Positions 1-34,932 of a DNA stretch of 34,932 nucleotides are shown piece by piece; position 1 is the first letter of the stretch, and each line of letters begins with the position of its first letter. The translations under genes and the position numbers were made by a program. Where the stretch lies: the sequence record SRR2962707_5101. One strand, given 5' to 3'. The notes under the pieces were generated by a model that was not told the DNA's origin, did no database searches, and saw only the letters and a program-made list of their open reading frames with translations.

Positions 1-76
1 GTTTAAGGGCTCTGACCCTAGTCGCAACCGGAAAACTAGCTAACGCTAAATTGTTTAAAGGTATCTGACCCCTTTT
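1..76. repeat. Two degenerate copies of a short palindromic GGG.TCTGACCC-type element (REP-like)
   Basis: GTTTAAGGGCTCTGACCCTA at 1-20 and GTTTAAAGGTATCTGACCCCTT at 53-74 are direct repeats of each other and each is an imperfect palindrome; located just beyond the stop of the 92..1369 gene. Confidence 0.45.
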
Positions 77-91
77 ACTTCAGCTCAGCTT

Positions 92-1369
92 CTATGACAC
101 TCTGGTCACCAGCAATTGCTCAACCCGAATGCCGTCTAGATCTAATACCTCAAATTTGAAGTCTTGGTAGATAAAGGCATCGGTTCGTTTTGGAACGCGT
201 TTTAACTGGTGAATTACAAATCCTGCGATTGTTTCGTATTGATTTCGGTCTGGGAAGGTTTCGATCTCCAAGCTACGCATGACATCGCTAACAGGCGTGA
301 GTCCTTCAATGAGCCATGAGTTGCTGTCGCGTTGGACGATTTGTTCTTCGTCTTGCGGGGTGATTAGGTCGCCCATGAAGCTGCTGAGTAAGTCTTTCAC
401 TGTCACTAAGCCGACGACTGTTCCGTACTCGTTCACTATCACTGCAAAGGGCTGAGGAGCGACTTTAAACGCATTCAAGGCTTCGGAGAGGGTTAGTGTT
501 TCCGGTAGGTAGAAAATGTCTTTATCGATCTGCGCTGGCGCTATGCTGGCGGGTTCTCCTTTGAGTACCATCCGCAGTATTTCCTTCGATTCAATTACCC
601 CTAAAATTTTATCTAAGTTGCCGTCGCATACTAAAAAGTCATTATGCGGGTGCTCGATGATTTTTTGACTGATGTCTGCGCTGCTTTCTTGCGCGTCAAA
701 ATAAATGATTTGTTCGCGGGGGGTCATCGCGCTGCCGATCGTAAGGCTGTCTAATTCAAACACATTACCAATGAGTTGATATTCTTGCTTTTGCAAGCTG
801 CCGTCTTCTGCACCGGCGTCCATCATAGCGACAATATCTTCTGTTGTGACTAATTCTTCGCGCTTAGTTGGCAGGTTTAGAAGGCGTAGTATGGCATTGG
901 TCAAACCATTAAATAAAAACACCAGAGGCGTCAGGATAAGTGTAATCCAGCGCATGGGAGTGACCATTTTGATGGCCACTGCTTCTGGCATTATGATGGC
1001 TAGGCGTTTAGGTAATAAATCTGCAAACAAGATAAACAAAGAAGTTAGACATAAGAAAGATAAGGTAAAGCTGATTTGTTCTAATAAGTGGCCCTGATAC
1101 ACTAGGCTGATCAGTCGCTTCATATGTGGGGTGAGTGCTTGCTCACCGATAATGCCACCCATTATAGATATGCCATTCAGTGCAATTTGAATCATCGCAA
1201 AAAATGCGCCAGGGTTCTGCTGTAATGACAACACCGCATCTGCTTTGTTATTGCCATCTTCTGCCATCATCCGCAGTTTAATTTTTCTGGCGGCTGCCAT
1301 GCCAATTTCCGCCATCGCAAACATTGCACTGAGCATAATCAGCAGGCCAATTCCCAATAAATCACTCAT
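92..1369 (-). CDS. CNNM (DUF21)-CBS-CorC 'hemolysin family' membrane protein, PaeA/YtfL-like
   Basis: N-terminal SAMFAMAEIG...ARK and LLPKRLA DUF21 motifs, CBS pair (VNEYGTVVGLVTVKDL), C-terminal CorC domain (YETIAGF); ATG at 1369 preceded by GAGGTGGT RBS. Confidence 0.9.
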   Translation of the reverse strand: MSDLLGIGLLIMLSAMFAMAEIGMAAARKIKLRMMAEDGNNKADAVLSLQQNPGAFFAMIQIALNGISIMGGIIGEQALTPHMKRLISLVYQGHLLEQISFTLSFLCLTSLFILFADLLPKRLAIIMPEAVAIKMVTPMRWITLILTPLVFLFNGLTNAILRLLNLPTKREELVTTEDIVAMMDAGAEDGSLQKQEYQLIGNVFELDSLTIGSAMTPREQIIYFDAQESSADISQKIIEHPHNDFLVCDGNLDKILGVIESKEILRMVLKGEPASIAPAQIDKDIFYLPETLTLSEALNAFKVAPQPFAVIVNEYGTVVGLVTVKDLLSSFMGDLITPQDEEQIVQRDSNSWLIEGLTPVSDVMRSLEIETFPDRNQYETIAGFVIHQLKRVPKRTDAFIYQDFKFEVLDLDGIRVEQLLVTRVS

Positions 1370-1473
1370 AACCACCTCATACATAAAAAAACACTTGAAG
1401 CCGTGTTTTGGCACAGTGGAAAAGCGCTGTGAGAATACCCATTGACGACATTTTCTAAATAGAAAACAGTCGC

Positions 1474-1501
1474 ATTATAGAAGTAAATGCACGCTGAGCA
1501 A
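1474..1501 (-). promoter_or_regulatory. Putative sigma-70 promoter for the CNNM gene
   Basis: Minus strand TTGCTC-N16-TATAAT. Confidence 0.5.
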
Positions 1502-1533
1502 CTATTAAAAAGAGATTTAAAATAGGCATAGAG

Positions 1534-1558
1534 AAAGCCTTATAAACACAGGCTTTTT
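1534..1558. terminator. Putative intrinsic terminator downstream of LysR gene
   Basis: AAAGCCT-N9-AGGCTTT inverted repeat flanked by A/T runs. Confidence 0.5.
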
Positions 1559-1609
1559 AGACCTTTTGTGTGTGTTATTCAGATCTTTTCTAAGCGTGAT
1601 TTTTACTTT

Positions 1610-2569
1610 CTACGACCAAAGATTTGTTGCTTGGGTATGTGTATTTAGGGCGCTTGCTTCGTTGAGAATCCATTGCTTAATTTCCTTGATAGCGGTTTCA
1701 TTTCGTCTGGACGTTTTGTATGAAAAGAAAAAGTGCTCATGGGTCTGGATATGGTGTGTTGGAATTCTAACTAATGGGCTGTTTGTGTCCTTTTCGTTAA
1801 ACATGTAGTCATTCACTAGGGCGATGCCGAGGGAGTGTTTGGCAGCTTCATAAGCCAATAGTAAATGACTAAATTTGTGGAATTTAACATTGCTAGGAAT
1901 GGCTGAGTTTCGTTCTAGAAACCAGCTCCGCCAGTCTTCCGTATACTCCTTATAAATACCGTAAGAAGTGATAAGCGGGAAACCTTCTAGTAGCTCAGGC
2001 TTGCTTTTAAGTTGTTCTTTTAGCTCTTCTGATGTCAAGTTAAGGGTGTTTTTGATCTCTTCATAAAAAGCGTGGCTGCAAACAGGAAATAAGGTTTCCT
2101 GATATAAAAGAGTCGACTCGAACCCTCTTTTTTCTTGGTCTGTGGTGATAAAGCAATCTGCTGTTTTGTCAGATAGCTCGGGGGCCCCGTGAGTCATGGT
2201 GATGGTTATGTCTAGATTAGGGTGCTTATGTTGTAAGTCTGATAAGCGTGGCATTAGCCAGCAAACAGCAAAAGAACTGTAGACAGCGATTCTTATCTTG
2301 GTGTCTTCTTCCCCTCGTATTTGGTTGCTGGCCCGAGCAATATGAGACAGAGAGCTACTGATGGCGTCGAGGTAGTTTTTACCTTCTTGTGTCAGTGTGA
2401 GATAGCGTCCTTGGCGCTGAAATAAGCTTTCCCCAAGATAATCTTCGAGCGCTCTAATTTGGTGTGATACGGCGCTTTGGCTAACGTTCAGCTCTGCGGC
2501 CGCTCGAGAGAAGCTATTTAATCGAGCGACGGACTCAAAAACGGGTAAGGTTTTTAGTGGCGGAAGCAT
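1610..2569 (-). CDS. LysR-family transcriptional regulator, GcvA-like
   Basis: MLPPLKTLPVFESVARLNSFSRAAAELNVSQSAVSHQIRALEDYLG HTH; GcvA-type substrate-binding domain (WLMPRL, WRSW); ATG at 2569 preferred over TTG at 2581. Confidence 0.92.
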   Translation of the reverse strand: MLPPLKTLPVFESVARLNSFSRAAAELNVSQSAVSHQIRALEDYLGESLFQRQGRYLTLTQEGKNYLDAISSSLSHIARASNQIRGEEDTKIRIAVYSSFAVCWLMPRLSDLQHKHPNLDITITMTHGAPELSDKTADCFITTDQEKRGFESTLLYQETLFPVCSHAFYEEIKNTLNLTSEELKEQLKSKPELLEGFPLITSYGIYKEYTEDWRSWFLERNSAIPSNVKFHKFSHLLLAYEAAKHSLGIALVNDYMFNEKDTNSPLVRIPTHHIQTHEHFFFSYKTSRRNETAIKEIKQWILNEASALNTHTQATNLWS

Positions 2570-2585
2570 TTCATTATCCAAAAAA

Positions 2586-2600
2586 CTAATAGTTAATTAG
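2586..2600. promoter_or_regulatory. LysR recognition box (T-N11-A palindrome)
   Basis: CTAAT-AGTTA-ATTAG between divergent LysR and DMT genes. Confidence 0.6.
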
Positions 2601-2676
2601 GATATATCATTTTATTGGTGTCGTAATCAATATTACACTGCCGCGATCAGTAATCTTGTTTATACGGTGAGCGGTT

Positions 2677-3573
2677 ATGTCAGGGCGTACTATTGGAAGT
2701 GCTATTTTCATTCTTGTATTAGGGAATTTGTTTGCAACTTTCTGTGATGTATTTATCAAGCTTGCAGGAAGTAATGTGCCGATATTCCAGTTTACTTTTA
2801 TGCGATTGGTGATGATTTGTATCGTATTAACCCCGCTTGCAATAAAGCATGTTTCATCCGATTGTTTTGCAGGGTTCAAGTTGCATTTTATCAGAGGGAA
2901 TCTGTGGATTTTGGCGAGTATTCTGTTGATAGTTTCATTGTCTGAATTGCCATTAGCGACAGCCAATGCGGTATTTTACATTGCCCCCATCTTAATCGTT
3001 CTGTTTGCCGGTATATTTTTTAAAGAGAAAATTACCCTAGGTGTTATGTGTGCGGCTTTGTCTGGTTTCATGGGGGTGCTTATTATCTTAAGGCCAACCG
3101 ATATTAACTGGGGCATGATAAGTGCCGTTTTGTTTGCCGTTGTATTGGCGACAAACAGTTTGCTCATTCGTAAATTGCCAAAAGAACAGAATTTATTTTT
3201 TGGCTTGTTCGTTATGCACCTATGTGCTTTGCCAGTATCTGCAGGTCTAATGCTGTGGGAGGCAGAACCACTAAACTTTGATGGCTTTAGCTATGCGATG
3301 GGGTCGGCGATGTGCTCTATTTTATACAGCTTAGCGTGTCTAAAAGGTTATCGTTATGTTGCATCAAGCCAGGTGAGCAGTGCCGAATACTCAGGTTTAG
3401 TGTTTGCTGCGTTACTAGGTTGGTTGATGTTCGGTGAGTCTATCGATGTGTTTTTAATAATTGGCACTCTGTTTATTGTTCTACCCTTGGTGCTGTTAAG
3501 TCATAGGGATATGAAAAAACGCAAGGCAGAAGAGCGTTTGTCTGTGGTTCGCGCTCAGCTTGATGCTGGCTGA
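2677..3573 (+). CDS. DMT/EamA-family transporter
   Basis: About 10 hydrophobic helices in two EamA repeats; LPLATANAVFYIAP, FFKEKI, GVLIILRP, GWLMFGE motifs. Confidence 0.9.
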   Translation: MSGRTIGSAIFILVLGNLFATFCDVFIKLAGSNVPIFQFTFMRLVMICIVLTPLAIKHVSSDCFAGFKLHFIRGNLWILASILLIVSLSELPLATANAVFYIAPILIVLFAGIFFKEKITLGVMCAALSGFMGVLIILRPTDINWGMISAVLFAVVLATNSLLIRKLPKEQNLFFGLFVMHLCALPVSAGLMLWEAEPLNFDGFSYAMGSAMCSILYSLACLKGYRYVASSQVSSAEYSGLVFAALLGWLMFGESIDVFLIIGTLFIVLPLVLLSHRDMKKRKAEERLSVVRAQLDAG

Positions 3574-4160
3574 GTAAGCGTTTGGATCATTTGTTCTGTC
3601 ATAGCTTGAATGTCATTTCGATCTAAATAGATACCATCAATGAGTAATCGGCTTAATCCGTGCAAGCTAGCCCAGCTGGCTTGCCCGACTCTTAAAGCGG
3701 AATTGTTGCTGGGTAATACCCTGTCTTCTTGAAGCTGCTCTACCCAGTCCAACCAGCGTTTAAAAGTCTGCTTTGATGCGTCTTTTAGGCTGCTCGTTGG
3801 CGTTCCTGTTTTCCAAATCAAGCGTCCATACATGAGGTCATACACTTCGCGTTGGGTGTCCGCAAATTCAATGTACTGATAGACATAGCGATGAAAGCGC
3901 TTTTCGGATGCTTCATGGCTGGAGAGTAGTGATTGCAGCCTGGCCTCTTGCGCTTTGAAGCCAGCTTCAGCAATGGCGCATAAGAGTTCATTTTTGTCTT
4001 TAAAGTGGTGATAGGGTGCGGTTCTAGACACCCCCACTTTGTCGGCTAATTTGCGCATGGATAAGCCCTCGACGCCTTCTTCTTGAAGTATGTCTGAGGC
4101 CGCTTTGATAAGGGAGCTTATCAGGTCGCCGTGATGGTAGGTTTTCTTTTGAATTGTCAT
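3555..4160 (-). CDS. TetR/AcrR-family regulator (YHHGDL / WHG-like C-terminal type)
   Basis: YHHGDL start, LSMRKLADKVGVSRTAPYHHFKDK HTH, WASLHGL C-terminal motif; divergent from fadH. Confidence 0.92.
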   Translation of the reverse strand: MTIQKKTYHHGDLISSLIKAASDILQEEGVEGLSMRKLADKVGVSRTAPYHHFKDKNELLCAIAEAGFKAQEARLQSLLSSHEASEKRFHRYVYQYIEFADTQREVYDLMYGRLIWKTGTPTSSLKDASKQTFKRWLDWVEQLQEDRVLPSNNSALRVGQASWASLHGLSRLLIDGIYLDRNDIQAMTEQMIQTLTQPASS

Positions 4161-4179
4161 GTGAAGATTAAAACGTCTA

Positions 4180-4225
4180 ATCTTGACAGTGTCAAAATAA
4201 AATTCTATCTTGACGTTGTCTAGAT
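4180..4225. promoter_or_regulatory. Tandem palindromic operators, probably for the adjacent TetR
   Basis: ATCTTGACAGTGTCAAAAT (4180-4198) and ATCTTGACGTTGTCTAGAT (4207-4225). Confidence 0.75.
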
Positions 4226-4257
4226 TTGGTTTTACACCATTTCCAAATGAACAATAA

Positions 4258-6303
<2,046 letters not shown>

Positions 6304-6345
6304 CTATTAGGCTAATGACTCGCGACGGCAGTCACTAGGATTACA

Positions 6346-7674
6346 TTAACCGTCGCTTTGCAATAATTCATTTAGATGTTGTAAGCGACTGTTGATTTTT
6401 TCTCTATCAAGGTCAATGAAGTTTTGTTGCTTTAACCCGTGTTCGATCATGTGTTTTTGGTGACGGACAAAGGCCCAATGGGAGGGTTCGCGAGCTTGTT
6501 CAGCGATGCAGGCTAGCCCTTCTAATTGGCGTAAGCACACCGCCAAGCAGTTTGGCGAGTACTGACGTATTTGGTCATATGCGGTGTTTGCGAGCCCTTC
6601 AAAAGACGTTACTTTGTAATTTATGCGCTTAACTCCTTCGCGGTCAAACGCGATGCCTTGTGGGAACGTCTCCTGGGTAAGGTCGCAAATCATGGCGGTA
6701 AGTTTGTCGACACAGGCGATGGCTGAGTAGGGGTCATTGATGCCCGGAGACAGGGCTCTTAATGCGATTTCGACTAATTGATCGACGGCAAATTCAGGGT
6801 CCTGTATTGGGGTTCGTTTGGAACCGAATGTGAAGCAGTCGTGTAAGCTTTTTTCGTCGACAATGGACAGTTCCTTGATTGTTGAGCGCATGCTTGTCTT
6901 GCGATTGACGACAAAGTCTCCAGGAGCCACAAGCACTTCAAGATAACCATCTAGTTTACTCATCAAGGCGGTTAATTGGTCGTAGTTGATGGCTTGCACA
7001 TAACCGCATTGAGGACTTTTTAATAGCAGGGGTGAGGCGCTTTTTGTTGCTATATGATCGTCTTGGGTTGTGCTTTCCTTTTCTTTTTGTTGATCAAAGA
7101 TTTTCTCGATGCTGTTTTGCAGTTCTGAATAAACGTTGTCGATAATGTGGTCTGATTGGAGATTCTGAGCAACGTGATGAATGAAATAGATGAGCAAAAG
7201 AATGCCAAACAGCGTCATCATTGCGGCGCCAGCGATGCTTAAACCTGGTAGAAAAGCTGGCTCGGCGAAGTTGTCTGTCATGCGGGTTAAAATCAAACAA
7301 TAAACAAACAGCGAGATAAACACTCCTAATACAACTTGAGTGCTGATGTCTTCCATGAAATTGCGGATGAGCCGCGGGCCAAACTGAGAAGAAGCATTGG
7401 TCAGGGCCACTATGGTAATGGAAAAGGTGATACTCACGACTGTCATCACGCTACTGGCAATGGTGGTGAGCAGGCTGCGAATAATGTCAGGGTCTGAATG
7501 ATAGAGGAAATGCAGCCAATGAGTACGATGAAGGTCGCTGTATAGATCAATACTGAGCAATAGTGCACAAGTAAACAGAGTGCCTAATAAAATCAAGCAA
7601 GGGGTAAACCAGAAGCTGGTTTTGACGGCATCATAGGTTTTTAGCAGTTGAGTGCTGTTTATTATCGACAACAA
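6346..7674 (-). CDS. DUF2254-family predicted membrane protein
   Basis: SFWF.P, SITIVALTNASSQFGPRL, FIHH, RTPIQDPEFAVDQLVEIALRALSPGINDP motifs typical of the family; TTG start with AAGGGG RBS. Confidence 0.85.
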   Translation of the reverse strand: MLSIINSTQLLKTYDAVKTSFWFTPCLILLGTLFTCALLLSIDLYSDLHRTHWLHFLYHSDPDIIRSLLTTIASSVMTVVSITFSITIVALTNASSQFGPRLIRNFMEDISTQVVLGVFISLFVYCLILTRMTDNFAEPAFLPGLSIAGAAMMTLFGILLLIYFIHHVAQNLQSDHIIDNVYSELQNSIEKIFDQQKEKESTTQDDHIATKSASPLLLKSPQCGYVQAINYDQLTALMSKLDGYLEVLVAPGDFVVNRKTSMRSTIKELSIVDEKSLHDCFTFGSKRTPIQDPEFAVDQLVEIALRALSPGINDPYSAIACVDKLTAMICDLTQETFPQGIAFDREGVKRINYKVTSFEGLANTAYDQIRQYSPNCLAVCLRQLEGLACIAEQAREPSHWAFVRHQKHMIEHGLKQQNFIDLDREKINSRLQHLNELLQSDG

Positions 7675-7811
7675 AAACGCCCCTTACTCTGTAGGTTATG
7701 TGTGGTTAAGGAGGGAACGAGAAGTGCACTTGCCTCGGTGTGTGAATACCCCCGTTTTTAGTGGCAAGGCGCTGGGTCGCTACATGCCTCTAAATGCCTT
7801 CATGAGTCCAG

Positions 7812-8336
7812 TTATTTTTTCTCATTAGGTTCGCCTGTTTTTAATAGTTTTAACAAATCTTCTCTTTCTAGGCTGCCTTTAAGCGCTAAATCCAATTGGT
7901 ATTGGTATTTGTTGTTCCAGTCGCGGGTGCCAGAAGTGAGTTTCGTCAGGTCTTCCATCGCGGCTTTCATGACTTTGAGATAGGCTTGAATGTTATTTTC
8001 TTGGTCTATCAAGATATTCTTCAGGGCGGTTGAACTGCTGTGTCGTAAATACAGTTTTAATATATCGTTCTCTGCTTTTACCGCTTGAATGGCTTGATTC
8101 TGTGAGGCAATGGATTCTTGTAGAGAGCTTAGTTGTTGCTTTAGGTTATTTTCCGGTTCTTCGGTGGCGACTTGAGTGTCCTTCGGCATGAGAAAATACG
8201 TAGTAGCAACAGACGCGGCCACGCTAAAAACAAAGCAGAGAAAAAAAGCGAGTAGGGTCTTTCCGCTTTTTTTGCTGGGAGCACTGTCGTTGCTTGCTTC
8301 AACTTCGGCCTTCGCGGCGTCTTTTTTATTTGCCAT
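7812..8336 (-). CDS. Hypothetical single-pass membrane protein with coiled coil (FliL-like N-terminal anchor)
   Basis: GGAGG RBS then ATG at 8336; charged N-terminus, KK + hydrophobic helix (LLAFFLCFVFSVAASVATTYFL), heptad-rich Q/L/E region. Confidence 0.8.
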   Translation of the reverse strand: MANKKDAAKAEVEASNDSAPSKKSGKTLLAFFLCFVFSVAASVATTYFLMPKDTQVATEEPENNLKQQLSSLQESIASQNQAIQAVKAENDILKLYLRHSSSTALKNILIDQENNIQAYLKVMKAAMEDLTKLTSGTRDWNNKYQYQLDLALKGSLEREDLLKLLKTGEPNEKK

Positions 8337-8384
8337 GTTTTCCTCCAATGGTGCCCTTGTGTGATGGTTGGCGCTTACATTGTT

Positions 8385-8411
8385 CTATCGGCACCTTGCA
8401 CTGAGATTTTA
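8385..8411 (-). promoter_or_regulatory. Sigma-28 (FliA)-type promoter
   Basis: Minus strand TAAA-ATCTCAGTGCAAGGT(15 nt)-GCCGATAG, about 50 nt upstream of the ATG at 8336. Confidence 0.75.
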
Positions 8412-8565
8412 GTGTCGTCAAGGTTATGGCTGTTTATTGTGTTTTACAGGGTGTTTCTTTGCCAATTGTTGAAATGTTGAGAATTCAAGGCATTGTTCGA
8501 GTCAGTGGTTTAGTTTTTCCTTTACTCCACGTAAAATACGCGCACCGAGATATTGGGATGAATTA

Positions 8566-8615
8566 ATAACCTACTAAAATACTCAGGTAAATACTTGATC
8601 AAAACAGTAGGTTTT
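8566..8615 (+). promoter_or_regulatory. Two adjacent 25-bp IscR type-1 binding sites
   Basis: ATAACCTACTAAAATACTCAGGTAA / ATACTTGATCAAAACAGTAGGTTTT, same back-to-back layout as the autoregulatory sites of enterobacterial iscR promoters. Confidence 0.85.
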
Positions 8616-8658
8616 GTGTATTATTTGTTCTGAATAAATACTCTTAATTGGATAGCTT

Positions 8659-9150
8659 ATGCGCCTGACAACAAAAGGTCGTTATGCCGTAACCGCCATG
8701 CTTGATTTGGCGTTACATTCTGATCACGGCCCTGTGTCGTTATCCGATATCTCTAATCGACAAGCAATCTCTTTATCTTACTTAGAGCAACTTTTTGCAA
8801 AATTGCGTAAGCAAGCATTGGTGACCAGTGTGCGCGGTCCTGGCGGAGGATACCGTTTAAGCCGAGCTCGTGATGAAATCTTTGTTGCGCAGATTGTTGA
8901 TGCTGTAAATGAATCTGTCGATGCGACTGGCTGCAAAGGGAAAAGCGATTGCCAGGGCGGCAACACTTGTCTTACACACCATTTGTGGTGTGATTTAAGT
9001 GACCAAATACATGATTTCTTAAATCAAATTAGTTTAGAGCAATTAGTGCGGCGAAATGACGTTCGACAGGTTGCTGAACGGCAGAATTCAGAGGGTCGTC
9101 AAGCGGCGCGTTCGAGTGAAGATAAAATCAGCGCGGCTATTGTTGGCTAG
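8659..9150 (+). CDS. iscR: Fe-S cluster assembly transcription factor IscR
   Basis: [36 protein letters not shown]5-C-X5-C-X2-H cluster ligands. Confidence 0.97.
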
Positions 9151-9214
9151 AGCGACGTAGAAAATTGGTGTGTTTATACCAACGCACCTGTTCCGATAAA
9201 AAGTGAGTTTTAAT

Positions 9215-10651
9215 ATGACTGAGCAGATAGATAAAGCGCTGGCGCGAGAATATGAAGCCGGGTTTGTGTCTGATGTGGAATCAGAAACGTTTTTGCCAGG
9301 ATTGGATGAAGATGTCATTCGCCGTATTTCAGGAATGAAGAACGAACCTGAATGGATGCTTGAGTGGCGCCTGAGTGCATTTCGTGAATGGCTAGAGATG
9401 GAAGAGCCGGATTGGGCTCATGTGGATTACCCTAAAATCGACTTCCAATCTATTTCTTACTATTCTGCACCAAAAAGTATGAAGGACAAACCTAAGTCAT
9501 TGGACGAGGTTGACCCTGAACTACTGCGTACCTACGAGAAACTAGGTATTCCTCTCATTGAGCAGCAAATGCTGGCTGGTATTGCGGTCGATGCGGTTTT
9601 TGACTCCGTATCGGTTGTTACCACCTTTCGTGACAAGCTAGAAGAAGCGGGTGTTATTTTCTGTCCGATTTCAGAAGCCATTCAAAAATACCCAGAGCTA
9701 GTGAAAAAGTACCTAGGTAGTGTGGTTCCGAAAAAAGACAACTATTTCGCAGCGCTAAACTGTGCGGTCTTTACCGATGGTTCTTTTGTGTACATTCCAA
9801 AAGGCACGCGTTGCCCAATGGAATTGTCGACGTATTTCCGTATTAATGAACAAAACACCGGTCAATTTGAGCGTACCTTGATTATTGCCGACGAAGGCAG
9901 TCATGTGAGCTACCTAGAAGGTTGTACAGCGCCTCAGCGTGATGAAAATCAATTGCACGCCGCGGTGGTTGAGTTGGTTGCGTTGGACGATGCTGAAATC
10001 AAATACTCAACGGTACAAAACTGGTATCCAGGCGATGAAGACGGTAAAGGCGGTATTTTTAACTTCGTTACCAAACGAGGCATTTGCCATACCAATGCCA
10101 AAATTTCTTGGACACAAGTAGAAACCGGTTCTTCTGTTACTTGGAAATACCCAAGCTGTATTTTGAAAGGTGACAACAGTGTTGGTGAGTTCTACTCCGT
10201 TGCCCTGACTCGTGGACGCCAGCAGGCGGATACGGGTACCAAGATGATTCACCTTGGTAAAAATACTCGCTCGACCATTATCTCTAAAGGTATTTCGGCG
10301 GGTAAGAGTAACAACAGCTACCGTGGCCTAGTTCGAATGAACCCAGGCGCGAAAGGCGCTCGTAACTTTACCCAGTGTGACTCCTTATTGATCGGCGATC
10401 AATGTGGCGCCCATACCTTCCCTTATATTGAAAGCCGTAATCCATCGGCGATCATTGAGCATGAAGCGACGACGTCTAAAGTCAGCGATGAGCAGATGTT
10501 TTTATGTCGTCAGCGAGGCTTAGACCCAGAAAAAGCGGTCTCAATGATAGTGAATGGCTTCTGTAAGGAAGTGTTCAAAGAATTACCAATGGAATTTGCC
10601 GTTGAAGCGGGCAAGTTACTAGAAATTAGCCTTGAAGGCTCTGTAGGTTAA
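9215..10651 (+). CDS. sufB: Fe-S cluster assembly protein SufB
   Basis: [65 protein letters not shown]. Confidence 0.97.
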
Positions 10652-10664
10652 GGAATTATTGAAG

Positions 10665-11450
10665 ATGTCGAACACGAACAGTTTGTTGACGATCAAAGAC
10701 TTGTACGCCAGCGTTGAAGATAAGCAAATCATCAAAGGGCTTAATCTAGACATTAAACCAGGCGAAGTTCACGCAATTATGGGCCCAAATGGTGCCGGTA
10801 AAAGTACTCTAGGTTATGTGCTATCTGGCCGTGACGGTTACAGTGTGGATGGCGGCAGCGTTGCGTTAGCTGGCCAAGATTTGTTGGAAATGGAAACAGA
10901 AGACCGTGCCCGTGCCGGACTTTTCTTGGCTTTCCAATACCCAGTTGAAATCCCTGGTGTGAGTAACCTTGAGTTTCTTAAAGCCTCTGTCGATGCGCAG
11001 CGTGAAGCGCGTGGCGAAGAAGCGATTACGTCTGCGGAGTTCTTGAAAGAAGCTAAGATCGCTTGTAAACAAGTGGATTTGCCAGTGTCTTTCTTGAAGC
11101 GTGGCGTTAATGAAGGCTTCTCTGGTGGTGAGAAAAAACGTAACGAATTAATGCAGATGCTCCTGCTTAAACCAAAACTGTGCATCCTAGATGAAACAGA
11201 TTCTGGTTTGGATATTGATGCTTTGCAAGTGGTTGCTGAAGGTGTTAATAGTCAGCGTTCTGCGGATCGCAGCTTTATTGTTGTGACCCATTACCAGCGT
11301 CTTTTAGACTACATTAAACCGGACTTTGTTCATGTATTGTCTGATGGCAAAATTGTCAAAAGTGGCGATGCTTCTTTGGCGCATGAGCTAGAAGCACAAG
11401 GCTACGCTTGGTTGCAAAAAGCACCAGCTGAAGACGAGCTAGAGGGGTAA
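10665..11450 (+). CDS. sufC: Fe-S cluster assembly ATPase SufC
   Basis: GPNGAGKST Walker A, LAFQYPVEIPGV, NEGFSGGEKKRNE, LDETDSGLDIDAL; alternative TTG start at 10659. Confidence 0.97.
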   Translation: MSNTNSLLTIKDLYASVEDKQIIKGLNLDIKPGEVHAIMGPNGAGKSTLGYVLSGRDGYSVDGGSVALAGQDLLEMETEDRARAGLFLAFQYPVEIPGVSNLEFLKASVDAQREARGEEAITSAEFLKEAKIACKQVDLPVSFLKRGVNEGFSGGEKKRNELMQMLLLKPKLCILDETDSGLDIDALQVVAEGVNSQRSADRSFIVVTHYQRLLDYIKPDFVHVLSDGKIVKSGDASLAHELEAQGYAWLQKAPAEDELEG

Positions 11451-11453
11451 TGC

Positions 11454-12713
11454 ATGAGTGAATGGTTAGAAAGCGCCATTACTCGAGCGCAAAATCTTGA
11501 TGATTGGCTTGCTCCTAAACGTGCGCATGCTCTTGAGTTACTAGCGCAAACGAAATGGCCTACACGTAAGACGGAAGCGTGGCGTTATACGCCGCTGCGT
11601 CCTGTTGAACGAACTCAAGCGGGTGTTGTTTCTCATGACGTCGATTTGTCACCAGAAGCAATTACTGGGCTTACAGCGATTGAATTGGTGTTTGTGAATG
11701 GCAAATTTGATGCAGCACAATCCACTAAAGAGCTACCAGCAGGCTTGCTTGTTTCTTTAGGTCGAAACCTAGACGCTACCCAGCAAGCCGCGGCGTTAAA
11801 TGCGTTTTCTGCCATTAAACCTGAGCGTCATTTGTTTGGTTTGGTGAACGATGCATTAGCAGAAGATGTGATGATTGTCTCTGTTGCGCAAGGGGTTGAG
11901 ATTGCTCAGCCGATTCGCATTAGCTCGTTATTGAGTCAAGGGGCAGAGTCCCATACTCGTGTTCAAGTGTCGCTTGCTGACGGTGCTCGTTTGACTGTGA
12001 TTGAAGACATTCAATCACAAGGTGACACATTAAGTACCGCGTTTGTTGAATACGATATTGCGGCCAATGCGTACTTGGAGCATTACCGTTTTGCGTTGCA
12101 AACTGGCAGCAATGTTGCCATTGGTGGCAGTCACTTTAATTTGAGTGATAAATCGAAAATGCACAGCAGCATTGTTGGTTTTGGCAGCGACTTGTCGCGC
12201 TTAGATACCGACATCATCCATGGGGGTGAGTTTGCGGACGCTAAGCTGAATGCGATTTACCTGCTCGATGGTAAAGAGTTGTTTGACCTTCATGCGACGG
12301 TTGAGCACGCGATGCCTAACGGTACGACCGAAGAGAACGTACGTTGCATCGTCGCTGATCGTGCTCGCGCGGTGTTTAATGGTCGAATTCACATTCATCG
12401 TGATGCTCAAAAAACGTTAGCCGCGTTGAATAACCGCAATTTGTTGATGTCAGACAAAGCGGAAATTAATACTAAGCCTGAGTTAGAAATCTACGCTGAT
12501 GATGTGCGTTGTGCTCATGGTGCGACGGTTGCAGAGATTGATAAGCAAGCACTGTATTACTTGCAAACACGTGGCGTGAGTCGTTCAAAAGCTCAGGTGA
12601 TGCTCAACTTTGGTTTTATTAACGAGTTGATTGATTTAATGCCAAATGCGGCGTTGGCGGAGTGGGTTCGTCCTATTATTCGTGAACGTTTTGCGCAAAT
12701 GGAAGTGAAGTAA
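11454..12713 (+). CDS. sufD: Fe-S cluster assembly protein SufD
   Basis: EAWRYT, AVFNGRI, AQKT, NTKPELEIYADDVRCAHGAT, YYLQTRG. Confidence 0.95.
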   Translation: MSEWLESAITRAQNLDDWLAPKRAHALELLAQTKWPTRKTEAWRYTPLRPVERTQAGVVSHDVDLSPEAITGLTAIELVFVNGKFDAAQSTKELPAGLLVSLGRNLDATQQAAALNAFSAIKPERHLFGLVNDALAEDVMIVSVAQGVEIAQPIRISSLLSQGAESHTRVQVSLADGARLTVIEDIQSQGDTLSTAFVEYDIAANAYLEHYRFALQTGSNVAIGGSHFNLSDKSKMHSSIVGFGSDLSRLDTDIIHGGEFADAKLNAIYLLDGKELFDLHATVEHAMPNGTTEENVRCIVADRARAVFNGRIHIHRDAQKTLAALNNRNLLMSDKAEINTKPELEIYADDVRCAHGATVAEIDKQALYYLQTRGVSRSKAQVMLNFGFINELIDLMPNAALAEWVRPIIRERFAQMEVK

Positions 12714-12724
12714 GCGAGAAATGA

Positions 12725-13942
12725 ATGAGTCTTGATGTAGCAGCTATCCGTGAACAGTTTCCGATTTTAAAACGTGAAATTGATGGTAACCCTCTTGTTT
12801 ATCTCGACAATGCGGCCACGACCCAGAAGCCGCAATGTGTGATTGATGCTTTGGTTAATTACTATACGACCTGTAATTCCAATGTGCATCGTGGGGCGCA
12901 TCGTCTTGCGGATGAGGCAACGCGTCATTTCGAAGCGGCTCGTGATATCGTCAAAGACTTCATTAATGCGCCGAAACGCGAAGAAGTCATTTGGACATCT
13001 GGTACAACGGAAGGCATCAATATTATTGCCAATGGCTTGGGGCAATTATTGTCTCCAGGCGATGAAGTCATTACCACAGGCATGGATCACCATGCCAATT
13101 TGGTGACTTGGCAGCAAGCTTGTAAGGTGTCTGGGGCGACATTAAAAACGGTTCCAGTATTGGATTCTGGTGAACTGGACCAGTCCGCCTACAGTGCTTT
13201 GTTGAATGAACGCACTAAATTTGTTGCTTTTCCCCATGTGTCTAATGCGCTTGGTACGGTTAACCCAATCAAAGAAATGACCGCGGAAGCGAAACAGGTC
13301 GGCGCTTGGGTGTTGGTGGATGGTGCTCAAGGCGCTGCTCATGGCCGTGTTGATGTGCAAGATATTGGTTGTGATTTTTATGCGTTTTCAGGGCATAAAA
13401 TTTATGGGCCAATGGGCGTCGGCGCGTTGTGGGGCAAAGCGTCTGTATTGGCGAATTGGCCTGTTTGGCGCACCGGCGGTGAGATGATTTCAACGGTGAC
13501 TTTGCAAGACGCCACTTGGAATGTTCTGCCGTATCGTTTTGAGGCTGGCACGCCGAACGTCGGTGATGCGATTGCGATGGGCGAAGCAATTCGCTGGTTT
13601 AGCGCGCTTGATCAAGACGCGGTTGCGGCCCATGAAAAAGCCTTGCTGGATCATGCCACGGAACTGGCAGAACAGTTTGAAGGTTTGACCATTATTGGTC
13701 AGGCCAAAGAAAAGATTGGTGTGTTGAGCTTTGTGCTAGACCACGGTCATCCAGCGGACATTGGTTTTCTGCTTGACCGTCAGGGAATCGCGGTACGAAC
13801 CGGCGATCACTGCGCTCAGCCGCTAATGGCGCGCTTTAATGTGCCTGGCACTGCGCGTGCGTCCTTCTCGGTTTATAATACTTTAGAAGAAGTTGATGCC
13901 TTATTTGCTGCGCTGAAAAAAGTGCGCACCATGTTGGCTTAG
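12725..13942 (+). CDS. sufS: Group II cysteine desulfurase SufS
   Basis: YLDNAATTQKP, NVHRG, HHAN, SNALG, DGAQ, FSGHK (PLP Lys), FEAGTP, RTGDHCAQP. Confidence 0.93.
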   Translation: MSLDVAAIREQFPILKREIDGNPLVYLDNAATTQKPQCVIDALVNYYTTCNSNVHRGAHRLADEATRHFEAARDIVKDFINAPKREEVIWTSGTTEGINIIANGLGQLLSPGDEVITTGMDHHANLVTWQQACKVSGATLKTVPVLDSGELDQSAYSALLNERTKFVAFPHVSNALGTVNPIKEMTAEAKQVGAWVLVDGAQGAAHGRVDVQDIGCDFYAFSGHKIYGPMGVGALWGKASVLANWPVWRTGGEMISTVTLQDATWNVLPYRFEAGTPNVGDAIAMGEAIRWFSALDQDAVAAHEKALLDHATELAEQFEGLTIIGQAKEKIGVLSFVLDHGHPADIGFLLDRQGIAVRTGDHCAQPLMARFNVPGTARASFSVYNTLEEVDALFAALKKVRTMLA

Positions 13943-13951
13943 GAGAATTTG

Positions 13952-14302
13952 ATGACAGCAACAACATTTGATCCTGTCTCTAGCGTGTCGTTAACCGCTT
14001 CCGCACAGAAATACTTTGCGTCTAAATTGGCAAAACAACCGAATAAATTGATTCGTTTAAGCACCAAAGAAAGTGGCTGTACAGGCTTTTCTTATGTGCT
14101 GGACATCGTCGATGGTGCCTCGGAACAAGACACTGTTTTGTCGTTTGGTGACGTTACCTTCGCGGTAGATTCGTCTTCTGCGCAGATGCTAAAGGGAACC
14201 GAAATTGATTTGGTTCGCGAAGGCGTTAACGAAGTGGTTAAGTTTAATAATCCTAACGTTGTGGCGGAATGTGGCTGTGGCGAAAGCTTTAGTGTGAGCT
14301 GA
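13952..14302 (+). CDS. sufA: A-type Fe-S carrier (SufA/IscA, HesB family)
   Basis: SGCTGFSY and NPN...CGCGESF; AGGAG RBS; position within suf operon. Confidence 0.88.
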   Translation: MTATTFDPVSSVSLTASAQKYFASKLAKQPNKLIRLSTKESGCTGFSYVLDIVDGASEQDTVLSFGDVTFAVDSSSAQMLKGTEIDLVREGVNEVVKFNNPNVVAECGCGESFSVS

Positions 14303-14305
14303 TTC

Positions 14306-14836
14306 ATGCAAAAAATGGTAGTAACACAGCGTGCTTGTCCTGCTCGAAGAGTACCCAGCGGCGAGCCGACAAGCATTCCTGAAGGTCAGTTCATTACAAT
14401 TAATCAAAGCTTAGGTGGTAATTACACTGTCACGTGGCAAGGCAATATGCTGCGCATTGACGGCACTGATGCAGAGGCAATTGGTCAGCAACCAGAGGTC
14501 CTTAATTTCGAAAATTTAGGCTCTGATGAGATTAGCGAAGAGCAAGTCTGGCAGGCACTGAATACGATTTATGACCCGGAAATTCCGATCAGTTTAGTGT
14601 CACTTGGTTTGGTTTATAAAGTGGCGCTGGATCAAGCAAGCAAAAATGTACAGATTGATATGACGTTGACGGCACCTGGGTGTGGTATGGGGCCCGTTTT
14701 AGTTGGCGATGTGAAATATCGTGTCGCGAAAGTACCGAATGTTGAATCTGTTTCTGTTGAGCTGGTGTTTGATCCGCCTTGGTCTCGTGAAATGATGAGT
14801 GAAGAAGCTCAGTTAGAGGCTGGCCTTTTCTTTTAA
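14306..14836 (+). CDS. sufT: Fe-S cluster assembly protein SufT (DUF59)
   Basis: Q.LGG.YTV...RIDG.DA.AIG N-domain; DPEIP, MTLTAPGCGMG, FDPPW. Confidence 0.93.
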   Translation: MQKMVVTQRACPARRVPSGEPTSIPEGQFITINQSLGGNYTVTWQGNMLRIDGTDAEAIGQQPEVLNFENLGSDEISEEQVWQALNTIYDPEIPISLVSLGLVYKVALDQASKNVQIDMTLTAPGCGMGPVLVGDVKYRVAKVPNVESVSVELVFDPPWSREMMSEEAQLEAGLFF

Positions 14837-14872
14837 CGCCTTCGGTCAGTTCGTTACATCGAATACAATAAG

Positions 14873-14911
14873 AAACGGCCTTGGCACTTGCTAAGTGCCG
14901 TTTTGTTTTTA
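14873..14911 (+). terminator. Putative intrinsic terminator between sufT and sufE
   Basis: GGCACTT-GCT-AAGTGCC stem followed by GTTTTGTTTTT. Confidence 0.6.
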
Positions 14912-14974
14912 TAGGCGTTCACTTAATGACACGTCTTTTATTATTTTATCGCGTTTACGCAAAAGAGGGGAGTC

Positions 14975-15400
14975 ATGTCCTTACCAAGCACAGAAGAGAT
15001 TGTAGACGATCTGTTGTTTTTCGACGATTGGGAAGATAAGTACAAATACATCATTGATTTAGGTAAGTCTTTGCCGGTTTTTGATGATGCTTGGCGCACG
15101 CCAGAGCGTTTGGTGAAAGGTTGTCAGAGCAGCGTTTGGATTCAACCAGGCAGTGAACAAGATGCGGCGAAAGGTGAAGTGTTGACGTTTGCCGTAGACA
15201 GTGACGCCATCATTGTTCGTGGTCTATTGGGGTTGGTGTTGGCTGCGCTAAATCATAAAACGCCAGAAGAAATTTTAGCGTTTGATGTGACCGGCTATTT
15301 TGAAGAGTTGGATCTTGAACGTCATCTAAGCCCAACGCGTGGCAATGGTTTACGTTCTATCGTTGGTCGCATTCAAAATATTGCTAAATCTGCTGCTTAA
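14975..15400 (+). CDS. sufE: SufE-family sulfur acceptor
   Basis: [45 protein letters not shown]. Confidence 0.93.
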
Positions 15401-15435
15401 TTGGCTTAAGCCGTGCTGTTTTCTCGGAGAAAGAT

Positions 15436-16581
15436 ATGAATACCCCCGTTTATTTAGATTATTCTGCTACTACGCCAGTTGACCCTAGAGTGGCTGAAAA
15501 AATGATGGCTTGCCTGACGCCGGATGGTAATTTTGGCAACCCAGCTTCACGTTCTCATCTATTTGGTTGGCGTGCAGAAGAAGCGGTGGAAGAGGCGAGA
15601 ATGCAAGTGGCGGCTTTGATTCATGCTGAGTCACGCGAAATTGTGTGGACCTCAGGGGCAACAGAAGCCAATAACTTGGCGCTGAAAGGCGTGGCGCATG
15701 CTTATCGTCAAAAAGGGCGCCATATCATCACATCGATGATAGAGCACAAAGCCGTATTGGACCCTTGCAAGCAACTTGAAAAAGAAGGCTTTGAAGTCAC
15801 CTATTTAAAGCCAGACAGTCACGGTGTTATTGCGTTAAGTCAGGTTCAAGAAGCGCTTCGCGAAGACACCATTTTAGTGTCTTTGATGCACGGCAATAAT
15901 GAACTTGGCGTATTAACTGACATTGCTGCGATTGGTGAGTTAACGCGAGCTAATGGTGTGTTTCTTCATGTGGATGCTGCTCAAACCACGGGTAAAGTTG
16001 CCATTGATGTGAACGCAATGAAAGTGGATTTGATGTCTCTAACCGCCCATAAAATTTATGGTCCAAAAGGCATTGGCGCCTTGTATGTACGTCGTACCCC
16101 AAAAGTGAAACTGGATGCACAGATTCATGGTGGTGGTCACGAGCGTGGCATGCGTTCGGGTACATTAGCGACCCATCAAATCGTTGGTATGGGCGAAGCT
16201 TTTCGTTTGGCGGGCGAGGAAATGGAGCAAGACTGTGCCCGTATTGAAGCCTTGCGAAATCGTTTATGGAACGCTTTAAATGAATTGCCTGGCGTCCATT
16301 TGAACGGGGACGCTGACGCGCGCGTTGCAGGGGTATTGAATGTGGGTTTTGCGGATGTTGATGGCGAAATTTTACTGATGTCGTTAACGGACATTGCTGT
16401 CTCGTCTGGTTCTGCTTGTACTTCGGCAAGCTTGGAGCCGTCTTATGTGTTGCGAGCCATTGGCTTGTCTGATGCCTTGGCGCACAGTTCATTGCGCTTG
16501 TCGGTTGGGCGCTTTACCACAGAAGCGGAAGTGGATTTTGCCGCGACAACGATAAAAAACGCAGTGAGTAAGCTTAGATAA
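15436..16581 (+). CDS. iscS: Group I cysteine desulfurase IscS (381 aa, short C-terminus)
   Basis: [58 protein letters not shown]. Confidence 0.95.
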
Positions 16582-16743
16582 GATGGAATTGCTCGAAAAG
16601 CGTCTTTTAAATACGATATAACAAAAGAAAACGCGTTTCGGCATACAATTTTAACAAAGAGATGCGTATAATCCACGCGCTGAACTTTTATGTCTTGGGT
16701 CATGTTAAACATCACCCTTTTGAATTTAATTTGGAGTTATATC

Positions 16744-17151
16744 ATGGCGTTGGAACGTACTCTTTCTATCATCAAACCAGATGCTGTTGCGAAAAACGTA
16801 ATTGGCGAAATCTACACTCGTTTCGAGCGTGCTGGTCTTAAAATCGTTGAAGCTAAAATGGTTCAACTAGACGACGAATTGGCTGGCGGTTTTTACGCTG
16901 AGCACAAAGAACGTCCTTTCTACAAAGACTTGGTTGGTTTCATGACTTCTGGTCCTGTTGTTGTTTCTGTTCTTGAAGGTGAAGGTGCTGTTCTTCGTCA
17001 CCGTGAACTAATGGGTGCTACTAACCCTAAAGAAGCGGCTGCTGGCACTTTGCGTGCAGATTACGCAACTTCTATCGATGCTAACGCTGTACACGGTTCT
17101 GATTCTGTTGAATCAGCAGCTCGTGAAATTGCTTACTTCTTCGGTAAGTAA
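16744..17151 (+). CDS. ndk: Nucleoside diphosphate kinase
   Basis: [41 protein letters not shown]; strongly biased codon usage. Confidence 0.98.
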
Positions 17152-17187
17152 TTGACAGCTAGGACTTTTATGTCCGAACTGATTTGT

Positions 17188-17213
17188 AAAAGCGGGCGCT
17201 AGCCCGCTTTTTT
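17188..17213 (+). terminator. Intrinsic terminator 1 after ndk
   Basis: AAAAGCGGGC-GCTA-GCCCGCTTTTTT. Confidence 0.85.
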
Positions 17214-17218
17214 ACAGA

Positions 17219-17255
17219 GGCTTCTGAAAAGACCTTTCTTTTCAGAGGCTTTTTT
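17219..17255 (+). terminator. Second terminator-like hairpin after ndk
   Basis: GGCTTCTGAAAAGA-CCTT-TCTTTTCAGAGGCT followed by T-run. Confidence 0.7.
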
Positions 17256-17295
17256 CGTTTACACTTAATGCTATACACAGCAAGCGATATTTATT

Positions 17296-18411
17296 ATGAC
17301 TGACATCAAAAAAATAAACCTATTGGGTTTATCTCCTGAAAAACTGATCGAGTATTTTGAATCCATCGGTGAGAAAAAATTCCGTGCCACTCAAGTGATG
17401 AAATGGATTCATCAAAAGGGCGCTGAAAGTTTCGAAGAAATGACGGATGTCAGTAAGGTGCTGCGCGCAAAATTGGAAAAGACGTGCGAAATTCGCGCTC
17501 CAGAGATTGTTTCTCAAAACATTTCAACAGACGGAACACGTAAGTGGATTATCCGCACGGAAGGTGGCAAGAACGATTGTGTTGAGACGGTATTGATCCC
17601 TGATGGTGATCGTGCAACCTTGTGTGTGTCTTCTCAGGTTGGTTGCTCTTTGGATTGCAGTTTTTGCTCAACGGGTAAACAGGGCTTTAACCGTAACTTA
17701 ACACCGGCTGAGATTATTGGTCAGGTGTGGATTGCGATTAAATCCTTTGGCCCAATGGACCCAAATGGTCCTCGCCGCGTGACGAACGTCGTCATGATGG
17801 GCATGGGTGAGCCACTGATGAACTTTGAGCCTGTTGTCGATGCGATGATACTGATGATGCACGACAACGCGTATGGCTTGTCTAAGCGTCGTGTTACTTT
17901 GAGCACCTCTGGTGTGGTGCCAAAAATTTACGAGTTGGTAAAGCGTACCGATGTGTCACTGGCGATTTCTTTGCACGCACCCAATGATGCGCTGCGTAAT
18001 GAACTTGTGCCTATTAACAAAAAATACCCTATTGCTGAGTTGATTGAATCCTGCCAGCATTATTTGGCTAATTTGCCGGATAAACGCCACATCACGATTG
18101 AATACACCTTGATGTCGGGGGTGAACGACAATGAAAATCAGGCTCATGAGTTGGCGGAGTTGCTTCAAGAGTTGGAGTGTAAAATCAATTTGATACCATT
18201 CAACCCTTTCCCAAATTCGGGTTATGAAAAGCCATCTAATAATCGTACTCGTCGTTTCCAGAAAATTTTGGCTGACGCAGGCTATACTGTAACCGTGCGA
18301 ACGACCCGTGGTGATGATATTGATGCGGCGTGTGGCCAATTAGTTGGTGACTTTCACGATAAGACACGTCGTAGTCAAAAGTACATAGAGTTGCGTGAAG
18401 TAAAGAGTTAA
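17296..18411 (+). CDS. rlmN: 23S rRNA m2A2503 / tRNA m2A37 methyltransferase RlmN
   Basis: [15 protein letters not shown] radical SAM motif, [27 protein letters not shown]. Confidence 0.97.
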
Positions 18412-18456
18412 GCGGATCGTTCCGAAACTCCTGTAATGTAAGACAAGGATGTCTTC

Positions 18457-19185
18457 ATGAAAAAACACCTAGTGATGGCAATGGTGCTCAGCGCATTATT
18501 GCTTTCTGCTTGTGCTTACCAGCCTGTTAGCCAGAGTACCCACAAACATTCCGATCAAAAACGCTTGTCCTTGATACAGGCGCATCTTTTGTTGGGTCAG
18601 TTGCCATTGGCAAAATCCCAATTGGATCAAATTACAGATCAAAATCGACGTCGAGAGTATTGGCGTTTATTGAGTCTATACTGGCTGCAAGTGGGTGATG
18701 AGAGCAAAGCGTTAGATGCACACCGGCAAGGTTTGCAGCGATTTCCTAATGATGATTTTTTATTGAACAACTTTGGTGTTTTATTAGGAGCAAAACGACA
18801 GTGGTCCGAGGCCTGTCTGGCTTTTCAAAAGGCGGCCCAAAATGGCTTGTCAACAAGGCAATCCGTGTGGATTAACCTCTCTCGCTGTGCGATACGTCAA
18901 GATGACGTAAAAAAGGCGTGGAAGGATCTAAAACGAGCAAAAGAAATCGCACATTTGCCGCTTATTGGTTTGATGACTGAGCTTAATCTTGTTTTAATAC
19001 AGGGTAACCTTAGTAAGGCTCGCCTCATTTTAAATAATATCCAGGCTGAAACTAGAAATACGCAAAACACAGCGTATTTTGATGAATATAACTGTCTGTC
19101 GCGGCAGATCATCGCACGCGAAACTGACCCTACAATTTATTCATCCGCGAGCACTTCGATATGCTTGGATAGCTCAAGGTATTAA
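18457..19185 (+). CDS. TPR lipoprotein, divergent PilW/PilF-like
   Basis: Lipobox LLSAC, TPR-like helices with NNFGVLL; occupies the conserved pilW slot between rlmN and rodZ. Confidence 0.75.
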   Translation: MKKHLVMAMVLSALLLSACAYQPVSQSTHKHSDQKRLSLIQAHLLLGQLPLAKSQLDQITDQNRRREYWRLLSLYWLQVGDESKALDAHRQGLQRFPNDDFLLNNFGVLLGAKRQWSEACLAFQKAAQNGLSTRQSVWINLSRCAIRQDDVKKAWKDLKRAKEIAHLPLIGLMTELNLVLIQGNLSKARLILNNIQAETRNTQNTAYFDEYNCLSRQIIARETDPTIYSSASTSICLDSSRY

Positions 19186-19186
19186 C

Positions 19187-20200
19187 ATGACAACTGAATT
19201 CCAAACTGATGTTTCTTTTAACGACAGCGACACCGCAAACATTGATATCGGTAAGAGTCTTAAAGCCGCGCGAGTTGAGCGTCATTTAGATGAAAGGCAA
19301 GTTTCTACCGAATTAAAAATTCCAATCGACCAAGTGAGGGCGTTGGAAGACAATCAGTTTGATTATTTTAGATCTGCGACCTTTGCTAGGGGGTATCTTA
19401 AGGGCTATTGCCGTCTGGTAGGTCTGGATGTAAACCTGATGTTAGCGGCGTTCGATTCGCTCACCACCGCCAAAGCGGAATCTAATATTAAACCGGTCGA
19501 TAAGGTCATCAATAAGCAAGCAGGCTTTGGTGATCCTTTTGTTATTCTTATCTCCATTGTTATTATTGCCGTCTTGGTTTTTTTAGCGTTTTGGTGGCCT
19601 TCCTTTTCAAATAATAACTCGGCAGTGATTGAAAAAAATGCCGCCGCGGATCAAGCTGTCGAAGAGCAAAGCTCGGTAGATACATCCATGCCTGCTTTGG
19701 CTCCCTCTGCGACCTCTAACGAGGCTGCAGCGACCACTGAACCAGAAGCTTCTGTTGCTCAAGATTCGGATGATTCCGCCGTCAATAAAGCCGCCGCAGA
19801 AGAAGAGTTGCCGGTCGCTGATAATGCGGTCACGACTGGGCTGTCTGCGGAAACCATTGCGATCCTAGAAAAAGCGGGTGTTAATCCCCAAAAAGTCGAA
19901 GAAGCAACAAAAGATGTGCCTACAGAGCAAGTTGTCAGTACGCCTCAAGCTCCCCTTTATAAAAATGACATAGAAATGGCGTTTGATGCGGATTGCTGGA
20001 CTGAGATTCGAGACAGTACCGGTAAAATTTTATACTCAGGTGTGAAAGCCGCAGGCAGTAAATTAGAGGTTACCGGTAGCGCGCCTTATCGTGTTGTTAT
20101 TGGTTACGCTCGTGGTGTTTCCTCATTTAAATTTAAAGGTGAAGTCTACGACTTCTCCTCATATACTCACAAAGATCTGGCTCGCTTCGAGCTCAAGTAG
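19187..20200 (+). CDS. rodZ: Cell-shape protein RodZ
   Basis: HTH (IGKSLKAAR...FARGYLKGY), single TM, low-complexity linker, C-terminal [10 protein letters not shown] domain; start at ATG 19187. Confidence 0.9.
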
Positions 20201-20208
20201 AGAAAACT

Positions 20209-21321
20209 ATGCATTTTGAATCGCCAATAAAACGTCGTCAATCACGTCAAATTATGGTGGGGAATGTGCCAGTTGGTGGCGGCGCCCCTATTAGTGTTCA
20301 GAGTATGACGAACACTGAAACCTGCGATGTTGATGCCACAGTCGCTCAAATAAGAGCCATCGCCGATGCTGGTGGTGACATTGTACGTGTGTCTATTCCT
20401 TCCATGGATGCGGCAGAAGCCTTTAAGCAAATTCGTAAGCAAGTGTCTGTGCCACTGGTTGCCGATATCCATTTTGATTATAAAATTGCTCTCAAAGTGG
20501 CTGAATACGGGGTCGATTGCTTACGTATCAACCCAGGTAATATTGGTAATAAAGACCGAATTCGATCGGTTGTTGATTGCGCTCGAGACAAAAACATCCC
20601 GATTCGAATTGGTGTGAATGCAGGATCATTAGAAAAAGACTTGCAGAAAAAGTACGGTGAACCTACGCCTGATGCTTTGGTTGAGTCGGCTTTTCGTCAA
20701 CTTCAGTATTTTGATGAATTGGATTTCCATGAGTACAAGTTAAGCCTTAAAGCGTCGGATATTTTTATGACGGTTGAGGCCTATCGCAAAATCGCCAGTC
20801 AAATTGATAACCCGTTGCATTTAGGGATTACAGAAGCCGGCGGCTTGCGTTCAGGTACGGTGAAGTCGTCTATCGGCCTAGGGCTTTTGTTGATGGATGG
20901 CATTGGCGACACATTGCGAGTGTCTCTGGCGGCCGACCCTGTACAAGAAATAAAAGTCGGTTGGGACATGTTGCGCAGTCTTAAATTGCGTAACCGCGGC
21001 ATTAACTTTATTGCCTGCCCAAGCTGCTCGCGTCAAAACTTTGATGTGATTAAAACCATGAATCAGCTTGAAGAGCGATTAGAAGATATCGTCATTCCAA
21101 TGGACGTCGCTGTGATTGGTTGTGTGGTAAATGGGCCTGGTGAAGCAAAAGAAGCGGACATAGGTCTTGCTGGTGGTTCGCCAAATAACCTAGTGTATTT
21201 GGATGGCAAACCGAACAGCAAATTCAAGAATGAAACATTAGTTGACGATCTTGAAAAAATGATTCGTCAGAAGGCTAAAACTAAAGAACGTGAGATGGCG
21301 AACATCATCGCTAAAAATTAA
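20209..21321 (+). CDS. ispG: (E)-4-hydroxy-3-methylbut-2-enyl diphosphate synthase
   Basis: [48 protein letters not shown]. Confidence 0.98.
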
Positions 21322-21330
21322 GGAATTGTA

Positions 21331-22614
21331 GTGGCTCGTAAAATCCAAGCTATTCGAGGAATGAATGACATTCTTCCAGGCCAGTCTTCTGTTTGGCAAT
21401 ATTTAGAAAGCACGGTTGCTGATGTTGTGAAGTCTTATGGCTACCAACAGATTCGTTTTCCGATCGTTGAAAACACCGACCTGTTTAAACGCGGTGTGGG
21501 TGAAACAACAGACATCGTTGAAAAAGAAATGTACACCTTTGAGGATCGCAATGGTGAATCGTTAACCTTGCGCCCAGAAGGAACCGCAAGTTGTGTGCGT
21601 GCAGCGGATCAAGCTGGTTTGTTGTTTAATCAAGTGCAGCGCTTGTGGTACACAGGTCCTATGTTTCGTTATGAGCGCCCGCAAAAAGGTCGCTACCGTC
21701 AGTTTCACCAAATTGGTGTTGAAGCCTTTGGTATGGCGAGTGCCGACGTTGATGCTGAACTGATTGTTTTGTCTGCGCGCTTATGGAAAAAGCTGGGGTT
21801 GTTGGAGCATGTTGAGCTGCAACTGAATACCATCGGCTTGGCGTCTGAGCGCGAAGCTTACAAAGCGGCCTTGGTTGATTACTTAACAGAGTTTAAAGAT
21901 CAGCTAGACGAAGACAGTCAGCGCCGCTTAACGACGAACCCATTGCGTATTTTGGACTCTAAAGACGAAGCAACACAGGCGGTGTTGAATAACGCCCCTA
22001 GTCTTCGGGATTTTATCGGCGAAGAGTCCCAGGCGCACTTTGAACGTTTGCAGGCAATTCTGACGGCAAATGGCGTGCCTTTTGTGATTAACCATCGCTT
22101 AGTTCGCGGCCTAGATTATTATGGTAAAACGGTGTTTGAATGGGTGACTGCGCATCTTGGTGCTCAAGCAACCGTTTGTGCCGGTGGCCGTTACGATGGC
22201 TTGGTCGAACAGTTAGGGGGTAAAGCAACGCCAGCTGTGGGCTTTGCGATGGGGATTGAGCGCCTAGTATTGCTACTGGAAACGCTTGAACTTATTCCTG
22301 AAGAAGCCAAAGCCTCTACGGATGTGTTTGTTGTTAGTTTGGGCGAGGACGCTGAAATTACCTCTTCTGTGCTGGCGGAGACGCTGCGCTCTGAATTAGC
22401 TGGCGTGACGGTATTGCGTCATTGTGGCGGCGGTAACTTTAAAAACCAGATGAAGAAAGCCAATAACTCAGGCGCTCGTTTGACTCTTATTTTGGGTCAA
22501 GAAGAAGTGGAGCAAGGCATTTGTCAGGTCAAAGACATGCAAACCGGTGATCAAGAATCTTGTCAGATTGCTGATATCGCGAACTGTGTGAATGCTAAAT
22601 TACAGTTGAATTAA
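21331..22614 (+). CDS. hisS: Histidyl-tRNA synthetase
   Basis: [49 protein letters not shown]. Confidence 0.98.
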
Positions 22615-22654
22615 GTCTGGCGCCAGTTACGGCATCTTAAACGAGGAATAAAAA

Positions 22655-23296
22655 GTGTCTGAATTAAAGACTGAAGAAGAACAAATTGAAGCGTTTAAAG
22701 AGTGGTGGAAAAAGAACGGCACTGTCTTAATCATAGCGATTGCGGTTTGCGTTGGTGGCTATTTTGGTTGGCAAGCTTGGCAAAAAAGCCAAGCAGATCA
22801 TTTGAGTGAAGCGTCTGCTTTGTATCAAAATATGATCGAAGCCGCGTCTGACTTGTCAAAAGAAGACAACCAAAAAACAGTCTCTTTCATTGCTAAGCAA
22901 TTGACTGATGATTATAACGATACGGGTTATGCCATGTTTGGTCAGTTGTTCTCAGCTCGTTTAGATGCTCAAAAGGGCAACTACGATGCGGCCATTACGG
23001 ATCTTAAAACGGCGATCAAGCAGACGGAAGACGCGTCTTTTATTGCGATAGCGAACTTACGTATTACTAAGTTACAGATTCAAAAAGAAGAGTACAGCGC
23101 TGCGCTAGCAACATTAGAGCAAGTGACCTCTTCTGAGTTTCTTGCTCAGCGTCAAGAACTTGCAGGGGATATTTACCTTAAGCAAGGTAAGCGTGATGAA
23201 GCGAGAGTGGCGTATCAAAAAGCCAGTGAAGCCTTGGGTGACAATGTTAAACACCCATTGCTAGACATTAAACTCAAGGACTTAGTCAAAGGTTGA
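22655..23296 (+). CDS. yfgM: YfgM-family TPR membrane protein (ancillary SecYEG subunit)
   Basis: TEEEQIEAFKEWWKKNG + TM + TPR; conserved position between hisS and bamB. Confidence 0.92.
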   Translation: MSELKTEEEQIEAFKEWWKKNGTVLIIAIAVCVGGYFGWQAWQKSQADHLSEASALYQNMIEAASDLSKEDNQKTVSFIAKQLTDDYNDTGYAMFGQLFSARLDAQKGNYDAAITDLKTAIKQTEDASFIAIANLRITKLQIQKEEYSAALATLEQVTSSEFLAQRQELAGDIYLKQGKRDEARVAYQKASEALGDNVKHPLLDIKLKDLVKG

Positions 23297-23298
23297 TT

Positions 23299-24432
23299 AT
23301 GAGTAAATCGCTTGTTACTGGTGTTATATTAGCGGCTTTAATGCTCCAAGGTTGTGCCAGCTCCCGTCCTGATTTGCCTAGCCCAGCGCCCATCGACAGT
23401 GAAGTGGATTTAGACACATCATGGCGTACTGGTGTGGATGGCGATTTTGGTGAGACGAGCGAACGTTACAACTTGGTTGCACAAGATAATAGTTTATTCT
23501 TCGTTACTCGCGTCGGTTCTGTGTATCAGCTTACCCAAAAAGACGGCGATGAAGTGCTTCGTATCAAAACGAAATATAAACCCAGTGCAGGCGTAACTCG
23601 TGACGCTGATAACATCTATTTTGGTACTTATGAAGGCCAACTTGTGGCCGTTTCATTGAAGAAAAAAGCGGTGGAATGGACGCAGACCTTGAGTTCTGAA
23701 GTGCTTTCTGAACCGGCGTATTATGATGGTAAGTTGGCCGTGCAAACTGCCGATGGTTGGTTGAGTCTTTTGGATGCGAGCGATGGCCATGTGCTATGGC
23801 GAGCAAAAGAGGATTTGCCTGCATTGACGGTCCGTGGTACAAGTGCGCCTATTATTATTAATGGTAAGGTACTAGCTGGCTTTTCAGATGGCAAAGTAAA
23901 AGCCTTTGATCTGCAAACCGGTAAACAGGTTTGGTCTTATGACGTTGGTAAACCCGAAGGCCGTTATGAAATTGAACGCTTGAGTGATGTAGATGGTCGT
24001 TTGGTTGTCAAAGACGGTGTGGTTTATGCGGCGGCTTATAATGGCACAGTGACGGCTTTATCGTTGCAAAAAGGCAGTCCCATCTGGCAGCGTAGTATTC
24101 CTAGTGCTGTTGGTGTTGCAGTGAGAGATGACCTTCTCGTTGCGGTGGATTTGGACAGTAATGTGATCGCTTTAAACGCCAAAAATGGCTCTCAAGTGTG
24201 GGAAAACAAAACACTTGAAAAGCGAGATTTGATTACGCCTGAATTTTTTAGAGATTATGTTGCGGTGATGGATCGAGGTGGCTATGTCCATTTACTAGAC
24301 CTTAAAACAGGAATAGTAAAAGGGCGTGATATCGCGAACGATGATGTTGCTCCAGGCAGTCGTATGATAGCGGATGGAAATCAGCTGTTTATATTGACGC
24401 CGGACTCAGATGTCACGGCATTGAGCTATTGA
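23299..24432 (+). CDS. bamB: Outer membrane protein assembly factor BamB
   Basis: Lipobox LQGC, PQQ-like beta-propeller repeats, LTVRGTSAP, ERLSDVDG. Confidence 0.93.
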   Translation: MSKSLVTGVILAALMLQGCASSRPDLPSPAPIDSEVDLDTSWRTGVDGDFGETSERYNLVAQDNSLFFVTRVGSVYQLTQKDGDEVLRIKTKYKPSAGVTRDADNIYFGTYEGQLVAVSLKKKAVEWTQTLSSEVLSEPAYYDGKLAVQTADGWLSLLDASDGHVLWRAKEDLPALTVRGTSAPIIINGKVLAGFSDGKVKAFDLQTGKQVWSYDVGKPEGRYEIERLSDVDGRLVVKDGVVYAAAYNGTVTALSLQKGSPIWQRSIPSAVGVAVRDDLLVAVDLDSNVIALNAKNGSQVWENKTLEKRDLITPEFFRDYVAVMDRGGYVHLLDLKTGIVKGRDIANDDVAPGSRMIADGNQLFILTPDSDVTALSY

Positions 24433-24467
24433 AGTCGACACGACTTCTCTTTTAGCGATTTTAAAGA

Positions 24468-24496
24468 GGCTGCCATTCCTAAAAGGAGTGGTGGCC
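24468..24496 (+). other. Intergenic stem-loop between bamB and der
   Basis: GGCTGCCATTCCT-AAA-AGGAGTGGTGGCC (G-U containing stem) followed by GCTTTGTATTTTT. Confidence 0.55.
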
Positions 24497-24521
24497 GCTT
24501 TGTATTTTTATAGGTAAAAAA

Positions 24522-25859
24522 ATGATCCCAGTTATTGCATTGGTAGGTAGACCCAATGTTGGAAAGTCGACCCTTTTTAACCGTTTGACACGTTCTCGCG
24601 ATGCCTTGGTGGCCGATTATCCTGGCCTAACCCGAGACCGCAAATATGGCGATGGTAAAGCGGGTGAGCATGAATTTATTGTTATTGACACTGGTGGTAT
24701 CAGTGGCGACGAACAAGGTATTGATGAAAAGATGGCGCGTCAGTCTCTTCTTGCGATAGAAGAAGCGGATGCGGTGCTCTTTTTAGTGGATGGCCGACAT
24801 GGTCTTAATCCTGCCGATGAAATGATTGCAAACCACTTACGCCGCGCGAATAAGCCTATTTACCTTGTGGTCAACAAGACCGATGGTATTAATGAAGATA
24901 TTGCCTTGGCAGATTTTTATTCATTAGGGCTTGGTGAATTACTGCCGATTGCGGCGGCGCACGGTAAAGGCGTTCATATCTTAATTGATAAGGTTATGTT
25001 GCCATTTGCTGAGCAAGTTGAAGAAGCAAAAAATCAAATTCAACTGGGTTCTCGTGGTATTCGTATTGGTGTGGTTGGGCGTCCTAATGTGGGCAAATCG
25101 ACCTTGGTAAATCGCATGCTAGGTGAAGACCGAGTCGTGGTTTATGACATGCCAGGCACCACGCGCGACAGTGTGTACATTCCTTATATTCGTAATGAGA
25201 AAGAATACACACTGATCGATACCGCGGGTGTGCGTCGTCGTAAGCATGTGAAAGAAGCGGTTGAGAAATTCTCGATTGTGAAAACGCTGCAAGCGATTCA
25301 AGATGCCAACGTGGTGATTGTGGTGATTGATTCCCATGAAGACTTGGTTGAACAAGATCTGCATATGATTGGTTATGTGCTGGATGCCGGTCGTGGTGTG
25401 GTGATTGCCGTCAACAAATGGGATGGCTTAGCAAAAGATGAGCGCGAGCACATCAAGAGCGAAGTGGAGCGTCGTTTAGGGTTTGTTCCTTACGCAAAAG
25501 TGCATTACATCTCGGCTTTGCACGGTACTGATGTTGGTAATTTATACGATACGATCGAATCCACGTATGAGTCTTGTTACGCTAAGTGGTCTACGAACCG
25601 TTTGACTCGTATCCTTGAAGATGCGATTGCTGAGCATCAGCCTCCAATGGTCAATAGCCGTCGTATTAAGTTACGTTATGCTCACCAAGGGGGCTCAAAC
25701 CCTCCACGTATTGTTGTGCATGGTAACCAAACGGACTCGCTTCCAGGCAGTTATAAAAAATACTTGGAAAACAAATTCCGTACCATACTGAATATTACCG
25801 GTACTCCGATTTCATTTGAGTTTAAGTCTTCGGAAAACCCGTACGCGCCTAAAAAATAA
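24522..25859 (+). CDS. der: Ribosome biogenesis GTPase Der (EngA)
   Basis: Two GRPNVGKS G-domains, DTGG/DTAG, NKTD/NKWD, C-terminal [12 protein letters not shown]-like domain. Confidence 0.98.
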
Positions 25860-25884
25860 TCTCAGATTATTGTATGGTGTTTTG

Positions 25885-25917
25885 AAAACCTCTTCATTTA
25901 GATGAAGGGGTTTTTTT
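25885..25917 (+). terminator. Intrinsic terminator after der
   Basis: AAAACCTCTTCAT-TTAG-ATGAAGGGGTTTTTTT. Confidence 0.85.
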
Positions 25918-26062
25918 GTTTGAGGCTGTCGCTTTTTTCGCTTTGTATCTTGGTTTTTTACCCGTAAGACTTTTGTCGTAATGGACGATTGATAGATTGC
26001 TTGAGAATAACGCATGGGGTAGTTTCTGTATTAAAGCCGATAAAAATAAAAAGGAGTGCTTT

Positions 26063-27166
26063 GTGACCAATCCTGTTGTGTTTGAGGTTCAGCCTTTTGC
26101 TGAGCGTTATAAGTTAGGTGTAATCCGACTTAATCATCCTTCTGCATTGAATGCTCTGAGCATGGAGATGATAGAGCAGATGCTTAGCCAGCTAGAGAGT
26201 TGGCGAATGGATCAGACGGTCGTCGCTATTTGGTTAGAAGGCGCAGGTGATAAAGCCTTTTGTGCCGGTGGTAATGTGGTTGATGTTTATCGCAGTCTTG
26301 TCACGTCTGAAGAGACGCATTTTGCCCACCGTTACTTTGAAGAAGAGTACGCCCTTGATTATTTACTGCACCGTTTTCCTAAACCTATTATTTGTTGGGG
26401 AAGTGGGTATGTGATGGGCGGTGGTATGGGGCTAATGATGGCCTCTCGTTATCGTGTGGTAACACCATCCAGCAAGTTAGCCATGCCTGAAATTAGCATT
26501 GGTTTGTACCCTGACGTAGGGGCCAGTTACTTCTTAAATCAGCTGGAAAGCAAGGAAATAGCGCGATTTATGGCGCTAACCGGGTATCAGGTCTCTGCCA
26601 CGGATGCGTGTGAGCTCGGTTTGGCAACGCATTATATTATGGCTGAAGATCGCGATGCTTTGATCGCGTCGTTTGCTAACGCCAGCATGGTGGAATTGGA
26701 CCCCAAAAAGGTCACGTCTATTATTGAACAGGCGTTGTTCACTCGCGCCCAATCCGATGAGTTACCCTTGCTCAAACCTGAGCTAACGGCACTGCAACCG
26801 ACGGTAATGACATTAATGTCAGGGGACATTGAGAACGTTTATGCTGCTATGTTGTCCTATTCACCAGAATGTCCGGCAATGATAAAAGCGAAAGAAAACT
26901 TTTTGAATGGCAGCCCCTTATCCGCCCATTTGATATTGGCGCAATTGGATTGGGCTCACGGCAAAAGTTTAGAATCCGTTTTTATGCGCGAGCTTCAGTT
27001 GTCTGTTGCCTGCTGTGCTCAAGGGGATTTTAAAGAAGGTGTGCGAGCCTTATTGGTTGATAAAGACAAGCAACCAAAATGGCAATATGGACGTATTTCA
27101 GACGTACCAAAAGAGCGAGTGATGGACTTCTTTAAGGTTGAGGAGCCGTCTTTACCGCCGCACTGA
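26063..27166 (+). CDS. Enoyl-CoA hydratase/isomerase family, 3-hydroxyisobutyryl-CoA hydrolase-like
   Basis: LNAL, KAFCAGG, EEYALD, GYVMGGGMGL, AMPEISIGLYPDVG, DFKEGVRALLVDKD; GTG at 26063 after AAGGAG RBS. Confidence 0.92.
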   Translation: MTNPVVFEVQPFAERYKLGVIRLNHPSALNALSMEMIEQMLSQLESWRMDQTVVAIWLEGAGDKAFCAGGNVVDVYRSLVTSEETHFAHRYFEEEYALDYLLHRFPKPIICWGSGYVMGGGMGLMMASRYRVVTPSSKLAMPEISIGLYPDVGASYFLNQLESKEIARFMALTGYQVSATDACELGLATHYIMAEDRDALIASFANASMVELDPKKVTSIIEQALFTRAQSDELPLLKPELTALQPTVMTLMSGDIENVYAAMLSYSPECPAMIKAKENFLNGSPLSAHLILAQLDWAHGKSLESVFMRELQLSVACCAQGDFKEGVRALLVDKDKQPKWQYGRISDVPKERVMDFFKVEEPSLPPH

Positions 27167-27320
27167 GTGCGTTGTTGGCGTGCTTTTGTTTTGCTTTAAA
27201 ATCGTTCAAGGCAAGCGTTAAAGCGTCAATTGCGACTTGATTGTCTATCTTGTTGTCTTCAAGTAAAGCAATTAAATCAATGGCCAGTTTTATGTGTGTA
27301 GGTGCGTTTTCTAAAGACAT
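27132..27320 (-). CDS. rsmS: DUF2496 small protein (RsmS/YbaM family)
   Basis: MSLENAP..IKLAIDLI.LLE.N.I......AL signature. Confidence 0.85.
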   Translation of the reverse strand: MSLENAPTHIKLAIDLIALLEDNKIDNQVAIDALTLALNDFKAKQKHANNALSAAVKTAPQP

Positions 27321-27478
27321 AATGTTTCCGTATAAAAAGTGTCGTATTTAGGGTGTAAAAATAGAGATCTGAATCAATATTATTTGTTAGGATTAGATAG
27401 GTTTACCCATTTTAACCTATTGTCGAAGATATAATGATCGGCGGCAAGAGACTTAGAGTCGCCTAGGATAGAGATAAA

Positions 27479-28141
27479 ATGATGCTTAATGAAACCGGTG
27501 TAATAACAAACGAATTTTGGTTGGACCGTTGGAAATCGGGACGAATTGGCTTTCATAAAGAAGGTGTGAATCCTCGACTGGTTGGCTATTGGCCTGACTT
27601 GCCAAAAGGCAGTCATGTGTTGGTTCCTTTGTGTGGCAAATCAAACGACATGATTTGGCTAGCAGAGCAGGGCTATCAAGTGACTGGGGTTGAACTCTCT
27701 TCTTTGGCTGTGGTGCAATTTCTTGGTGACAACGATTTAGTGTATAACACTCATGAAGAAGGTGACCTGAAAATCCATACGGTGGAAGGGCTTTCTTTAA
27801 GAATCGTTGAAGGGGATTTTTTCACCTTTAAAGAAACAGGTTTTGACGCCTGTTATGACCGCGCGGCTATGGTGGCTATGCCATCGAATCGACGAGCTGA
27901 ATACGTTTCTCATGCGCTTTCATTACTTGCGCCGTCGGCCTTCGTATTACTGATTTCACTGCGCTATGATGGTGATAAACAGGGGCCGCCATTTTCTGTT
28001 ACGCATGAAGAAATTAACCAGATGTGGGGCGATAAGATTCAAAAAATTGCCTCTGAAGATCTTGTGCAAACCAATGCGCAATACAAAGATCAAGGGCACA
28101 GTTTCTTTGAAGAGAGTGTTTGGCATATCGTCCCTGCTTAA
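27479..28141 (+). CDS. tpm: Thiopurine S-methyltransferase
   Basis: FWLDRW...IGFH, VLVPLCGKSNDMIWLA, GVELS, GDFF, YDRAA, GPPFSV. Confidence 0.93.
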   Translation: MMLNETGVITNEFWLDRWKSGRIGFHKEGVNPRLVGYWPDLPKGSHVLVPLCGKSNDMIWLAEQGYQVTGVELSSLAVVQFLGDNDLVYNTHEEGDLKIHTVEGLSLRIVEGDFFTFKETGFDACYDRAAMVAMPSNRRAEYVSHALSLLAPSAFVLLISLRYDGDKQGPPFSVTHEEINQMWGDKIQKIASEDLVQTNAQYKDQGHSFFEESVWHIVPA

Positions 28142-28287
28142 GCTCTTCTGATCAGCTTTACATATTGGCTCTGTATACCGGAGGTCTTTTCTGGGATAAT
28201 GCCGGAAAATTCCCCCGATAACCTATGTATCTTCGTAACGCACATTTCGTGATGTCATCGTGGTTACGTCGATACCAAGAGCTGCCA

Positions 28288-30564
28288 ATGATAAAACGAC
28301 ATAAAACCGCCACCGATCTATTCTCATATCCAACGTATTGGGCTGAATGTTACGGTGTTTCCCCTTTTTTGCCGACCACCCGAGAAGAAATGGACCAGCT
28401 TGGCTGGGACAGCTGTGATGTGATTATTGTCACTGGGGATGCCTATGTGGATCACCCAAGTTTTGGTATGGCCGTGTTGGGGCGTTTATTAGAGTCTAAA
28501 GGCTATCGTGTCGGCATTATTGATCAACCAGATTGGCGTAATGCCAATGATTTCATGCGCTTGGGTCGTCCTAATTTGTATTTTGGGGTAACGGCGGGGA
28601 ACATGGATTCCTTGATTAACCGTTATACCGCAGACCTTAAAGTGCGTAACGACGACGCTTACACACCTTATGGTGTGGGGGGCAAACGTCCAGATCGCGC
28701 TGTCATTGTTTATTCTCAACGTTGTAAAGAAGCCTTCCATGACGTGCCTGTGATGGTCGGTGGTATTGAAGCGAGTTTGCGTCGTATTGCTCAGTATGAC
28801 TATTGGAGCGATGAAGTTCGACGTTCGGTTTTGATAGACTCCACCGCCGATATTTTACTTTATGGTAATGCGGAACGCGCCATGCTGGAAGTTACTCATC
28901 AAATCGCGATGGGTAAAACGATCAAAGAATTAACCAATATTCGTGGCACCACCATTGTTCGAGATGCACCGCCAGGTGGTTACACAGAAATTGACTCAAC
29001 CCGAGTAGATTGGCCTGGCAAGGTCGACCAAATATACAGCCCTTACGAATACATTCCTGAAGGCAAATGCCAGACAAAAGAGGGCGAAGAAGACTCTGAT
29101 GTCATGCCTATTCGAGTGATTCCTGCGCCATTACGTCGCGGTGAGAAACTGGACCCTGAAACCACTTATATTCGCTTGCCTTCGTTTGAAAAGGTCTCTA
29201 AAGACCCTGTTTTGTATGCGCATACTTCACGTATTTTGCACCTGGAATCTAACCCGCATAATGCGCGAGCTTTGATTCAAAAACATGGTAAAAAAGAGAT
29301 TTGGGTTAATCCGCCACCAATTCCATTGGAAACACCGGAAATGGATGGTGTCTTTGATCTGCCTTATGCGCGTGTGCCACATCCAAAATACAAAAAAGCG
29401 CGTATTCCTGCCTACGACATGATCAAAACGTCGATTAATATTATGCGAGGCTGTTTTGGTGGCTGTACTTTTTGTTCGATTACCGAGCACGAAGGGCGGG
29501 TTATTCAGAGTCGTTCCCATGAATCTATCTTAAATGAGATAGAAGAAATCAAAGCTAAGGTGCCAGGCTTTACCGGTCATATTTCTGACTTAGGTGGTCC
29601 TACCTCGAATATGTATACTCTGAACTGTAACGACGATGAGGTTCAGGCTTCTTGTCGTAAGTTATCCTGTGTGTATCCTACGATTTGCTCTAACTTAAAT
29701 ACGGACCATAGCCCAACCACCCAGCTATACCGTAAAACGCGTGCCGTAGAAGGGATTCATACCGTTTCTATTGCCTCAGGTCTACGCTATGACCTAGCGG
29801 TTGAAGACCCTGAGTACGTACGTGAGTTGGTGACGCATCACGTTGGTGGTTTGTTAAAAATTGCCCCAGAGCACTCTGAAAAAGACACCTTGTCTAAAAT
29901 GATGAAGCCGGGCATGGGCACCTACGAGCGTTTCAAGCGGATGTTTGATAAATACTCTAAAGAAGCGGGCAAAAAACAGCATTTGATTCCGTACTTTATT
30001 GCGGCTCACCCGGGCAGTTCAGATGAAGACATGATGAATTTGGCTTTGTGGTTGAAAACCAATGATTTCAAACCGGATCAGGTACAAACCTTTTACCCTT
30101 CACCTATGTCGTTGGCGACGGCCATGTACCATTCTGGTAAGAACCCATTGAAACCGGTGACTTATAAGAGTGAAGACGTTTATACGCCGAAAGACTATAA
30201 ACAGCGCACCGTACAAAAAGGCTTTTTACGCTACCACGACCAGAACAACTGGAAAGATTTGCGTAATACCTTGATCAAAATGGGACGCGCAGATTTGATC
30301 GGTAATGGCGACAATAAGTTGGTGCCATCGGAAGACAAAGACAAACAAGTGTCGCGTCGTCCAGTGAAGCCAAAAGCAGGGCAGCAGACCGGGGCTTCTC
30401 ATACCTCGAATCGTCCAACAATGGCGAAGAATGCGGCGGCGGATAAAGCGCGTAAAAAGTCTGGTAAAGCGGGAGGCAGTGCGTCCTCTCGAGCAGGGGG
30501 CGCGCCAACAAACGCTGCTGCAGTTCCCGCTAAACGTCGTAAATCCAAGGTTAAATCTCGCTAA
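28288..30564 (+). CDS. ygiQ: YgiQ-family (UPF0313) radical SAM protein
   Basis: [55 protein letters not shown]; basic low-complexity C-tail; ATG 28288 preferred. Confidence 0.95.
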
Positions 30565-30587
30565 GAAAAACCAAGATAGGTGAGTCT

Positions 30588-30623
30588 AAAACCTCGTAGT
30601 GCTCGGTCATTACGAGGTTTTTT
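30588..30623 (+). terminator. Intrinsic terminator after ygiQ
   Basis: AAAACCTCGTAGTG-CTCGGT-CATTACGAGGTTTTTT. Confidence 0.85.
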
Positions 30624-30750
30624 ATTGTCTGAAATGCACTGATAGTGAGCGTGTAAAAGGTAAAAAGTCATAAAGCGAGCACAGTGGATGATAAACACTC
30701 CAGTTTATGGATAATACAGTCCATCAAATTTGGTATGTGTTATGCATACG

Positions 30751-30860
30751 TTGCAGAAACGCTGGGTTACTATTTAATCTGCGTTAACCGCTTCCACAAG
30801 AAGCGAACGACAGCTATTCCGTCATTAATCAAAAGTTAATGCGGGCATTGAGGACTTATT
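30751..30860 (+). promoter_or_regulatory. Candidate promoter plus structured 5' leader of the YitT gene
   Basis: TTGCAG-N16-TTTAAT; hairpins CGCTTC-CACAA-GAAGCG (30789-30805) and CCGTCATTAAT-CAAAA-GTTAATGCGG (30819-30844) immediately before the GAGGA RBS. Confidence 0.45.
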
Positions 30861-31460
30861 ATGAACGTAACACACCGTTGGCTTTCTATTTTTGAAGGCT
30901 GTGTATTGGTTGCTTTAGGCATACACATTCTGAACTCAGCCGGTCTACTGATTAGTGGCACTGCTGGAATCGGTATGATACTGAGACAGCTAACCGACCT
31001 TTCTTTTGGGCAGTTATTCTTTTTGCTCAACATCCCTTTTTATCTGCTTGCTTGGCGTACTTTAGGTCGAGACTTTACCGTTAACACCTTTATCAGTATT
31101 AGCTTGTTGTCGATTTTCTCTGAGTTAATGAAACACTTTGTTTCGATTGATATGAACCCTATTTTATCGGGTACCTTAGGGGGATTATTGGTGGGTTTTG
31201 GGCTCATTATTTTATTCCGACATAACGCCTCTTTAGGTGGGTTGAATATTCTCTCTGTGTATTTAGAGCGCCGCCATGGGATTCATGCCAGCAAGACCAC
31301 CTTAGTGGCTGACTTATTGGTTTTTGCGGTGGCGATAGTGACATTAAAAGCGGAAAGCATAGGCTACTCTTTGCTTGCCTTTGCTTTTTTAAGTTCAGTG
31401 GTAGGGCGCTACCATCGACCACCCAAATGGGCGCACGCCAAAGAAATCAAAGCGGCTTAA
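30861..31460 (+). CDS. YitT-family (DUF161) membrane protein
   Basis: GLLISGTAG, FGQLFFLLNIPFY, LFRHNASLGGLNIL, YHRP; GAGGA RBS. Confidence 0.9.
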   Translation: MNVTHRWLSIFEGCVLVALGIHILNSAGLLISGTAGIGMILRQLTDLSFGQLFFLLNIPFYLLAWRTLGRDFTVNTFISISLLSIFSELMKHFVSIDMNPILSGTLGGLLVGFGLIILFRHNASLGGLNILSVYLERRHGIHASKTTLVADLLVFAVAIVTLKAESIGYSLLAFAFLSSVVGRYHRPPKWAHAKEIKAA

Positions 31461-31490
31461 TTGGTGGTTCACCAGTTGGTAGAGGCAAAC

Positions 31491-31519
31491 AAGCCAATAA
31501 GAGGCCGTCTTATTGGCTT
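31491..31519. terminator. Hairpin between convergent genes (putative bidirectional terminator)
   Basis: AAGCCAATAAGA-GGCCG-TCTTATTGGCTT perfect 12-bp stem. Confidence 0.7.
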
Positions 31520-31570
31520 AAAGATTGACGCTAAGTACTGACTCATGTGCGTTGGCTTACTTCATATTGA

Positions 31571-32710
31571 TTAATGTGAATGCTGATGAGAATGGCCTTT
31601 GTTCATTTTCATCATCATCTGCTTCGTTAATGAAACAACCATGAGAAACGCAAGAATGACGCCGGTTGATAGGGTAACCCAACTAGGCAATAGCGTGAGC
31701 TCAGGACCAATTTGAGGCACCACTGAAATATCAAATTTAGTCACCAGAAAATCGACTAAAAAACCGAACAATAACGCACCGCCTAATACCCCTGTTAAAT
31801 ACCCTACTAAGGCTTTCTTGCCTAACTCTTTTGCGACAACACCTAAGGTGGCAATGTTGGTAGCAGGCCCTGCCATCATAAAAACGAGGACGGGTCCTGG
31901 TGCCACACCGGCTAATAAAAGACCCGCTGCGATGGGGGTCGATGCGGTCGCACAGATATACATGGGGATGGATATCAGCACCATAACAAGCATGGCCAAT
32001 AAGCCATTCCCCCATGATGCTAGAAAGTCACTAGGAATGTAGGTTTGCACTAGGGCCGCAAACCCCAAACCAACCAATAACCAAAGGGCGGTATCGTCTA
32101 ATAGCTCTGTGGCAGCATAGTGAAGGCTTGAACGAATTTTAGCCGTGATGCTTGCAGACTTTACTGACGCATCATTTGTTGAGCAGCAGGACGCTTCAGC
32201 TGTGCTGGTTGTGCCGCAGCACGATGGCTCTGCGGGTGTGCTGGTAGCACAGCACGAGCTCGCTTCCTTGGCATTCACTTGCGTTGCCGACTTTGTATTA
32301 GGGACGCCATCATCGTCATCTCGGCCCACCAATAACCCTGCCAGAATGGCACTAAAAACGGCGGCGATAGGGCGAATAATGGCCATAAAAGGCCCTAGTA
32401 AAACGTAGGATACGGTAATGGAGTCGACCCCAGTTTCAGGCGTGGACACCAAAAAAGACGTGGTAGATGCTTTGGAAGCGCCCGCACGGCGTAAGCCCAC
32501 CGCGGCGGGAATAACACCACAAGAGCACAGTGGCAATGGTGCGCCAAAGACGGCGGCTTTAACAACGGATTTTAGGCCGTGTCCACCGAGTTGCTTGTTC
32601 ATCCAGCTCATTGGAACAAACACCTTGAGCAGGCCGGCCAAGATGAACCCTAGGAGTAGCCAGGGAGCAGATTCCAAAAAAAGTTCCGCAAAATGAGTTA
32701 AGAAGGCCAT
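31571..32710 (-). CDS. SO_0444-type Cu/Zn efflux permease (DUF318/ArsP family)
   Basis: ESAPWLLLG, GAPLPLCSCGVIP, STPETGVDS, PMYICATASTP, GPATN; central Cys-Cys repeats; His-rich tail; ATG 32710 is 8 nt after AGGAG (alternative GTG 32719). Confidence 0.9.
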   Translation of the reverse strand: MAFLTHFAELFLESAPWLLLGFILAGLLKVFVPMSWMNKQLGGHGLKSVVKAAVFGAPLPLCSCGVIPAAVGLRRAGASKASTTSFLVSTPETGVDSITVSYVLLGPFMAIIRPIAAVFSAILAGLLVGRDDDDGVPNTKSATQVNAKEASSCCATSTPAEPSCCGTTSTAEASCCSTNDASVKSASITAKIRSSLHYAATELLDDTALWLLVGLGFAALVQTYIPSDFLASWGNGLLAMLVMVLISIPMYICATASTPIAAGLLLAGVAPGPVLVFMMAGPATNIATLGVVAKELGKKALVGYLTGVLGGALLFGFLVDFLVTKFDISVVPQIGPELTLLPSWVTLSTGVILAFLMVVSLTKQMMMKMNKGHSHQHSH

Positions 32711-32715
32711 GGTAT

Positions 32716-33159
32716 TCACTCCTTTAGACAGTGATGATGTTCTGGTTGAACGTTATGAACATCAGATTCCAGTGCTTCGAGTATGGTGCACTGAGCCGCG
32801 CTTCCAGGGCCGCCACAGCAGGCATCAGACAGCTGTTTTAATGATTGTTGGAAGTGGTTAAGTTCGGCGATTCTTCTTTCAACTTCTTCAAGTTTAGCAT
32901 CGACCACTATTTTGACATCGGCACAGGCGTTGTTGTCTTTATCGACCTCGATAGAAAGCAGCTCATGGATATCCGCTAAGCTAAAGCCAACGGTTTTGGC
33001 GCGAAGGATAAAAGACAATGTTTTTTTGTCTTGCTCGGTATACAGCCGATAGCCTGAATCAGAACGCTTTGATGGCGTTAATAGGCCATGCTTTTCATAA
33101 AATCTGAGCGTATCACTTTTTACCTTGAAGTCGTTTGCCAGCTCTCCAATACGGTACAT
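32716..33159 (-). CDS. zntR: Zn(II)-responsive MerR-family regulator ZntR
   Basis: MYRIGELA...DTLRFYEK, GYRLY, C.DVK, DACCGG....CTILEAL metal ligands; start at ATG 33159. Confidence 0.92.
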   Translation of the reverse strand: MYRIGELANDFKVKSDTLRFYEKHGLLTPSKRSDSGYRLYTEQDKKTLSFILRAKTVGFSLADIHELLSIEVDKDNNACADVKIVVDAKLEEVERRIAELNHFQQSLKQLSDACCGGPGSAAQCTILEALESDVHNVQPEHHHCLKE

Positions 33160-33189
33160 GCTTTTCTCTCTTGAATGATAGTTAAGACA

Positions 33190-33221
33190 AGTATAAACCT
33201 TGGATGTTAGTCCAAGGTCAA
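33190..33221 (-). promoter_or_regulatory. MerR/ZntR-type promoter-operator
   Basis: Minus strand TTGACC-N20-TATACT containing the palindrome ACCTTGGA-N6-TCCAAGGT. Confidence 0.9.
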
Positions 33222-33348
33222 GATTTTGGTGATGTATTCTGATGAGATTGAAGATAGAGGCTAAAGTAGGATAGAAATTCATAGTAAAACAAGGGTAGAC
33301 TCTAAGATGTTGTTTAAAAAACACACATTGGTGATTTTGTAACAGGTG

Positions 33349-33364
33349 TGGCACTCTATTTGAA
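33349..33364 (+). promoter_or_regulatory. Possible sigma-54 promoter (variant -12)
   Basis: TGGCAC-TCTAT-TTGAA, GG-N10-GA spacing, about 25 nt before the ATG at 33390. Confidence 0.4.
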
Positions 33365-33389
33365 CCAATTAAGGAAGGCATAACGGAGC

Positions 33390-34932
33390 ATGAAGCAAAT
33401 ACCCACAGTATTGATTGTCGATGACGTACCTGAGAATTTGCGGGTATTAAATGACGTTATCTCGGCATTAGACTGCCAGGTTGTCGTGGCCAATTCAGGA
33501 GAGCGTGCATTGGCTTTGTTGGAGCGAACTGAGCCTTGCCTTGTCCTTTTAGACGTTATGATGGGTGGGATTGATGGTTTTGAAACCTGCCGCCAAATAA
33601 GAGCCAATGCCAAGTTTAAAGATCTCCCTGTGGTGTTTGTTACCGCCTTAGTAGACGATATTAGTCGTGGCTTCGATGCGGGAGGAAACGATTACATAAC
33701 GAAGCCTATTCGTGTTGAAGAAGTACGCTCGCGTGTTGCTCATCAGTTGGAGCGTTTCAATTTGACGAATGAGCTAAAAGACTTGAACCTTATGTTGGAA
33801 GAAAAGGTTCGGGATCGCACCGCCGACTTAAATTTAGCCAATCGTCATTTACGCAAAGAAGTGAATGAGCGGCGCTATATGCAAGACCGCTTGAACTATC
33901 TTGCCCAGCATGACTTTGTCACTCAGCTTTATAATCGCGACGCATTAGACGAGCATATTACCCACCTTATTTCCGGTGTTCAGTCCAAAACGAACGCCCA
34001 CGTTCCTTACTTTGTGTTAATCGACATTAATGAGTTCCATCTGATTAATGATGCCTGTGGCTGTATAGCAGGCGATGAATTGTTGCATCAACTTGCCACT
34101 GTTATTAATGACTTATGCTCTCCCCAGCGAGATTTTTGTACGCGTTTGAGTGGCGATAAATTTGCCATCGCCGTTGGGCGAGGAGGCGCCGAAGCCGTTG
34201 AGTCGCTCTTCCGTATCATGAATCAGCGTATTGAAGACTTTGTTTTTGTTTGGGATGGTCGTCAATTTAGAACATCCCTGACGAAAATTGCGATCCCCAT
34301 TACCGTCGATATGGTGTCTTTTGAGCAAGTGATCATGTTGGCGGACGAAGTGAGTTACTCCTGCAAGAAAAGCGGTATTTATTCACGCATTGTGGAGAAC
34401 GCAGACGCCCTTGCTTATGAAGAGCGTAGAGGCAATTTGAATTGGGGGCTGCGTATTATTGATGGCCTTGAGAAAGATCTGTTTGAGGTGCATTTTCAGC
34501 AGCTGTTTCCACTGACAGAAACAAGGACGCTTGGCAAAAAAATTGAAATTCTAGTTCGTTTGAGAGACGAGAAAACGGGGAAACTGCTTTATCCGAATGA
34601 CTTTATTCGCGCAGCGGAGCGCTTTGGCATCATCTCCAAAATAGACCGTTGGGTCATCAGCCATACCATGCAACAGCTGGCAGAAAGGCCGCACCTATGG
34701 GAAGAAGTCAGCCAGGTGGCTCTGAATGTGTCTGCGTTGTCGGTTCGTGAAGCGGATTTTGCAGATTTTATTGTCGCACAACTGGAAAAATACCAGCTTG
34801 ATGGCCAGAAGTTTTGTTTTGAAATCACAGAAACTGAAGCGCTGAATAACTTTGTAGATACGCGTCACTTTATGTCTCTATTGCATGAGTGCGGCTGCAG
34901 TATTGCGCTGGATGATTTTGGAACGGGCTTTT
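33390..34932 (+). CDS. REC-coiled coil-GGDEF(degenerate)-EAL response regulator / c-di-GMP phosphodiesterase, 3' truncated by window end
   Basis: Manual translation: MKQIPTVLIVDD...LLDVMM...DYITKP (REC), HDFVTQLYNR...RLSGDKF (GGDEF-like), EILVR...FEITE...ALDDFGTGF (EAL); open to window end, absent from the ORF track because it has no stop. Confidence 0.93.
   Translation, partial: MKQIPTVLIVDDVPENLRVLNDVISALDCQVVVANSGERALALLERTEPCLVLLDVMMGGIDGFETCRQIRANAKFKDLPVVFVTALVDDISRGFDAGGNDYITKPIRVEEVRSRVAHQLERFNLTNELKDLNLMLEEKVRDRTADLNLANRHLRKEVNERRYMQDRLNYLAQHDFVTQLYNRDALDEHITHLISGVQSKTNAHVPYFVLIDINEFHLINDACGCIAGDELLHQLATVINDLCSPQRDFCTRLSGDKFAIAVGRGGAEAVESLFRIMNQRIEDFVFVWDGRQFRTSLTKIAIPITVDMVSFEQVIMLADEVSYSCKKSGIYSRIVENADALAYEERRGNLNWGLRIIDGLEKDLFEVHFQQLFPLTETRTLGKKIEILVRLRDEKTGKLLYPNDFIRAAERFGIISKIDRWVISHTMQQLAERPHLWEEVSQVALNVSALSVREADFADFIVAQLEKYQLDGQKFCFEITETEALNNFVDTRHFMSLLHECGCSIALDDFGTGF

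Follow-up and report, generated by a model that had tools for sequence, protein, structure and literature searches.

We analysed a 34,932-nucleotide stretch of DNA (record SRR2962707_5101; hereafter the window), which has 86% of its sampled words in common with the nearest genome compared, a member of the genus Marinomonas. The subject of this study is a yitT-family gene and the leader in front of it (Table 1). A preliminary description of the locus had called the gene YitT transporter-like, and a Pfam scan bears this out: the product matches YitT_membrane (PF02588) at 117.7 bits against a cut-off of 24.3 (E 6e-34), and the same scan found no C-terminal DUF2179 domain. NCBIfam offers no name more specific than YitT for the gene at 30861-31460, the N terminus of the product is kept from M1 across 13 orthologues, and the closest named locus, in M. 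pollencensis, encodes a protein of 93% identity. The literature searched contained no joint mention of YitT and a riboswitch, and nothing on the substrate or the RNA control of YitT; among the matches listed, the family's terms stood outside titles and abstracts.

Upstream of yitT lies a ygiQ-like radical-SAM gene, whose product carries a long tail rich in Lys, Arg, Ala and Ser past the DUF3362 domain (30300-30564). The intrinsic terminator that follows this gene is the upstream boundary of the yitT unit. On the other side, convergent with yitT, the minus strand at 31571-33381 encodes a permease of the ArsP_1 type that has a Cys-rich insert and ends in a His-rich tail. A MerR-family regulator precedes it, and the two look like a metal-responsive pair. 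A plus-strand ORF at 33390-34931 is open at the end of the window and, as read from its translation, begins like a response-regulator receiver and continues in a GGDEF/EAL-like manner.

Table 1. Features of the yitT locus, in positions of the window.
Feature	Position	Strand	Description
ygiQ-like radical-SAM gene	28225..30564		upstream of yitT; Radical_SAM_N, Radical_SAM and DUF3362 domains
Intrinsic terminator of the ygiQ-like gene	30588..30621	+	14-pair stem, then a T run
Candidate upstream activator site	30635..30651	+	TGCACT-N5-TGAGCG; weak; about 97 nt upstream of the -24 GG
Sigma-54-type -24/-12 promoter	30731..30746	+	TGGTATGTGTTATGCA; GG at 30732-33, GC at 30744-45
Predicted transcription start	30755..30759	+	about 12 nt past the -12 C; from promoter geometry
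P0	30758..30785	+	variable 5'-proximal hairpin, outside the conserved core
HP1	30789..30805	+	6-bp stem: CGCTTC (30789-30794), pentaloop CACAA (30795-30799), GAAGCG (30800-30805)
Linker	30806..30818	+	sequence variable
HP2	30819..30844	+	CCGTCATTAAT (30819-30829), pentaloop CAAAA (30830-30834), GTTAATGCGG (30835-30844); one-base bulge
Shine-Dalgarno sequence	30850..30854	+	GAGGA; 5 bases past HP2
yitT-family gene	30861..31460	+	199 aa, membrane domain only; ATG at 30861

The leader contains two hairpins, HP1 and HP2, which are present exactly where the preliminary description had placed them, and the short strings on which that description was built were all verified in the sequence (CCGC 30788-91, GCGG 30841-44, GAC 30809-11, GTC 30821-23, GCAGA 30753-57, TCTGC 30778-82, GCTG 30761-64, CAGC 30811-14 and TTGCAG-N16-TTTAAT). 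Leaders of relatives carry GGA-type motifs at the same alignment position as the GAGGA Shine-Dalgarno (SD) sequence. By itself, the source sequence does not fold beyond chance: the region 30753-30875 has a minimum free energy of -26.5 kcal/mol (z -1.30), equalled or bettered by 21 of 200 shuffles, and the hairpin signal emerges from comparison with relatives. The 5'-proximal hairpin P0 reaches -8.7 kcal/mol in the source sequence (z -3.2) and averages a z of -1.85 over 33 leaders, 13 of which fall below -2. Three Marinospirillum leaders, excluded from this count, have no space for P0, and the leader of Nitrincola lacisaponensis (L083) is without it.

Alignment with the leaders of orthologues established that the structure is conserved and covarying, in support of the structured leader described earlier. 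For 16 leaders, RNAalifold returned a consensus of exactly HP1 and HP2, with compensatory changes in 14 of 15 pairs. In this set 92.5% of cells were paired compared to 76.8% in column shuffles, none of 500 shuffles matched any of five measures, and pairing dropped to 36-41% when the partners were slid by 1-3 columns. A larger set of 49 distinct sequences, from about seven Oceanospirillales-type genera, gave 86.0% paired cells against 73.0% when shuffled (again with 0 of 500 shuffles as high on any measure) and 34-44% in slid controls. Here HP1 was paired in 96% of cells, with both-side changes in five of its six pairs, and HP2 had both-side changes at every inner pair. G.U cells numbered 104 and A.C cells 20, and pairing was 86.0% on the plus strand compared to 75.2% on the minus strand; the excess of G.U over A.C and the lower minus-strand pairing establish that the structure is an RNA of the mRNA strand and not a DNA palindrome.

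The stems vary around loops that hardly change. The HP1 loop columns of the 49 leaders read C (48/49), A (49/49), H (38 C, 9 A and 2 U), A (49/49) and A (49/49), followed by G (49/49), and those of HP2 read C (49/49), A (49/49), H (36 A, 7 C and 6 U), A (48/49) and A (49/49), followed by G (46/49). The two hairpins therefore have a common pentaloop, C-A-H-A-A, on a Y-G closing pair whose Y-5'/R-3' orientation is kept. Across the linker every column falls short of 70% conservation, and the loops lie 30-41 nt apart. Because conservation is confined to the loops and their closing pairs, direct read-out by a macromolecule is suggested.

Transcription of the leader would be driven by the sigma-54-type promoter. 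Of 52 sequences from the several genera, 48 have GG-N10-GC with matching flanks, in the form TGGTAYR-N4-WTGCW, and the other four lack it in a clean form. When scored against the sigma-54 consensus (TGGCACG-N4-TTGCW), 46 of the 48 reach 12-14 of 17 and two reach 10, compared to 7-13 for the reverse strand. This geometry places the predicted start near 30757, which would make the leader about 104 nt long. The HP1 loop follows the -12 C at a distance of 23 to 91 nt, which fits a transcript that includes both hairpins and in which P0 is optional; in Marinospirillum HP1 is predicted to lie at the very 5' end, as the -12 C is just 23 nt before its loop. The preliminary description had instead proposed a sigma-70 promoter, TTGCAG-N16-TTTAAT, with a start near 30785. 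This promoter was absent from our promoter scan, and the conserved sigma-54 promoter predicts the earlier position. The same description had also suggested an upstream pairing of GCAGA with TCTGC; on the predicted sigma-54 start, its GCAGA arm would lie at or before the first base of the transcript.

The candidate activator site upstream of the promoter has counterparts of the form TGCACY-N5-TKGSGCG at a like distance (about 95 nt) in the closest loci of Marinomonas, Nitrincola and Marinospirillum, which hints at an enhancer site and no more. A canonical NtrC site was rejected, the likeness being weak: the best match to the NtrC consensus averages 8.7 of 14 (shuffles, 7.9) and stays below 11 at every locus. 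The RNA library of a near relative yielded one contig, which may be DNA, that spans 30618-30913 and bridges promoter, leader and start codon. It begins 139 nt upstream of the predicted start, and contigs cannot show transcript starts; if it is RNA, some transcripts would have an earlier start or arise by read-through from ygiQ. This contig differs from the window at three hairpin positions (C-G to U.G, a bulge base, and U.G to U-A), and the fold is kept in all of them.

We searched genomes with a model of the two hairpins (R1) and with a broader version of it (R2). The sole R1 match in the whole window is the leader itself (30785-30846, 65.3 bits). Among 25 same-genus genomes, 17 carry the yitT orthologue (66-99% identity) and all 25 carry a paralogue at about 38%; R1 matched exactly once in each of the 17 orthologue-bearing genomes, in none of the eight without the orthologue, and at none of 13 paralogue loci. 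Of 64 genomes in the genus, 45 gave a single R1 match. The order sample (151 genomes) yielded two weak R1 matches, both away from YitT genes, and with R2 two Marinomonas matches and two weak ones, the latter again away from YitT genes; among these four weak matches one is terminator-like and one coding-like. In the class sample (151 genomes) R2 matched the nearest genome alone.

A scan of species-representative genomes gave 51 orthologue loci, from Marinomonas, Maribrevibacterium, Nitrincola, Marinobacterium, Marinospirillum, an Oceanospirillaceae MAG and a record titled Rhodanobacter aciditrophus. R1 matched over its full length at the leader in 46 of these 51 named loci, and the five R1-negative loci (Marinobacterium and the Oceanospirillaceae MAG) have the same two hairpins with a longer linker. 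The two hairpins stand directly 5' of the start codon in 51 of 51 loci, with the HP1 loop 61-71 nt and the HP2 loop 22-36 nt before the ATG. Between the end of the HP2 stem and the SD there are 0-12 nt, and in Marinobacterium the 3' arm of this stem overlaps the SD. Both loops fit YCAHAAR in 49 loci; the two exceptions, both MAGs, have a CAAGA loop in HP2 (L074) or a UAAAA loop in HP1 (L091). The preliminary description had suggested a survey of orthologues in Oceanospirillales, Vibrionales and Aeromonadales; the element was found across Oceanospirillales-type genera, and the query used returned no orthologues from Vibrionales or Aeromonadales. The element is strictly linked to one YitT orthologue group and is present in one copy per genome. 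The neighbours of yitT differ among the 17 loci examined, and at none of the 17 is there an RNA-binding protein gene or a conserved partner beside yitT.

At the loci examined, the gene, its promoter and its leader are found amid many different neighbourhoods, as if they had moved together. In some Marinomonas a GNAT acetyltransferase gene directly follows yitT (L040, 2177-2671; L057, 2230-2733; L102, 2101-2601), a possible clue to the YitT substrate; in L040 the GNAT start overlaps the yitT stop, making co-transcription of the two probable. L102 comes from the record titled Rhodanobacter aciditrophus JCM 30774 and shares its gene order with some Marinomonas loci: ygiQ stands before yitT, GNAT immediately after it (as in L040) and a fasciclin gene further on (as in L086). 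Its leader is typical of the Marinomonas type (R1, 41 bits), and the name of the record seems not to fit what it contains. A LysR-family regulator gene in one Marinomonas subclade (YeiE-like, under the NCBIfam cut-off) is divergent from yitT, at 364-1248 on the minus strand of L067, and a shared N-terminal reading frame places it in the same divergent position in L071, L072, L084, L087, L088 and L110. A xanthine (NMT1) riboswitch (39.5 bits, gathering score 36) lies at 2381-2452 of L081, a Marinobacterium MAG, just downstream of yitT and before an NMT1/THI5-like gene, and in L107, a Marinospirillum, positions 2205-2651 downstream of yitT match the cspA thermoregulator (88.1 bits).

Comparison to Rfam 15 found nothing at the gathering score in the whole window, nothing around the leader at E<=10, and, for the leaders at six loci in five genera, nothing at E<=1. 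These scans place the leader in no Rfam 15 family, in line with the earlier inability to assign it to one, and they dispose of its suggested likeness to the fluoride riboswitch (crcB, RF01734), which gave no match even at E<=10. Mutually exclusive pairings had also been proposed (CCGC with GCGG, GAC with GTC); they exist in the sequence and are not conserved, with 55.1% of cells paired compared to 51.4% when shuffled and 72 of 500 shuffles as high. Other routes to an intrinsic switch were tried and rejected. Duplexes between the linker, as an anti-SD, and the SD region had the same energies as those of shuffles (mean z 0.03, with 2 of 50 below -1.64). For a pseudoknot between a loop and the mRNA, such as with CUUGU complements near the SD or in early coding sequence, we found scattered 5-nt complements and none in 18 of 50 leaders, with CTTGT at -17 in one Marinomonas subclade alone. 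For sequestration of the SD, the ensemble gave a mean unpaired probability of 0.45 and an inconsistent pattern; both loops are predicted to be about 90% unpaired. A terminator scan found no terminator after HP2, which makes translation or stability the reasonable level of control. Hairpins with CAHAA loops numbered 12 in 262 kb of flanking sequence, a small and mostly coding sample in which 20 permuted loop patterns gave 8-34 with this count in mid-range.

Exposed, alike and invariant loops on freely varying stems near a ribosome-binding site are the signature of read-out in trans. The interpretation that we favour, if tentatively, is that the leader is a two-site post-transcriptional operator whose loops are read by a dimeric or two-domain RNA-binding protein. 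The yitT mRNA would start from the sigma-54 promoter near 30757, and its leader of about 104 nt would present, after the variable P0, the like CAHAA pentaloops of HP1 and HP2 at their spacing of 30-41 nt. A trans-acting factor encoded elsewhere in the genome would recognise both loops and, when bound at HP2 near or over the SD, would hinder 30S loading and so repress yitT, placing a gene-specific translational layer atop enhancer-dependent transcription. Here we infer translation as the level of control, repression as its direction, and the nature of the factor. A protein would suit the confinement of conservation to terminal loops and closing pairs, the two similar sites whose spacing varies little, and the precedent of two-hairpin leaders read by proteins. 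Against a protein stands the lack of a candidate, as there is no RNA-binding gene among the neighbours at the 17 loci and dedicated RNA-binding regulators are usually encoded next to their target. R1 and R2 pointed to no credible further target in the window, at the paralogue loci, in the 64 genomes of the genus or in the order and class samples, and the flanking sequence showed no enrichment of CAHAA-loop hairpins.

Several known systems offer parallels to such an operator; among the papers listed in a search on pentaloop and two-hairpin operators, none had this motif. In nitrate-assimilation operons, sigma-54 promoters are followed by leader hairpins that a protein reads. The E. coli thrS operator has two anticodon-arm-like hairpins upstream of the SD, which are bound by dimeric ThrRS in competition with the 30S subunit. 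The yitT leader likewise has two like-looped hairpins upstream of the SD, but the thrS operator is autoregulatory and mimics the 7-nt tRNA anticodon loop with its U33, whereas the yitT leader has a 5-nt loop (YCAHAAG if opened) with C at the place of U33, before a gene for a membrane protein. The boxB elements of lambdoid phages are GAAAA or GACAA pentaloops bound by N peptides. They too are A-rich pentaloops that a protein recognises, carried on short stems that covary; in the yitT leader the first loop base is C rather than G, there are two chromosomal copies, and no boxA is conserved across leaders. Targets of ANTAR proteins have hexaloops whose first base is A and whose fourth is G, unlike the five-base loops of the yitT leader, which have no G except at position 4 of the CAAGA loop of HP2 in L074. 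In ANTAR targets the second hairpin competes with a terminator or overlaps the start site; in the yitT leader no terminator overlaps or follows HP2, which ends 0-12 nt short of the SD, and the 17 loci have no ANTAR gene beside yitT. What the two share is the tandem-hairpin arrangement: targets such as those regulated by NasR/NasT or EutV are read by a protein at their loops, and the nitrate-assimilation examples follow sigma-54 promoters. One study reports leaders of two hairpins to which ANTAR proteins are recruited, with repression of translation (bioRxiv 10.1101/660928).

The main rival, which we favour only slightly less, is that the leader is a tandem-hairpin riboswitch of guanidine-II-like build, in which a small ligand would bind at or between the CAHAA loops and docking of HP1 with HP2 would alter ribosome access. 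The ligand would perhaps be the YitT substrate and possibly, given the sigma-54 setting, a nitrogen-rich compound. We hold at the same level of belief that this would be a new riboswitch class, in which minimal hairpins dock round the YitT substrate without Watson-Crick kissing, under sigma-54 and probably nitrogen-linked control. A self-contained element with this layout, serving one gene in one copy per genome and moving with yitT through at least six neighbourhoods with no conserved protein partner, is consistent with a riboswitch, as are an HP2 that abuts or overlaps the SD and the failure to see a wider regulon in the small, mostly coding sample of 262 kb of flanks. The guanidine-II class itself (mini-ykkC, RF01068) consists of two hairpins before the SD of a small membrane-transporter gene (PMC5558903), and it shares with the yitT leader tandem hairpins, the same loop twice, covarying stems, a variable linker and a place before the SD. 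In contrast to its ACGR tetraloops, the CAHAA pentaloops of the 49 sequences have no C-G with which to kiss, and loops of C, A and H leave no Watson-Crick contact of the guanidine-II kind. The gene is yitT rather than sugE/gdx or guanidine carboxylase, the hosts are a few related genera, and the guanidine-II Rfam model gave no score at the source leader even at E<=10. Arguing further against a riboswitch are the absence of any bulge, junction or pseudoknot that is conserved and might serve as a pocket, the absence of a conserved alternative fold, and the very narrow distribution in the order and class samples. A riboswitch coupled to a sigma-54 promoter would, to our knowledge, be unusual.

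We consider it less likely that the hairpins are a structural element without a dedicated regulator, acting in mRNA stability or processing or as a ribosome standby site or enhancer, or that their loops pair with an sRNA. A 5'-proximal hairpin is common in these leaders, HP1 of Marinospirillum lies at the predicted 5' end, and SD sequestration is inconsistent, all of which would suit a structural role. Hairpins that confer stability, however, need no given loop, and here four of the five loop bases hardly change, if at all, in either hairpin while the stems vary (n=49). Five-base loops are short for kissing between RNAs, and a conserved complement of the loops is absent from the downstream mRNA. 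That the leader is an unrecognised member of a known family (fluoride/crcB, guanidine-II or an ANTAR target) is effectively refuted: the loose likeness in layout noted earlier and the two-hairpin design speak for it, and the lack of any Rfam 15 match and loops of CAHAA rather than ACGR speak decisively against it. Palindromes read by proteins at the DNA level, or chance hairpins, are as good as refuted too, for although the single-sequence fold is not significant, the G.U excess (104 compared to 20 A.C), the lower minus-strand pairing, the covariation around fixed loops and the position kept relative to the ATG in 51 of 51 loci all contradict them.

Defining features of each family considered were tested and are lacking in the yitT leader, which places the element outside all of them. 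Its design resembles that of guanidine-II and ANTAR targets, with another loop code, another gene and few hosts, and its twin hairpins with barely changing loops mark it as a previously undescribed regulatory RNA. It would be a rare instance of a minimal operator of two hairpins that is neither guanidine-II nor an ANTAR target, and yitT would pair enhancer-dependent sigma-54 transcription with a second control step at the level of RNA. YitT/PF02588 proteins are widespread and orphan in substrate, and an RNA strictly tied to one orthologue group provides a direct experimental handle on them. If the leader were a riboswitch, the RNA would name the first substrate for this family. In either case the partner that binds the loops, whether ligand or protein, would report the signal that the YitT transporter answers.
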